Shown piece after piece: positions 1-52,239 of a DNA stretch of 52,239 nt. The stretch lies in the IMG/VR virus record IMGVR_UViG_3300006033_000017. The stretch is one strand, 5' to 3'. Origin of the DNA: a virus (Duplodnaviria; Heunggongvirae; Uroviricota; Caudoviricetes). Every line of letters begins with the position of its first letter. Within the stretch, counting starts at the first letter, position 1. Made by a program: the position numbers and the translations under genes. The notes under the pieces were generated by a model, which ran no database searches, was not told the origin of the DNA, and worked only from the letters and a program-made list of their open reading frames with translations.

Positions 1-108
1 CTTCAGGACCTTGTAGGTGATTTCCTGTATAGGGTTGGGTTGGTCAATTCCATTTAGGTGCTTGAGTAACCCATTACTGATCCGTTGGATGTTATCGATA
101 GCACTCAT
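1..108 (-). CDS. hypothetical protein, 5' part (runs off window)
   Basis: ATG at 108, open frame MSAIDNIQRISNGLLKHLNGIDQPNPIQEITYKVLK to the window edge. Confidence 0.6.
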   Translation of the reverse strand, partial: MSAIDNIQRISNGLLKHLNGIDQPNPIQEITYKVLK

Positions 109-109
109 A

Positions 110-478
110 TTAAGTCCTCAGGAACATAGCGATCACTAGGATCAGAGCACCGGCAAGGGTAGTGATGTTTTGCGCTGCATATAGGAATTGGATTCCTGGA
201 TTTGCCGCAGCTACCGCGTAGCTTTTGCGCATTGCGTAAGCTGTCATAGCCTGAGCTTGAATGCTACAGCAGATTGAGATCAATTCAAGTAAAGCAGCTA
301 CGCCGACAAAGAGGCTCATCCCTCTAGTGATGATTTGATCTAGCATAGCTATTAGGAAACACATTGACACGATAGAAACCATACGTGTCATACCGATTTC
401 CACGAACACTGAGTCCCTTAGGGCGAGGTCGTTTTGCGGCGCGGGGTCAGTGGTGGTATCAGGAGCTTTTGCTCTCAT
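110..478 (-). CDS. hypothetical membrane protein
   Basis: 122 aa with about 3 hydrophobic segments; 4-nt overlap with upstream ORF. Confidence 0.7.
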   Translation of the reverse strand: MRAKAPDTTTDPAPQNDLALRDSVFVEIGMTRMVSIVSMCFLIAMLDQIITRGMSLFVGVAALLELISICCSIQAQAMTAYAMRKSYAVAAANPGIQFLYAAQNITTLAGALILVIAMFLRT

Positions 479-780
479 TGATCTTGCTCCATTATGATAT
501 TATCTTCTTTGTCGTACAGTGCTTCTACCCGTTTTGCATCAAAGTGTTTGGTCCAGAAGGGTAGCGTTTCCTCAGTTACATCGTAGATATGAATACCATC
601 GGGGTACTCTAAGCCCAGTTCTTCTAGCGCCTCGGCTGTATGATCTTGGCCCCGACGGATATTCGTAAAGCCAAAGATACCAACAGAAAGATCTACTTCA
701 TCTTCATCTATCTCGAAGCGAACAGTTGCTGCGTCGTTGGTCCACACCAACACGTCTCGAACCAAAAGCTTAGTACCCAT
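475..780 (-). CDS. small GNAT-like fold protein (paralog of 793-1116)
   Basis: RRGQDHTAEALEEL resembles GNAT motif A; aligns by eye to next ORF. Confidence 0.45.
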   Translation of the reverse strand: MGTKLLVRDVLVWTNDAATVRFEIDEDEVDLSVGIFGFTNIRRGQDHTAEALEELGLEYPDGIHIYDVTEETLPFWTKHFDAKRVEALYDKEDNIIMEQDQ

Positions 781-792
781 GAGGTTAGTTCT

Positions 793-1116
793 CTACTCCT
801 TGTGTGCTATTCGGTCGCCCTCAGCATCATAGATGGTAGAGACCAACCCCTTCTCGAATAGGTGCATCCAGTAATTGTAGGTATTGCTACCTTCTTCTCC
901 TGGATCGTTAACGGCGATACCGCCGGGGAACTCTTCGTTCATTTCCTCTAGGGCTCTAGTAGTATTCCCTTGCCCCGGCTCAGATGAGTTCCACTCGTCG
1001 ATAGTAACATGTGGATAGTTCATAGTGATGGTACCAAAAACGGTGCCGTCATCACTTGTCCATTCAGCACAGTTATCATCCCAAACAGATAGGTGTTGCC
1101 AATGGCCCATTATCAA
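793..1116 (-). CDS. small GNAT-like fold protein
   Basis: EPGQGNTTRALEEM motif-A-like (GxG) followed by YW helix. Confidence 0.45.
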   Translation of the reverse strand: MIMGHWQHLSVWDDNCAEWTSDDGTVFGTITMNYPHVTIDEWNSSEPGQGNTTRALEEMNEEFPGGIAVNDPGEEGSNTYNYWMHLFEKGLVSTIYDAEGDRIAHKE

Positions 1117-1130
1117 TTCTCCGGTTTTTA

Positions 1131-1215
1131 CGGAAGTAGAAGGGGTCGAACCTTCACCAGTGTAACCTGGGCCTAGACTTAGCAGGTCTGCCGCTTACCA
1201 TTCGCGCATACTTCC
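1131..1215 (-). tRNA. trnS: tRNA-Ser(GCT)
   Basis: Acceptor GGAAGTA/TACTTCC, anticodon loop CTGCTAA, long variable arm (CCAG/CTGG), T-arm GAAGG-TTCGACC-CCTTC, discriminator G; CCA not encoded. Confidence 0.95.
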
Positions 1216-1244
1216 AAGGTACTTGGTTCCCCAGGCATACCTTT

Positions 1245-1274
1245 ATTATAGCACACCTGGGGACCGTTTGTCAA
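1245..1274 (-). promoter_or_regulatory. sigma70-type promoter for tRNA-Ser operon, -10 flanked by 8-bp inverted repeat (1228-1235/1256-1263)
   Basis: TTGACA-18-TATAAT with TG extension, then AAAGGT-A. Confidence 0.85.
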
Positions 1275-1280
1275 GGGGTA

Positions 1281-1763
1281 TTAAAGGCCGTCCCAACCGA
1301 CTTTCTCTTCTAATCGATCAGGGCCTTGATAGGTATCGCTCTCTTCTTCCGATTCTTCTGATTCTTCATTCTTCTCGTCGCCGAGCCAAACAACAACATG
1401 CCCATTGAACAATCGAATGTCATCTTGACTTAGCTCAAGAGCCATGATATCATTGAAGATCTGCCGCACCCATGCTTCACCCTCACTATTCAATACACCC
1501 TGATTGAAGTCAGACATAATTGTCCTGACATCTTCAGGTGAAGCATTAACCTTAACATCCACAAGGAAAGGCTTTGTAATATCCACCCATCCATCATGTT
1601 CAACAGATCCCAAGTCGTTGAAGGATTCAATAGCCTGAGCATATTGCCCAGGTTCAACTTCAAGCTCATCTACCATTTGGCATACTTTAACGAATAGCTG
1701 ATCAGCCTTCTCGAATTCACCACGAGCATCAGCTAGTTTAGCCTGTCTCAATAACTCTGTCAT
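1281..1763 (-). CDS. hypothetical acidic protein
   Basis: 160 aa, SD AAGGAGG before ATG. Confidence 0.75.
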   Translation of the reverse strand: MTELLRQAKLADARGEFEKADQLFVKVCQMVDELEVEPGQYAQAIESFNDLGSVEHDGWVDITKPFLVDVKVNASPEDVRTIMSDFNQGVLNSEGEAWVRQIFNDIMALELSQDDIRLFNGHVVVWLGDEKNEESEESEEESDTYQGPDRLEEKVGWDGL

Positions 1764-1817
1764 CTTTCCCTCCTTGACCTAAGTATTAACTTCTTCGTCA
1801 CTTCAGGGAAGTTGTCC

Positions 1818-1913
1818 TATATACGTGCGTGTATACGTGTACATGTTCGATTTTCGAAATTCCAAGTTCATGCATATACGTATACGTGGGTGCATGTTCG
1901 ATTTTCGAAATTC
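1818..1913. repeat. 21-bp direct repeat CATGTTCGATTTTCGAAATTC x2 (1842-1862, 1893-1913) with alternating purine-pyrimidine tracts
   Basis: Exact copies 51 bp apart, each with dyad TTCGA-TTT-TCGAA; 29-nt (1818-1846) and 20-nt (1869-1888) RY alternation. Confidence 0.9.
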
Positions 1914-1936
1914 AAGGTTTCTAGGAGCCAATCGAG

Positions 1937-1949
1937 TATAATGAGAGTA
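1937..1949 (+). promoter_or_regulatory. -10 element and probable +1 for glycosyltransferase gene; no consensus -35
   Basis: TATAAT-GAGAGT-A; ATG lies 3 nt after predicted +1. Confidence 0.6.
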
Positions 1950-1951
1950 CT

Positions 1952-2785
1952 ATGGCAACACAAATTCCCAAGATCTTCCATTTTATGTGCCTTCATGGCG
2001 ATTTGCCTAAATGGGCGACCAAATACATGCAAGGATGGCAGGATCTGCACCCTGATTGGACAATAAACCTCTGGACAATGGATAATTTACCAGAATTATA
2101 CAACAAAACTCTATTTGATCAGGCAATTAATCCTGCTCATAAGTCACAAATCCTACGTTATGACTTAGTTTACCAATTTGGTGGTATATATCTAGATTGG
2201 GATATGGAATGTAGAAAGAATATTGAACCATTATTGGACGATATTACTGCTTTCGGAGCCTTTTACAATGACAAATTCGAATCACGGAAGTTCCCTAAGG
2301 GGTATGACGAGCCATATATCATTGACCATTACGAGATTTGTATCTTCGGCGGCGTCCCAGGACACCGTTTCTATGAGGAATTAGTGACAAAACAGCAAGA
2401 TTGGTACGACCAACACCCTGAATGGGATCCGATTTGGAACCATATTCCACTAACAGCAGGGTTCTACGCGGCACAGAAACTGTGCGTGATGTACCCTGAG
2501 GCTAAGAAAGTAACTGGTAAAGAGGTTAAACCCATTAAGCTAGACGATTTTACCCTATTTCCACCCCATTATTTCATCCCCGTTGGTCCCTATGACTATG
2601 GATATGCCGATAAAATCGACACCAAGAAAGCCTATGCGGTCCATAAGATGAAAGCGACATGGCAGCATCTACCCGGAGCAGGGGAATACGGCCTAAAAGG
2701 AATTGAACACCTTACTCCTCTTTATGAGATAAAGAAGCGGCGGCAACCTGCTGAGTCAGGAAGATCTGTTCCCCAGATTCCTTAG
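1952..2785 (+). CDS. glycosyltransferase family 32 (DXD, OCH1/Gly_transf_sug-like)
   Basis: IPKIFHF...W..LHPDW...W; LRYDLVYQFGGIYLDWDMEC (DxD). Confidence 0.9.
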   Translation: MATQIPKIFHFMCLHGDLPKWATKYMQGWQDLHPDWTINLWTMDNLPELYNKTLFDQAINPAHKSQILRYDLVYQFGGIYLDWDMECRKNIEPLLDDITAFGAFYNDKFESRKFPKGYDEPYIIDHYEICIFGGVPGHRFYEELVTKQQDWYDQHPEWDPIWNHIPLTAGFYAAQKLCVMYPEAKKVTGKEVKPIKLDDFTLFPPHYFIPVGPYDYGYADKIDTKKAYAVHKMKATWQHLPGAGEYGLKGIEHLTPLYEIKKRRQPAESGRSVPQIP

Positions 2786-2903
2786 CTTCTTTAAGTAGCT
2801 CAGTAACTTCCTTAGCGACTTCAGCCATTGTTGGCTTTTCAGCTAGCCTAGCGTCCCATTGCTCTTTAGTGAATGGGCAGCGATGTACTTTACAAGATAC
2901 CAT
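2712..2903 (-). CDS. hypothetical protein
   Basis: 63 aa, convergent overlap with the GT 3' end. Confidence 0.5.
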   Translation of the reverse strand: MVSCKVHRCPFTKEQWDARLAEKPTMAEVAKEVTELLKEAKESGEQIFLTQQVAAASLSHKEE

Positions 2904-3038
2904 TTGTTGGCCTCTATCGCATTTGTAGCCACACGACGAGAGAAAGAATAAGGCCCATCAAAAGCCCCAATGACAAACCTTTTTGACCACCATGAGTTAG
3001 TTCATTGGTTATGCATCCCAATATATTGTCTCGCATCT

Positions 3039-3191
3039 TTAACTCCCAAAGATTGCTGCGAATAGCATACAGATGAAGATACCTGTGAGTATGCCATACC
3101 CGAAACCTCTGAATCCCGCCGCGTCGGCCTCATCCTCACTATAACAGTAGCTATAGTCTGAATAGGGTTTGCTTTTAATCCATATTCCCAT
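3039..3191 (-). CDS. small membrane protein
   Basis: C-terminal TM (GILTGIFICMLFAAIF); probable start MGIW. Confidence 0.55.
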   Translation of the reverse strand: MGIWIKSKPYSDYSYCYSEDEADAAGFRGFGYGILTGIFICMLFAAIFGS

Positions 3192-3205
3192 GTTGGTTTT
3201 CCTCT

Positions 3206-4024
3206 TTACTGAAAGCGCCAACCCCTAATGGTGTTGTCTGTAACACCATACATTTTACCTACGGCGACATATGAGTTGTTGGCTAGCAAATTCTCTAGTT
3301 CTTCTTTGGAAGGTCTCTCTATTTTGCGATGAGCTTTTGCTGAGCATTCGGGCGAGCAATATTTCTGCTTTAGCTTTGAACTAACAAACTCTTTATCGCA
3401 ACATAGACACTTCTTATCAACGCGCACACTAACTTCATATCCGTATCGCTCTGCGTTAGTCTCTAATCTCTTTTGCGTGCCTATACGATGATTTTCTACA
3501 GATTGGTTCTTTGAGAATTTTTGGAAAGCTAACTCTGCCTCTTCTGTACTACAATATACAGGAGCAATAGAAAAACTATCAACCTTTCTATGAAGTAATG
3601 TATGGCACCACACACACAGAAGGCTCAGATTACTCCATTGGTTATTACTTCGGTCTTCATCAATATGGTGGACATCTAGCATATCTAGTGTCTCACCATA
3701 GCCACAGTGATCACAAACTTTACCTGTTTCCCTTAGAAAGATAATTCTAGTCCTATGAGAATTTGGATTATCTTTCCACCTAGAGTGTTTGGCTACATAT
3801 GTATTTCTACACTGTGTATCACAAAAGTAAAGCCCTGTCTTACTGCGCTGTCTCCTTTGTCTAGTTAGGTCTAATTCTTTCCCGCAGTGATTACAGTTAC
3901 ATTTTTGCTTGGTGCTATTGGTGATATAGGCTTGATGATGTTCACGACAACAAAAGTAATTCGTCCGCGCCTGGGACGGCTTTCTATGAACGGTCTTACC
4001 ACAATATGTACATTGAACTTCCAT
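3206..4024 (-). CDS. HNH homing endonuclease-like protein with Cys-rich zinc repeats and C-terminal HTH
   Basis: CDHCG...VHHIDEDRSNNQWSNLSLLCVWCHTLLH; repeated CxxC...YC/FC motifs; C-terminal VAVGKMYGVTDNTIRGW. Confidence 0.9.
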   Translation of the reverse strand: MEVQCTYCGKTVHRKPSQARTNYFCCREHHQAYITNSTKQKCNCNHCGKELDLTRQRRQRSKTGLYFCDTQCRNTYVAKHSRWKDNPNSHRTRIIFLRETGKVCDHCGYGETLDMLDVHHIDEDRSNNQWSNLSLLCVWCHTLLHRKVDSFSIAPVYCSTEEAELAFQKFSKNQSVENHRIGTQKRLETNAERYGYEVSVRVDKKCLCCDKEFVSSKLKQKYCSPECSAKAHRKIERPSKEELENLLANNSYVAVGKMYGVTDNTIRGWRFQ

Positions 4025-4025
4025 G

Positions 4026-4065
4026 ACTACCTCCTGAGTCTATGTTCTGACTCGAAGGAGGTAGT
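4026..4065 (-). promoter_or_regulatory. hairpin sequestering the HNH Shine-Dalgarno
   Basis: ACTACCTCCT pairs with AGGAGGTAGT (contains SD, ends 1 nt before ATG), plus inner GAGTC/GACTC. Confidence 0.8.
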
Positions 4066-4086
4066 ACCTTCTTAGGATTCACTACA

Positions 4087-4157
4087 TCGGGGCACCGAGA
4101 ATTGAACTCAGGACTCAACTTCCCAAAAGTTGTGTGTTACCGCTATACCACGCCCCG
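4087..4157 (-). tRNA. trnP: tRNA-Pro(TGG)
   Basis: Acceptor CGGGGCG/TGCCCCG, anticodon arm CAACT-TTTGGGA-AGTTG, T-loop TTCAATT, discriminator A; CCA not encoded. Confidence 0.95.
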
Positions 4158-4167
4158 TATACTTCTC

Positions 4168-4575
4168 TTATATCTCTATGCGTTCTTCGTCTTCCTCATC
4201 TACTGGATCGTCACTCAGGATCCTCTTCGTGAATGCCAATAGCTCCAAGGGGTTAAAGGGCTTGGTCAGGTAGCAGTACACACCGCTCTGCCAGCCTTTT
4301 AACACGTCCGCGTCACCCGCCTTGGCGGTGAGCATGATGACGGGCAGGTCCTTCGTATTAGGATTCATCTGGAGCCGCTTGAGCACCTCAATCCCGCTCA
4401 GCTTAGGCATCATCCAATCCAATACTAGCATATCTGGATGGTGTGTGTCAATAGCGGATAGCGCTTCTACTCCATCAGCAGCAGTCACTACATCGTAGCC
4501 AACACGCTTCAATGTAATTTCAATCAATCGTCTGATTTGTTTCTCGTCATCTACTACCAATATCTTCTTAGCCAT
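4168..4575 (-). CDS. stand-alone response regulator receiver (CheY-like)
   Basis: KILVVDDE, LVLDWMMP (phospho-Asp), IMLTAK, YLTKPF; probable start MAKK at 4575. Confidence 0.95.
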   Translation of the reverse strand: MAKKILVVDDEKQIRRLIEITLKRVGYDVVTAADGVEALSAIDTHHPDMLVLDWMMPKLSGIEVLKRLQMNPNTKDLPVIMLTAKAGDADVLKGWQSGVYCYLTKPFNPLELLAFTKRILSDDPVDEEDEERIEI

Positions 4576-5284
4576 GTAGCACCCCTTCAACAGATACCCA
4601 TTCATGATCCTCGATGTTGTCTTCTTCACCAAGGAGATGGATTTCCTCTATCTCATCATCTGTGAAACAACTACGTTCCACTGTAGGAAAGATATTTCTC
4701 GTAACTTTTGCTAATCTCTTATCCATTGCTTGTTGGTGAACTTCATCAACGTGTTCTTGTAACACAACGTGATGGAAACTACACTCCATAACTATTAAGT
4801 CAGTACCATCATTCACCACAATTCCAAAGGGACGTTTCCTAGTTAACGTAATAGTGGCGTCCCCATTGAGAAGCACTATATGTTCCTTGTTAATCTTGAC
4901 GACCTTAAGGTTAGTTTGTTCCTCTAGCAACTGACATTCATGACTATCTTTATAGATACGATCATCGCTAAGGAAGTGGATGCCATAATGGTACAGGAGC
5001 TTGACTATACCTAAAGCAAACTTCTCTTCTTGATTTAAATCATAATATGGATCTATTTTCATTTGAGAGAATTGAGTTATAGTATCATCTCTTAGTGCGT
5101 ATGCTTTACGCCAAATGTAAATCCCAAGGCATACACTCCCAGTTGCTATAGCCCAGTGTACGGGTGTACGGTGTAGGGCTAAGAAGGCGGGCGCGTAGAT
5201 AAATGGATAAGAAAGGATTGACAATGTAGCGACGGCAAGTTTGCTCTCTGTGATAAAAGAGCGCAATCTTCGTTCGTGTAGCAT
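4568..5284 (-). CDS. hypothetical membrane protein
   Basis: 238 aa, two N-terminal hydrophobic segments. Confidence 0.7.
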   Translation of the reverse strand: MLHERRLRSFITESKLAVATLSILSYPFIYAPAFLALHRTPVHWAIATGSVCLGIYIWRKAYALRDDTITQFSQMKIDPYYDLNQEEKFALGIVKLLYHYGIHFLSDDRIYKDSHECQLLEEQTNLKVVKINKEHIVLLNGDATITLTRKRPFGIVVNDGTDLIVMECSFHHVVLQEHVDEVHQQAMDKRLAKVTRNIFPTVERSCFTDDEIEEIHLLGEEDNIEDHEWVSVEGVLHG

Positions 5285-5294
5285 TGAGTTTCTC

Positions 5295-6029
5295 TTACTT
5301 AGGAGTTGTAGTTGGTGCTGGCGTGGGCGCGGGAGTAACAGGCTTAGGTGGATACATTTTCTTAGATGTATCTTTTAGATGTTGGACATTAATGTTACTA
5401 CCAAACTTAAAGCCCATATCGCTTAATTTAGCAATAAGATCCATGGCATACACTTTGCCTTCACCTTCCAGTTCACCACTATTGATCTTAGACATAAATC
5501 TATTGGCTATACCATTAGCTATGTTCTGATTACCAGGAATCTTAGCATCAGGATTAGAATTAGCCCATGCGTAAGCTTGCTTCCAGAATGGATCAGATTC
5601 AGCATTAACATCAACAGGCGCTGTACTAGCCTCACCTTTAATCGCCTTAAGTGGATCATGTGGTGGAGGGGTAGATTTTAGTGCGCTCGGCAGTATGTCT
5701 TGTGGTGTTAAATGTTGATTATTCGTCTCTTGCGGCAAACTAGTTAATAGCTTTTTGATGTACGGGAGATTGTTGAGTATATCTTGGCTAAAACTGGGAT
5801 TTGATACATTTGAATTATAGAACTTAGGGCTAAGTTGAAGTGCTATGCCCTTGAGTATCGGGGCGCGAACTTTACCCTCAAGTTCTATAGCTAAAGCTTG
5901 GCGTTGTTGTGGCGTTAGAGCAATTAGTAATCGTCTTAGCTTTTCATCATATGGCGCAAGGGCAGTCGGGGTATCAGTAACCTCGATGGTCGGTGCGGTT
6001 ATTTCTGCATAGCGTTCAATTAGATACAT
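5295..6029 (-). CDS. hypothetical protein with Pro/Thr-rich tail
   Basis: 244 aa; C-terminus PVTPAPTPAPTTTPK. Confidence 0.75.
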   Translation of the reverse strand: MYLIERYAEITAPTIEVTDTPTALAPYDEKLRRLLIALTPQQRQALAIELEGKVRAPILKGIALQLSPKFYNSNVSNPSFSQDILNNLPYIKKLLTSLPQETNNQHLTPQDILPSALKSTPPPHDPLKAIKGEASTAPVDVNAESDPFWKQAYAWANSNPDAKIPGNQNIANGIANRFMSKINSGELEGEGKVYAMDLIAKLSDMGFKFGSNINVQHLKDTSKKMYPPKPVTPAPTPAPTTTPK

Positions 6030-6076
6030 TGCTAACTCCTTAAGCTACTTTTCCCTAAGGAGTTAGCAATTCCCTA

Positions 6077-6271
6077 CTAAATCGGTTTCGCGTAAATGGT
6101 GATTTGTTCATTGGGTGAAGATAGATCCGCCAAACAAACATCATTGTCACCACCAATCTTAACTTCAACACGCCGAGGTGTACATCCCGGTAAATCAATG
6201 ATGATACGATCATCCGATTGCTCTAAGATATACTTTGTACCACTCTCACGAAAGAAACCATGTGTTACCAT
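6077..6271 (-). CDS. hypothetical protein
   Basis: 64 aa, co-oriented and tightly packed. Confidence 0.6.
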   Translation of the reverse strand: MVTHGFFRESGTKYILEQSDDRIIIDLPGCTPRRVEVKIGGDNDVCLADLSSPNEQITIYAKPI

Positions 6272-6281
6272 TCTCTACTCC

Positions 6282-6815
6282 TTAATATGCGCGAACTTCC
6301 CATATAGCTACTTGATACCCAGGATCAATCCCAACAGGAACTGAATACGCAGAAAATTCAACTACACCATCATATGCATCTACTAGGGACATTACTAGTT
6401 CATAATCACGATAAGCAAGGTAATGCCCCAGTATTGCATCCGCTACTAACCCCTTAGCCTCTATGCCTTGTTTCATCGCATCCCGCATACGTAAACCAGG
6501 GACCGTTGAATACCATAGATAAAGCCCCTCGACCGTCCTACCTACTTCACCCTGTATAAGCAAACAATCATCGGGTGGGTTCTCATTAGCTACAAAGCTT
6601 CCCGTAGCTAATAGATTAATCGCGTCAGTAATAGAAACTCCTGGGATGAAGTTACCTGCTATCTTCTTTGATCGTAGGTTAACTGTCCTCGGCGGGCGAG
6701 TCTCCATTAACAGATCACAGGTACAAGGCCATATCCGCATACGATTACCAAACTCACCTGCTTGGTAACGAGCATAGAAATCTGCCTTATTAGATGGGGC
6801 TGGCCTTGCCTTCAT
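6282..6815 (-). CDS. hypothetical protein
   Basis: 177 aa, protein-like composition (GEFGN, VVEFSAY, WEVRAY). Confidence 0.75.
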   Translation of the reverse strand: MKARPAPSNKADFYARYQAGEFGNRMRIWPCTCDLLMETRPPRTVNLRSKKIAGNFIPGVSITDAINLLATGSFVANENPPDDCLLIQGEVGRTVEGLYLWYSTVPGLRMRDAMKQGIEAKGLVADAILGHYLAYRDYELVMSLVDAYDGVVEFSAYSVPVGIDPGYQVAIWEVRAY

Positions 6816-6999
6816 AGTAACATACCTTACGCTTGAATGTGGCTAAGGATACTTGTCCATCAATAGGATGAGATCGACGGATATAAAGGTAAGACATTAA
6901 CTCCCACCCCTTCTCGCCAAACTCGTTCATTGTCTCAATAACATCTTCTTTACTACTATCGGGATAGAAATAGTGCTGCTTGTATTCCCATTGAGTCAT
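6790..6999 (-). CDS. DUF4177-like protein
   Basis: QWEYK...MNEFGEKGWELMS...FKR pattern. Confidence 0.8.
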   Translation of the reverse strand: MTQWEYKQHYFYPDSSKEDVIETMNEFGEKGWELMSYLYIRRSHPIDGQVSLATFKRKVCYYEGKASPI

Positions 7000-7103
7000 T
7001 CTAGTAATCTCCCTGTAACACTTATAATGTTACGATTAGGTTTCCAAACCCTCTTAAACCTATTTTCCCCCAGTGGGAGTTTCCGATTTGGGCCGAAATT
7101 GTT

Positions 7104-7439
7104 TCACTGAGATTTCTTGCGCTTCACAACAGTAACTTTGTAATGATCCCGTTCCCACTCTTCACAGGTGGATACAGCTACCTTGTTAGCAAGCACAATC
7201 GCGACTGGCCCTAGTAACTTCTCACGAAGCACTTCTAATTGCTCAGCGCTTAATTGAGGATTCTGCCTGATCAATCTATCCATGGCTTCCTCAATATCCT
7301 CAGGAGGAAGAATGTTATAGAAATCTTCTAATTTGGCCTTAACCTTCTCAGCTTCTTCTATGCCAATAATGATAGGTGTCTCATAAGTAACTTGCTCATC
7401 AGCACGCTTGATTACTTTGATTGTGTATACAAATTCCAT
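7104..7439 (-). CDS. hypothetical protein
   Basis: probable start MEFV; co-oriented. Confidence 0.65.
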   Translation of the reverse strand: MEFVYTIKVIKRADEQVTYETPIIIGIEEAEKVKAKLEDFYNILPPEDIEEAMDRLIRQNPQLSAEQLEVLREKLLGPVAIVLANKVAVSTCEEWERDHYKVTVVKRKKSQ

Positions 7440-7440
7440 A

Positions 7441-7743
7441 CTATCTCCTAAAAGCTTCACTTAGTTTATGGCGTATGATGGCAGTCCCAATAATCCACAA
7501 AGCAAAGGTTAACAAGAAAGCAGAATCTTGTATATTAGGATCTAAGTCAACTCGGGACAAAGCAGCAACAAATACCATACCAATGAAACCTGAGAAGATT
7601 AGGAAATACTCTTCCCCTGTCCATGGCTTTGCGCCCCGAGGGGGAGTATCGCCAAGGGCGCGGCGACTCTTTGAGTCCTTCCGCGCCCTCGCGTAATACC
7701 CTATCCCCAAGAGTCCTACAACCCTTGCTAATAGGAAATACAT
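7441..7743 (-). CDS. small membrane protein
   Basis: three hydrophobic segments in 100 aa. Confidence 0.65.
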   Translation of the reverse strand: MYFLLARVVGLLGIGYYARARKDSKSRRALGDTPPRGAKPWTGEEYFLIFSGFIGMVFVAALSRVDLDPNIQDSAFLLTFALWIIGTAIIRHKLSEAFRR

Positions 7744-7749
7744 CGCAGC

Positions 7750-8034
7750 TTATCCCGTAGCTAGCTCGTAATCATCCATGCAAGCATCTACTAAAACTGA
7801 TTGCTCATTGGGTAGAATGCACTTGTATACATGATTACCTGTCACCTTGATCTCAACTTGTTCCACTACCTTAAGGATAGGATGGCTCTTATCAAGATCA
7901 CTACGAATTGAAATGGGCATCCCATGTCGGTTGATTAGCTGCGTGATTGTCATGTCGTTTCCCTTAAGCCACGTTCCAGGTAGAAACCTCAGTACCCTTG
8001 TACTGTGGTTCATACGCATCCATGATATGCTCAC
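7750..8034 (-). CDS. hypothetical protein (true start probably MTITQ, near 7953)
   Basis: open frame; annotated 5' part overlaps KTSC ORF. Confidence 0.55.
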   Translation of the reverse strand: MSISWMRMNHSTRVLRFLPGTWLKGNDMTITQLINRHGMPISIRSDLDKSHPILKVVEQVEIKVTGNHVYKCILPNEQSVLVDACMDDYELATG

Positions 8035-8209
8035 GGTAATAGGTACCAGGGCTGTCGGCCTTCTTCAACTCTGTCAACACGGATGTCGGCAAGCCCTCAT
8101 ATACCAAAGCCTTACCATTGTCCTTGTGAAGAATAAGATCAACCTTGTCGCCCTTAACTTCTGCATCTACACCGAGTAGCCACGATGAATCAAGCGGGGT
8201 TCGCTCCAT
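7964..8209 (-). CDS. KTSC-domain protein
   Basis: MERTPLDSSW...LVYEGLPTSVLTELKKADSPGTYYREHI matches the KTSC pattern; SD GAGGTG. Confidence 0.8.
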   Translation of the reverse strand: MERTPLDSSWLLGVDAEVKGDKVDLILHKDNGKALVYEGLPTSVLTELKKADSPGTYYREHIMDAYEPQYKGTEVSTWNVA

Positions 8210-8258
8210 AGTATCCACCTCTTTCCAATTTGAGTCCCTAATCAGGACCACTAGTATT

Positions 8259-8287
8259 AGTATAGCACCTTGGCTACGATCCCTCAA
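8259..8287 (-). promoter_or_regulatory. sigma70-type promoter for KTSC gene
   Basis: TTGAGG-17-TATACT with TG extension, then AATACT-A. Confidence 0.6.
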
Positions 8288-8555
8288 GTCGGCTTTCACC
8301 CCGCCTCCCAGGCCATTCGTAGACCTGTGGTGCGCGCCCGCGTAGACGCCGAGCCGTAATAGCCTTTTCCTCAAGCTCCCGCATCTTTCGCGTAATGTCT
8401 GTCAGTTCATCAGAAAATCCACCCATAATATCTTGGAGTACTTCATCTTCTGAATTCCTAAACATCTTCTGTAGCTTGTCAAACTTGAAACGTAATTGGA
8501 GAAGTTGCTTACGTCGATCTGCAAGAAAGACATCCTGAGGAGTAGTTACCATCAT
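8274..8555 (-). CDS. small coiled-coil-like hypothetical protein
   Basis: start MMVTT with SD GGAGGT; helical heptad-like composition. Confidence 0.7.
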   Translation of the reverse strand: MMVTTPQDVFLADRRKQLLQLRFKFDKLQKMFRNSEDEVLQDIMGGFSDELTDITRKMRELEEKAITARRLRGRAPQVYEWPGRRGESRLEGS

Positions 8556-8577
8556 CGCACCTCCACCTATATCTTTC

Positions 8578-8606
8578 ATTATAGCGCATCGGACGACCTC
8601 TTGAAA
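8578..8606 (-). promoter_or_regulatory. promoter divergent from the ncRNA locus
   Basis: TTTCAA-17-TATAAT, back to back with the plus-strand promoter at 8613. Confidence 0.6.
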
Positions 8607-8612
8607 TGCCCC

Positions 8613-8642
8613 TTGACACCCCCAGGTTCGCCGTGCTATGAT
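8613..8642 (+). promoter_or_regulatory. sigma70-type promoter P1 pointing into ORF-free DNA
   Basis: TTGACA-18-TATGAT with TG extension. Confidence 0.8.
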
Positions 8643-8648
8643 CAAATT

Positions 8649-8817
8649 GTGGGGCAGGAGTTGTCGCCTGCTTCACATGAGCCCTGGTTCTTTCCTCCTT
8701 TCTATCAGGGCTCCGCGAACAACCAGAAGGTAGACTATGTACGGGCCTCTCTCTAAGGCCCCCCACCTTGGCCCGTACAACCCCAATCCCCTAGTCTCCC
8801 TTCTGGTTGCGCCCGCG
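8649..8817 (+). ncRNA. candidate structured small RNA with anti-SD loop
   Basis: Stems 8649-58/8667-76, 8679-87/8705-13, 8720-30/8799-809, 8732-37/8792-97, 8738-47/8770-79; three G-U pairs valid only on the plus strand; begins at predicted +1. Confidence 0.65.
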
Positions 8818-8851
8818 TCCAAGTCACTCCAAAACTCACCCGAAATTCCCC

Positions 8852-8880
8852 TTGACACCTTCGACACCTAGCGCTATAAT
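8852..8880 (+). promoter_or_regulatory. consensus sigma70 promoter P2
   Basis: TTGACA-17-TATAAT, then AAGAGT-A. Confidence 0.9.
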
Positions 8881-8886
8881 AAGAGT

Positions 8887-9179
8887 ATGGAACAGGGCAC
8901 GTCACCCAGAACCTGGCGAGACAACGCCTAATCACCGGGTTTGATAGTATTTCCCGTAAAATATCCCATCCCCTTTCTTTCTCTTTGTCATGGGTTAATA
9001 TACTAAAGAGCGTTTAAACCAGAGTTCGATAAAACATACTGGCAGTAAAATGGTAGTAATCCGCTCAGTGATTCTACTCGGCCCGCAAAGTCGTTAGCTT
9101 AGACGGAGCAACTTGCAAGTAGACAAACGGGGTGAACCGAAACCTGTACAGATTAGGTTCGCCCCGCTACTCCCCTTTT
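8887..9179 (+). ncRNA. candidate second small RNA with leaderless 14-codon ORF (8887-8931)
   Basis: Follows P2; ends in 11-bp hairpin 9128-38/9156-66 then CCCCTTTT; no long ORF. Confidence 0.45.
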
Positions 9180-9428
9180 ACAAAATTGATGCCAAACGGA
9201 TCGCCAATCCCAAAAGCATCATAGTTGATAGTAATGTAACAACTATACAAACATTGCCCCGATCTTACTTTAGGGTGACGTTAGTAAGCGCTGATATTGT
9301 AGTGTTGGCGATATAACTGCTACATCTCCTTATCCAAGAGTTGGATAACGTGCATTGTGGACCGACCCAACGTCATTGGGGAAACTCAGGCAGTACATGT
9401 CTTTAAGCTCGGCAAGCTACAGTACAAC

Positions 9429-9467
9429 GGAAACGGGCAGCCACCTGATCAGTGGCTGCCCGTTTCC
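9429..9467. terminator. perfect 16-bp inverted repeat, probable terminator or processing hairpin
   Basis: GGAAACGGGCAGCCAC-ctgatca-GTGGCTGCCCGTTTCC, just 3' of minus ORF 9497-9826. Confidence 0.65.
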
Positions 9468-9496
9468 ATTTACACCAATGCTACATGCAGATCGTG

Positions 9497-9826
9497 TCAC
9501 CCAAGCCCTAATCGATACTCCCTCAATGACTCTACTGGCTTGTACATCACTAGGATATCAAACGCCCAGTCATTGCTCACTACATACCCCGATCCAAGCT
9601 CAGGCTCAAAATCAGTCCGCCACCTCAATCCAGTTACTGGCCCTACACCTAACATATCTACCGCATTGTTTGCCAACTCAATGAAGTAACTAGCATGTCC
9701 CCTCAACTTATTCTGATCAATCCGATCAAACAACGTCTCATCTACATGCTCAAAGTAAATCCGTGGCTTACGATTCCTGGGCTTCTCACGAGTCTGTACC
9801 CGCGTTACTAGATACCCGATTGCCAT
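9497..9826 (-). CDS. hypothetical protein
   Basis: 109 aa, co-oriented. Confidence 0.7.
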   Translation of the reverse strand: MAIGYLVTRVQTREKPRNRKPRIYFEHVDETLFDRIDQNKLRGHASYFIELANNAVDMLGVGPVTGLRWRTDFEPELGSGYVVSNDWAFDILVMYKPVESLREYRLGLG

Positions 9827-9830
9827 CTCT

Positions 9831-10082
9831 TTACTTCCCTTCCTCTACCTCTGCCTGGGATTCCAACTCTTCAGGTGTAGTGATCTTGTAAACGAACTCC
9901 TTGGTCGGCATCAAATGTCCAACAATGGCTTCACTCACATACCCAGTTTGTGGTACACCATCCGTCGTGTCAAACCAGTAAGTGAATTCACCATCAGGAC
10001 TAATCTCATACTCTTGTACCAACAAGAGATTAATCAGCCGAACACTCCCATCATCGAACGTCACTGCAATGAATGTTTCCAT
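9831..10082 (-). CDS. hypothetical protein
   Basis: 83 aa, SD upstream. Confidence 0.7.
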   Translation of the reverse strand: METFIAVTFDDGSVRLINLLLVQEYEISPDGEFTYWFDTTDGVPQTGYVSEAIVGHLMPTKEFVYKITTPEELESQAEVEEGK

Positions 10083-10095
10083 CTCTATCTACCTT

Positions 10096-10647
10096 TCAGT
10101 CTGTGATGAAAAACTTAAGATCCTTCCAGCCAGTAGGATTAGTGAGTTCCTCATACTGGTCAATCTTAAAGAATTGAGGAGGGGTGATCTTGAACAGAGG
10201 GTGAATCTCCTCCGACCTACTCTTCATAAACCTCACCACGGCTTCATGGAACCTCTGTTCCGCCGCCGCTGCATCAACACGTTCCTGCAAATAGATGTTA
10301 GTCAACGCTCGACTGTATCGGGTAAGGTCTTCCTTGATGATTCGAACTGCCTGCTCAGCCTCAAAGATCAAAAAGTTCCGCTTAGCAACCTCAAGATACC
10401 AAGCATCCTCCAGCATCGCCAAAGTAGCTCTAGTCTCTTTTAGCTTCGCTTGACCCTCCTTAAGTAGATACTCCAAACTCTTCTTCAGTTCATGAGTATT
10501 CAGTACGTTACTAGTAGGCAGGTTATCCAATACCCAATCCTGTCCAAAGAATCGCCCGCGCGGCGTAGCAGCAGAACCATGCTTAACCAAATACGCAGCA
10601 ACCAACTGATCCTTGTTAATGTCACTCACTGTAGTTCTCCTTTGCAC
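10096..10647 (-). CDS. hypothetical helical protein
   Basis: 183 aa open frame. Confidence 0.7.
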   Translation of the reverse strand: MQRRTTVSDINKDQLVAAYLVKHGSAATPRGRFFGQDWVLDNLPTSNVLNTHELKKSLEYLLKEGQAKLKETRATLAMLEDAWYLEVAKRNFLIFEAEQAVRIIKEDLTRYSRALTNIYLQERVDAAAAEQRFHEAVVRFMKSRSEEIHPLFKITPPQFFKIDQYEELTNPTGWKDLKFFITD

Positions 10648-11065
10648 CCATCGTCGCCCGCATACTGTTAATCAACCACTTCTCAGAAACACATCGTTGC
10701 TCACCAATCACAACGGTCTGATTGTAATCAAACTCCGCAGGCGTAATTCCACTATTACCTTCCAGGATTACTTCAACTGCACGATCAAATATCGCCAACC
10801 GTATAGCTTCAGGAACCATTGACGCTCGAATCATATTGTAAACATCACCGATCAACCCATCAATAGTATCCATGACTTCAGGGTCTTGAGGCATACGAAC
10901 AACTACCTCCCGCAATACCTGCGTCTCATTACGCAACTGGTATACCGCAAACTCTGAACTCCTCATATCACCCTGTACGCAGTCCAGGATATATACATAT
11001 GCCTCTTCAGCTTCTTCGTCCTGGAACTCAATCACAACATTACCATTCCGTAGTACCTTCAACAT
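10622..11065 (-). CDS. hypothetical protein
   Basis: 147 aa open frame. Confidence 0.7.
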   Translation of the reverse strand: MLKVLRNGNVVIEFQDEEAEEAYVYILDCVQGDMRSSEFAVYQLRNETQVLREVVVRMPQDPEVMDTIDGLIGDVYNMIRASMVPEAIRLAIFDRAVEVILEGNSGITPAEFDYNQTVVIGEQRCVSEKWLINSMRATMGAKENYSE

Positions 11066-11129
11066 GATGTTTCCTTTTGCTTTCTAGAAACTCCCACCGG
11101 GAATTTAGACTTTTACTTGACTTATCCGA

Positions 11130-11501
11130 TTAGTACTCACTGGGTAGATAAATCACCATCACCGGCTTTCCACTACAAACCCCTGCGTCACAATACAAGA
11201 CCAACTCTTCAAACGGACTATCAGTGTACTCTACCTCTTGCTTGTACAAAATCCGCCCAGGTCGATCATCCATCCCCTCTACTACACACCCTCTGCCAAT
11301 TCGCTTCATTACCCACACCTGAAACTCTTCACCCTTCAACTCAGACTGTACACTAGCAATGATGTCCAGCAACCAAGCATGTTCATTGTCCCGCAAATAC
11401 TGCCCACCATCACTACACACCACCCCTGGCATTACCGCGTAATACTGATCAGTTCCAGTAAACCCGTTCAGTACATGCTGCATCTCCTCTAGCTTACTCA
11501 T
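11130..11501 (-). CDS. DUF6876-like protein
   Basis: FTGTDQYY...WLLDIIAS.Q...EFQVW...Q.VEYTD.P...LPSEY pattern. Confidence 0.75.
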   Translation of the reverse strand: MSKLEEMQHVLNGFTGTDQYYAVMPGVVCSDGGQYLRDNEHAWLLDIIASVQSELKGEEFQVWVMKRIGRGCVVEGMDDRPGRILYKQEVEYTDSPFEELVLYCDAGVCSGKPVMVIYLPSEY

Positions 11502-11522
11502 CTCCGTCTCCTTACATACGCC

Positions 11523-12194
11523 TCACATGCACATCGCACCGTTCTTAACTTTGCCACCAAACTTCACCGGCATAGTCTCACAGTATTCACCATTAGCAGC
11601 ACACCACGGACAGTAACTCGCAGGCTTATACATCTTCTCCCGCGCCTCTGCCATATTCTTTACCGTGATCCCCCACGGCATCTTCAAGTAGCTCTCATTC
11701 CCTTGATCTACTTCATCCGCTCGATACTCCATGTACAAATCATCTAGATTCCAGTGCGCCCTACACACTACCGCAATCCCTGTAGGTGACAACGTAGGCG
11801 ATGTGTACTCTTGATCTCGACAAGGAATCAAATCATTGTTGATAACCAATGCCTCTGTACACACACCACCCGTCTTATCCCAGAGAACACTATCTCGACA
11901 AGTCTTGACTTCACTAAGATCCTCAAACCCAATCCAGTACAACCAACTAGTCCTGATGATCTCACCTTCACTATTAAGGATTGGCTTAGTCCAGATACCT
12001 AGCCTCGCTAGTTCTTCATCACTCAATCCCCACTTGTCGTAACTGTCACTCATCAACCCACCATTAAGTACATGGCGCAGTCGATACTCTTCTTCTACTG
12101 CTGCCCACATCTTCTCTTTACGCGATACAGTACCATGACTGTACCGCCACATCTTTAGTTCATAACGAGTCGCTACGTAGTCGTTTCCAGCCAT
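11523..12194 (-). CDS. hypothetical protein
   Basis: 223 aa directly downstream of promoter 12215-12244. Confidence 0.75.
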   Translation of the reverse strand: MAGNDYVATRYELKMWRYSHGTVSRKEKMWAAVEEEYRLRHVLNGGLMSDSYDKWGLSDEELARLGIWTKPILNSEGEIIRTSWLYWIGFEDLSEVKTCRDSVLWDKTGGVCTEALVINNDLIPCRDQEYTSPTLSPTGIAVVCRAHWNLDDLYMEYRADEVDQGNESYLKMPWGITVKNMAEAREKMYKPASYCPWCAANGEYCETMPVKFGGKVKNGAMCM

Positions 12195-12214
12195 GGTCGG
12201 ATCCCTCTATCCTT

Positions 12215-12244
12215 ATGGTACCACACCCCCAGCCCGCCTGTCAA
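12215..12244 (-). promoter_or_regulatory. sigma70-type promoter
   Basis: TTGACA-18-TACCAT, GTGTGG before -10, then AAGGAT-A. Confidence 0.8.
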
Positions 12245-12890
12245 GCCCTGAGAGGCCACGAACCGGCAGGTTCCCTTATGGGTATATCGAATCCGGCAGG
12301 ATTATCTATAGAAACCCCTGTATTGGCCCGTATAGTTACTATTATCTGTAATAATTGAAGAGTAACTGTTTCTTTATTGGAAGTTTATTGAGATGTTTAT
12401 TTGGGGCGTAGATTTCGACGCTAAACCAATCCACCCTATTACTTACCAAAGTTATTTTGTGCCTACGTCGCTCAGTTACTAGCGTTGCTAAGGAATTAAC
12501 TTCGCAAATTAAGATCCTACATGCTAAAGTAAACAATGGGTCAATTTGATGTAAACTTCGTTTGGGACTAAATGGGGAAATGTGTGAACAAATGGGGATG
12601 GTGGTCAAAACAGGAACAGAAAGGGGAATATGTGATATGAGATGAAGTCTATTAGTAATCAACGAGTCACGATACCAAGTATATAAATGGATCACAAGGG
12701 CTTAAAAGACTTAAAAAGGGAGATACTCCAATGAGGACAACTACTAAGACAACTACTAAGACAACTAGTGATAATCAATCTCGTACTACACCAGTAGTTA
12801 CTAATCAAGATACTAATCAAGATACTAGTAACTCTATTCGTAATCGACCTCATGCTATTCGTAATCAAGTAATAGCAATAAATGGGAAGA
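12245..12890. other. candidate replication origin (GC-skew inversion, AT-rich intergenic DNA, short repeats)
   Basis: Plus strand C-rich to the left, G-rich to the right; about 480 bp without a credible ORF; TTTATT x3 near 12371-12404; CCGGCAGG x2. Confidence 0.5.
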
Positions 12891-13780
12891 ACTGGGAGGT
12901 TATAGGTAAGAGGGAAGTAGAGCTTAATGGAGTTGTATACAAGAAGCTAGTTAGTAAGAGAGTAAAAGAAGGAGGGGATTATCAGAGGAGGATTGATATA
13001 CAGGAGATGATGGGGAAGTGTTTTGTTTCGGGCGGCGATTCCAGGATTAAGTTGAAGGGTAGAGATAGTACAGAGTTCAATAAGATTTGGGAAGTCGTGA
13101 ATAGAGAATCAGTAACGTTATCAGGTAAGGGGTCGTGTGAGTTCATATACAAGACAGTGACTGATTTGGTTAGGGAATCTAAGGAATCTAAGGATAAAGT
13201 GTTTAGGATTTTAGAGATAGGTAGATTTGGGGGCGGGACGACGAAGTTAATGAGTAGGATCGCAGGGGTCACAGAGGTAGTGAGCATAGACAAGGGGACT
13301 AGCAGAGAAGAGTTAGAGTCATGGGCTAAGGGTTCATGGGTGAGTGAAGAAGTATCTAGATATTTCTTGGGGGTCATGGAAAAGCTAGAGTCATATTTGC
13401 CTGGGTATACCAGTGTAGAGGCAGTGGCTCAGGTATGTATCAATGAGTCTAATGTGACTTTGATTACAGGGGATAGTGCTGAGATTGATTACAGTTCACT
13501 GGGGGAATTTGATTTTGTATTTATAGATGGGGATCATAGTGAGGCGATGGCTTTACTAGATATGGAGAACTGTTGGGGGATTTTGAGGCCGGGCGGGGTT
13601 ATGATTTTGGATGATTACAATTTATGGCTCAAGGATACGAGATCGGTGAATGGGGTAGATTTGGCTACTGGCACGTTTCTAAGGGCGCACTGTAGCGACG
13701 GGGATGGTGGAGACGGTACGGTATGGAGTTACGGGGGCGTCGATGCGTGGAACGCTATGGTGTGGATTAGAAAGGGGTAG
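12731..13780 (+). CDS. class I SAM-dependent methyltransferase (Methyltransf_24-like) with repetitive N-terminal extension
   Basis: ILEIGRFGGGTT (motif I), FDFVFIDGDHS, LRPGGVMILDDY; SD AAGGGAG. Confidence 0.85.
   Translation: MRTTTKTTTKTTSDNQSRTTPVVTNQDTNQDTSNSIRNRPHAIRNQVIAINGKNWEVIGKREVELNGVVYKKLVSKRVKEGGDYQRRIDIQEMMGKCFVSGGDSRIKLKGRDSTEFNKIWEVVNRESVTLSGKGSCEFIYKTVTDLVRESKESKDKVFRILEIGRFGGGTTKLMSRIAGVTEVVSIDKGTSREELESWAKGSWVSEEVSRYFLGVMEKLESYLPGYTSVEAVAQVCINESNVTLITGDSAEIDYSSLGEFDFVFIDGDHSEAMALLDMENCWGILRPGGVMILDDYNLWLKDTRSVNGVDLATGTFLRAHCSDGDGGDGTVWSYGGVDAWNAMVWIRKG
12736..12866. repeat. three sets of 12-bp direct repeats
   Basis: GACAACTACTAA x2 plus partial (12736-67), TACTAATCAAGA x2 (12799-822), CTATTCGTAATC x2 (12834-45, 12855-66). 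Confidence 0.9.
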
Positions 13781-13849
13781 GGGGCGCGCGGGGATAATGA
13801 ATGGCATCAAGCCCTCATCTATAAGTATTGGCATTTTCTTAGTCCTAAC

Positions 13850-14617
13850 TCATTGGCTAGTTTGAATTGTTTCTAGGATATCATCCTCATTAAAGTACAA
13901 GAAAGAGCTATATCCATAGCACCATTGTTCGCGACTATGATATTTTCCCATAATAGTAAATGAGGTAGTGTGGACTCTTTCGGGTGCGCCCCACGACAGT
14001 TTGGCTTGTTCTTTTGTCATTCCGATATGGACACTTTTCTTGGCTATGGTGGAGCAAGTTCTCTTACTCCAGTCCTTATGTTTCAGCCATATCCTACCTG
14101 CCTTACTTTCCATAAAGTCTTTATCGGAGAGGATGTTAAGTTCATCGAGACTAGATTTGATGTCGGAGTTATTAGGTTCTAGTGTAAGGGCTTGTTGCCA
14201 ACATTCCTTAGCTTTATCTAGGTCACCAGCTTGTTTTGCCTGCGCGCCATTTTCCCATAGCTGGCGTACTTGAGCTATGTTAGGTCTATCGACTTGACGT
14301 GCATGGCGGTTATTCTCATTAAGCCCCGTAAAAAGTCCTGGTAAGAAGATAAGGGTTAAACAACCGGCAGCTATAGCATCTTTTTGCGATTGCTGCTTAG
14401 CCACATACCAATATATAAAGGCTAGGATAATACATAGGATGCCTGAGAGCGGAGCAGGCATCAGAAGAAGAACGCCGACGAAGAACAAGAGGCAGCCACA
14501 ACCAGAATATCCAGAGTATTCCTGCTTTTGTTTTGCTGTTTTCTTGTCGTATTCTTCTTTACAGATGTTACAGAAACCGGCTTGGTTCCATTCCCTACCG
14601 CATCTTTGGCATATCAT
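13850..14617 (-). CDS. membrane protein with zinc ribbon, TPR and SmpA/BamE-like C-terminal domain
   Basis: CQRC...CNIC; TM helices; GDLDKAKECWQQALTLEPNN (TPR); IGMTKEQAKLSWGAP...EQWCY. Confidence 0.6.
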   Translation of the reverse strand: MICQRCGREWNQAGFCNICKEEYDKKTAKQKQEYSGYSGCGCLLFFVGVLLLMPAPLSGILCIILAFIYWYVAKQQSQKDAIAAGCLTLIFLPGLFTGLNENNRHARQVDRPNIAQVRQLWENGAQAKQAGDLDKAKECWQQALTLEPNNSDIKSSLDELNILSDKDFMESKAGRIWLKHKDWSKRTCSTIAKKSVHIGMTKEQAKLSWGAPERVHTTSFTIMGKYHSREQWCYGYSSFLYFNEDDILETIQTSQ

Positions 14618-14638
14618 AGTTATTCCTTAATTGCTTAG

Positions 14639-14863
14639 CTATTTACCAATCACCGCTAAGATAGTTGGATCGTCTTTGGTATTAATGGTGACATTGAGTT
14701 TGATTGGGAATTGTTGTTGTTTTAGTTGTTGTCGTTGGACACGGGTACAGACACAGACATAGGGGTAGATTAGAGGCGCGGCGGCAGTTAGGATGCCAAG
14801 TAAGAGACAGGCAGTGCCTATATGGTTGGGTGTTAAGTGATGATGTTTCATGACCATTCCCAT
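14639..14863 (-). CDS. small membrane protein
   Basis: 74 aa, one TM. Confidence 0.55.
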   Translation of the reverse strand: MGMVMKHHHLTPNHIGTACLLLGILTAAAPLIYPYVCVCTRVQRQQLKQQQFPIKLNVTINTKDDPTILAVIGK

Positions 14864-15283
14864 TTAGGAATCACAGGAATCAAATGATACTAACATATCA
14901 TACAGGGCTTTGAGGTTAAAGCCTCTATATGAATACTCTCTGTAGTTACCATAGTAGTCATCGCCCCAAAATCTTGTGTTTTCGCTAACTAGGGACATAA
15001 TATTCATCCACTGATCGTGAGAGAGTTTATAGGAGTCGGTTACAATTTCGAGTACAGTATCTGGGGGTTCGGGGTCGCCGCCTATTTCATAAGCCTTATT
15101 GCCCCAACAACTGCCGCCTGTTGCTTCGTTGTATAGCCAAGATTTAACGAGGTAGCGGTCCTGCATATCGAGGTAGCATTGAGTTTCGTCCTGAAGTGAA
15201 TCGGCTATGTACTCACAATCGGGGTATTGTTCAATGGTCTGTTCTAGTTTTGATATAAACTGTTCCCAGGTCATTGGCATCAT
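14864..15283 (-). CDS. hypothetical phage protein
   Basis: 139 aa; TGGSCW and DYYGN motifs. Confidence 0.7.
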   Translation of the reverse strand: MMPMTWEQFISKLEQTIEQYPDCEYIADSLQDETQCYLDMQDRYLVKSWLYNEATGGSCWGNKAYEIGGDPEPPDTVLEIVTDSYKLSHDQWMNIMSLVSENTRFWGDDYYGNYREYSYRGFNLKALYDMLVSFDSCDS

Positions 15284-15660
15284 TGTTCAACTTTATCAGG
15301 GAATTCCAGGTTAATGGCTAGCTTATCTGATCTTGGGGTAGAAGTTACGATTACACAGGCGTTATTGATTTGATACACTGAGAAATTGGGGTTAGAATAG
15401 ATTTTTGAGAAGCCATTTGCTTTTAGTTGTTGTTCGATGTTAGTTTTATTGCGTTCGAGTCTTTCGGCTATTTGCGCATTGCGTCGGGGCGCGGTGTAGA
15501 TATCATAGTTCAGCCTACCGGCAGTAATTACTGTTATGGCTAGACCAGTGACGACAAGGATATAGCCTGAATTGCTGCCTATTTCTTTGGTCAACTCGTT
15601 CCCGAGCCAAGCGATAAGGATACCACAGATCAAGAGCACGACCAATGTTGCTGTCCACAT
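15280..15660 (-). CDS. 2-TM membrane protein, paralog family member 1
   Basis: two N-terminal TMs; C-terminus LKANG...INLEFP. Confidence 0.75.
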   Translation of the reverse strand: MWTATLVVLLICGILIAWLGNELTKEIGSNSGYILVVTGLAITVITAGRLNYDIYTAPRRNAQIAERLERNKTNIEQQLKANGFSKIYSNPNFSVYQINNACVIVTSTPRSDKLAINLEFPDKVEQ

Positions 15661-15692
15661 ATTGTTTTCCTAGTAGTATTTGAGCCACATAC

Positions 15693-15815
15693 TTACTTAA
15701 AGCGAGTAGGGTTTTGTCGTCGTCTTAGTTCTTGCGCGGCGCGCTCAGGAGCGTTGATTGCTAGGACTATGGCTATTACAGACAAGGTGATTGATACGAG
15801 ATCATATATGGTCAT
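15693..15815 (-). CDS. 40-aa membrane peptide
   Basis: MTIYDLVSITLSVIAIVLAINAPERAAQELRRRQNPTRFK fills the gap between co-oriented genes. Confidence 0.5.
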   Translation of the reverse strand: MTIYDLVSITLSVIAIVLAINAPERAAQELRRRQNPTRFK

Positions 15816-15829
15816 GAAGACGCTCCTAG

Positions 15830-16237
15830 CTATTGTTGTTCTGCTTTGTTGTCGCTGTTATCACTAGGGAATTCTAGGGAAACAACTGGCTCCCTGGAAT
15901 TAGGTGAATTAGTAATGATGATAGTGATCTGATTGAGTTGAATCGCAGTAGAGGAATCATTGGCGTAGAGTTGTTTACCGCCATGGGCTTCTAGTTTAGA
16001 GGCTAAGGTTTTTCTGCTATGTTGGGCTTGGTTTTGCTCGGCGGCGCGGCCCTGTTGCATTTTCTTGTAGCCGATGCCATTTAGGTAATTGATAAAACCT
16101 AACAAGGAGACTGCGAGACAGAAGGCACCAATGGTGACACCGATGTACCCGAATATATCCTCAGCATATGTTTCCATGCAGTGGTAGCTAATAGCGACGA
16201 TAATGAAGCCTATGATAGCTACGATAATCATCCACAT
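15830..16237 (-). CDS. 2-TM membrane protein, paralog family member 2
   Basis: two TMs; LEAHG...VSLEFP. Confidence 0.75.
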   Translation of the reverse strand: MWMIIVAIIGFIIVAISYHCMETYAEDIFGYIGVTIGAFCLAVSLLGFINYLNGIGYKKMQQGRAAEQNQAQHSRKTLASKLEAHGGKQLYANDSSTAIQLNQITIIITNSPNSREPVVSLEFPSDNSDNKAEQQ

Positions 16238-16254
16238 AGTAATTCCTTTACCTC

Positions 16255-16734
16255 TCAGGCAGTAATTGCTTGATCTTGTGTACTATCAATTATCCTAGCT
16301 TGCGCTTCAATGAGTGTTTCTTCCTCTTCTGTTGGATCAGGCCCGTCAACGAATATCTCTATGACATTACCTACATGAACATCTTTCATGCATTCATCTA
16401 TAGATGCTTCAAGGCAAGACTTACACATCGGGAAACCACAAGTAACATTCCAAACAGCGGGCAGCTTCTTGCATTTTCCGCACATTACGTTGTTGGGGTT
16501 AGGGCTGGGGGTAAAACTCGTAAAGCCTTCCACCCTATCCCACAATAGATTGTCGGGCATGTCTCCGGCTTGGTTCATGGCGAAGAGCTTAGCTAGGCGG
16601 TCGGCTTCTACTTGCTTAGCGACATCCTGTTTTGGTTTTAGTTCCAAGTAATTCAAGCAATACTTGATGCCATCGATGATGAAGTTTCCGAGAGCAATCA
16701 TCAATAGTCTGATATAGTTAGTGATCTGTTTCAT
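16255..16734 (-). CDS. hypothetical protein with CxxC...CxxC zinc finger
   Basis: CGKC...CKSC. Confidence 0.65.
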   Translation of the reverse strand: MKQITNYIRLLMIALGNFIIDGIKYCLNYLELKPKQDVAKQVEADRLAKLFAMNQAGDMPDNLLWDRVEGFTSFTPSPNPNNVMCGKCKKLPAVWNVTCGFPMCKSCLEASIDECMKDVHVGNVIEIFVDGPDPTEEEETLIEAQARIIDSTQDQAITA

Positions 16735-16757
16735 GTAGTGATCCCACCATGTGGCTT

Positions 16758-17012
16758 TTATGGAGTTTGTGTGATGGGCCGGGCGACAAACTCGACGGTA
16801 GTGATTTTGTCTACTTCGACAATTTCGTAGAGTTCGGGGAATTCTTGTTGGTCTTTATATGTTTGCACTTGATGTAGTGGGGCAAGCCAAGCCTTTTCTA
16901 GATTCTTGGTAAAGCTTTTCACGGCGTTGAGGCCATAATCCAGGGATTGGGACATATAGTGTCCCGAGAATGCATCTTGTAGTGCATAGAGAGTTTCGAT
17001 GGTTGAATTCAT
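16758..17012 (-). CDS. hypothetical protein
   Basis: 84 aa, co-oriented. Confidence 0.65.
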   Translation of the reverse strand: MNSTIETLYALQDAFSGHYMSQSLDYGLNAVKSFTKNLEKAWLAPLHQVQTYKDQQEFPELYEIVEVDKITTVEFVARPITQTP

Positions 17013-17040
17013 TGTAGTGCCTTATTGTTTCTGGTGCTAA

Positions 17041-17298
17041 TTACCAGCCCGTATAATTCACTGTTCCGCGAATATCGACCCATACAATTCTCTTTATTTC
17101 TTCCGGGGAAGGGTTGTTGAGAATCCTGGTGAGGATTGATTGAGTGATGGTAAGGTCATCAGTATATGACTGCTTTTGGAAGACAGATATTGCTTCATTA
17201 AGGAGTAGACAACAAGCTTCTTTATCACCATCGAGCAATAGATCTCCGGCGCGGAGAATTGAATCGTATGCATCTAGCAATTTATGATAGTTAGACAT
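17041..17298 (-). CDS. hypothetical protein
   Basis: 85 aa, co-oriented. Confidence 0.65.
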   Translation of the reverse strand: MSNYHKLLDAYDSILRAGDLLLDGDKEACCLLLNEAISVFQKQSYTDDLTITQSILTRILNNPSPEEIKRIVWVDIRGTVNYTGW

Positions 17299-17307
17299 TG
17301 TGGTTCC

Positions 17308-17661
17308 TTATGTATTGGCAGGGTATTCTCTATTGAGATTAGCAGCGAGGTCATGAAGCCAACTAAGGCAATCAGTTATGTATGGGACTTTGTTATCGGG
17401 GTCGTAGATGACACAAATATCTATATTCTTAGGATGTATGAGGAAAGTAACCATACCAACGAGATCAGTTAGTCCTAAGTGTTCTGTGTCTGTTTGACGT
17501 ACAGCACAGAATCGGGTGCCCCATTTTACTTCATCCTCAAACTGTCTAAACTTAGCCCAATTGGTAACTTCTTCGATGAAGCTACCTTGATCGTTAGCTA
17601 TAAAAGGCTCTTCAAATTGAAAGCCCTTGGAGTGATCAGTGTAGAGCTTTTGCGTTGTCAT
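17308..17661 (-). CDS. hypothetical protein
   Basis: 117 aa, ATGA overlap with upstream ORF. Confidence 0.7.
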   Translation of the reverse strand: MTTQKLYTDHSKGFQFEEPFIANDQGSFIEEVTNWAKFRQFEDEVKWGTRFCAVRQTDTEHLGLTDLVGMVTFLIHPKNIDICVIYDPDNKVPYITDCLSWLHDLAANLNREYPANT

Positions 17662-18074
17662 GATGTGCCTTCTTCGGGGGGCGGCTTTGGTGCCGAGACT
17701 TCGTAGCCACCATTATTGAAGTCAATGATGAAGTCGTGGCCTGTTTGTTCCCAATCGATTTTGTAGCCCCGTTTAGCTAAGCAGTTTCTCGCTGCTTGTC
17801 TACGTTCGGAGTCGAATTCAGAAGTAGCTGTGAGCATATAGCTTTCCACAGTAGTTGGTTCTCTTACTGTTCCGGTACGGAGTGCTTCTTGCCACGCGGT
17901 TTCTGCTTCATGGGTGTTCGAAGCTTGGGCGTCAAGTCTTTTGGTGATACGGCGATGTTCGGCCTTAGATATACCGTGAGGGTAGTTAAGTGCGCCGTGG
18001 TCATCGCCGAGCAATGATTTATTGTGGTCACGAGCCCATTGGACCATGAATTGTGATCTAGTCAAGATTTGCAT
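17658..18074 (-). CDS. hypothetical protein
   Basis: probable start MQILT. Confidence 0.65.
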   Translation of the reverse strand: MQILTRSQFMVQWARDHNKSLLGDDHGALNYPHGISKAEHRRITKRLDAQASNTHEAETAWQEALRTGTVREPTTVESYMLTATSEFDSERRQAARNCLAKRGYKIDWEQTGHDFIIDFNNGGYEVSAPKPPPEEGTS

Positions 18075-18084
18075 AGTTTGTGAC

Positions 18085-18402
18085 CTATAGTTTCCGGCGC
18101 TGACTAGTCCAATATTGGGGTGGGGGCTGATATTCCTCGCAATAAATAGCAAGCCATGTATCCATGACCCAATCTTTAACGGCGTCAATAGCATCCCGAG
18201 CAGCATCGTTGGGGTGATTAGGAGAAACGAGTTCCATTAGCTGATAGACGAGAGGGAACTGTCTATAATCAGGGGTGCCTGGGAAGCTTTTGATGCGTGC
18301 AAGTTCTAAGGCTTTGACTTCAGGGATGAGTTGCGTAGCATTATCATTAATGAAGCTTTTGACTCTTAGATTTCTAGTTGCGAGGATTGGGCATTCACTC
18401 AT
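18085..18402 (-). CDS. hypothetical protein
   Basis: probable start MSEC after GAAGAG. Confidence 0.65.
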   Translation of the reverse strand: MSECPILATRNLRVKSFINDNATQLIPEVKALELARIKSFPGTPDYRQFPLVYQLMELVSPNHPNDAARDAIDAVKDWVMDTWLAIYCEEYQPPPQYWTSQRRKL

Positions 18403-18425
18403 TGGTATCTCTTCTTTTATCAGGC

Positions 18426-18659
18426 TCAGGCAGGGAATGATAGGCCGGTGAGTGTTTCCCATTCATCGCGATAGACGACGTAGAATTTGGTTTGGAAGGC
18501 AACGCATTCTATGCCACCTTCCATCCAGTTATCTCTAACCTTCCAAGCATCGTAGGGGGTATCATATGATTTGCCACCCATAATAGATTCTTTGGGTAGG
18601 ATGGTAACTTCATAGCAATTGTAGTCGGGATCGCCGACGACAAGCAGTGAATTAGTCAT
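18426..18659 (-). CDS. hypothetical protein
   Basis: probable start MTNS overlapping upstream stop. Confidence 0.6.
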   Translation of the reverse strand: MTNSLLVVGDPDYNCYEVTILPKESIMGGKSYDTPYDAWKVRDNWMEGGIECVAFQTKFYVVYRDEWETLTGLSFPA

Positions 18660-18990
18660 TGGCGACAGCCTCAGCCTTAGGGATGAACTTGAAACTGAAT
18701 TGACCATTTTGGAACAGGCATCTAGTAACAGTCCAATATTCACTGTAGACAGTGTTAAGGGCAATTTGTAGAATCTCGCTGCCATAGATGGTTAAACGAT
18801 CAGTGGTATCATCATCCACAAAGCAGGCATATGGGATTGTGGCTACTTGCAGGTTGGTATTGAAGTAGTGAGCGATCCAATGATCTATAGTCGTTTCGAT
18901 GGCGTAGACACCGATGAGATCGGCGATCTCTTCTACTTGTTTAAGTTGTTGCTCTTCGAGATACACAGGGATCTCGTCGGGTTTAATCAT
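18652..18990 (-). CDS. hypothetical protein
   Basis: 112 aa. Confidence 0.65.
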   Translation of the reverse strand: MIKPDEIPVYLEEQQLKQVEEIADLIGVYAIETTIDHWIAHYFNTNLQVATIPYACFVDDDTTDRLTIYGSEILQIALNTVYSEYWTVTRCLFQNGQFSFKFIPKAEAVAND

Positions 18991-18992
18991 AT

Positions 18993-19268
18993 CTATTCTC
19001 CAGTTGTCTTCCTCATGCTACGAAGACTTCGCCGATAGTCATGGTGGCCCACCAGGATTAGGATTATGGCAGCCGTGATATTGGTTAGGGCGTACCAAAA
19101 AGTGTGTTGGTGAGGTGGGCGAATAAAAAAGGCAGGCAGGAAGCACAAAGCCATGAGATAATGTGCGATTAGGTAAGATGTTCGGGGTTCTTCTCGGGTA
19201 TTCTTGTCCTTAATCATATATACAGTAGCGAGAATGAAAATGGTCCAAGTAATGATATGGGGGATCAT
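18993..19268 (-). CDS. small membrane protein
   Basis: three hydrophobic segments. Confidence 0.65.
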   Translation of the reverse strand: MIPHIITWTIFILATVYMIKDKNTREEPRTSYLIAHYLMALCFLPAFFIRPPHQHTFWYALTNITAAIILILVGHHDYRRSLRSMRKTTGE

Positions 19269-19808
19269 TTAGTTACTCCTTAGTGGTTGTTGCGGCTTAT
19301 TTTCTGAATCACCAGTCATACGACTACTGGTACGACTGATACCGTTTTCTGAATCTGTGTTCAGTTCTGCTGGGGATAGGGAAGTCTCAGATGGTTGTTT
19401 ACCAAGGAAGATATCAAGTAGCGAGGGTTTGCTAGCATCTACTGCTTGTGCGTGTGCTCGGCCTGTTGAGAACCAATGATCAGTAGCTTGTTGGATTAGA
19501 TCATGGATCTCAGGCGTCCATTGGCTCTCGGCAAGATTTCTCAATGTAAACTCTTTCAGGTCTTTCAAGCCCACGGTTACGGAGTTAGTAAGGAGATCAT
19601 CTTCATACCAATTCAGGTACAATTCGATTTCCACCCCGTTGTTGGTGATGTGATACCATGCTCGTTGCACTCCTGGCTTATCAAGCCGCCAAGATGTGAG
19701 GTTGAGTCTAGGTGCTTCTTTTGCCGGGGGGTTCTTAAGATCCTTGCTAGCCATATTACCTGCAATGATGACACCTATCAAGAGACACAGTGAGATAAAT
19801 AGTGCCAT
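19269..19808 (-). CDS. membrane-anchored or secreted hypothetical protein
   Basis: probable start MALF with N-terminal hydrophobic helix. Confidence 0.65.
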   Translation of the reverse strand: MALFISLCLLIGVIIAGNMASKDLKNPPAKEAPRLNLTSWRLDKPGVQRAWYHITNNGVEIELYLNWYEDDLLTNSVTVGLKDLKEFTLRNLAESQWTPEIHDLIQQATDHWFSTGRAHAQAVDASKPSLLDIFLGKQPSETSLSPAELNTDSENGISRTSSRMTGDSENKPQQPLRSN

Positions 19809-19809
19809 T

Positions 19810-20355
19810 TTAGATATCCAAATCCCGCTTGTCGTCGGCGCGGCGAAAGCCATAATCTTCAAGGAAGCTATCTTGGCCCGCATGGATAGCTTGCCAGTAT
19901 TTGTCGGGGTCGCTATATTCCTTTGCGATGAAGTAACCACTACGACCTGTATGGAATGATGGTACAAAGTCACGCCAATGTGCCGCATTCCATGTTTGGG
20001 TTAAAGAAGCACCAACTTCAGTCGCTAGTTGGTCACAAGAGAGCCATTCTTTATGAAGCAACTCTGGGATAGCAATGCTTAGGATTTCCGTTAGTCTAGC
20101 AGGCAGTGTCTCATCATCAGGCAAACGAAGCTTGATATATCCACCTACAGGGCCGGTAATACCGGGACACAACAGGGGGAGAAGATGTTCATTATGGATT
20201 GTGATGGTGGGTTGGTATGATGCATCGATATCCACGTCATCGAACTTAAAATGTCTCGTGTAAGTATCATCATCGGGGACAGGAAGACCCAATGCTTTCA
20301 ATGTAGATTTGATGGCGCTTTCGATGAAAGCGGGATTTGATCTTGAGTTATCCAT
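19810..20355 (-). CDS. hypothetical protein
   Basis: probable start MDNS, TAATG overlap with upstream ORF. Confidence 0.65.
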   Translation of the reverse strand: MDNSRSNPAFIESAIKSTLKALGLPVPDDDTYTRHFKFDDVDIDASYQPTITIHNEHLLPLLCPGITGPVGGYIKLRLPDDETLPARLTEILSIAIPELLHKEWLSCDQLATEVGASLTQTWNAAHWRDFVPSFHTGRSGYFIAKEYSDPDKYWQAIHAGQDSFLEDYGFRRADDKRDLDI

Positions 20356-20831
20356 TACCAATTCCTTTGCTTCTTGAGTCTGTCGCAGGCATTCGCACAA
20401 ACAGTTGACGCATAGAGTAAGATGAGAATCGAGCCACCTATGAGCAAGAGACCTTCAGCGAAGCGTTTACAGCCTTGAAGAATGAGGACTGACCTAGCAA
20501 CTTTGGGTTCTGGCTTAGGTGCTTCAACTTGTGGGATTTGCTCAATGCGATGGATAAAGTGCCGAGTTGAGAATTCGAGTTGTGTTCCATTGACTGTAAC
20601 AAAAAGCGTTTCATATATGTCGCCATTATTGGCAATTGCAACATCGGAACAGTCATATGCTACGGTTTCGTTGTTATTACGGTCAGTGATGGTAACATGG
20701 AACTTGTTAGTTGCGGGTCCTGGTGTCGTCGGGGTTGTGAAATGCAGAAACAAAGGGACAGCGAAGCTCAAGAGAATAAAGCCACCACCGAAGGCAAGCT
20801 TTTCAAGAGGATTCAGCGATTTCATGTTCAA
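20355..20831 (-). CDS. membrane protein with TMs at both ends
   Basis: hydrophobic segments near N and C termini. Confidence 0.65.
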   Translation of the reverse strand: MNMKSLNPLEKLAFGGGFILLSFAVPLFLHFTTPTTPGPATNKFHVTITDRNNNETVAYDCSDVAIANNGDIYETLFVTVNGTQLEFSTRHFIHRIEQIPQVEAPKPEPKVARSVLILQGCKRFAEGLLLIGGSILILLYASTVCANACDRLKKQRNW

Positions 20832-20848
20832 ATCTCCTTAGTGAATTC

Positions 20849-21358
20849 TTATGACTCAATTAGGTTAGCGGAGGCGCAGGCAGCAAGGATTCTATCCCGA
20901 CGTTGATGATATTGTGGCAACGTTTTGGGGCGAGCTTCTTCTTCTGACTCCCCGCGCATTTGTGGAATGTTGTCCACAAAGTCCATTAGCTCCAGGTCGC
21001 CTACAAGGAAGCGAGTTTCCCGATCTAGTCGGTTGAGTCTATCCCTGATCTGGTCTTTAGTGTTGCGGGGCACCCAATCGATGGTTTTGTCAAGTCGTTC
21101 AACAACCTTTGGATCAGTATCGTGAATAGCTTCAAGCACTAGATCCCTGAGAGCCTGAATCGCTTTTAGCTTAGCTAGGTCTGGGAGGGAATCGTCTGTT
21201 GCCTCAAGTGACTGAAGTGCCAACTCAGTATTAACAGACAATAGAGCCATGAGATGAAAGACCGGCTCTAGCTGCTTCTTTTTCTCATCCATCATTGTTC
21301 TGAGGTTGATGATAACGTGTTCCATGATTATGCTTTCTCGGGATTTCTTGCGCGCCAA
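20849..21358 (-). CDS. hypothetical helical protein
   Basis: 169 aa; start uncertain. Confidence 0.6.
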   Translation of the reverse strand: MARKKSRESIIMEHVIINLRTMMDEKKKQLEPVFHLMALLSVNTELALQSLEATDDSLPDLAKLKAIQALRDLVLEAIHDTDPKVVERLDKTIDWVPRNTKDQIRDRLNRLDRETRFLVGDLELMDFVDNIPQMRGESEEEARPKTLPQYHQRRDRILAACASANLIES

Positions 21359-21717
21359 GCATTATAGTGGATCATGAAGTTTTCGTTGTTGTTGGGTTCA
21401 GTCACTTCACCGTCATACTCTGTCTTAGCCCAATCCTCAGGGTTCCACTTATTGTCGAGCCAATCGAGATAAATGATAGTACCTTCAGGTCCCATATCTT
21501 TAGAATCGTACTGTAGACTCAGGGCATAAGTGATGGATTTCACTAGGTGCTGAGTATTGTTATTCCCAGGGAAGTGTTCAAAGACACCTTTGATCCACAT
21601 ATCATAGACATGGAAGATCATAACACGATCAGGATCGCCGGGCACGGTTCGCTTTACGAAGTCATCCTTAGTGAAGGGCAAGTCAGGCATATCAACTGAA
21701 ACAGTGAATGTTAGCAT
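21328..21717 (-). CDS. hypothetical protein
   Basis: 129 aa. Confidence 0.65.
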   Translation of the reverse strand: MLTFTVSVDMPDLPFTKDDFVKRTVPGDPDRVMIFHVYDMWIKGVFEHFPGNNNTQHLVKSITYALSLQYDSKDMGPEGTIIYLDWLDNKWNPEDWAKTEYDGEVTEPNNNENFMIHYNAWRARNPEKA

Positions 21718-21738
21718 GATTGTAATCTTCCCATTATC

Positions 21739-22203
21739 TCAGCAGTTGGAATCGGGAACCCAGTCCTTTTCAAACATTTCGTCGCGCATATCAAAGAGGT
21801 GCTTCCACGTCTCGCGCCAATACTCGGGGAGATTTGATGGGGGTCCGTAGTAAACCTCAAATCCTACTTCGCGATTGATCTTGTCCCAGCGGTCGGCGCA
21901 GGCTTTGATTTCGGCATTGAAGTCTGCTTCATATTGTGCTGCCCAAGGCGGCACCCAGCCGCCCTCCATATAGCTATCTACCAAGCATTTGATGTCTTCG
22001 TGGATCGGGCTAGTCTTATCACCAGAACTCCAGAAGACAAGACACTGCTCATCATTTTGCCAAGACAAATCAAGTTTCAGCTTGCCTTCTTGTCCATTGA
22101 TGACAACCGGGAATTCGTGTGTTCTAGTTTTCTCGGTCAAACTTTCGATCTCGGTATAGAGATCCTTGATGCGCTTTTCCAATTCGTTACGCGGCTCGCC
22201 CAT
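21739..22203 (-). CDS. hypothetical protein
   Basis: 154 aa. Confidence 0.7.
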   Translation of the reverse strand: MGEPRNELEKRIKDLYTEIESLTEKTRTHEFPVVINGQEGKLKLDLSWQNDEQCLVFWSSGDKTSPIHEDIKCLVDSYMEGGWVPPWAAQYEADFNAEIKACADRWDKINREVGFEVYYGPPSNLPEYWRETWKHLFDMRDEMFEKDWVPDSNC

Positions 22204-22213
22204 GTGATTTCCT

Positions 22214-22603
22214 TTAGTATCGATCTCGGGGTAAGTTGATTGCGGCGGCGATCTTATCTAGGACGTGAATAGATGAGTTGCCGCCAAGCCTCTCTGCGTG
22301 TTTGATATCATCGCATGAGACCCCGGCGATCTGTGCTACAGTGTCTTGTTCCAACCCTAAACTGAGCCGCTGGCGCAAGAACGTGCGAGCGGGCTCGGCG
22401 CGATCATGGACAATGCACGCATAGTCATACTCTTCCATTTGCTCCCAGAAAAGAGTATCCGCACCCCATCGAGCGAAGACTTCCTCGAAGGTCATTTGTC
22501 TACCAGCCGCCTCAGACTTCAGCAAACCTACGTTATCTTGGCTTCGGACGAACGTTTTGGTACCGTACTTAACGATGATTTGCTCTTTGGTCAAGGGTTC
22601 CAT
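22214..22603 (-). CDS. XRE-family helix-turn-helix protein
   Basis: LRQRLSLGLEQDTVAQIAGVSCDDIKHAERLG..SSIHVLDKIAAAINL. Confidence 0.8.
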   Translation of the reverse strand: MEPLTKEQIIVKYGTKTFVRSQDNVGLLKSEAAGRQMTFEEVFARWGADTLFWEQMEEYDYACIVHDRAEPARTFLRQRLSLGLEQDTVAQIAGVSCDDIKHAERLGGNSSIHVLDKIAAAINLPRDRY

Positions 22604-22616
22604 ACTAATTAGCCTT

Positions 22617-22991
22617 TCAGGAGTATTGTGTTACAAATTCTTCCAGAGCGCTATAGGTTAGTTCTCTTGCCTCATTGATATCTTTGGCGTTCATCTTCAT
22701 GAGGTGTTCACCTAGTGCTTGAAAGAGTGTAAGGTCTTTGGCTAGTGAGGTAAAGTAATCCCAATGGCTTCCTCCGTCCAACCCATTCATATAGAAGAAG
22801 AGTGACCATGGTTTCTCAGGGGATGTTGGGCGTCCCGAGATACTAATTTCACCATGAAAGCGAGGACTACTGAGCGATGTGTTGACGCTACCCGTATCCT
22901 TGTGTTTCTGGTACACAATTGTTCTGTCGTCACTTATTTGGAATGTATGAACAATGTACTCAAGGTCATCATCATCAAATTGATCAGCCAT
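22617..22991 (-). CDS. hypothetical protein
   Basis: 124 aa, first gene after promoter 23035-23064. Confidence 0.7.
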   Translation of the reverse strand: MADQFDDDDLEYIVHTFQISDDRTIVYQKHKDTGSVNTSLSSPRFHGEISISGRPTSPEKPWSLFFYMNGLDGGSHWDYFTSLAKDLTLFQALGEHLMKMNAKDINEARELTYSALEEFVTQYS

Positions 22992-23034
22992 TGGTTTCCT
23001 CAGGGAACGCGGCCCGAGCCGCCCCTATAACTAT

Positions 23035-23064
23035 ATGATACCACACCACACCCGCCGTTGTCAA
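23035..23064 (-). promoter_or_regulatory. sigma70-type promoter
   Basis: TTGACA-18-TATCAT, GTGTGG before -10. Confidence 0.8.
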
Positions 23065-23363
23065 CCCATATACGAGCGCACAGCTTCTAGGATATCAGCA
23101 TCATTACGGCATTCATGTGGTCTTTTGATATTTTGTGGTCTTTTGCTCGCCATCCTATCAAAGCAACCTTGCCAATACTGACTCCTCAGTTCACTCTGTT
23201 GTCTACGATACTCAGGGTCGTTATGCTGTTCTAGCTCAGTGAGGCAATAATCAATGTATGCTACGCAGAACTCTTCGATGGTATGGAGATTACCGAATTG
23301 TTTACGCAATCTAGCTACCAACTCTGGTGGTAGTGAAACACTAATTGGTTTGTGCTTACCCAT
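23061..23363 (-). CDS. hypothetical protein
   Basis: 100 aa. Confidence 0.65.
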   Translation of the reverse strand: MGKHKPISVSLPPELVARLRKQFGNLHTIEEFCVAYIDYCLTELEQHNDPEYRRQQSELRSQYWQGCFDRMASKRPQNIKRPHECRNDADILEAVRSYMG

Positions 23364-23380
23364 TGTGGTCCCCCAAACAA

Positions 23381-23758
23381 CTAATCACCGCATGAATAGA
23401 ATCTAAAGCCTGCTTTTGGTCCTGGGATGGGAAGGATTGGTTTGGGATGCATAGTAACCCACATAACGGGTGGTGTTTCAAAGTTCAGATCATTGACGAG
23501 AATCTTCTGAACTCTTGTGGTAAAGGCATCACACAAAGCACTAAGGATATCGTCATCCAATTTCCCATCGATAGTTGCTTTCGCGCATAGGGTATCGAAT
23601 TGTTCTCTTAATGCGGAGAGGGCATTAATGCCGTCGATCAGTTGTTTGTAGTACAATCCTCTTTTGGGGTCTATTCGTTTCCCTGCTGCGCACATAGCTA
23701 GCAATAGTAGCCTGTCCTCTTCAGTGTCCATACCAAAAGTTTTATGATTAGTGAACAT
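23381..23758 (-). CDS. hypothetical protein
   Basis: probable start MFTNH. Confidence 0.65.
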   Translation of the reverse strand: MFTNHKTFGMDTEEDRLLLLAMCAAGKRIDPKRGLYYKQLIDGINALSALREQFDTLCAKATIDGKLDDDILSALCDAFTTRVQKILVNDLNFETPPVMWVTMHPKPILPIPGPKAGFRFYSCGD

Positions 23759-23759
23759 A

Positions 23760-23951
23760 TCAGGTCCCTTGTGCTGCAATTCGTTTAGCGCGGCTGATGC
23801 GCCGCCGGGCCGCATAGATCATGTCTGTCATGTCATTGTTGAGCTTTTGGGTGCCTAGTCGGATCGAAGAGGTATCAAGAGCAGCAAGTTCCCCGTCGGT
23901 AATCTTGCTATTCATAGCCCTATCGTAGATATCGCGCCAATTAGTAACCAT
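23760..23951 (-). CDS. hypothetical protein
   Basis: probable start MVTNW after AGGA. Confidence 0.6.
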   Translation of the reverse strand: MVTNWRDIYDRAMNSKITDGELAALDTSSIRLGTQKLNNDMTDMIYAARRRISRAKRIAAQGT

Positions 23952-23965
23952 CAGTTCTTGTCCTT

Positions 23966-24418
23966 TTATACTTGGGTGCCGCCACAGTGAGCAGCAAGGA
24001 GCTTGAACATCATTTTGCACCCGCCATCGACTAGGGAGTCCCAATAGGAACGAGCACTTTGTTGGTCTGGGAAGTAGAAGTCAAGTTCATCGTCATCCAT
24101 GCCTGCAAGATAAACTCGCCACTGAGTCTTGTCTTCTTCATTCTCGCGTTTAACTTCCAATTTCAGTAACGCTACGATTTCATTACCGGGGAAGTTGCAC
24201 CATTGATCGGTAACGACCAGGAACTTCATATCAACATTTGAAACACTTCGTGTGAAGTCAAACCTATACAGATCATCAGATAGTCTTCGTAGGCTTTTCA
24301 AGGCTTTTCTTACAGCGTGAGCTTCACCGTCAAATTGGGTCTTTTCGTCTACTTCTTCTAGCGCAGTCCGAATATCACGAATATGGGTAAAGATCTCATC
24401 TAGTGTATGGTGGGTCAT
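23966..24418 (-). CDS. hypothetical protein
   Basis: 150 aa. Confidence 0.7.
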   Translation of the reverse strand: MTHHTLDEIFTHIRDIRTALEEVDEKTQFDGEAHAVRKALKSLRRLSDDLYRFDFTRSVSNVDMKFLVVTDQWCNFPGNEIVALLKLEVKRENEEDKTQWRVYLAGMDDDELDFYFPDQQSARSYWDSLVDGGCKMMFKLLAAHCGGTQV

Positions 24419-24813
24419 CAGTTCTTGTCTTTCTCAATTTGAATGATTGCCATTGTGAGCATTCGCATAATCTTAGGAAACAAGTCTCCGTAATTGTCTA
24501 CATATTGTGTGAACTCAACCATCCATGGGTTCTTTAGAGAATAGCGACTAATCCTTCGATGAAGTTCGCCATCTTCTGGTACGGACCAAGAGACTTGGAG
24601 AATAGCGATTTGGGTTGCACCTGATATATAACCCACAAAGATATTGGGTGAACCTTCGGGCCGCCAAGAAGTGATTTGTCCACCTTGGAATTCAGTATGT
24701 TCACCTTCATATAGATCAGTGAGTGTGGTCTGAATTTCTAGTTCACATTGCGCGGGCAGGCCCTTCTCGTATTCGGCGCGGAATGCGTCGTAGAGTATTT
24801 GGAACCTTGACAT
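24418..24813 (-). CDS. hypothetical protein
   Basis: 131 aa. Confidence 0.7.
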   Translation of the reverse strand: MSRFQILYDAFRAEYEKGLPAQCELEIQTTLTDLYEGEHTEFQGGQITSWRPEGSPNIFVGYISGATQIAILQVSWSVPEDGELHRRISRYSLKNPWMVEFTQYVDNYGDLFPKIMRMLTMAIIQIEKDKN

Positions 24814-24824
24814 AGTGATCTCCT

Positions 24825-25214
24825 TTACTTTTGCTCAACAGGCTTAGTGGTACCCGAAAATTCGAGCTTAATACTGGGGGTGTCATCTTTCTTGGTGGGA
24901 ATAATCGTGAGAACAGCATGGTTGAGCTTCATTACTGTATCGGTATCATTACTACGGATTTCTTCCCAGTTATCAGCCTTGAGCGTGTTGACCATTTCCT
25001 GTCTTGCTGCTTGGCTCTTAGTAAGATGGGCTTGCTCCTTAACAGACTGATTCTTCAGATCTGTTGTGACAAGACTACCAACGCTCACAACTACAATAAG
25101 CCCACCAATAATGAGGAGCCAAAGACCCCAAACATTACTATCATCTAGGAGCTTACCGGCAACGAGGCACAATACAATACCAATGACGAGAATAACCCAT
25201 AGAGCAGCAATCAT
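24825..25214 (-). CDS. 2-TM membrane protein, paralog family member 3
   Basis: two TMs; LKADN...IKLEFS. Confidence 0.75.
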   Translation of the reverse strand: MIAALWVILVIGIVLCLVAGKLLDDSNVWGLWLLIIGGLIVVVSVGSLVTTDLKNQSVKEQAHLTKSQAARQEMVNTLKADNWEEIRSNDTDTVMKLNHAVLTIIPTKKDDTPSIKLEFSGTTKPVEQK

Positions 25215-25223
25215 TGTATACTC

Positions 25224-25715
25224 CTACAAATCTCGAATGTGAGAGAACGGTACGGTATGCACGAATCCGTCGTCATCCGCAACTAGAGCCCAAAAGGAAC
25301 CAAATACAGTCTCGCTTTGATAGCTCCCAATGAATCCTTGTCCCCAGTTGTGTTGGGGGTTATTTGGGTCAGGGGGAAGGACTTGAACAGGCATTTTGTA
25401 CTCATAGAGATCGAAGTCCCCTATATTATCAATGAAGGGGCCATTATCCATAATATCAAGACGGATTAGAACATCATCTTCACTAAAGGGCGGAATGTCA
25501 AGATTAACATTGCCGACTTCTTCAATAGTGATACCTTCTTCCTCGGCAATGGTTTCGCGGAGTGAATCCTCAGTCTCTTTACGGAATTCTTTGGACCATC
25601 CCAAGAGTGCGATACGTCTAATTTCGTCTCGAAGATCCCTTGATGACAACTGAGCCAGATCGCCGGTGAGAATCATTGAGCCGTCAGGACCAGCGCAGCC
25701 AATATAGATTTTCAT
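25224..25715 (-). CDS. hypothetical protein
   Basis: 163 aa. Confidence 0.7.
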   Translation of the reverse strand: MKIYIGCAGPDGSMILTGDLAQLSSRDLRDEIRRIALLGWSKEFRKETEDSLRETIAEEEGITIEEVGNVNLDIPPFSEDDVLIRLDIMDNGPFIDNIGDFDLYEYKMPVQVLPPDPNNPQHNWGQGFIGSYQSETVFGSFWALVADDDGFVHTVPFSHIRDL

Positions 25716-25726
25716 GTTGGTTATCC

Positions 25727-25987
25727 TTATGCTTCGGGGAGTAGATTTTCCATCAATTTGATGCCAGCAGTAGAGATACCAATAAGTTTCAATGGTTTTA
25801 GGCCCACGCCAAGACGGATCACTACGCTTCCGTATTGGATCAGACCCATAATCTCATATAGATCTCCCGGTGCGGTGGCGATCTTATCAATATCATGAAA
25901 GTCGCGGTGGTGCTTGTATAATTCTTCCAGAAGTTCCATGCCTCTATTGGAGATCATGACTACCCTGTTATCAGTTGTTTTTCGCAT
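25727..25987 (-). CDS. hypothetical protein
   Basis: 86 aa. Confidence 0.65.
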   Translation of the reverse strand: MRKTTDNRVVMISNRGMELLEELYKHHRDFHDIDKIATAPGDLYEIMGLIQYGSVVIRLGVGLKPLKLIGISTAGIKLMENLLPEA

Positions 25988-25990
25988 TAG

Positions 25991-26494
25991 CTACGTCCCC
26001 TGTACACGAACGAATTGATCAGACGCGATCCCGATAGTTAGGATAACAACTTGTTCAAATTCACTTGGTGGAACATCATCCAGTGTCTGAGTTTCCTCAT
26101 CCATATAAGCTGCAAAGTAATCCTGGCGTACAATCTCTTCGCTTGCCGCTACGCTGTCAGTACCATTGGGATTACCATAGGCATATACGAGTTCTTGCGG
26201 CGAAGAAACTTGTAACCATTCAACACCATTCATTCGATATGCGATACCAAGAACCATATCGTCAGGTACGTTTTCCAGAGCCTTCTTCAAATCGCCAACC
26301 GTTTGAAGTCCTGTTTCCGTATTACATACATCTTCCAAACAGGCGGAACAGCGAATCTCAATACCTGAAGGAGTCTCAATAGCTTTGGCGCAATTTTCAT
26401 GAAGATCTGCTGTGCAATCGGGTCCTTCACAGGTTAGCCGGCATTTATCATCAATTTCTTTGCCGCAATCGGCACAAGTGCGAAACTTGCTCAT
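25991..26494 (-). CDS. hypothetical protein with N-terminal Cys/His zinc-binding motif
   Basis: start MSKF; CADC...CEGPDC...HENC...CSAC. Confidence 0.65.
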   Translation of the reverse strand: MSKFRTCADCGKEIDDKCRLTCEGPDCTADLHENCAKAIETPSGIEIRCSACLEDVCNTETGLQTVGDLKKALENVPDDMVLGIAYRMNGVEWLQVSSPQELVYAYGNPNGTDSVAASEEIVRQDYFAAYMDEETQTLDDVPPSEFEQVVILTIGIASDQFVRVQGT

Positions 26495-26496
26495 TG

Positions 26497-26697
26497 TTAT
26501 AGCTCCACAAGGAGGCGCGTAGGCGCTCCTCCTACCATCATTGTACCATAGAGGGTCGTAGAAGTCAAGCCTATAATAATGCCGATAATTAATGCAATTA
26601 GCAGACAAAGAAAGGCAAGACCGAGAGTGAAGTCATCATCGAATGATAAATACAACACAATCGCCGATATTACACAAGTAGCTATAATGATATTCAT
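26497..26697 (-). CDS. small membrane protein
   Basis: two TMs in 66 aa. Confidence 0.6.
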   Translation of the reverse strand: MNIIIATCVISAIVLYLSFDDDFTLGLAFLCLLIALIIGIIIGLTSTTLYGTMMVGGAPTRLLVEL

Positions 26698-26703
26698 CTT
26701 GAG

Positions 26704-27591
26704 TTACTCGAATCTAGTGTGACAGTTTAGGCAATACTTACCCATAGGTCCTTCGGAACCACATGTTGAGCAGAAACCTATTTGGTTAAAGAGAGCCTGA
26801 TACTCTTCTCTTTCTTTTAGGTGCTGCCAATAAGATGGAAGATCAGGGAACCTCTCCCTAATGTTAAAACGATCCTCATCAGTCAATACCTGTGGAATAT
26901 CCTTCTTTGACTTTCTGTATAGTACAGCGAAAACTTGATCATTGATGCAAATCTCATGAATGCTTCGCATACTTGACAGGGCTTCAATTAGGAAGGAGTC
27001 ACCATCCCTAATCTGCCTAATAGCTTCATCATAGTTGTTGAGCACTATGGCTTTATCAGGATGTTGTTGATCGAACAACTGACCCGTTTCTAGACGCTTT
27101 TGTGCTTCGGTAATGGTCGAGTATCCGAGAGATTGTTTTCTATATTGTGATGCGAGCTTTTTGATATCCTTGTGAGACTTGTGTTCGCGACTCATCTGCT
27201 CTAGTCGAGCCTTGGCCTTTTTCTGCTGAGCCTCAATTTCTAGCTGGACAGAAGGCGGCTCGGCTTTAGCTGCCATGGCGGCGTCATAAAGTTCCTGAAG
27301 ACGTTCCATGGCTTCAGGTGGTAGAATGGTAGCAATGGTCTTGAGCCCCGGCGACCAGTACACAGGAAGCTCTTTATCTTCGAGCGTGACGACGTGAATC
27401 TCTGTACCTTTGGATCGTTTACCTAGATATAGAGATTGCTTCCTGATGATTTGATTTGTGATTGCTACTAGTTTGTCGTGTGTTAGGTCAATGCCGTATC
27501 GTTGTTTGGCGCGGCGAACCGCGTGCAGGATTAATTGGATATCACGGTCGAGTTTTGGTTTAGGTGTCCAAGTGGGAAATTGCGTAGACAT
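26704..27591 (-). CDS. hypothetical protein with internally duplicated domain and C-terminal zinc ribbon
   Basis: HAVRRAKQRYG...IHVV..EDKELPVYW versus IRQIRDGDS...IHEI..NDQVFAVLY; CSTC...CLNC. Confidence 0.7.
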   Translation of the reverse strand: MSTQFPTWTPKPKLDRDIQLILHAVRRAKQRYGIDLTHDKLVAITNQIIRKQSLYLGKRSKGTEIHVVTLEDKELPVYWSPGLKTIATILPPEAMERLQELYDAAMAAKAEPPSVQLEIEAQQKKAKARLEQMSREHKSHKDIKKLASQYRKQSLGYSTITEAQKRLETGQLFDQQHPDKAIVLNNYDEAIRQIRDGDSFLIEALSSMRSIHEICINDQVFAVLYRKSKKDIPQVLTDEDRFNIRERFPDLPSYWQHLKEREEYQALFNQIGFCSTCGSEGPMGKYCLNCHTRFE

Positions 27592-27619
27592 GACTTGTCC
27601 GTTCTTGTATGAGACATGA

Positions 27620-30600
27620 TTAGGCGATTACAACATTGGATACTTGATCATTTTGATTCCCCATCCTTGCTTGTATTTTCTCTTGTTCAGTCGTTGGTTT
27701 AGAACTAGAACGCAACACATTGTATGTAGCCGATGCAATCCCTGCACCAATGATTGGTAGCACATTAGGTGTATGTGACTTTGGTGACACTTCCCTAATG
27801 ATAGCATCCACGATAGGCTTATTCTCTATCAGGCCCGGCAGCGCCATCAATAGCTCTTTGCGCTTGTCGTCATTGGGTAATCTGGCAGCATGTTGTGCGA
27901 TTAGAGTTGCCCAACCAATAGGGGTCGGCACGCTTTCATCAACTACTGATTTGTAGACTTCTATGAGTTCTTTGCCGAAATGCCCAGCAGTTTCACTGAA
28001 TGTACAGATTCTATCCCAAACGAGTTGGATTTCCATTTCCTCTATGATTTGGCGTGTGATAAAGGTGTCGGAGTTAGCGGGGTCTAGATAGTATGGCATC
28101 AAAGCTAAGAGGGACTCATTAGGTTGCCAAGGGTGTAACCAATCCTGCCAAGGGCTAACACTGTCAAGCCATATACTTGAGCTTGTATAGACTACGTGTG
28201 GGGGGAATCCCTCTATCTTGCAGCCGGGGATGTAATTGACCCAGTTGCCTTCTTTTGATAATAACTTCTGGGTTTGTGGGTCGTAGATTAACTTAACATC
28301 TTTGCCCAAAGTTGGTGCGGGGACCATTCTTAAACGTATTTGCGGCCTTTCCTTGGGAGGAACCAATAGTGTCCTTAGTGTAGCAGGATGAACTCCACAA
28401 CTATCGAAGACTGCCGCTAACTTATGGGTCGGCAAGGCTAAAGCAAAGAACCTAACACTCTCCTTAGTCGTGCCTATGAATCTCCCATAGTATTTGCTTA
28501 GTGCTTTTTCTAGTTTCTTGCTATCTTCTTCGTTTAGTGCATCTATGGTTTCAATGAGACGGGAACGAGCATACGCCTTGCTATCGTCCATTTCTCCTTC
28601 AAGTCCGCATTGATAGATATGGGTTGCTCTATCAGCTAGGGCTTGCCTCAAGAGTACTTGACGATTCCAATAATCCCCCAATGACTTAAGATGTTGGGTT
28701 TTTCGCGCCTCAGCGAAAGCACCATAAAACCAACCATCACAATTAATGGTTTCTTCATCATCTATCGCTTGCAAGAGTTCGTTTTTGGTGCGCTGATGGA
28801 TATCTAAGTCGCTACAAAGCGTGGATATTACATCATCATCAAGACCCTCGACGATTTTCTTTGCTGTCTGTTTTCGTCGGGCGATGCGAGCTTCTGAACC
28901 CGCTGTACTTTCCATGAAGTGGATAGCGTCCATTGAGTCAATAATCTCTTGCTTATCAAAGCAAGGAATCATTAGCCTAAGATTAGCTAGTCTTTCGTTA
29001 TGGGAGATAGGAGGAATTATAGACAGTTCTTTTTCACTAGAGATAAACCTATCATTATGACCCAAATTCTGGCTTAATGACGCATAGAACATGCTTACAT
29101 AGTATTCACTCTTTAGTAACTCATGGAATCTGTTATCTAATTCTGGGGAACCAAGATTAGGATGATTAATGGTTTTCAGCGGAGAGACCATTATATTAGA
29201 TAATTGTTGCCTTATAGACAGATAGTCATTTGTATATTGACTAACAACCTCGCAAAGCTTTTCTAGAGTCTCGGGTCCATGAAGTTCAGCCAATTTGACT
29301 AGGAAGGGTACGGGCTTCCATGGCTCAGCAGCATCGCACCAGACATTCTGGCCCGTACCATGCAAGTATAGACTTTCAATGGGATCCTTAGACCTTATTG
29401 CTCCAGGTATATTCACCCATTTTCCACTACGCTCATCCAAGTATTTATCGAAAAGAGAATCGTATATTACAGGTTGTCTATCAGGGAAATTGATAAGCTT
29501 AACAAGTTGGAGCGTATGAATACGTAAGTAATCCCTAGTAAAGATTGTAGGAATAGGCTTTTGGTTTTCCAGTAGATCTAACACGCGCTTTTCTGCTAAA
29601 GGCTCAAAGGTAGAGGAGATTGTGGGACCTATTTCTGAATCAATACGTTCCAATTGTTCTGGGGTAAGTTGTTGCCAGCGACGGGAGTTTTGAAGCCTAA
29701 GTTTTAAGAGGGCTTCTTCTTCTTCAAAACAACTATGTGTGTTTCGAATCTTCTCTAATGTTGGTATTATTTCGAAGCGATGATTTGATACAGCAAGGAG
29801 ATTGTTCCGCCGCGAGTCTTCTTCAGACATGAAGTTACCATAGAAGGTATAGAAGTCGTCATGAATACTAAGAGCTATATCTTGCGCACTTTCCCCTGTC
29901 GCCTTTTCCCAACTATCAAGCGCAACTTGAAGAATCGCATATTTCCTATGCAAACACATAGTTGGATCTACTGGCTTATCTATTTCCTTAGAGTTAAAGT
30001 TTGCGTAATGATCTAATCCCGTAGACAATATGATGCCTCCTTGATTTTCCATAACTTCTTCGTCCTCAAGGATCTCTGCCGTTACTTCCTTTTGTGCCGC
30101 GAGCCTCGCGGCACGGATGTTCTCAAAGTGACGTTTATTGACAGCTTCCTGAACTAACTGCCACTTCTCGGGGTCACTATTGCAAATGTTCTTCTCTACA
30201 GAATGAGCAAAGAGAGTCGGACGCCAAGGACAATCATGACGAGCCCACAGTATCGGAGCAATTGTGTCACTTACAAAGACCACAACTGGAGACTGCCCTT
30301 TTATGTCAGAGGGCATAGGTTTCCAGGTTAAATCCTCAATATCTAGATATTGGTTATTTACAGGATCGCAAAGCAATTGCCCATCTGATGGTGTTTGCCG
30401 TATAGTGAACGTAAAGGCCGCGCCAGTTTGTCGTTCGGTATTAAAGAGACTTGTTGTCTCACGACTTTCTTCTACCAATACCGCTGCTTCATCTGTATCC
30501 AACCCCTTGACGAAGAACTTAATCGACTCTTCATCATTGGGGATAGTGCGCCCGAAATACCCACACAGATGTTTATGGAGCTTTTGTAACTCGTCAGAGG

Positions 30601-31642
30601 TGAAGTCGTCGATATAGGCTCGTAGCATCCTCTTGGTCTGATCGTAGTAGTCTTGTATTTCTCTTTGTTCGGGATAGGTCTTAAAATCAAACAGCCCCTC
30701 AAAGGGGATGATATCAGAGATGACCATCCTTCTTCTGAGAAGAGCCCCTCTTATTGAATTAAGGTCTTTGTAAGACGACAGGTTGCGAAGATATTCTTCC
30801 CGGCGAGCCTTAAGTAACTGGAACCTTGGATTCAAAGGGCTTTGATCACCACCATAAAGTAGATGCAGGTTGTCGTCATCTTGGCACCAAACTTTGAATT
30901 GTTCCTTAGGAAATTGCCACTGTCCCTCAGTCATATAGGGGGCATAGAAGTTACTCAACATGTCCTTATACAGATCGTCGGGGATACTATCGACAAGATC
31001 GAGTAAATAGGGGCGTTCGCTCACAAGTATGGGTTTTATTGCTTCGTTGCGCGCAGGATAATCGATAACATCATCCGGCTTAGCATAAAACTCTTTATAG
31101 GAAACTTCAGTGAGTTCTATTAAGTTGTTAATCTCATTAGGGTCAAGCAAAGGGATGCATCTATTGAGCATCTCTTCTTGGTCCCGAGTTTCGGCGTACA
31201 TATAGAGGCCGCAATCACCAAAGAAGAGGCCAAGATGTTCAGCGAACCAATCCTTTTGTCGAACAGAATAGGTATCTATGCGATTGCGTATGGTTGTATA
31301 GTAGTGATGTGCAGAAAGATGTCTTCTTTCTTTCAATGATTGCTTATGCCGGTTAAGGTTAATGTCTGTGTTCCATGGTGGCTGGGTTATTTGCCAAGCA
31401 AAGAACTTATCAGCAATTTCATCAGTTATGATAATCGAATGTTGCTTGCCCTGTCGTCCCAGAAACCAAGCCAACCCTTTCCTTGCGCTTTGCTTCCGTT
31501 CTTCAGGTAGACTAAAGGAATCAATTGCCAACCTAATCTCTTCTTCCATTTCCCGCACAGGACAGGCGCTGATAGCTCCTTTATCCCAAGGAGTTAGGAA
31601 GGGCGTTTTGAATAATATGCTGGCAATTTCCTTTGGATTCAT
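27620..31642 (-). CDS. 1340-aa modular repeat protein (paralog of 48467-51031)
   Basis: three W-x-D-x3-PW-x-P-type modules, two helical modules, hydrophobic IIGAGIASA tail. Confidence 0.85.
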   Translation of the reverse strand: MNPKEIASILFKTPFLTPWDKGAISACPVREMEEEIRLAIDSFSLPEERKQSARKGLAWFLGRQGKQHSIIITDEIADKFFAWQITQPPWNTDINLNRHKQSLKERRHLSAHHYYTTIRNRIDTYSVRQKDWFAEHLGLFFGDCGLYMYAETRDQEEMLNRCIPLLDPNEINNLIELTEVSYKEFYAKPDDVIDYPARNEAIKPILVSERPYLLDLVDSIPDDLYKDMLSNFYAPYMTEGQWQFPKEQFKVWCQDDDNLHLLYGGDQSPLNPRFQLLKARREEYLRNLSSYKDLNSIRGALLRRRMVISDIIPFEGLFDFKTYPEQREIQDYYDQTKRMLRAYIDDFTSDELQKLHKHLCGYFGRTIPNDEESIKFFVKGLDTDEAAVLVEESRETTSLFNTERQTGAAFTFTIRQTPSDGQLLCDPVNNQYLDIEDLTWKPMPSDIKGQSPVVVFVSDTIAPILWARHDCPWRPTLFAHSVEKNICNSDPEKWQLVQEAVNKRHFENIRAARLAAQKEVTAEILEDEEVMENQGGIILSTGLDHYANFNSKEIDKPVDPTMCLHRKYAILQVALDSWEKATGESAQDIALSIHDDFYTFYGNFMSEEDSRRNNLLAVSNHRFEIIPTLEKIRNTHSCFEEEEALLKLRLQNSRRWQQLTPEQLERIDSEIGPTISSTFEPLAEKRVLDLLENQKPIPTIFTRDYLRIHTLQLVKLINFPDRQPVIYDSLFDKYLDERSGKWVNIPGAIRSKDPIESLYLHGTGQNVWCDAAEPWKPVPFLVKLAELHGPETLEKLCEVVSQYTNDYLSIRQQLSNIMVSPLKTINHPNLGSPELDNRFHELLKSEYYVSMFYASLSQNLGHNDRFISSEKELSIIPPISHNERLANLRLMIPCFDKQEIIDSMDAIHFMESTAGSEARIARRKQTAKKIVEGLDDDVISTLCSDLDIHQRTKNELLQAIDDEETINCDGWFYGAFAEARKTQHLKSLGDYWNRQVLLRQALADRATHIYQCGLEGEMDDSKAYARSRLIETIDALNEEDSKKLEKALSKYYGRFIGTTKESVRFFALALPTHKLAAVFDSCGVHPATLRTLLVPPKERPQIRLRMVPAPTLGKDVKLIYDPQTQKLLSKEGNWVNYIPGCKIEGFPPHVVYTSSSIWLDSVSPWQDWLHPWQPNESLLALMPYYLDPANSDTFITRQIIEEMEIQLVWDRICTFSETAGHFGKELIEVYKSVVDESVPTPIGWATLIAQHAARLPNDDKRKELLMALPGLIENKPIVDAIIREVSPKSHTPNVLPIIGAGIASATYNVLRSSSKPTTEQEKIQARMGNQNDQVSNVVIA

Positions 31643-31657
31643 TACTCCACCATCTAC

Positions 31658-32494
31658 CTAACCAATCTGACCAAGAACCTTTTTGCACTCATCAACATAA
31701 CCAACTTCCATATCAATGATATTGTAGTCAGACCTACTAAGTAGGATTGGGAACACAGAGTGTGTAGAGACAATGATTTGGTACTGTTTCGCAACGGCAG
31801 GCAAGAGATCGTTCCAGAACTGGAACTGATTAGGGAGAGAGAATCCCTTATCGGGTTCATCCATAAGTACTGTAACGACCCCTGTATGTTCCAGGGAGTC
31901 AATCAGTTCATTAGTTTTGTCGTAAGTTGCCTGCCATGTGCTATTATAGTGTGAAGGGCACACTATTTCCAATGGCTTCCTTAAAGTTGTGCTAAACAGT
32001 TGGTTCAACCTCGCAAGTTGTCTTTGTCCATGAGAAAACTGTAGATCCGACATTTGGAAGTTAAAGTCGGTCAACCCATCGGCTGAATCGTTGGGATCAT
32101 ATACAAAAACACTATTGTCGGAAGGGGCAGTGGCATTATAGAAGAACGATGAAGTTCCACACCAATCAACTGTTCCCTTTTGTTCCGATTTATAGGTTAG
32201 CCCTTGTTGAATCTCTTTTAACGTGAGCGTGGATATGTCACGGCGCGGGCCTTTACTGAATATATTCCAAGGACACATCTGCGTAGGATCAGGAGATCGG
32301 GTCCATCCTGCCTCTCTATCAGGGATGAAACAATGAGCCCCGAGAAACTTCAGTAAGGTAGACTTACCGCAGCCATTGGGGCCGAACAAGACATTAATCT
32401 TAGAGGGTTCAAAATTGAACGTTCTCCCCTGCAAGCAGGGGAGTTTGTTCGCAAAGCCACCAGTCTTATTGAGTTTTGCTGAAGTAATCATCAC
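31658..32494 (-). CDS. stand-alone ABC-family ATPase (AAA_21-like)
   Basis: Walker A GPNGCGKS, signature FSHGQ, Walker B VLMDEP, switch STHS. Confidence 0.9.
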   Translation of the reverse strand: MMITSAKLNKTGGFANKLPCLQGRTFNFEPSKINVLFGPNGCGKSTLLKFLGAHCFIPDREAGWTRSPDPTQMCPWNIFSKGPRRDISTLTLKEIQQGLTYKSEQKGTVDWCGTSSFFYNATAPSDNSVFVYDPNDSADGLTDFNFQMSDLQFSHGQRQLARLNQLFSTTLRKPLEIVCPSHYNSTWQATYDKTNELIDSLEHTGVVTVLMDEPDKGFSLPNQFQFWNDLLPAVAKQYQIIVSTHSVFPILLSRSDYNIIDMEVGYVDECKKVLGQIG

Positions 32495-32994
32495 GTAACT
32501 TCTTTGTAGGTAATAATGGACAGATCGGGGACAAACACCCTACGCTCATCGAGATCGAATACAGTAATTCCCGTATCAGCGCCAAGCCTGTTGGCTACGA
32601 TACTATCCACGCCCGGTTGCGTGGAACTAAAGAACAGCATCACATTCGTACCCGATACGACTTTGATGCAATACCTAAGGATCTGTTCGTCCAGTACGCC
32701 AATACTACCCAGGAAAGAGGTGAGCAGATAATGAGCTACTCGGGAAGGGTTGATCCTTGGGGGAGTCCCATCATCATACATCTCATTGATTGCTACAGGG
32801 GTCCATTCTTTCTGTTTGTCATAGTCGCTAAGCAGCACACCAAGAAGATCCATTAGAGTACAGATACGTCGCGCCTCAACCTCATTAAGCTCACGGAGAG
32901 TAACTTCATGGAGGCGCGCTGCGTCTAGAGTCGGGAACTCTTCATTGTCGCTACAGCGCCAAAATGGTACAACTTTGCTGTGTTCGGTGATCAT
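32491..32994 (-). CDS. hypothetical protein
   Basis: probable start MITEH after AAAGGA. Confidence 0.65.
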   Translation of the reverse strand: MITEHSKVVPFWRCSDNEEFPTLDAARLHEVTLRELNEVEARRICTLMDLLGVLLSDYDKQKEWTPVAINEMYDDGTPPRINPSRVAHYLLTSFLGSIGVLDEQILRYCIKVVSGTNVMLFFSSTQPGVDSIVANRLGADTGITVFDLDERRVFVPDLSIITYKEVT

Positions 32995-33013
32995 TGTAAT
33001 GTTTCCTTTGATA

Positions 33014-33742
33014 CTATTCGTCGAGAACGGACCAGTCCGGCATAGTGAATGGGATGTTCTCAATTTCTGCGGCTCGAACAATCTTCACCAAAGCTTCCTG
33101 AAACGTAGGTCCCTTAACTAGATTGGCAGCGTAGCGATTTCCCCGATATCCCTCGAAACCTGCGAATGTTTCGGCTAGTTTATTGAAGAAGTTCACTATG
33201 CCTTCGAAGTCATAGCAACAGCCAAACATCCTACCCGTTAGGTCTATGACGAAATCACTATTAAGGTAGTTGATGACTCGTTTTAGCGCCTTTTGTTCAT
33301 CAGGGCTAAAGAGAACTGCTTCGAACACCTCAACACTTGCGGCATAAGCCAGGGGGAATAGCTTCTCCCCATTGCGATCCCGTCGGACCAGATGAAGAAC
33401 TCGTTCTTTGGCTCGCAGCCGACCAATTGGCGAGCATGAAATACGGAGGGCACCAAGACCGAAGTTGGGATCTTCCCAATTAGTCCTAATCCACTGATTC
33501 AGAGCTTCATCGATAAAAGCATGAGCCTCAGGAGAGGTATTGGATAGATGGACCAGCAGATTCAGTTGTGGTTCATCATGGAAGAGATTGTGCAGAGCCT
33601 CTTCCTTAAGATAGGCCCAGATAAGATGGCTAAGTGCCTTCTGGGGTTCATTGACTAACCACTGCACAAATTCGTACTGTGCCCATGGTCCGAGTTCACG
33701 ATCATTACCAAATAGCTCTTCAGCAGATAGAGTATGCATCAA
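33014..33742 (-). CDS. hypothetical helical protein
   Basis: 242 aa, first gene after promoter 33781-33809. Confidence 0.75.
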   Translation of the reverse strand: MMHTLSAEELFGNDRELGPWAQYEFVQWLVNEPQKALSHLIWAYLKEEALHNLFHDEPQLNLLVHLSNTSPEAHAFIDEALNQWIRTNWEDPNFGLGALRISCSPIGRLRAKERVLHLVRRDRNGEKLFPLAYAASVEVFEAVLFSPDEQKALKRVINYLNSDFVIDLTGRMFGCCYDFEGIVNFFNKLAETFAGFEGYRGNRYAANLVKGPTFQEALVKIVRAAEIENIPFTMPDWSVLDE

Positions 33743-33780
33743 GGTTCCTCTAGCGGGGCATCCCCCGTTGCTCTACTCTC

Positions 33781-33809
33781 ATTATAGCATACGGGGTCGC
33801 GGATGTCAA
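33781..33809 (-). promoter_or_regulatory. consensus sigma70 promoter, -10 flanked by inverted repeat CCCCGT/ACGGGG (33763-68/33791-96)
   Basis: TTGACA-17-TATAAT, TG extension, then GAGAGT-A. Confidence 0.9.
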
Positions 33810-33815
33810 GTGATA

Positions 33816-34391
33816 TTAAATCGTATAGTCATCAGCTAGTACCGATGCATATAAATCCAATGTTCCATCATTCATGACGCTAATATCTTTATCCACCCAT
33901 CTCTTCAATTCGGCATGGATGAGAGTTTTATGCCGCACATTCGTCATCCAGTCAGCGAATTCATCAGTGACTGGTAGGAGCTTGTCAGGAAATGGACAGA
34001 AGCCACCACCATCAAAGCCAAAAGACCACCAGATCTGATTGCCCAAACCGGGAATGAATGTAAAGCACGTACCTACTCCAAGAAGAGGAGAGTACGGAAC
34101 ATCTTCTACCATAAGAAATAACCAGAAACCATCACCAAGCTCAGAATTGGGCTCGAAGCGCTCTCGATCTGAATTCCAGTGAGGGCCGGGCAAATCTATT
34201 TCTCGATAGTCTCCCCATTTCTCGCCCGGTAATGGAGGTAGGGGGTTGGGACGATCTGTAAACCACGGTGCAAGTTTATCGGCGTAATTGCTTTCCTCAA
34301 CCCCACAGGTGCGCCAATCGTAAAGCATATTACCGCAGATATCTTCCAGGTCGGCTGGGACTACGTAGTCACCAGTAAATGTTTGTACCAT
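33816..34391 (-). CDS. hypothetical protein
   Basis: probable start MVQT after GAGGAG. Confidence 0.7.
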   Translation of the reverse strand: MVQTFTGDYVVPADLEDICGNMLYDWRTCGVEESNYADKLAPWFTDRPNPLPPLPGEKWGDYREIDLPGPHWNSDRERFEPNSELGDGFWLFLMVEDVPYSPLLGVGTCFTFIPGLGNQIWWSFGFDGGGFCPFPDKLLPVTDEFADWMTNVRHKTLIHAELKRWVDKDISVMNDGTLDLYASVLADDYTI

Positions 34392-34401
34392 GAATATCTC
34401 C

Positions 34402-35226
34402 TCAGATGCAGTACTCGGGCTGAATCTTCTTGTCGATACTGTAGGCCCTGATATCAGCATCATAGGCGTGCTTAAGAAGCAACTCATGTGGCGGACGATT
34501 AACTTCTGAGGCCGGTGAGTAGAATCTAACTACCATTTCATAGACGGGCTGATCTTTGATTTCGATCTCCCATACCTGAACAGCCTTCGCGTACTTATCC
34601 CAGTCCATCATCTCATAGAAACACATATCTTTGGGGGCATGGTCAGGACAATAGGCTTCACATTTTGGTCCCGTTACAACAGATCGCTTATGACAAACGC
34701 AGCAGGACCTATCATTGTGAACATTACATGGCGTACCATTGGGGTAGAGATGAGCCCCATTGACAAACTCTTCGAGGACAAATACAGCATCATCGAGGGT
34801 GGTATAGATCTGGGGTGAGATACTTGGCACTATCCCATATTCACCATATCGCCTCAACCGTACTGAGTGACCCCCAATGTTTGCGTCTGCGGTGTAGGTG
34901 TGAGGCCCGCGATATATGATGAAGATAGCATCGCACCTTTGAGGTAGTTGTTTATCCATCTCGATATAGAAGGCTTCAATCTTCTTAGTGACTGGCTTGG
35001 CGATTAGGAGCTTATCAAGCGCTGCTTGAGCAGTCCCGAATGAAATCTTATGACTAACGAGCAGACCTAGCGCGTCAAGGTAGCCTTCCTTCTTCCTATC
35101 AGGATAGGAGGAGACAGTGACGAACCAGCCGCTATTATCTTTCTCGATTTCGTAGTAGATAGAATTATCAGCGCCTTCAACATATGGGATACTGGGGCGA
35201 AGTTTGGTAATCATAGCATTCTCCAA
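34402..35226 (-). CDS. hypothetical protein with CCVC...C.AYCPDH zinc motif
   Basis: 274 aa. Confidence 0.7.
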   Translation of the reverse strand: MENAMITKLRPSIPYVEGADNSIYYEIEKDNSGWFVTVSSYPDRKKEGYLDALGLLVSHKISFGTAQAALDKLLIAKPVTKKIEAFYIEMDKQLPQRCDAIFIIYRGPHTYTADANIGGHSVRLRRYGEYGIVPSISPQIYTTLDDAVFVLEEFVNGAHLYPNGTPCNVHNDRSCCVCHKRSVVTGPKCEAYCPDHAPKDMCFYEMMDWDKYAKAVQVWEIEIKDQPVYEMVVRFYSPASEVNRPPHELLLKHAYDADIRAYSIDKKIQPEYCI

Positions 35227-35507
35227 TTGTTCATTTCTTTTTCAATTGCTTTGTATCTCTCGGGTCTGGCAGGATCCTCGATGTCTAGAAACATATTCTC
35301 GGGAATGAACTGGACGAAGAAGATCTCAGGGGGAGAATCTGCGCTCCGATCATAATCGAAAGGCGGCTCCCCCACAAGTGCAACAGTATCATCTTCGACA
35401 GCAATCACCTTGCCATCATAGGAGGATACCGCACGATAGCGCTTGTCAGCGTCCTGCTCGAAACCATAAATTCTCCGACCAAGTTTGAGGTCTTCACGAG
35501 TAATCAT
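35211..35507 (-). CDS. hypothetical protein
   Basis: 98 aa. Confidence 0.65.
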   Translation of the reverse strand: MITREDLKLGRRIYGFEQDADKRYRAVSSYDGKVIAVEDDTVALVGEPPFDYDRSADSPPEIFFVQFIPENMFLDIEDPARPERYKAIEKEMNNWRML

Positions 35508-35520
35508 GAGTTGTTCCTAG

Positions 35521-36069
35521 TCACCAGCTCAAGTCATCCCATCGTTTCACAGGGTCAACGAGCTTAATCCTATTTGCCTTGTAATAGGGTAAGCGATCTT
35601 GCTCTATATACTTGGGGCTCTGGTAACAAAAAGAGGCTGATAGGTCCACGATTACCGCCACGCCGGGGCCATCTGTTGCTACACCAAGAGCCGTTGCATA
35701 TAGGCAGTAACTGATATTACCACCAACGAGAGTAATTTGCTCAGGCATACTTGACTGTTCACGAAGAAAGGCGAGGACCTTTCCTGATCCATCATCAAAG
35801 TTTTTGGTGTAAGTCTTAGCTTTAGGATACCCCCTTAGTGCCTTTGCTGTAGAAGACACCATAGGTCCGCAATGATTGTATCTTAGGACGCAAATGGGTG
35901 TTTCGGTCGCGACGGCTTCCCGAATTAGGCCATTCAAATGCCTAATGAATCGGTATCGATCCCTCTTCAAGAATGTCGCTTGCTCGGGGTCATTTTGCCT
36001 TCGGTTACTAAAGTCGGGATCAAAAGCTTCTTTAACGAATTCCTCTTGCGCATCAACGATGACTAACAT
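35521..36069 (-). CDS. isochorismatase/cysteine hydrolase family protein (nicotinamidase-like)
   Basis: LVIVDAQEEF (Asp), YTKNFDDGS (Lys), LVGGNISYCLYATA (Cys). Confidence 0.75.
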   Translation of the reverse strand: MLVIVDAQEEFVKEAFDPDFSNRRQNDPEQATFLKRDRYRFIRHLNGLIREAVATETPICVLRYNHCGPMVSSTAKALRGYPKAKTYTKNFDDGSGKVLAFLREQSSMPEQITLVGGNISYCLYATALGVATDGPGVAVIVDLSASFCYQSPKYIEQDRLPYYKANRIKLVDPVKRWDDLSW

Positions 36070-36081
36070 TATTCCAACCCT

Positions 36082-36219
36082 TCATTTTGCACCAAATGCA
36101 TTACTAACAAATAGGAGCAGGAGTGAAATGCCCAATATGCCCGCAATGATCAGCCCTATGACTGCTTTAGCGACGTGGCGCAAGGTTGCCTCGCCAACTC
36201 TACGGACTTTATCCACCAT
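36082..36219 (-). CDS. 45-aa membrane peptide
   Basis: MVDKVRRVGEATLRHVAKAVIGLIIAGILGISLLLLFVSNAFGAK. Confidence 0.5.
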   Translation of the reverse strand: MVDKVRRVGEATLRHVAKAVIGLIIAGILGISLLLLFVSNAFGAK

Positions 36220-36275
36220 GGCCTAGCTCCCGATCTTTCCCATTGCTTTCATTGTACCACAACGGAGCGCGTTTG

Positions 36276-36635
36276 TCAAGAGATATTTTTGACCGCGAAT
36301 CCTTCACTATCGGGTGAAACAAAATTCATGATATCTAGCGATGTTGCGTTTCTTAGGATTTGCTTATTGGCTTGTGAGATATTGGGAACCAAGACATATT
36401 CCAGTAATGCTTTGAAGCGGGGATCTTCGATCTTATAGGTCGCACCGTAGAGTATGAAGTGGATGACTTCTTCTACAGCGACCTTTCTTTCTAGTGGGCC
36501 GGTATGGGGGCATTTACCGCTGAATACTTTGGCATAGTATTCCCCAGCCTCAAGTGCTGTGAGACAAGCCAGAAAGACTTGCTTCAAAGGATCTTCTTTG
36601 TTCTTTTTATTAGACTTCGGAGTTATTGCTGCCAT
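36276..36635 (-). CDS. hypothetical protein directly downstream of MTase
   Basis: 119 aa, overlaps MTase stop. Confidence 0.65.
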   Translation of the reverse strand: MAAITPKSNKKNKEDPLKQVFLACLTALEAGEYYAKVFSGKCPHTGPLERKVAVEEVIHFILYGATYKIEDPRFKALLEYVLVPNISQANKQILRNATSLDIMNFVSPDSEGFAVKNIS

Positions 36636-37948
36636 ACTACGTCCTCAATTAGCTGGATTTCTTCAGGGGTGAATCCAAAATGCTTATAGATCTTGTTATT
36701 ATCCCAGCTTTGTGACCAATCTAACCTTGGGATAATTGTAAAAGTAGATGGCCTAATGTCTTGTGTAATCTTCGAGAGGGTCATAAGATACTTGAAGAAT
36801 CTCGTCTCGAAATAACTAACGAAGTTCTTGGCTTCTTCTTCTGTATCGAAACAGAAACAAATATAGCTCTTACTACAGACTTGACCGGGTGCCGCAAGGA
36901 TGTGGTACGATGTATAATCGCCTCCTACGCCGTCGGCAGCGCGCAGCAGCACCTTCCACCTATCGATATCCTGTTGGTTGCGTAAGATTGCGCGTGGCAC
37001 ATACTTCATACCACCCTTAGTTAAGGAGACGAAGCAATCAACATCGTCAGGTCCTTTAGTATCCCGGAAGTGTTCGCTATTGGTCTGAAGACCGAAATGA
37101 GATTGGGCGCAACAATCATCGGCTAGGCTTTGCATTCTCTTTGCCTTCCTGTAGATACTAAGACCTGTAACGTTTTTAACAATTAGGATGTCGGGGTGGG
37201 CCTTAACGTCAAACACGTCATCTAGGAAATTAAGATGTGTTGTGCCCTCGTACCCCTTTTGGAGAATGAAGTAGGAGAGCCCACCTTTTATGTCAGTGTT
37301 AGCGAAGAGTTTATTATCTTTGTTATGCCATAGTGCTTTGAGCCCATACTGTTGGGTCATACGATAGCAGAACTCGTGACTATTACTCTTGGCGAACCAA
37401 CGACTAGGAGTAATGAAGAGTAGGAGTCCTTCATCGACTAAGAGTTGGTATCCAAGATCGACAAAGGCAGGGTATAGATCGGAAGAGTACGGGTTGCCTG
37501 GGATTTTCTCGTTGTTGTATGGCGGATTACCCACGACTACATCGAATTTAGTGTGGTTCCAATAGTCGAAGTTTAGTGAATTAGCGCAAGCTATATTGAG
37601 GTTGTATTTGTTCTCGGGGTCGAGCTTGAACATACACAGATATGCGTTCTTGCGCTGTAATTCGACCCCGAATAGCATATTTTCTAAGATATGGCGTTCT
37701 TTATCTTCTATCTTGAGAGATGCCATTAGTCTTAACTTGACCTGATACAAGAAGTTCCCCGACCCGCAAGCGGGGTCAATCCACTTCAGGTCGGGGTTAC
37801 TCCAGGTTTCGGGTGGGAGTTTATCCAGCATCTCATTGACTAAGGCTGCTGGTGTAAACACTTCGCCGAATATCTTCTTGTATTGGTCTTCTGTTATCAT
37901 TCTTTGTGTTTTTGTTCTTCCCTTATTCTGAGTACAGGAAAGTTCCAC
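36623..37948 (-). CDS. N6-adenine DNA methyltransferase, Eco57I-type (gamma), with TRD
   Basis: FGEVFTP, IDPACGSGNFL (motif I), FDVVVGNPPY (motif IV); true start may be MITED at 37900. Confidence 0.95.
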   Translation of the reverse strand: MELSCTQNKGRTKTQRMITEDQYKKIFGEVFTPAALVNEMLDKLPPETWSNPDLKWIDPACGSGNFLYQVKLRLMASLKIEDKERHILENMLFGVELQRKNAYLCMFKLDPENKYNLNIACANSLNFDYWNHTKFDVVVGNPPYNNEKIPGNPYSSDLYPAFVDLGYQLLVDEGLLLFITPSRWFAKSNSHEFCYRMTQQYGLKALWHNKDNKLFANTDIKGGLSYFILQKGYEGTTHLNFLDDVFDVKAHPDILIVKNVTGLSIYRKAKRMQSLADDCCAQSHFGLQTNSEHFRDTKGPDDVDCFVSLTKGGMKYVPRAILRNQQDIDRWKVLLRAADGVGGDYTSYHILAAPGQVCSKSYICFCFDTEEEAKNFVSYFETRFFKYLMTLSKITQDIRPSTFTIIPRLDWSQSWDNNKIYKHFGFTPEEIQLIEDVVWQQ

Positions 37949-37956
37949 ATATCAGA

Positions 37957-40900
37957 TTAAGACTGTCTTGTAACAAACTCTGTCCACCAATTCTTGCGGA
38001 ATTCGGCAATAATGCGGCAATTGATGTTCAACTCAAGAATCGAACACATTTCCATCAAAGAACGGAATGCTGAGGAATCAAATGCCTGCTTAATGTAAGG
38101 TAGATTTTCGGGGGTATCAACAATTGCATATGAGAACTGTGTCAGCCCATATTCCCCTTCATCATCGATAAAGCTTCCGACTGAAATGATACGACCGTTA
38201 CTCCAGACCATTTTGGGAACACCAAAATGCCCTTTATCATTTCGACTAGAAAAGTGCAGCTTGGGAATGTCTCCCTTCGGCACCGTATAGATACAGGGGA
38301 AAAGATATTCATGGTCTTTTTCTTTGGAGACATATTCTCGTTGCGTGTGATATGTTGAATCACTCAGAATACATACCTTGTCGTCTCCTTCTTTAGCTAC
38401 AAGCGAAAAGATTTGAGAGAAACAACCATTAGGAATGAATGGGAGTCCAAACAAATCGAAAGATACAAGACAGCCATCTTGACCATCGATCAGCGTTTCA
38501 AAACCATTGGTGCGGGGCGTATTCTTGCAACAATACCAGTCATATCTTGTTTCGGCACCGAAGGTTTCTATGCCATCTTTTTCATTGTGGATGGACAGAA
38601 ACATAAGTTGTTTTTCAAGCAAAAGTTGTCGAACACTAGCATATTCAGGATCACTATATTTGCTAATAACGTTTCGCCAACCAGAAGGATGGACAAAGAC
38701 CAAAAAACCATTAGGGCTAAGGAAAGAAAATGCCTTAATGACAAACTTTGCCCACAGCGCATGACCACGGCCTTTTGCGCCCTTTTCGCGGGCTTCCTGA
38801 TACGGCGGGTTCCCCACAACAACATCAAACTTCATGCCACCCCAGTAGCCAAACACTAGAGAATCGGCAATCTCAAGGTGCATGTCGAATTCGCCCTCAG
38901 GATCCAAGAACATGAGCGCAATCAATACGTTCTTAGGCTGAAGTTCGACGCCATAGATCATATTCTCTAGGATGTGCTTGCGCCGCGCCGCAGAATCGGG
39001 CATGACTGAAGCCAAACCATCCATGAGTCGGTCATAGACCCGCATCAAGAAGTTTCCCGACCCCATAGCAGGATCGATCCACTTCAAATCAGGGTTAGAC
39101 CAAAGCTCAACAGGCAACTTGTCAAGCATTTCATCGACAAGAGCAATCGGGGTAAACACTTCACCAAACTGCTTCTTCGCAACAGTGCTTGAAAGGCATG
39201 ACTTAGCCATATCAATAATCTCCGGTTCCCTATTGGCAATTGCAAGCAACCAACTCTCGTAGTTGAGTTGCATGTAGTTCATCAGTTCTTTATTAGCAGC
39301 ACTATATCTTGGGAAATTCGCATCTAGTAGCGTAACAACATGTCGCCACAGGAAATGCATCTCCCCACCAAGATTAACATTCTGCTCGAAGATTGCCTGA
39401 ACTTCAGGAGTGACCTTATCCCAGGTAAAATCCTCGCATCGAGAATGAAGATACACAAACAGTAGATTAGCCAAGAAGTGATCAGGGTAGATCTCTTCGA
39501 ACTTCTCGGGAATCTCATGGTGCCTCAACATCCGAGCCACCAAGTTCTCCGCTACTACCCGCTTTCGGCGCAGCCGACTAACCTGATCTTGGTGTAGAAT
39601 GTCAACGATATCCTCGTAAGTGTTAATGAACTCATCAAGGCCCGAATGCCCAGACCGCAGTGAGTCATCAGGAGGATTAATCGGTTCAAGCTCCTCAGGC
39701 TCGAAGAGGCCACGATTAGTATCGATAAAGACACTAGTTCTAGATTGGAAACCATACTCGGTTCGCAGCTTAGCAACTAGATCCTTAGTCTTCTCGATTG
39801 CGTCTTGAGCCCCAGCGTACAGATCGGGGAGAATGATCCAGGCGCGCGGCTTGATCCAAGGATATTGATCCTCTACCGAGATATCGCCCGCATAAAGGCG
39901 TCCACGATCAACACCTAGCAACCGACAAGCCCGACCAATGTTCTGGTAAAGCTTGACATCACAAAGGTTCCTAAACAACATGATGCCTGTAATACCAGGA
40001 ACATCAATGCCCTCGCCAATCATGTCAATGTGAAAGACGATAGCTTGCTCAGGTGCCGTCAAAGCCTTAAGTCTATCAAGCATAGTCTGCTTCTTCACCG
40101 AAGAAACAGGCGCAGGCCAATAGTCATCATCACACCTTACACCATAGTCGGTAGACAAGGCGAAGAAATGGACGTTAGGGAATTGCCGACGGAACCTAGC
40201 ATACGCCTTTGTCTGGAACAGTGCCTTGAGTTCTTCTTGGCCCCGCAGCACTGACAACATCTTGGCACCAATGGCGTCCGGCTCAACCGAATCTTCTTTT
40301 ACCCGGTTGTTATGAGCCAGGAAAGCATTGACGATAGAGGAGAACATTGCCTCATAATCATTATCAAGCTTTTCCTTGTCATAAGTTTGAGTCTGATCGG
40401 GCTGAATGATGTGAATCCAAGGCGGCAACATCTCGCCAGCCTCAATCATCTCACGAGGGGATACCTCGTAAACGGTCGAGCCAAAGATATCGACATTGTT
40501 CATTCCGAAAGAATGCTCGGAACGAGTTTCCTTCTCAGTTGCCGTGAAGAACAACTGCTGGCATGGATTCAAGCTCGGAATTCGAGAGAACTCTTCAGCT
40601 ACGAGGTTGTGTGCTTCATCATGGAAGACAACATCGGGAACAATCCCCGAAGAAGCCAACTTAGTAGCGGAATGATAGGTACTCACAATAACCAACGGTA
40701 CGCCCGCTGCCTTTGCGAGTTGGTGCTTCTTCCGTACATCTTCGGTAGAAGTCGAGGAAAGAATTTTGTTGTAAATACCGCCCTTCAGCCTAATCGCATT
40801 CACATACTCTTCTTCGTCAAAACTACCGGAGTTGTAGTTGACGTATACAGCATTGTGAATACCACAGCTAATCAGATACTTGAAGACTTCCTCAAGGATC

Positions 40901-41706
40901 TGCCAGCAGAGTAGGATACGAGAGGTGTTGATCTGAATAACAGGTGAACCCTTAGCCCGAATCACTTCATAAGCGATTTCTGATTGGATATAGGTCTTGC
41001 CTGTTCCTGTTGGGCACGTAATCTTGCCCCGCGAATCTTCCGGGAAGTCTTTCCAAGCACTAACTGCGGCGTTCTGATGCTTTCTTAGCACAACACGAGG
41101 AAGAGCGTCAGGATCAGCCGCAATTTGATCTTCCTTAATCGTCTCGAAGAAACGTTCCCACCACTCAGGCCGCTTGTCCAACAATGCCTTTAGATGTTCT
41201 CGACCAAGTACACGGACCTTGTTAAGCAACATCTCTTCAAGAGTGTAGTAATGGACACCCTTGCCTGTCGTGATAAGAAGCATGTTCTTCGTGCTATCAA
41301 GCGGCACGCCATACTTCATAAAAGAGGCAAGCGGGAAGTTGGTCACATGATCTTGGTCAGCCGTAAGAACATAGGTCGGGTCACTACGGTACTTAACCTG
41401 TACTGTAGCGGGATTACCATCTTCACCTAGACCGAAACCATCGACGCCAGTATCTCCTACCTTAACAGGCTGATAGTCGTAGATGCCAATGCGATTATCC
41501 ATTCCCATATTCAGGAGAAGATATTCGACCAAAAGCTCCAGACTATGCCCCTTAAAGTCTTCAGGGGGAATGGTAGCCTTATATTTCGCGGACAGCCTAT
41601 CCACCTGTTGACAAAAGCGATCAACGGTTACAATTAACCCACTATTGTCGTGGCTGAATTCATCGACATCAATCTTGTCCTTGAAGGAGTGCTTAAGTCC
41701 CATCAT
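37957..41706 (-). CDS. Type ISP-like restriction-modification protein: Mrr-like nuclease + SF2 helicase + N6-adenine MTase + TRD
   Basis: GVDG...VQVKY (PD-QxK), PTGTGKT, DEAH, DMIGEGID, QNIGRACR, FGEVFTP, DPAMGSGNF, NPPY at 38800-38811. Confidence 0.85.
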   Translation of the reverse strand: MMGLKHSFKDKIDVDEFSHDNSGLIVTVDRFCQQVDRLSAKYKATIPPEDFKGHSLELLVEYLLLNMGMDNRIGIYDYQPVKVGDTGVDGFGLGEDGNPATVQVKYRSDPTYVLTADQDHVTNFPLASFMKYGVPLDSTKNMLLITTGKGVHYYTLEEMLLNKVRVLGREHLKALLDKRPEWWERFFETIKEDQIAADPDALPRVVLRKHQNAAVSAWKDFPEDSRGKITCPTGTGKTYIQSEIAYEVIRAKGSPVIQINTSRILLCWQILEEVFKYLISCGIHNAVYVNYNSGSFDEEEYVNAIRLKGGIYNKILSSTSTEDVRKKHQLAKAAGVPLVIVSTYHSATKLASSGIVPDVVFHDEAHNLVAEEFSRIPSLNPCQQLFFTATEKETRSEHSFGMNNVDIFGSTVYEVSPREMIEAGEMLPPWIHIIQPDQTQTYDKEKLDNDYEAMFSSIVNAFLAHNNRVKEDSVEPDAIGAKMLSVLRGQEELKALFQTKAYARFRRQFPNVHFFALSTDYGVRCDDDYWPAPVSSVKKQTMLDRLKALTAPEQAIVFHIDMIGEGIDVPGITGIMLFRNLCDVKLYQNIGRACRLLGVDRGRLYAGDISVEDQYPWIKPRAWIILPDLYAGAQDAIEKTKDLVAKLRTEYGFQSRTSVFIDTNRGLFEPEELEPINPPDDSLRSGHSGLDEFINTYEDIVDILHQDQVSRLRRKRVVAENLVARMLRHHEIPEKFEEIYPDHFLANLLFVYLHSRCEDFTWDKVTPEVQAIFEQNVNLGGEMHFLWRHVVTLLDANFPRYSAANKELMNYMQLNYESWLLAIANREPEIIDMAKSCLSSTVAKKQFGEVFTPIALVDEMLDKLPVELWSNPDLKWIDPAMGSGNFLMRVYDRLMDGLASVMPDSAARRKHILENMIYGVELQPKNVLIALMFLDPEGEFDMHLEIADSLVFGYWGGMKFDVVVGNPPYQEAREKGAKGRGHALWAKFVIKAFSFLSPNGFLVFVHPSGWRNVISKYSDPEYASVRQLLLEKQLMFLSIHNEKDGIETFGAETRYDWYCCKNTPRTNGFETLIDGQDGCLVSFDLFGLPFIPNGCFSQIFSLVAKEGDDKVCILSDSTYHTQREYVSKEKDHEYLFPCIYTVPKGDIPKLHFSSRNDKGHFGVPKMVWSNGRIISVGSFIDDEGEYGLTQFSYAIVDTPENLPYIKQAFDSSAFRSLMEMCSILELNINCRIIAEFRKNWWTEFVTRQS

Positions 41707-42049
41707 GTCCCCCTAGTTCTTGCGATCTCGACAAAGCAGTTTGTGGGCTCGCGAAATAGATTAGATCAATCTTGCGAAACTGTGTTGGATCGAACGTCAT
41801 GCCCTTTGGCTTCTTAATGTATGGTAGTCGCCCCTTATATCTCTTATTGCCGTTACCATACATCCAATTTGTCAGCATCCAAATGAGCACTTCTTCTTCA
41901 GGAGAGTTTCTGTCAGTACCATTTGCTGCGCAATCTTTCTTGTCGATCTCCCATACTGTGACATCCCCTGCCTCCATCTTAGCAAGAGCTTGGCTGTAAA
42001 TCGTCATCAGTTGTGCTTGAGCTTTATCCAATTGTGAAGAATCGTCCAT
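41693..42049 (-). CDS. hypothetical protein leading the RM operon
   Basis: 118 aa; overlaps RM gene start; follows promoter 42082-42110. Confidence 0.7.
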   Translation of the reverse strand: MDDSSQLDKAQAQLMTIYSQALAKMEAGDVTVWEIDKKDCAANGTDRNSPEEEVLIWMLTNWMYGNGNKRYKGRLPYIKKPKGMTFDPTQFRKIDLIYFASPQTALSRSQELGGHDGT

Positions 42050-42081
42050 CCGTGCAAGCTCCGTTCCGCCCTACTACCCTT

Positions 42082-42110
42082 ATTATAGCACGGGCGGCGT
42101 CGGAAGTCAA
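42082..42110 (-). promoter_or_regulatory. sigma70 promoter of RM operon, -10 flanked by inverted repeat CCGCCC/GGGCGG (42066-71/42092-97)
   Basis: TTGACT-17-TATAAT, TG extension, then AAGGGT-A. Confidence 0.85.
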
Positions 42111-42184
42111 GCGATATATTGGGGCGATATATGATTGCTCGATTAACTTGATATGTAGCAAAACACAATCCTTATTGAAACATT

Positions 42185-42406
42185 CTAGGATTGAGTGCTA
42201 CCATTTTGATTCCTCCGACCAATTGAATAGGCCATAATTCGCTGAGCAAGATTATATCTAGCCTTATCGGCGTCGAGTTCAAGTTTTCGTAACCGGCGCT
42301 TTTCTGACAATTTTCCCACGACATAAACAATCACAGCGACAGCAAGTACGAATTTGAAAATTGGGCTTTGGATAATTCCCCATAAGATCACCCAAGGATA
42401 CATTTC
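42185..42406 (-). CDS. small membrane protein
   Basis: probable start MYPW; N-terminal TM. Confidence 0.6.
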   Translation of the reverse strand, partial: EMYPWVILWGIIQSPIFKFVLAVAVIVYVVGKLSEKRRLRKLELDADKARYNLAQRIMAYSIGRRNQNGSTQS

Positions 42407-42878
42407 ATTCCTCTGCCTCTTTGTAAATATATGCAAGCGGAGGGATTTCCCTCATAGTCGCATATAGCTTTTCACGGGCTGCCTGTCGCTTACTTAGCTG
42501 ACGCTGTGCCTCCCTAATAGAACTATCCGCATCTTCAATTCGTTGCTTAAGATAATGCCGATGCGCAAGATTCCTAAAGTCAGGGTTCGCTAGCATTTGC
42601 TTAGCATATTCCACCAGAGGCTCAACTTGTTCCCGAGAAGGAGTCTGCTTGTAGGAAGCGATCTGCGTTAACCATTTATCGTCCTGCCACTCTTCATATA
42701 TGGACCTATAGGTCACACCATCAATTTCCAGGTCGGGGTAGTTGGTCCGCGTCGTGAAGAGAGCGTAATAACCATTCTCCTCACGATAAATAACCTCGCC
42801 AATTACGGTAGTGTTATAGAAAGGCACAAGAGCATTAAGAGTGCCGTACTTCGTTAGTCGAACCTTCATGATTTGCAT
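42405..42878 (-). CDS. hypothetical protein with coiled-coil tail
   Basis: 157 aa. Confidence 0.65.
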   Translation of the reverse strand: MQIMKVRLTKYGTLNALVPFYNTTVIGEVIYREENGYYALFTTRTNYPDLEIDGVTYRSIYEEWQDDKWLTQIASYKQTPSREQVEPLVEYAKQMLANPDFRNLAHRHYLKQRIEDADSSIREAQRQLSKRQAAREKLYATMREIPPLAYIYKEAEE

Positions 42879-42882
42879 AGTA

Positions 42883-43326
42883 TTACCCCAGGTTCATATT
42901 GTAGAACAGATGGGCATCGTATTCAATCTCGAAGATATGGTAGTAAGGCTTCACTACCTCTCGGATGACCTTAATGCCATCAGCATCAAGTTCCATCAGA
43001 ACGTTACTAAGTTCATCATGAGGTGTGTTGGCAGTAAAGAACGGAAGTTTGTAACTATAGGTTCCCCATCCTCCATGACTCATATCATTAATTCGATTAA
43101 GCACCTTATTGAATACGAGGCGAGACCACTGCCAAGGAACACAAGGGCTAGGTTGTTCGGGCCATGGCATCGGGAGAGAAGAAACAATCCATTCATCGTT
43201 TTCGAGTGGCAAGAAATGGATACAACCAAGTTGCATAACTTCATTACCTGCCATAATGAAGTCTTTGATTTCCCTCAGCAGCCCCATATTGCGGTAACAT
43301 CCAACGTTAATGAGATGCGTCATCAC
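42883..43326 (-). CDS. hypothetical protein
   Basis: 147 aa. Confidence 0.65.
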   Translation of the reverse strand: MMTHLINVGCYRNMGLLREIKDFIMAGNEVMQLGCIHFLPLENDEWIVSSLPMPWPEQPSPCVPWQWSRLVFNKVLNRINDMSHGGWGTYSYKLPFFTANTPHDELSNVLMELDADGIKVIREVVKPYYHIFEIEYDAHLFYNMNLG

Positions 43327-43826
43327 TTATCTCCTGCGGCGTAATTCTGTAGATAAGCCACTAGCTTCTCTTCCATATTATCCATTGTCCATCCCTCAAA
43401 AACAACAGCAGTGACGAGCGCAGAAAAGAACGTTAGGGCCGCACCGATAGCAGAGATCCATCGGAGATTTACCAAAGTAGTCTCCCCTTGATGATACCTA
43501 CCGGCTAGTTGGTATTCAGTAAAATCGCCCGTAAAGTATACGGCTAGTGGCCCGCCACCGAAAAAGTATATAGCTCGTGGATTACCAAACCCGACCGAAC
43601 CAATCAAGCGTTTTTGATCCTCGTGGGTTACTAGGATTCTTAAGCGCCTATTGTTATTCACTTCGTAACATTGCGGAGAACATTGATCGTGTGTGATCTC
43701 AACGCAAACATCTTCTGAGATCTTAACAGTGGCGCAGTATCGATCAATCCACATACCATCAGGTAGTGCAATGATATCTGCATCAGGGGGATCGCGACGA
43801 GTATAGTTCAGTTCCATCACTAACAA
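43323..43826 (-). CDS. hypothetical protein with C-terminal TM
   Basis: WISAIGAALTFFSALVTAVVF. Confidence 0.65.
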   Translation of the reverse strand: MLVMELNYTRRDPPDADIIALPDGMWIDRYCATVKISEDVCVEITHDQCSPQCYEVNNNRRLRILVTHEDQKRLIGSVGFGNPRAIYFFGGGPLAVYFTGDFTEYQLAGRYHQGETTLVNLRWISAIGAALTFFSALVTAVVFEGWTMDNMEEKLVAYLQNYAAGDK

Positions 43827-44092
43827 CTTTCGAGCTTAAAGCAAATCACGTTGCATTCGCTGATTGCCTTTTCATGGCTTTCAACAAAGTAGTGAATGGG
43901 GTTGGTCTTACCCACCACAAAGAAGTCGATAGACCAACGGTAATCTTGTGTCGTTGGTGGCTTCAGTGGCGAGGAAGCAGCCGAAATATGCTGCACAACC
44001 TTGAAATGCGTAACATTGTCCAGAACAACAGCTTGTTGTACGGGGTTAGTGTGGTGCGCCTCAAGCGGCGACGAGAATTGAAAAACGCGCAT
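43820..44092 (-). CDS. hypothetical protein
   Basis: 90 aa, first gene after promoter 44146-44175. Confidence 0.65.
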   Translation of the reverse strand: MRVFQFSSPLEAHHTNPVQQAVVLDNVTHFKVVQHISAASSPLKPPTTQDYRWSIDFFVVGKTNPIHYFVESHEKAISECNVICFKLESC

Positions 44093-44145
44093 TTAAGTAT
44101 CCTTTAGCATTTGGATGCGAGAGAGCCACGGCTCCCTCTACCCTT

Positions 44146-44175
44146 ATGGTAGCACAGGAGCCGTGGCGATGTCAA
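44146..44175 (-). promoter_or_regulatory. sigma70 promoter, -10 flanked by perfect 11-bp inverted repeat (44125-35/44157-67)
   Basis: TTGACA-18-TACCAT, TG extension, then AAGGGT-A. Confidence 0.85.
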
Positions 44176-44197
44176 GCCATATAGCGAGAAGAGAATA

Positions 44198-44857
44198 TTA
44201 CTCTCCCCATATCTCAACTTCAGTGTAGCGATTTAATGGATCGCTATATGTACTCCCCTTACTATAACATCGAATATATCTACAAGAACTACATTTGCCG
44301 TCAACTATTTTACCTAGATTTGTCTCCCAATATTCACTATTGGTTCCAACTCCAAGTTTAGAGCTATTGTCTTTGTCGTTATTGAAGAGGGTTATGACAC
44401 CACTTGAAAATTCAGGATCATTACTGACTTGAACTATAACATCGTGAAAGATTACGGGTTCCAGATGGAAGTGCCAAATAACAATACTGTATATGTTTTT
44501 GCTTTCTCCTAGATCAATTTGAATCCATTGGGTGCGCGGCCTCAATTCAACCGAGGTATCCTCATAGGCTTCTTTTTGTCCATCAGTTACTAACTTCAAA
44601 GATTGGGAATAAACACTACTACTGGCAGTTACAATCTTATTCAATGCCAACTGTTTTGTTGATTGGGGCACTTTAGGTAGAGCAGCCCTATATTGTGCTA
44701 TAGTGGGAACATCTTCAACATCAGCGAATGCAGGATCTTCCTCATCTACCATTGGTGTGCCAGCGAAAGCTGCACGCGGCAACACTAGTGGTAATGGCAC
44801 TAATTCTTCTGCTAAAACTAAAGACGATATCACTAGACATATAAGTAACGATTTCAT
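44198..44857 (-). CDS. secreted discoidin / F5-8 type C domain protein
   Basis: signal peptide MKSLLICLVISSLVLA; LALNKIVTASS, QWIQIDLG, IVIWH, RYIRCYS, YTEVEIWG. Confidence 0.8.
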   Translation of the reverse strand: MKSLLICLVISSLVLAEELVPLPLVLPRAAFAGTPMVDEEDPAFADVEDVPTIAQYRAALPKVPQSTKQLALNKIVTASSSVYSQSLKLVTDGQKEAYEDTSVELRPRTQWIQIDLGESKNIYSIVIWHFHLEPVIFHDVIVQVSNDPEFSSGVITLFNNDKDNSSKLGVGTNSEYWETNLGKIVDGKCSSCRYIRCYSKGSTYSDPLNRYTEVEIWGE

Positions 44858-44878
44858 TTCCCCCTCCATATTTAGCTA

Positions 44879-45049
44879 CTAGTTTACTGCCAAACTATTC
44901 ATTGACCACTTCTTTATATCGCATCTAATCTTTTCTTGTGTTGTGGTCTTCATATAGTGTCTTATCTCATTCTGAAAGGCAGCTATTTCCTTCCTCGTTC
45001 TATTGGGATTGGCTAACCACCTATTAAGTGTGAGTTCGCTTGGATCCAT
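44879..45049 (-). CDS. hypothetical protein
   Basis: probable start MDPS. Confidence 0.5.
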   Translation of the reverse strand: MDPSELTLNRWLANPNRTRKEIAAFQNEIRHYMKTTTQEKIRCDIKKWSMNSLAVN

Positions 45050-45416
45050 GTTCGTCTTCATAGAATGTAATGCCTGAAACCTTATCTCCACGATCAAGCT
45101 TGATGTTAATCATCGTGAGATTTAAGGCGTCATACATACGAACGAACAACATAGTACTATCGACATCAGGACATGGATAACCCATAATCTCGTGACGAGT
45201 CATCGAAATAGCCTTAGGCTTTAACGACCACGTAATACGCAAAGCGATAGGGTGGGGCATATCATGAAACTTAATCGTAACACCATCATCTAGTTGCTTT
45301 GTTTCGGTAAGTTTATTGTCACCCTTGATATCATGCAACATTGCCAACAGTTCATCGTATTCTTTGCCCGGCTTTGCCGCCGGGAATAACTTTTGCCATA
45401 GCTTCTTCAGCATCAT
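45024..45416 (-). CDS. hypothetical protein
   Basis: 130 aa. Confidence 0.65.
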   Translation of the reverse strand: MMLKKLWQKLFPAAKPGKEYDELLAMLHDIKGDNKLTETKQLDDGVTIKFHDMPHPIALRITWSLKPKAISMTRHEIMGYPCPDVDSTMLFVRMYDALNLTMINIKLDRGDKVSGITFYEDEHGSKRTHT

Positions 45417-45491
45417 TAGCTCCTAGTTAGGCAACAGGCAATCAGTAACCATACACAGACTACAGGGAATATGGTCACATATGATATGTGC

Positions 45492-46268
45492 CTATACATG
45501 AGCCCTGGTATCCCGGATTTCTGATAGAGTGCGAACGGGGATTGTCCAGTAATAGGGATGACCTGAATCATACAATTCAACAACAACGGAGGTGTCGGGG
45601 CGATACCCAATCATCCTCCAACGGTTCGTTATCATGTTGATTAAGTTTTCCCGCTTAAGATATACTTCACACAACTCAGTCAATTCTTCATTGGGCTCAA
45701 TGGGGAAGTGTTCGCCGCGCCGCTCAAGAGGCACCAAAATGTCCTTGAGGCCATCTATTACTTGACAATGATCAGCAAGTGCTGCTGCCATCCTGAGCGT
45801 CATTCGCAAGTCATCAAAGATTACTGCACCCGGCCCCCAAAGTGATTGATATAGCTTATCCATATATCGTGTCTTAGGTGCGCCGACAGGACGCCCATAG
45901 ACAATTTGAGTCATCGGCTTCCAACCACCACAACAAAGACCAAATTCAATGTTAGTGGTAAAGCCTTTCAGTTGATCTTCATCACGCGGCACCCAGAACA
46001 AAACAACCTTTGATGCCCTAATGGCGGCATGTTCCCAATCGACTTGTTCATCATAGTCAAATTGAGGAGCGACCACAAATCGCTTGGGGCAGAAGACCGT
46101 GCCGATAAAGTTCATCTGCGTTAGAATATCAATGGCCTCTTGTTGCCAGTGCGTTGCCGACAGAGAGCGATCTCTATTGATTGGCCCCGCCAAAAAGATT
46201 GACCGCTTAAGATAGTCCTCTATCTTTGGGATGTCAGGAATAGGATCTGTTGGTGTAATGAGTTGCAT
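45492..46268 (-). CDS. nucleoside 2-deoxyribosyltransferase-like protein (Nuc_deoxyri_tr2 type) with extra C-terminal domain
   Basis: IFLAGPI...WQQEAI...QVDWEH...VLFWVPR...GFTTNIEFG. Confidence 0.8.
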   Translation of the reverse strand: MQLITPTDPIPDIPKIEDYLKRSIFLAGPINRDRSLSATHWQQEAIDILTQMNFIGTVFCPKRFVVAPQFDYDEQVDWEHAAIRASKVVLFWVPRDEDQLKGFTTNIEFGLCCGGWKPMTQIVYGRPVGAPKTRYMDKLYQSLWGPGAVIFDDLRMTLRMAAALADHCQVIDGLKDILVPLERRGEHFPIEPNEELTELCEVYLKRENLINMITNRWRMIGYRPDTSVVVELYDSGHPYYWTIPVRTLSEIRDTRAHV

Positions 46269-46276
46269 GATCTCAC

Positions 46277-46675
46277 CTAATCTATAGTATCCGGGATTCT
46301 AGGCTTCTTCTCACTAGGATTACGATTAAAGAGAGTCACTTCAGGAACAAAAGTCCCCCTATGAATCATCAGTTCAGTTCCGTTTTTGCTAATGACTTTC
46401 AGATGAGCCTCGGGCATATCGAATACGTCAACCCAGCCATCTTCTCGAAAATCATTGGTGATTTTCTCGAAGTGTTTCTGAGCCACTTCAATCTGCCGAC
46501 CCGAGATACCACTAATAGTGTGGTAACCGGAATATAGGAACACAACACCGAATATCAAGCAGATTAGACACAGAAGTTTATCAAAGCCATTAGCTTGAAT
46601 GGCTACGACAACTGCGGCTACTACACACAATGTCCCCATAATCACAACAAAGAGTGATAAACCAACCATCATCAT
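46277..46675 (-). CDS. 2-TM membrane protein, possible distant member of the paralog family
   Basis: two TMs then FREDGW...PEVTLF. Confidence 0.65.
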   Translation of the reverse strand: MMMVGLSLFVVIMGTLCVVAAVVVAIQANGFDKLLCLICLIFGVVFLYSGYHTISGISGRQIEVAQKHFEKITNDFREDGWVDVFDMPEAHLKVISKNGTELMIHRGTFVPEVTLFNRNPSEKKPRIPDTID

Positions 46676-46676
46676 G

Positions 46677-47051
46677 TCATTCTCCATCCAACGGACTATA
46701 ACCGTATCGTTCCCTAAAAGCCCGCTCCGTGGCAAGGACTTCGGTAATCATTGCGTTGAATTCAGCTAGTTTGTTCTTGACTTCTGATGGAAGATTTTCG
46801 ACTTCATCGAATGCCACATCCATAGCCTCAGAACTTAGCAGATCAAAGATAGGAGCCCCATTGTATCGTTCACACCACCACACGCATTCCTCAAGAACAT
46901 CTCCGGGTTTCCAAATGTAATGGTACGCCAAGGTTCCAGACCACCGTTGTTCCCCTAGAGACAAAACTACTGGAACATCTATAGTTTCTGGAAATCTAGT
47001 TAGTTGTCTATAGCGCTTAAGAAGTTGCGCATGTTCTGTTTCTTTAGACAT
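46677..47051 (-). CDS. hypothetical protein
   Basis: 124 aa. Confidence 0.7.
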   Translation of the reverse strand: MSKETEHAQLLKRYRQLTRFPETIDVPVVLSLGEQRWSGTLAYHYIWKPGDVLEECVWWCERYNGAPIFDLLSSEAMDVAFDEVENLPSEVKNKLAEFNAMITEVLATERAFRERYGYSPLDGE

Positions 47052-47607
47052 CTTCTGATTCCAATATGAGCTTAAGCCTAGCTATCTCTGTTTCATTATG
47101 CTTAACTAGCTCATTGATTAAGACTCGCTGAGCCTTAGCTGTAGCCAAAGCCTCACAAGCGGCATTAAATCTATGCGTATGGCGCAACTTGTCCAGGCTT
47201 AGGTTCCGACCCAATGCATTAAGAAGACATCCCAAGTCATCAATGATGCTCTTGATAGCCGCTATACCCTTTTCTTGTTCTATCCATGGGGCACTAGTAG
47301 GGTTGTGGCAATGAGCCTGTGTTGAGTAACTTGCAATCCAATCAGCGTCCCGATATGCGCGAAAATAACCCCGCTCTATATACCAACACATGGTCTCAGG
47401 ATCAAACTGGGCAGCCATGACACCAAGACCAAATTCGTCCTGATTCCCTACCTTCATATGAAAATCACCTACCTGAAATTCACCCATCACCCTGATTGAG
47501 ATAAGGGGGCAAGTAGACGGTACGATACATAATGCTGCTTGGTCTGTGATGACTTCAAGGTATCTTCCCTTTTCATCACATTTCCATTCACTACTAATCA
47601 TCTCCAT
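47044..47607 (-). CDS. hypothetical protein
   Basis: 187 aa. Confidence 0.7.
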   Translation of the reverse strand: MEMISSEWKCDEKGRYLEVITDQAALCIVPSTCPLISIRVMGEFQVGDFHMKVGNQDEFGLGVMAAQFDPETMCWYIERGYFRAYRDADWIASYSTQAHCHNPTSAPWIEQEKGIAAIKSIIDDLGCLLNALGRNLSLDKLRHTHRFNAACEALATAKAQRVLINELVKHNETEIARLKLILESEDV

Positions 47608-47616
47608 GACAATTCC

Positions 47617-48132
47617 TTAGATGGGCTTCCCAATCTTATCATTATCACGCAGGGCCTGTTGATAATTGTAGTTTTCCTGCATAACATACTTCATCCGCGC
47701 TGAAGAAGTGATTCCTTCGATGGGCGGTAGCTCCTTAACAAATTCCTCAATGCCAATTCCAAGTGTATCCCAAGACTGCGGAGCGAAGATATACTTGGCA
47801 ACGCGGGCCTCAAAGCGGGGATCCCAATTCGAATACCTATAGATGGCTTGGTGTGCTGCCTCATAAAGACGCTGGGCGAAAAGGAGCTTGATTATAGACT
47901 TTGCGAAATCCCTGGCTTCTTCTTCTCTCTGGTAAAGGCAATCAGGTCCGATGGGGGTCATTGATGTGACATTCCTATCGAGATCAATGTTGAATTGCCC
48001 ACCGAAGTATCGCCACGGATGACCAAGGGGGAGGTCATTATTCACAAGGACCCCGATACAATACAGTTCATCGTTTTCGGGGATCATGTTTTCAACAATT
48101 TCATAGCGAACAGTGTGTTGGGTACTCATCAA
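47617..48132 (-). CDS. hypothetical protein
   Basis: 171 aa, first gene after promoter 48150-48179. Confidence 0.7.
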   Translation of the reverse strand: MMSTQHTVRYEIVENMIPENDELYCIGVLVNNDLPLGHPWRYFGGQFNIDLDRNVTSMTPIGPDCLYQREEEARDFAKSIIKLLFAQRLYEAAHQAIYRYSNWDPRFEARVAKYIFAPQSWDTLGIGIEEFVKELPPIEGITSSARMKYVMQENYNYQQALRDNDKIGKPI

Positions 48133-48149
48133 TTCTAACTCCTACTCTT

Positions 48150-48179
48150 ATGATACCACACCACCTAGCCGTTTGTCAA
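48150..48179 (-). promoter_or_regulatory. sigma70-type promoter
   Basis: TTGACA-18-TATCAT, GTGTGG before -10, then AAGAGT-A. Confidence 0.85.
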
Positions 48180-48183
48180 GCGG

Positions 48184-48456
48184 TCAACCTTCAACATACC
48201 ATTGTTTCTCTTTCCCTTGTTCGCGGCAAAGCTGTGGATTATCATGACAATCCCAACTTAGCTTGACATCGACGTAACCTTCATCCCCGCTGCTATCAAT
48301 AATCCAACACTTAAAATTCATTCCATCCTTAGTAAAACCAAGAAACTCGAATGATTCCAACATGGCTTCATTATCTTCGAAATACGCCTCTATTAGTAAC
48401 TGTGTCTTTAGCTCGTATTGACATAAAGATTGGTAGAATATGTTGGAAATTGACAT
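48184..48456 (-). CDS. hypothetical protein
   Basis: 90 aa. Confidence 0.65.
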   Translation of the reverse strand: MSISNIFYQSLCQYELKTQLLIEAYFEDNEAMLESFEFLGFTKDGMNFKCWIIDSSGDEGYVDVKLSWDCHDNPQLCREQGKEKQWYVEG

Positions 48457-48466
48457 AATAGTCCCT

Positions 48467-51031
48467 TTATCGTTTTACTTTTACAGTATTAGGTGTAGCT
48501 TCACCAGTTAACCTTGGGAGCACAGGAGATTGTACCTCTACCTTAGCATTATCGGTCATCATCTTGAACGCGCCGATACCGGCAGCGCCCGCCGCAGCAG
48601 CACCAAGAGCAAAGAGAGAATTACTGTCTTGCTTTTCTGCTGCTTCCCTTAGAACTAAGTCCAATAGCTTTTCATCCTTGAGGATTAAAGGCATCGTCCT
48701 TAGTAACTCTCTCCTTTTATCTGTTCCCGGTAGATAACGAGCATGGTTAGACAATTGTATAGCGTATTCTTCATCCGATAATGTAATCTCATTCATTAGG
48801 AGTTGGTAAACTTGAACTAATGGATCAGCTACCTTATCGGCAGTTTCTTCGAGCTTCTGCTTTCGTTTCTCGTCATTGGTATGATGAATCGATAGATCTA
48901 AACGATTAATTGCGTCTATGATTAGGGGTAGACTATCTTTATCATAGATCTCAGTAAGATTAGTTAGAACAAAACTGGGTCGCCAGGGCTTAGCGGGGTC
49001 ACTCCAAATAAAAGCACTATCACCCAGGAAGATTGCATCGGATGAATTCCAGACATCAGATGCGTCCAAATCTTTCTTGAGCCAAACAGGATTGTTTTCC
49101 TCACCACTCTCCCCTCGATCTATTGCTAAGATAGCTTTTCCCATGACATCATAGATATAGTGCTCCTTTAGACCGCCACCTCCAGGTACTGCTCTATGCT
49201 TCATAGCGAGGCGCGGGACTTCTGCGCGCAGACTAAAATAGCAAGAGGGGAAAGGCTTATTTTCGGCGATAGCTTTGGTTAGCAAATATGTTCGAATAGG
49301 ATCGTAGTCCCGAGGTCCATAATAGTTGCGAAAATATTCACTACACTTTTTCTGATGGGCATTAAAATTACCACTTTGTTCTACTACATATTTTCTCACA
49401 TCTTGTACTAAGTCATTATCTTTACTATATGTTGAAGAAGCCTCCAGTATAGATTGAACCATAATACCCAAATCAAATGGATCGATAGAGGAAGCAAAAT
49501 ACCTGATAGTTTCTTTGTCATCAAGTATTTCCCGATTGAAATATCCCGTTAGTTGTCTCACTAGTAATTGCTGATTCTCTTCACCGAATATATCAATGAT
49601 ATCAAGTAGAGATTGCTGGAGTTCCCCTGTAATCTTGTGGTAGGAGTTTGAGGTTGAGGTTTCTGAGAAAATGGGCAGCCCGCGTGCTAAGTCGCATCGG
49701 TTCTCCATAGCCTTTCTCATTAACTGTTGGCGCTCATAGCCGGGTTGCTCCATTAACCAGTCTTGACGTTGAGCTTCACGCAAAACACGAATAAAATCGA
49801 GAACCGGCGCACCACAACACCAGTGTTCCTCTGTGACCTTTTGTGTAAGTTCTTTCTTTGAAATATCGGGCGCTTCCCCCAAGTAATCAAGCAGACGAGG
49901 CTTAATGTGATCGAAGGCTTTATCAGAGAGAGAGTCTAGCAACTGAATGATTTGTTGCTTATACCGGGCGGTCACGGCCTCCATTGTGGGCTTTAGCCCT
50001 TCGGGGTTTTCATGCCCTAAGTCTTCGTTATAGTCATATTCTACTTGTATTAAAAAGTCACATAGTTCTTGTGGTTTTAGTAAGGGCATGAGTTTCTTTA
50101 TGCCCTCACACACAATGGTTTCTCTATCCAATAGTAAACGCGGCCCGGCTATCGGTTCAATCATACCGGGCGCAAACAACCAACCAAGGGACTCAAATAG
50201 ATATTCACGCTCCATTGGCTCAAGGTTTAGCGCATCTTGAATATGCCAATAGTAGAACCAGCTTGCCGATGCCTTACTCTCTTCTAGTGATCTGTTCCTA
50301 ATTCCACGAATTTGATCTTTGCTTATTTTGGGCAACGACGACAGTTCTTCAAGCTGCCAATGAGTATAAACGACTGCCATGGTGCTAGTAATGACCGGAC
50401 ACTCAGGCAATGGGTCCATATATTTCTCCTCGACAGGAGGATACATTTCGAGGATCTTCTCCTTTTCGGAAGGAGAAAGTTGGTCAAAATCTACGGGCTC
50501 ACTGACCATAAAGACTCCATCCTTGTGAAGTTGGAGCACCTTCTCATCCGACATATCATGAAGTTGCCTCAAAAGCATAGCGCGCGAGGCTTCGGGTAAG
50601 TCAGGAGTGGCATTAATTGAAGCTTCCATATAATAGCGAATGCCATTGGGAGTAAGTGCGAAGTCCTCTGACTCAACAGGGTCAGTGACACAACGAGGAT
50701 CGACAGGATCAGATACGAAGGTACAATAGGGATTAAATAAGCCTTGAGCCTCATGTTGCTCATCTAGCTCATCCCCGAGCTTGGCTAAAATCAGTTGCGA
50801 TTGGTCATCTGCCTCACCGTAACCACCATCAATTAGCCTAATGATGCACTCTATCCTTGCTTCCAAAGGAGCATCATAATCGGCTATGTGTTGTAGGATG
50901 GCATTGAAGTAATTACCCTTTTTCGCGTTCACTCGTAAGTAATTAAGGTAGCGGGCAGGCGGTCGCGCACTCCATGTATTATTGGGATCTAATAACGCTT
51001 GCATTGATTCTTCGTTAGGAAGTAATGGCAT
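48467..51031 (-). CDS. 854-aa modular protein (paralog of 27620-31642)
   Basis: shared helical module, IWSDPAKPWRP module, HARYLP..DKRRELL motif and Gly/Ala-rich hydrophobic tail. Confidence 0.85.
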   Translation of the reverse strand: MPLLPNEESMQALLDPNNTWSARPPARYLNYLRVNAKKGNYFNAILQHIADYDAPLEARIECIIRLIDGGYGEADDQSQLILAKLGDELDEQHEAQGLFNPYCTFVSDPVDPRCVTDPVESEDFALTPNGIRYYMEASINATPDLPEASRAMLLRQLHDMSDEKVLQLHKDGVFMVSEPVDFDQLSPSEKEKILEMYPPVEEKYMDPLPECPVITSTMAVVYTHWQLEELSSLPKISKDQIRGIRNRSLEESKASASWFYYWHIQDALNLEPMEREYLFESLGWLFAPGMIEPIAGPRLLLDRETIVCEGIKKLMPLLKPQELCDFLIQVEYDYNEDLGHENPEGLKPTMEAVTARYKQQIIQLLDSLSDKAFDHIKPRLLDYLGEAPDISKKELTQKVTEEHWCCGAPVLDFIRVLREAQRQDWLMEQPGYERQQLMRKAMENRCDLARGLPIFSETSTSNSYHKITGELQQSLLDIIDIFGEENQQLLVRQLTGYFNREILDDKETIRYFASSIDPFDLGIMVQSILEASSTYSKDNDLVQDVRKYVVEQSGNFNAHQKKCSEYFRNYYGPRDYDPIRTYLLTKAIAENKPFPSCYFSLRAEVPRLAMKHRAVPGGGGLKEHYIYDVMGKAILAIDRGESGEENNPVWLKKDLDASDVWNSSDAIFLGDSAFIWSDPAKPWRPSFVLTNLTEIYDKDSLPLIIDAINRLDLSIHHTNDEKRKQKLEETADKVADPLVQVYQLLMNEITLSDEEYAIQLSNHARYLPGTDKRRELLRTMPLILKDEKLLDLVLREAAEKQDSNSLFALGAAAAGAAGIGAFKMMTDNAKVEVQSPVLPRLTGEATPNTVKVKR

Positions 51032-51032
51032 A

Positions 51033-51485
51033 TTATACCTCCGCGAGTTTTTGTCGCATATTCATTAGTCGCGTGCAAAACTCTGAACGAGTAAGTACCG
51101 TCTCAGAAGCGTTACTTTTACCAATACTATGAGTTAGTACAGCGCCGCCGGTTGCCAACAAGGCCCTCTTAGCAGATTCATTCTGCGTAAATAGGGCTTC
51201 GTACATCTCATCTAGGAGATCCTGATACTCTTCTGAGTCTCGCTTAATGGGTTGTCCCTGGAAATATAGCGTTTGTGTTGTGCGCCATTTCTTCCGAGCC
51301 CCTTTAGACTTGGCAGCTTTACCGGCTAACAAGAAAACAACACGTTGCATCTCGGGGCTAGAGAATTTTAAGCCTTGCAGGAATCCCTCGCACGAGGTTA
51401 CGGGGATACCACGAAATGTGAAGGGGTGGGGCGCGAAATTAGAAAGCGCCCCAGCGGGATACCCGCAACCTGATTGGATGTTCAT
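51033..51485 (-). CDS. NADAR family protein, T4 gp30.3-like
   Basis: ALSNFAPHPF..GI...EGFLQGLK...QN...ALLAT.G.VLTHS...T.LT..EF pattern of phage gp30.3. Confidence 0.85.
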   Translation of the reverse strand: MNIQSGCGYPAGALSNFAPHPFTFRGIPVTSCEGFLQGLKFSSPEMQRVVFLLAGKAAKSKGARKKWRTTQTLYFQGQPIKRDSEEYQDLLDEMYEALFTQNESAKRALLATGGAVLTHSIGKSNASETVLTRSEFCTRLMNMRQKLAEV

Positions 51486-52108
51486 TCTAGTTCTATTCTA
51501 TGGTGTTGTGGCTCAGCCTCGAAGTAATAGCCCTTCTTGCCGCGTGCCCAATGTTCTGAATTTGTTTCGTGTGACCAACACCACACATCTTTGTCGTAGT
51601 ATTCGCAAATTGCTTTTAGGAAGAAGGGGATACGAGTCATATTTACTGGCATAAAGTGGTTTGCATCAATCCCAATATTGATCATATTTTGTTGAAATTT
51701 CCAGGCCCCATGAATATGCCCTGTTACATGAAAATAGGAAGGCGAACTCATATGAGGATAGTGATTCATCGAAATGCGTAAGTCCGCACCATCACAAGGG
51801 ATGTCCGTAATCACCAAATGATCTTCAGGAAAGATGCGCTCAAAGTAAGGCGCGAACGCTTCATCACTAATCGCCTGATCGTGATTACCTCTTAGTAACC
51901 ACTTACGACCTCGGATCTCATTCAGTTGCTCTAGGTGTTCCGCGTTACCTTGATCACAGACATCACCAACAATGACGACAAGATCCTTCGACTTAATTAC
52001 TCCACAGTAGTCATAAAGTAAGCTTCGCCAATTATAGGGGCGCTGCATAATCTTGGCGCGATCATCTGTAACACCTAAATGTAGATCTGACATAAACCAA
52101 GTATTCAT
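51482..52108 (-). CDS. calcineurin-like metallophosphoesterase
   Basis: SDLHLG, GDVC, GNHD, NHYP, GHIH. Confidence 0.9.
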   Translation of the reverse strand: MNTWFMSDLHLGVTDDRAKIMQRPYNWRSLLYDYCGVIKSKDLVVIVGDVCDQGNAEHLEQLNEIRGRKWLLRGNHDQAISDEAFAPYFERIFPEDHLVITDIPCDGADLRISMNHYPHMSSPSYFHVTGHIHGAWKFQQNMINIGIDANHFMPVNMTRIPFFLKAICEYYDKDVWCWSHETNSEHWARGKKGYYFEAEPQHHRIELE

Positions 52109-52239
52109 GGCTTGATATTAAACCTCATGACACTTCGCATGGGATAGACTTCGTTGCTTTGACTACAACAAAGGAAGAGTTCGCTCGCACCATAGGCTAA
52201 GGAGCCACATGGTCTTTGGATTTTCCATTCCCCCTTCAA
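52105..52239 (-). CDS. 3' end of an upstream gene (partial)
   Basis: open frame ending in an ATGA overlap with the phosphoesterase start. Confidence 0.5.
   Translation of the reverse strand: MKGEWKIQRPCGSLAYGASELFLCCSQSNEVYPMRSVMRFNIKP

Follow-up and report, generated by a model that had tools for sequence, protein, structure and literature searches.

A near-consensus promoter on the plus strand of an uncultivated phage genome points into DNA that holds no conserved open reading frame, which raises the question of what is made there and what it could do. The promoter belongs to a 52,239-nt stretch of DNA, analysed as a whole (the window), from a large uncultivated freshwater/wastewater phage; the locus recurs in identical form on a 157,149-bp ENA contig. 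The original prediction had proposed a trans-acting small RNA that begins near position 8649, folds into high-quality stems and presents, in the loop of its second hairpin, a mimic of the 16S rRNA 3' tail able to occlude Shine-Dalgarno (SD) sites.

Nearly all genes across the window lie on the minus strand. The RNA locus is a 940-bp intergenic stretch (8556-9497) situated exactly between two minus-strand units, with its own promoters pointing against them (Table 1). No plus-strand gene lies downstream of it, and transcription from the locus converges on the minus-strand operon. The neighbouring proteins are mostly without known function, DUF6876, KTSC and a methyltransferase being the only family matches.

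Table 1. Positions of the promoters, RNA elements and bordering genes of the locus, numbered as in the window
Feature	Position	Strand	Remarks
93-aa ORFan	8274-8555	-	start bounds the RNA locus on one side; SD GGAGGTG
-10 box (TATAAT) of the divergent promoter for the 93-aa gene	8578-8583	-	inverted repeat I6; invariant in haplotype B
Promoter P1	8613-8642	+	TTGACA 8613-8618, 18-nt spacer with TG (extended -10), TATGAT 8637-8642; 11/12 match
Hairpin 1	8649-8676	+	5'-terminal stem of 10-11 bp, two G-U pairs, 8-nt loop
Hairpin 2	8679-8713	+	invariant 8-bp stem and 2-bp extension differing between haplotypes; pyrimidine loop
Invariant loop core CUUUCCUCCUUUC	8690-8702	+	anti-SD-like; CCUCC unpaired probability 1.0
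Hairpin 3	8714-8817	+	4-bp closing stem and 31-bp bipartite rod (11+6, 10, 4 bp); inverted repeat I4
Unstructured spacer	8818-8851	+	C-rich, G-poor (C 15-16, G 2-3 of 34), without U tract
Promoter P2	8852-8880	+	TTGACA, 17-nt spacer, TATAAT; 12/12 match; repeat D6
RNA2 region	8887-9179	+	second pyrimidine-loop hairpin 8965-8994; terminator-like hairpin 9128-9166, then U tract 9176-9179
19-bp dyad	9426-9470		bidirectional, terminator-like; inverted repeat I2; 93% identical in haplotype B
Minus-strand operon	12194 to 9497	-	end bounds the RNA locus on the other side; promoter at 12244

As had been proposed, the strong plus-strand promoter P1 (TTGACA-18-TG-TATGAT, 11/12) is directed into ORF-free DNA, no ORF being conserved in 8556-9497. 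A second promoter, P2, follows 239 bp downstream; GAAATnCCCCTTGACACC is common to both, and in the window sequence each is preceded by GAAATnCCCC. P2 also has GCGCTATAAT in common with the region of the divergent -10 box. In the 52-kb window, no plus-strand site other than P1 and P2 reaches a promoter score of 11/12 or more, for which block-wise shuffles give an expectation of 0.54 sites per strand. On the minus strand, six sites reach this score, one of them directly upstream of tRNA-Ser. The latter (1245-1274, minus) is a perfect 12/12 extended -10 promoter, and the phage's strongest consensus promoters therefore include drivers of stable RNAs (tRNA-Ser, 1130-1216). The presence of a promoter of the same quality ahead of this tRNA would fit the assignment of the P1 and P2 products to the stable-RNA class.

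All the collections searched yielded two haplotypes of the locus only. Haplotype A is that of the window and is identical to the 157-kb ENA contig (L005) and to a Logan contig (L006); haplotype B is that of an 18-kb JGI contig (L001/L002), to which a 13-kb ENA contig (L004) is identical, the samples being independent. The two are collinear, with 84-90% identity. The hexamers of P1 and P2 are invariant between them (24 of 24 bases) while 8 spacer bases changed: in P1 the hexamers and the TG are retained and three spacer bases and position 8645 differ, and in P2 the changes affect 5 of the 17 spacer bases. Haplotype B also lacks 12 bp (CTTGAAATGCCC) at 8600-8611, between the divergent promoters, a loss that implies that the GAAATnCCCC element upstream of P1 is not essential. 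In this haplotype, the minus-strand promoter of the 93-aa gene has its -35 region overlapped by the TTGACA of P1, the two lying back to back.

The predicted +1 of P1, seven nucleotides behind the promoter, is G8649, i.e. the first base of hairpin 1; the earlier placement of the fold at this start, together with every other statement made about the sequence, proved correct. The segment that follows (8649-8817, plus strand, 169 nt), termed RNA1, has a predicted folding energy of -82.8 kcal/mol, compared with -49.6 +/- 4.1 kcal/mol for 200 dinucleotide shuffles (z -8.08), none of which folded as well, so that the stem quality is indeed beyond chance. In a GC-corrected scan of the whole window, RNA1 was the top plus-strand segment of 170 nt (z -4.1; next, -2.8). 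Its fold is predicted to persist unchanged, as an autonomous domain, within the 534-nt transcript extending from P1 to the terminator.

RNA1 is predicted to consist of three hairpins, the first of which, at the very 5' end, is probably a 5' stabiliser. The loop of hairpin 2 (8688-8704) reads UUCUUUCCUCCUUUCUA and measures 12-17 nt depending on fold and haplotype. Hairpin 3 forms a long rod with internal loops, in which a 17-bp lower stem with a bulge is followed by 10 bp, and its unpaired parts are C-rich (CCCCCCA at 8759-8765 and ACCCCAAUCCCC at 8780-8791). The unpaired state of all three stretches was reproduced, with a probability of 0.99-1.0 for the latter two and of 0.89-1.0 over loop 2, the apical loop and the internal loop, all of which are kept in haplotype B. 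The exposed pyrimidine tracts are thus 15, 7 and 12 nt long. Hairpins 2 and 3 are built of Watson-Crick pairs only, apart from one G-U pair in the extension that hairpin 2 has in haplotype A. The caveat that C-rich loops are partly expected was borne out, since the unpaired C content (0.47) is within chance of that of the shuffles (0.42 +/- 0.03, P 0.06); the unpaired pyrimidine fraction (0.81 vs 0.73 in shuffles, P<0.001) and the unpaired pyrimidine run of 15 nt (P 0.02) are modestly unusual.

Comparison of the two haplotypes, which are 91.7% identical over RNA1, indicates how this fold has been maintained. Haplotype B is predicted to adopt the same architecture (-83.2 kcal/mol, z -9.49), and the stems and the CCUCC loop, whose conservation in homologous loci bears on the original prediction, are both kept in this sole relative (92% identical). 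RNA1 has 14 substitutions in 169 nt, 11 of them unpaired in the consensus fold. In hairpin 1, five of the eight loop bases differ and the stem is intact, with 8672 U>C making a G-U pair into G-C. Hairpin 2 carries four substitutions, all at the loop margins: its loop is closed by a G-U/U-A extension in haplotype A and by C-G/C-G in haplotype B, and because these changes swap one 2-bp extension for another, the invariant UUUCCUCCUUUC stays in the loop in both. In hairpin 3, the C8742-G8775 pair is replaced by U-A through a compensatory change (8742 C>U, 8775 G>A), the other two substitutions falling in the bulge (8731) and in the internal loop (8780).

Each of the 54 base pairs in the consensus structure is of a standard type in haplotype A and haplotype B alike. 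Changed positions are fewer among paired than among unpaired bases, whether counted on the window-only fold (5/112 vs 9/57, Fisher P 0.017) or on the consensus fold (3/110 vs 11/59, P 0.0007), i.e. divergence is about 3-4% at paired and 16-19% at unpaired positions. Over whole segments, divergence amounts to 8% for RNA1, 21% for the spacer 8818-8851 and 17% for 9181-9425, and the third codon positions of two flanking genes differ by 5.5-12%. Covariation support consists of one compensatory pair and one rearranged 2-bp extension, in a set of two sequences for which a shuffle control has no power. Selection on the RNA fold and on the two promoters would give this distribution of changes. As judged from the two haplotypes, the RNA1 locus is a real, selected element, predicted to be a plus-strand RNA.

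The strand assignment bears on the possibility that the dyads act as DNA, forming hairpins or a cruciform for replication, recombination, packaging or protein binding, with the promoters only opening the region. Hairpins 2 and 3 form perfect dyads of Watson-Crick pairs on either strand, the reverse complement of RNA1 folds nearly as well (-80.5 kcal/mol, z -5.74), and a hairpin in DNA would be expected to show compensatory change just as one in RNA would, so that a strand-symmetric role, as DNA or as double-stranded RNA, is conceivable. However, the three G-U pairs that had been invoked in support of the plus direction are all present, 8652-8673 and 8653-8672 in hairpin 1 and 8687-8705 in the haplotype-A extension of hairpin 2; they work only in plus-strand RNA and would be A-C mismatches on the minus strand. 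The fold moreover begins exactly at the predicted +1, the candidate origin marked by the GC-skew turn is situated near 12.2-12.9 kb, some 3.5 kb from the fold, and a C-rich RNA would disfavour a persistent R-loop. We consider a DNA-level element highly improbable, and the plus strand is favoured by promoter orientation, by the G-U pairs and by the better predicted energy and z-score. An R-loop origin was discarded for the same two reasons (C-rich RNA, skew turn elsewhere), and a CsrB/Rsm-like GGA sponge made from the minus strand was discarded because GGA counts are ordinary and a minus-strand promoter is absent.

RNA1 does not appear to be a messenger. No reading frame on either strand of 8556-9497 is kept in haplotype B, because indels shift every frame. 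Individual candidates were rejected as well: a 61-aa gene called on the contig of the relative spans the hairpins and is an artefact rich in G and R, the reading frame of a 14-aa 'leaderless peptide' at P2 is shifted in haplotype B, the stretch 9183-9227 is too short for a small hydrophobic peptide or type I toxin and its frame is not kept, and an SD in the minus-strand loop would serve nothing more than AUG-UGA, 15 nt downstream.

Nor does RNA1 belong to a known family, in agreement with what had been stated. At gathering thresholds, Rfam covariance models found only a tRNA in the whole window, and at E up to 10 they gave only chance-level matches in 8500-9500 (E 0.3-10, unrelated eukaryotic families). 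RNA1 matched neither RsaE, 6C, RNAIII, phage pRNA, C4 antisense RNA and 6S RNA nor any other Rfam model, and the covariance-model and tRNA searches lent no support to a 6S-like or tRNA-like RNA. A covariance model of RNA1 itself found no paralogue in the window or in the loci of the relatives.

Searches for relatives were equally spare. No match was obtained by blastn against phage and plasmid collections, and no relative was found in IMG/VR with two exact or degenerate hairpin patterns and one three-block loop pattern, or with four flanking proteins (93 aa, 109 aa, DUF6876 and 177 aa). A metagenome pattern scan returned the haplotype-B contig only, as did a word-indexed search and a full HMMER search with two flanking ORFans over 1.8 billion representatives; the members of the flanking-ORFan clusters gave L004, L005 and L006, identical to haplotype B or A at the RNA1 locus. 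Other sequencing runs contain only dispersed, thinly covered contigs of this phage or of one nearly identical to it, none covering RNA1, and cDNA-labelled wastewater runs and one wetland metatranscriptome contain small shares of the window sequence. A genome-contig pattern match in a Lentisphaeraceae metagenome-assembled genome aligns as an unrelated GC-rich coding region; being a chance match, it gives nothing on the host. The best tblastn match of a phosphoesterase was to a 595-kb uncultured phage (42% identity), which is uninformative as to the host.

We then consider what the loop of hairpin 2 displays. In many bacteria the 16S rRNA 3' tail (anti-SD) ends in ...CACCUCCUUUCU-3'. RNA1 resembles it in having CCUCCUUUC, single-stranded in both haplotypes, and its loop core is complementary to the AAAGGAG-type ribosome-binding sites used by the phage; it differs from it in that the motif lies in a hairpin loop instead of at a free 3' end, and in that identity beyond 9 nt is not conserved. 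Indeed, the exact match to the common tail CCUCCUUUCU(A) was put at 11 nt and is so in haplotype A, and falls to 9 nt in haplotype B, where CCUCCUUUCUA has become CCUCCUUUCGG. The loop core, none of whose 13 positions changed compared with about 16-19% of other unpaired positions (P ~0.08-0.1), is also a perfect mirror repeat that reads the same backwards.

The claim that the loop is a 16S-tail mimic occluding SD sites is not supported by the controls. Of 1000 dinucleotide shuffles, 28.6% (29% in round figures) have one or more unpaired CCUCC, so that its occurrence in RNA1 does not exceed the compositional expectation, and the plus strand of the window contains 24 copies of CCTCC. Against 59 phage initiation regions, the loop pairs with a mean energy of -6.9 kcal/mol and a generic anti-SD tail with -7.1 kcal/mol, so that the former is no better than the latter and both are equally indiscriminate; within the window, the complementarity of RNA1 to SD regions is at the generic SD level only. 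No extended complement to the loop (16 nt, at most 3 mismatches) was found in the 52-kb window. When four pyrimidine segments were compared with the 59 translation-initiation regions and with the minus-strand transcriptome of the window, those of RNA1 matched generic purine tracts only. No match to the SSU model, or other 16S-like feature, was detected at the RNA1 locus (8500-9500). Selection probably acts to keep a pyrimidine loop with CCUCC on display; literal 16S-tail mimicry is an unproven interpretation, a special case of the pairing of a pyrimidine-rich loop with purine-rich RNA.

The bolder version of this idea, an abundant early phage RNA that acts as an anti-SD-tail decoy on a nuclease-resistant scaffold and titrates strong SDs or SD-binding factors, is a long shot. 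We know of no global, sequence-generic translational decoy of the anti-SD type described for any phage; if real, such a decoy would reprogram which mRNAs the host ribosomes initiate on during takeover.

A related proposal holds that the C/U-rich single strands titrate a protein, namely ribosomal protein S1, Rho or a phage RNA-binding protein. Rho loads on C-rich, G-poor RNA, and besides its exposed tracts of 15, 7 and 12 nt RNA1 is followed by a 34-nt C-rich, G-poor tail whose composition, and not its sequence, is conserved. A strong constitutive-type promoter and a protected 5' end would imply high abundance, and no specific RNA target was found in the window. Still, the partner protein is purely hypothetical, the repeated defined motif of CsrB/RsmZ-type sponges is absent (GGA counts on the other strand being ordinary), and the composition bias of this genome segment accounts for much of the C-richness. 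We judge such a protein sponge decidedly unlikely.

How the transcript ends is a further point. A promoter is predicted and conserved for RNA1, and no intrinsic terminator was found directly after it; the nearest terminator-like hairpin (9128-9179) lies behind P2. Since RNA1 lacks a terminator of its own, P1 transcripts must run on through P2. The intervening spacer is 79% identical between the haplotypes, with its composition kept, and possibly constitutes a Rho loading site or is simply read through into P2. The terminal hairpin 9128-9166 is conserved in haplotype B, where a U-G pair becomes C-G, and 9128-9179 is likely, on the predicted structure, the shared 3' end of the P1 and P2 transcripts. 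It may be that RNA1 represents no more than the 5' part of a longer transcript. The RNA2 body is not significantly structured (z -0.41); the 20-nt pyrimidine loop of its hairpin 8965-8994 shows one change only in haplotype B.

The RNA2 loop (8970-8993, plus) is predicted to form a 21-bp duplex with five G-U pairs (-27.5 kcal/mol) with 9837-9858 on the minus strand, a purine-rich leader just upstream of the start of the 109-aa gene (9826). Among the non-self sites in the window none pairs better, and 99% of shuffled loops do worse; in haplotype B the target site has a 6-nt deletion and other changes, so that the pairing is not clearly conserved.

These features bear on a reading that dispenses with a trans target altogether, and that we regard as rather unlikely: a cis-acting leader, processing or insulator module, in which P1 and P2 are tandem early promoters facing the operon 12194-9497 head-on. 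Hairpin 1 would stabilise the 5' end, the rod would be an RNase III-type processing or stability element, and the module would act by transcriptional interference or as antisense to read-through, separating two co-directional gene blocks. The location of the locus between two minus-strand units that it faces, and its closure by the bidirectional dyad 9426-9470, which separates the RNA locus on the plus strand from the end of the operon converging on it, are consistent with this, as is the passage of P1 transcripts through P2. The whole 940-bp region is structured on both strands. The rod (17+10+4 bp with internal loops), together with the absence of G-U pairs from hairpins 2 and 3, suits a double-stranded RNA substrate; its predicted geometry (17-bp lower stem, bulge, 10 bp) is compatible with about two turns of irregular double-stranded RNA plus an internal loop, as for RNase III.

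A precedent is the T7 early leader, where the tandem strong host promoters A1-A3 are followed by the R0.3 RNase III hairpin. The likeness consists of tandem near-consensus host promoters a few hundred bp apart and a long irregular hairpin with internal loops. By contrast, the T7 leader feeds early protein genes, whereas no plus-strand gene follows RNA1 for a leader to serve. A cis module also leaves unexplained why a 12-13-nt pyrimidine core is invariant in the loop while the loop margins are rebuilt, and interference alone needs promoters, not a conserved 170-nt fold.

In the vicinity of the dyad, both strands of 9185-9500 show significant structure (z -5.6 on the minus and -4.8 on the plus strand), centred on 9426-9470; outside the dyad, identity to haplotype B in this region is only 83%.

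Our preferred, if tentative, explanation is that RNA1 is a stable phage regulatory RNA whose C/U-rich loops act on purine-rich, SD-type sites. The fold, its conservation and that of the promoters, the lack of coding and the accessibility of the loops are results of the present analysis, from which we infer transcription itself, the 3' end, action in trans and the targets along the following lines. A host sigma-70-type RNA polymerase would transcribe RNA1 from P1, with a +1 near 8649. The RNA would comprise three autonomous parts: hairpin 1, protecting the 5' end; hairpin 2, presenting UUUCCUCCUUUC; and hairpin 3, the long two-part rod, whose apical and internal loops are rich in C. A stand-alone sRNA without an intrinsic terminator is unusual; as RNA1 has none, its 3' end would either be generated close behind the rod, by processing or by Rho, or lie at 9128-9179, where a hairpin precedes a U tract. 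In the latter case, P1 and P2 would produce nested RNAs of ~530 and ~295 nt, each with a long pyrimidine loop. The exposed C/U-rich loops would then pair in antisense fashion with purine-rich single strands, namely the SD-type regions of host or phage mRNAs, and the predicted occurrence of two long pyrimidine loops on nested transcripts is consistent with pairing to purine-rich RNA.

This mode of action has counterparts among bacterial regulators. In RsaE/RoxS, LhrC and S. aureus RNAIII, which are multi-hairpin RNAs of 100-500 nt, C- or CU-rich loops pair with G-rich SD regions. The mycobacterial 6C sRNA acts on mRNA targets through C-rich loops, without a chaperone (PMC6486639). RNA1 resembles these four in its multi-hairpin fold with three exposed C/U-rich stretches, with the reservation that they have targets and RNA1 only predicted loops. 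It differs from them in having no Rfam match, in being phage-encoded instead of chromosomal, in having no intrinsic terminator directly after the module, and in its main loop, which is the U-rich CUUUCCUCCUUUC and not a CCCC/UCCC motif.

The T4 species 1/2 RNAs are examples of phage non-coding RNAs. Lytic phages also include Staphylococcus phage K, which carries snc and lnc RNAs (PMC9241854). RNA1 is like both groups in being intergenic, promoter-driven and non-coding, with targets that are at most predicted; unlike them, it has no homology, is defined by structure and conservation and not by RNA-seq, and has an unusually stable predicted fold (z -8 to -9.5). Among phage non-coding RNAs, RNA1 is new and well defined; the general kind to which it belongs is known, and it falls outside the RsaE, 6C, LhrC and RNAIII families.

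To our knowledge, little work has been devoted to the non-coding RNAs of virulent phages, and a mechanism is available for very few of them. The anatomy of RNA1 is unusually clean: a consensus promoter is followed by a hairpin that would protect the 5' end, by a second hairpin that displays the invariant anti-SD-like loop, and by a long rod. Selection on its structure is measurable as well, and together these features make it a good candidate for a functional test. If the loops act on ribosome-binding sites, the C-rich-loop mechanism of Gram-positive sRNAs extends to phage takeover; if they do not, RNA1 is still a well-defined new phage RNA motif. The practical weight of either outcome is bounded by there being only two known haplotypes.

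Finally, the two haplotypes differ elsewhere in the window. Two segments, 13782-14880 and 5300-6026, are replaced or deleted, and haplotype B lacks the 255-aa gene 13850-14617. It also lacks the HNH endonuclease gene (3206-4024) located beside tRNA-Pro, around which it keeps this tRNA and the flanking response-regulator and glycosyltransferase genes; such a presence/absence pattern would fit a mobile homing endonuclease.

Follow-up and report, generated by a model that had tools for sequence, protein, structure and literature searches.

The window that we analyzed, a stretch of 52,239 nucleotides, comes from a large freshwater phage that has not been cultured. A 157,149-nt ENA contig matches it at 100% identity, 99% of the window's words are found in one freshwater run, and contigs from three DNA runs show a single differing letter relative to the window. 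The window is an accessory region: most of its genes are small and have no known role, and nearly all are on the minus strand. It includes two tRNAs, a helicase-methyltransferase operon, and genes for NAD and nucleotide salvage. An Rfam search gave tRNA matches only. The GC skew flips sign sharply at about 12000-13000, next to a plus-strand methyltransferase-like gene.

A profile scan of the window identified 11 strong and 2 weaker sigma70 promoters. All 13 share a TTGACA box, an extended -10, and a purine-rich discriminator. The same consensus is present in 22 unrelated bacterial genomes, so the phage promoter is an ordinary host-type promoter. Four of these promoters, all on the minus strand, have an inverted repeat around the -10 box. 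They are near-consensus sigma70 promoters, with 10-12 of 12 consensus matches and 17-18-nt spacers. Their parts, along with one promoter of the GTGTGG type, are as follows.

44170-44175, minus strand: -35 hexamer TTGACA of promoter 44175 (profile scan; invariant in fragment L005 of a related strain)
44156-44167, minus strand: 5' arm of hairpin A, in the 18-nt spacer (perfect 11-bp arm at 44157-44167; 44156 adds a U.G pair)
44146-44151, minus strand: -10 hexamer TACCAT, preceded by TGC (extended -10; profile scan)
44139, minus strand: predicted +1 (A), the 7th nt after the -10, from sigma70 geometry
44125-44136, minus strand: 3' arm of hairpin A, at +4 to +15 of the promoter's own transcript (fold)
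44119-44138, minus strand: hairpin B, an 8-bp stem with a 4-nt loop at the 5' end of promoter-started RNA (fold)
44100-44105, minus strand: Shine-Dalgarno sequence AAAGGA of the 90-aa ORF at 43820-44092, outside hairpins A and B
44198-44869, minus strand: gene upstream of promoter 44175, with an F5/8 type C domain; its stop is 30 nt before hairpin A
42060-42110, minus strand: promoter 42110, with -35 at 42105-42110 and -10 at 42082-42087 (profile scan)
42060-42104, minus strand: enclosing hairpin of promoter 42110, 16 bp, -22.7 kcal/mol as RNA (Watson-Crick core 42092-42097/42066-42071)
33758-33809, minus strand: promoter 33809, with -35 at 33804-33809 and -10 at 33781-33786 (profile scan)
33758-33800, minus strand: enclosing hairpin of promoter 33809, 13 bp, -16.9 kcal/mol (Watson-Crick core 33791-33796/33763-33768)
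33754-33767, minus strand: alternative leader hairpin of promoter 33809, 5 bp with a 4-nt loop, in promoter-started RNA (fold)
1225-1274, minus strand: promoter 1274, with -35 at 1269-1274 and -10 at 1245-1250 (profile scan)
1225-1265, minus strand: enclosing hairpin of promoter 1274, 16 bp with 4 G.U pairs, -27.2 kcal/mol (Watson-Crick core 1256-1263/1228-1235)
1130-1216, minus strand: tRNA-Ser(GCT), 8 nt after the 1274 hairpin; the related strain has a different tRNA-Ser(GCT) sequence
22998-23064, minus strand: GTGTGG-type promoter 23064, with a 5' leader hairpin (fold)

Promoter 42110 drives a 118-aa ORF and the helicase-methyltransferase operon. Leader hairpins without an enclosing hairpin are found at promoters 26568, 23064, 8613, and 8287. 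Behind promoter 8613, at 8649-8710 (plus strand), is a two-hairpin structured RNA with a CCUCC-containing loop; its first stem is retained in the related strain, with a change from G.U to G-C. The consensus promoter 8852 is followed by an ORF-poor stretch (8887-9470, plus strand) that has no Rfam match and that contains a piece resembling a tRNA T-arm (about 9150-9175) and a 19-bp inverted repeat (9426-9470). At 1937-1952 (plus strand), a consensus -10 with the phage discriminator, but no clear -35, would place +1 three nt before the start codon of a glycosyltransferase, giving a nearly leaderless mRNA. A 41-nt imperfect direct repeat is present twice at 1828-1919, in the gap between divergent genes, with palindromic pieces in each copy.

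The four inverted repeats were proposed in the initial annotation, and they are indeed present at the positions, and with the arms and loops, that it gave. The perfect repeats are 11 bp with a 21-nt loop at 44175, 8 bp with a 20-nt loop at 1274, 6 bp with a 20-nt loop at 42110, and 6 bp with a 22-nt loop at 33809. All four promoters have TGC just before the -10, and the arms are placed as described: one arm has its inner edge 4-5 nt before the -10, and the second begins at the 10th to 13th nt downstream of it. We also agree that the arm sequences are unrelated, that it is therefore the structure rather than the sequence that is shared, and that a single repressor operator is unlikely. The 20-22-nt loops are partly paired once G.U is allowed: RNA folding of the four loci gives stems of 13-17 bp and apical loops of 5-13 nt. 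The predicted stems are 12+5 bp at 44175 (-33.0 kcal/mol), 13+3 bp at 1274, 4+6+6 bp at 42110, and 3+6+4 bp at 33809. The inner helix is built from consensus bases and may be partly incidental; at 44175, it is a 5-bp stem between the 5' part of the -10 hexamer and 44138-44142.

At all four loci, and in all three of their orthologs from the related strain, folding is more stable for the sense strand than for the antisense strand. This bias is significant at 1274, where the sense strand is favored by 10.2 kcal/mol (p = 0.002). Also, all four hairpins come after a co-directional gene, at 15 nt (33809), 15 nt (1274), 30 nt (44175), or 80 nt (42110) from its stop codon. None of the promoters without a co-directional gene directly upstream (12244, 8613, 8607, and 8852) has an enclosing hairpin; promoter 48179 does have a co-directional gene upstream, yet has no hairpin. 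We rejected a classical U-tract terminator on either strand; no U-tract lies behind any of the four hairpins. Intrinsic terminators with a U-tract are not above the shuffle level anywhere in the window (11 vs. 15, 8 vs. 11, and 13 vs. 13), a hint that the host uses different termination signals.

To estimate how often such repeats arise by chance, we paired the spacer of each of the 13 promoters with the leaders of the others, and we shuffled all variable positions with the consensus fixed. Watson-Crick repeats of at least 6 bp with a loop of 19-23 nt, a geometry chosen after seeing the data, occur in 4 of the 13 native promoters and in 5 of 156 swapped pairs (permutation p = 0.0013). The same geometry was not found in any of 22 unrelated bacterial promoters with the same consensus. 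Taken singly, promoters 44175 and 1274 beat all 1000 shuffles (p ≤ 0.001), while the other two gave p = 0.025 (42110; 0.09 with a longer leader window) and p = 0.09 (33809). Without 44175 and 1274, the signal for the set is not significant (p = 0.14-0.46). Thus, the set as a whole is above chance in the comparison to swapped pairs, but only 44175 and 1274 are clearly significant alone against shuffles. We consider the evidence for 44175 and 1274 to be strong, for 42110 marginal, and for 33809 weak.

Matches of 6 bp arise easily because the spacers are C-rich and the leaders are G-rich: spacers that end in GC are 41% C, and leaders are 41% G. Of the 156 swapped pairs, 11 reach at least 6 bp, and one reaches 8 bp. 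Base composition also accounts for most of the proposed split into two promoter classes, a TGC class with the repeat and a GTGTGG class without it. We rejected this split: the repeat is present in 4 of 8 promoters with xGC and in 0 of 5 with xGG, which is not significant (Fisher p = 0.10), and spacers that end in GG, with 44% G, are unable to pair with the G-rich leaders. In the related strain's version of promoter 23064, which is of the GTGTGG type, there is an 11-bp pairing between the spacer and the 3' arm of the leader, further out (p = 0.01). In the window's own copy of 23064, pairing between spacer and leader does not stand out.

Two other candidates were set aside. A "promoter" at 4451 with a 6-bp repeat (4422-4451, minus strand) lies inside a response-regulator gene and is kept in the related strain; it is probably a coding coincidence. 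Promoter 36279 was considered as a fifth case, but its fold is at the shuffle level (p = 0.5). Its spacer (36261-36268) is complementary over 8 bp to the leader at 42058-42065, which is the best match of the 156 swapped pairs. This match joins the promoters at the end and the start of the helicase-methyltransferase operon, and it could be chance or a trace of a circular or recombined origin.

We sought relatives by protein and by pattern in viral and genome contig collections and found none there; protein searches led to one related strain only. It is 87-92% identical to the window and is represented by fragments L005, L009, L012, L013, L015, and L016. This strain keeps orthologs of three of the four hairpin promoters (44175, 33809, and 1274).

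At 44175, L005 differs at four positions of the promoter and of the leader segment that forms the hairpin. Three of these changes are at adjacent positions of stem A, and all three give G.U pairs (one C>T change in the 5' arm gives U.G, and two changes in the 3' arm give G.U). The RNA fold is unchanged (-24.0 kcal/mol), while the fold of each DNA strand drops from -17.6 to about -10 kcal/mol. Three changes lie in stem B, and all of them keep the pairing (-12.8 vs. -13.2 kcal/mol). Two of the three changes in stem A are shared with stem B, and because these two G.U changes are explained by hairpin B alone, the independent support for hairpin A is thin. That four of four transitions would keep pairing has a chance of about 1 in 16. 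The initial annotation had suggested looking for compensatory changes: we found pair-keeping changes to G.U at 44175, but no double-sided change in any of the four stems, as compared to this one strain. In the leader hairpins of promoters 8613 and 8287, the changes are only in the loops or are swaps between G.U and G-C. The pair-keeping changes in these two hairpins and at 44175 suggest that RNA structure around the promoters is under selection.

The ortholog of 1274, in L013, has an invariant spacer, and its stem persists with bulges (-21.6 kcal/mol, p = 0.03). The hairpin was retained despite replacement of the adjacent tRNA by a dissimilar tRNA-Ser(GCT). In L013, the replacement tRNA is followed by about 680 bp of extra DNA (10543-11309 for both). 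The ortholog of 33809, in L009, has a weaker RNA fold that contains G.U pairs (-14.4 kcal/mol) and no DNA hairpin beyond the shuffle level (-2.7/-3.6). The alternative leader hairpin of 33809 is lost in L009, where the downstream gene is missing.

The fourth promoter, 42110, is absent from the corresponding site of the related strain (L015), along with its operon. L015 diverges at 42180, and the missing segment, which includes the promoter, is 36276-42180 (minus strand). Its absence there makes the helicase-methyltransferase operon resemble a recent insertion whose borders are promoters 42110 and 36279. The F5/8 type C gene upstream of 44175 is also absent from the related strain, with the boundary 8 nt upstream of the -35. 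Overall, a boundary of gene gain, loss, or replacement adjoins all four hairpin promoters (at 8, 70, about 0-20, and 7 nt from their -35 or +1), as compared to none of the seven other orthologous promoters. One promoter that is found only in the related strain also adjoins a gene boundary, and many boundaries are away from promoters, so we view the association as suggestive only.

On balance, we think that the repeats probably act as RNA stem-loops on read-through transcripts, with a role at the 3' end of the upstream message. Because nearly all of the genes are co-directional, transcripts from upstream would run through the next promoter. In such RNA, the spacer would fold together with the ~15 nt that follow +1 into a hairpin of 13-17 bp, located 15-80 nt past the upstream stop codon. 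Its most likely role is to mark the upstream message's 3' end, either as an attenuator or terminator without a U-tract, or as a barrier to exonucleases after cleavage. At 1274, tRNA-Ser begins 8 nt beyond the hairpin, and RNase P cleavage there would put the hairpin at the end of the mRNA. RNA that starts at the promoter should be unaffected by the enclosing hairpin because it lacks the 5' arm. At 44175 and 33809, the same bases are predicted to form a different small hairpin at the 5' end of promoter-started RNA; hairpins A and B at 44175 are mutually exclusive in the predicted folds. The structure would thus be overlaid on the sequence-free spacer and the early leader, ending one unit and starting the next within ~50 nt. 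An RNA hairpin fits the strand bias, the tolerance of wobble pairs, and the position of the repeats.

The initial annotation had instead read the repeats as a supercoiling-driven cruciform or a single-strand DNA hairpin, similar to N4 promoters. We consider it highly improbable that such a structure, or pairing between nascent RNA and the non-template spacer, switches these sigma70 promoters. It is true that the perfect 11-bp repeat at 44175 folds equally well on both DNA strands (-17.6 kcal/mol), that the loop holds the region melted by RNA polymerase, and that a one-strand or RNA:DNA version would tolerate G.T or G.U pairs. But the orthologs lose DNA stability (to -10, -7, and -3 kcal/mol), and the ortholog of 44175 carries three adjacent G.T pairs in mid-stem (A.C on the other strand), which are harmless in RNA and disruptive in a cruciform; this argues against a DNA cruciform. 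Energetics also weigh against it: a cruciform would melt 40-45 bp and regain two hairpins, for a net cost of 30-50 kcal/mol before any junction penalty (nearest-neighbor sums), while the relief from supercoiling is 15-30 kcal/mol at sigma of -0.03 to -0.06, by a rough estimate that uses a textbook formula. The spacer of a promoter must remain double-stranded for sigma to contact both hexamers, which is another reason to disfavor a DNA switch. As for N4, its promoters share a sequence from -17 to +1 and a short stem with a small loop, are used by a phage enzyme of ~3,500 amino acids, and need gyrase and SSB (PMC4496689). The inverted repeats here are likewise centered near -11, but their arms are unrelated, 20-22 nt apart, wobble-tolerant, and set on ordinary -35/-10 promoters. 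We saw no conserved sequence, short stem, or RNA polymerase of the N4 type in the window, whose longest ORF is 1340 aa (in a genome of ~157 kb). Our results give no support to a new, supercoiling-gated class of sigma70 promoter. A site like an integron attC was rejected as well: there is no shared core, and the boundaries are at different positions.

Several other readings compete with a 3'-end role for the RNA hairpin. Sites of the RNase III type might cut read-through RNA near +1 to +5 and give a promoter-like 5' end downstream. The stems of 16-17 bp with internal loops or bulges at 44175, 42110, and 1274, the lack of a U-tract, and a 3x1 internal loop at 44175 that puts the single 3'-side base at +3 all agree with this idea, and T7 pairs promoters with RNase III sites (R3.8/phi3.8 and R6.5/phi6.5; PMC6938266). 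As in these T7 pairs, an internal promoter among co-directional genes is combined with a long RNA hairpin. In contrast to the phage promoters here, T7 transcription starts upstream of the cleavage site and uses a phage polymerase, and RNase III cleavage in our phage is hypothetical. We consider this reading unlikely in its own right, but it is compatible with the 3'-end role rather than exclusive of it. Another possibility is that the hairpin buries the ribosome-binding site of read-through RNA and thereby restricts translation to promoter-made RNA, as with T4 genes e, soc, 49, and I-TevI. These have inhibitory hairpins that hide the SD or AUG, with the promoter in the 5' strand of the helix (PMC3014915), so that only read-through RNA folds the hairpin, and the same logic would apply here. 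The outer stem at 42110 touches the SD, and in L009 the 3' arm holds the SD and raises its opening cost from 4.0 to 10.9 kcal/mol, although this effect is not specific to the order of the spacer (p = 0.19). The T4 promoters are late promoters, while those here are of the sigma70 type, and the SD is not hidden at any of the three protein-coding loci: the opening energy does not rise at 44175 (1.2 vs. 1.5), 42110 (4.6 vs. 3.9), or 33809 (3.4 vs. 3.2 kcal/mol). The hairpin at 1274 leads to a tRNA. We therefore rejected general occlusion of the SD, which was seen only in L009, and we find this reading very unlikely. A by-product without selected function, from composition-driven pairing plus template switching at quasi-palindromes that perfected some repeats, strikes us as rather improbable. 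The swapped pairs that reach 6 or 8 bp, and the placement of 33809 and 42110 within or near the shuffle range, are what it would lead one to expect; transcription-linked mutation at quasi-palindromes is known (PMC3820800). On the other hand, two loci beat every shuffle, the geometry is fixed at four loci and absent from the 22 controls, and the folds are kept in the related strain. A more elaborate scheme, which we regard as possible but doubtful, is a switch that senses the origin of the transcript: read-through RNA would form a long processing or attenuating hairpin, promoter-started RNA would form a protective 5' hairpin, both from the same 20 nt of leader, and both would be selected. Still less likely, pairing of the nascent leader with the non-template strand of the spacer might modulate re-initiation at a sigma70 promoter.

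A 3'-end role on read-through transcripts would place these elements close to the PeSL (promoter-early stem-loop) cassettes of Arbiol et al. (2010), whose stem-loops are mostly in the spacer or overlap the -10 (PMC2839356). PeSL stem-loops contain G-T pairs, and one that was tested cut read-through like rrnB T1 (PMC2839356). Comeau et al. (2014) extended PeSLs to further T4-like phages (PMC4122927); the phages with PeSLs include RB49/phi1, PST/T4, and nt-1/KVP40 (PMC2839356, PMC4122927). When we ran phi1 through the same promoter scan, we recovered its PeSLs, which were mostly compact spacer hairpins, with one straddling the -10.

Like PeSLs, the elements in our phage combine a near-consensus sigma70 -35/-10 promoter with a GC-rich stem-loop that contains G-T pairs and overlaps the -10 (the RNA folds that enclose the -10 are -17 to -33 kcal/mol). 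The intergenic gap from the upstream stop to the next SD or start is short at 44175, 42110, and 33809, while 1274 heads a tRNA. The setting is an ORFan-rich hyperplastic region, with adjoining gene gains and losses between close relatives. In contrast, most phi1 stems are compact hairpins of a G-run and a C-run inside the spacer, while the stems here have greater length and unrelated sequences, extend to about +15, and can be in competition with another hairpin at the 5' end. The AT-rich tract of PeSLs is weaker than in phi1: AT content is 50-83% in the 12 nt ahead of the -35, compared with 55% for the genome. Instead of the ~100-bp conserved sequence or recombination site of PeSLs, only promoter cores of 27-42 nt are shared (64-89% identity), and the boundaries vary in position. 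PeSLs are found in T4-like phages, while the window lacks T4 core genes; it does have a T4 30.3-like domain and a match of 27-30% to cyanomyovirus helicase/methylase regions.

From this comparison, we predict that the present elements work like PeSLs, with attenuation of upstream transcripts. If so, then promoter/stem-loop cassettes are also present in an uncultured freshwater phage that looks unrelated, the free positions of a sigma70 promoter can encode regulatory RNA structure, and such promoters should not be treated as pure DNA parts. The sole fresh element is the conserved pair of putative mutually exclusive hairpins at 44175; if this two-fold switch is real, it would be a compact way to tie the fate of a transcript to its start point. 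Most likely, the feature as a whole is a longer-stemmed variant of the PeSL cassettes and not a new DNA switch.
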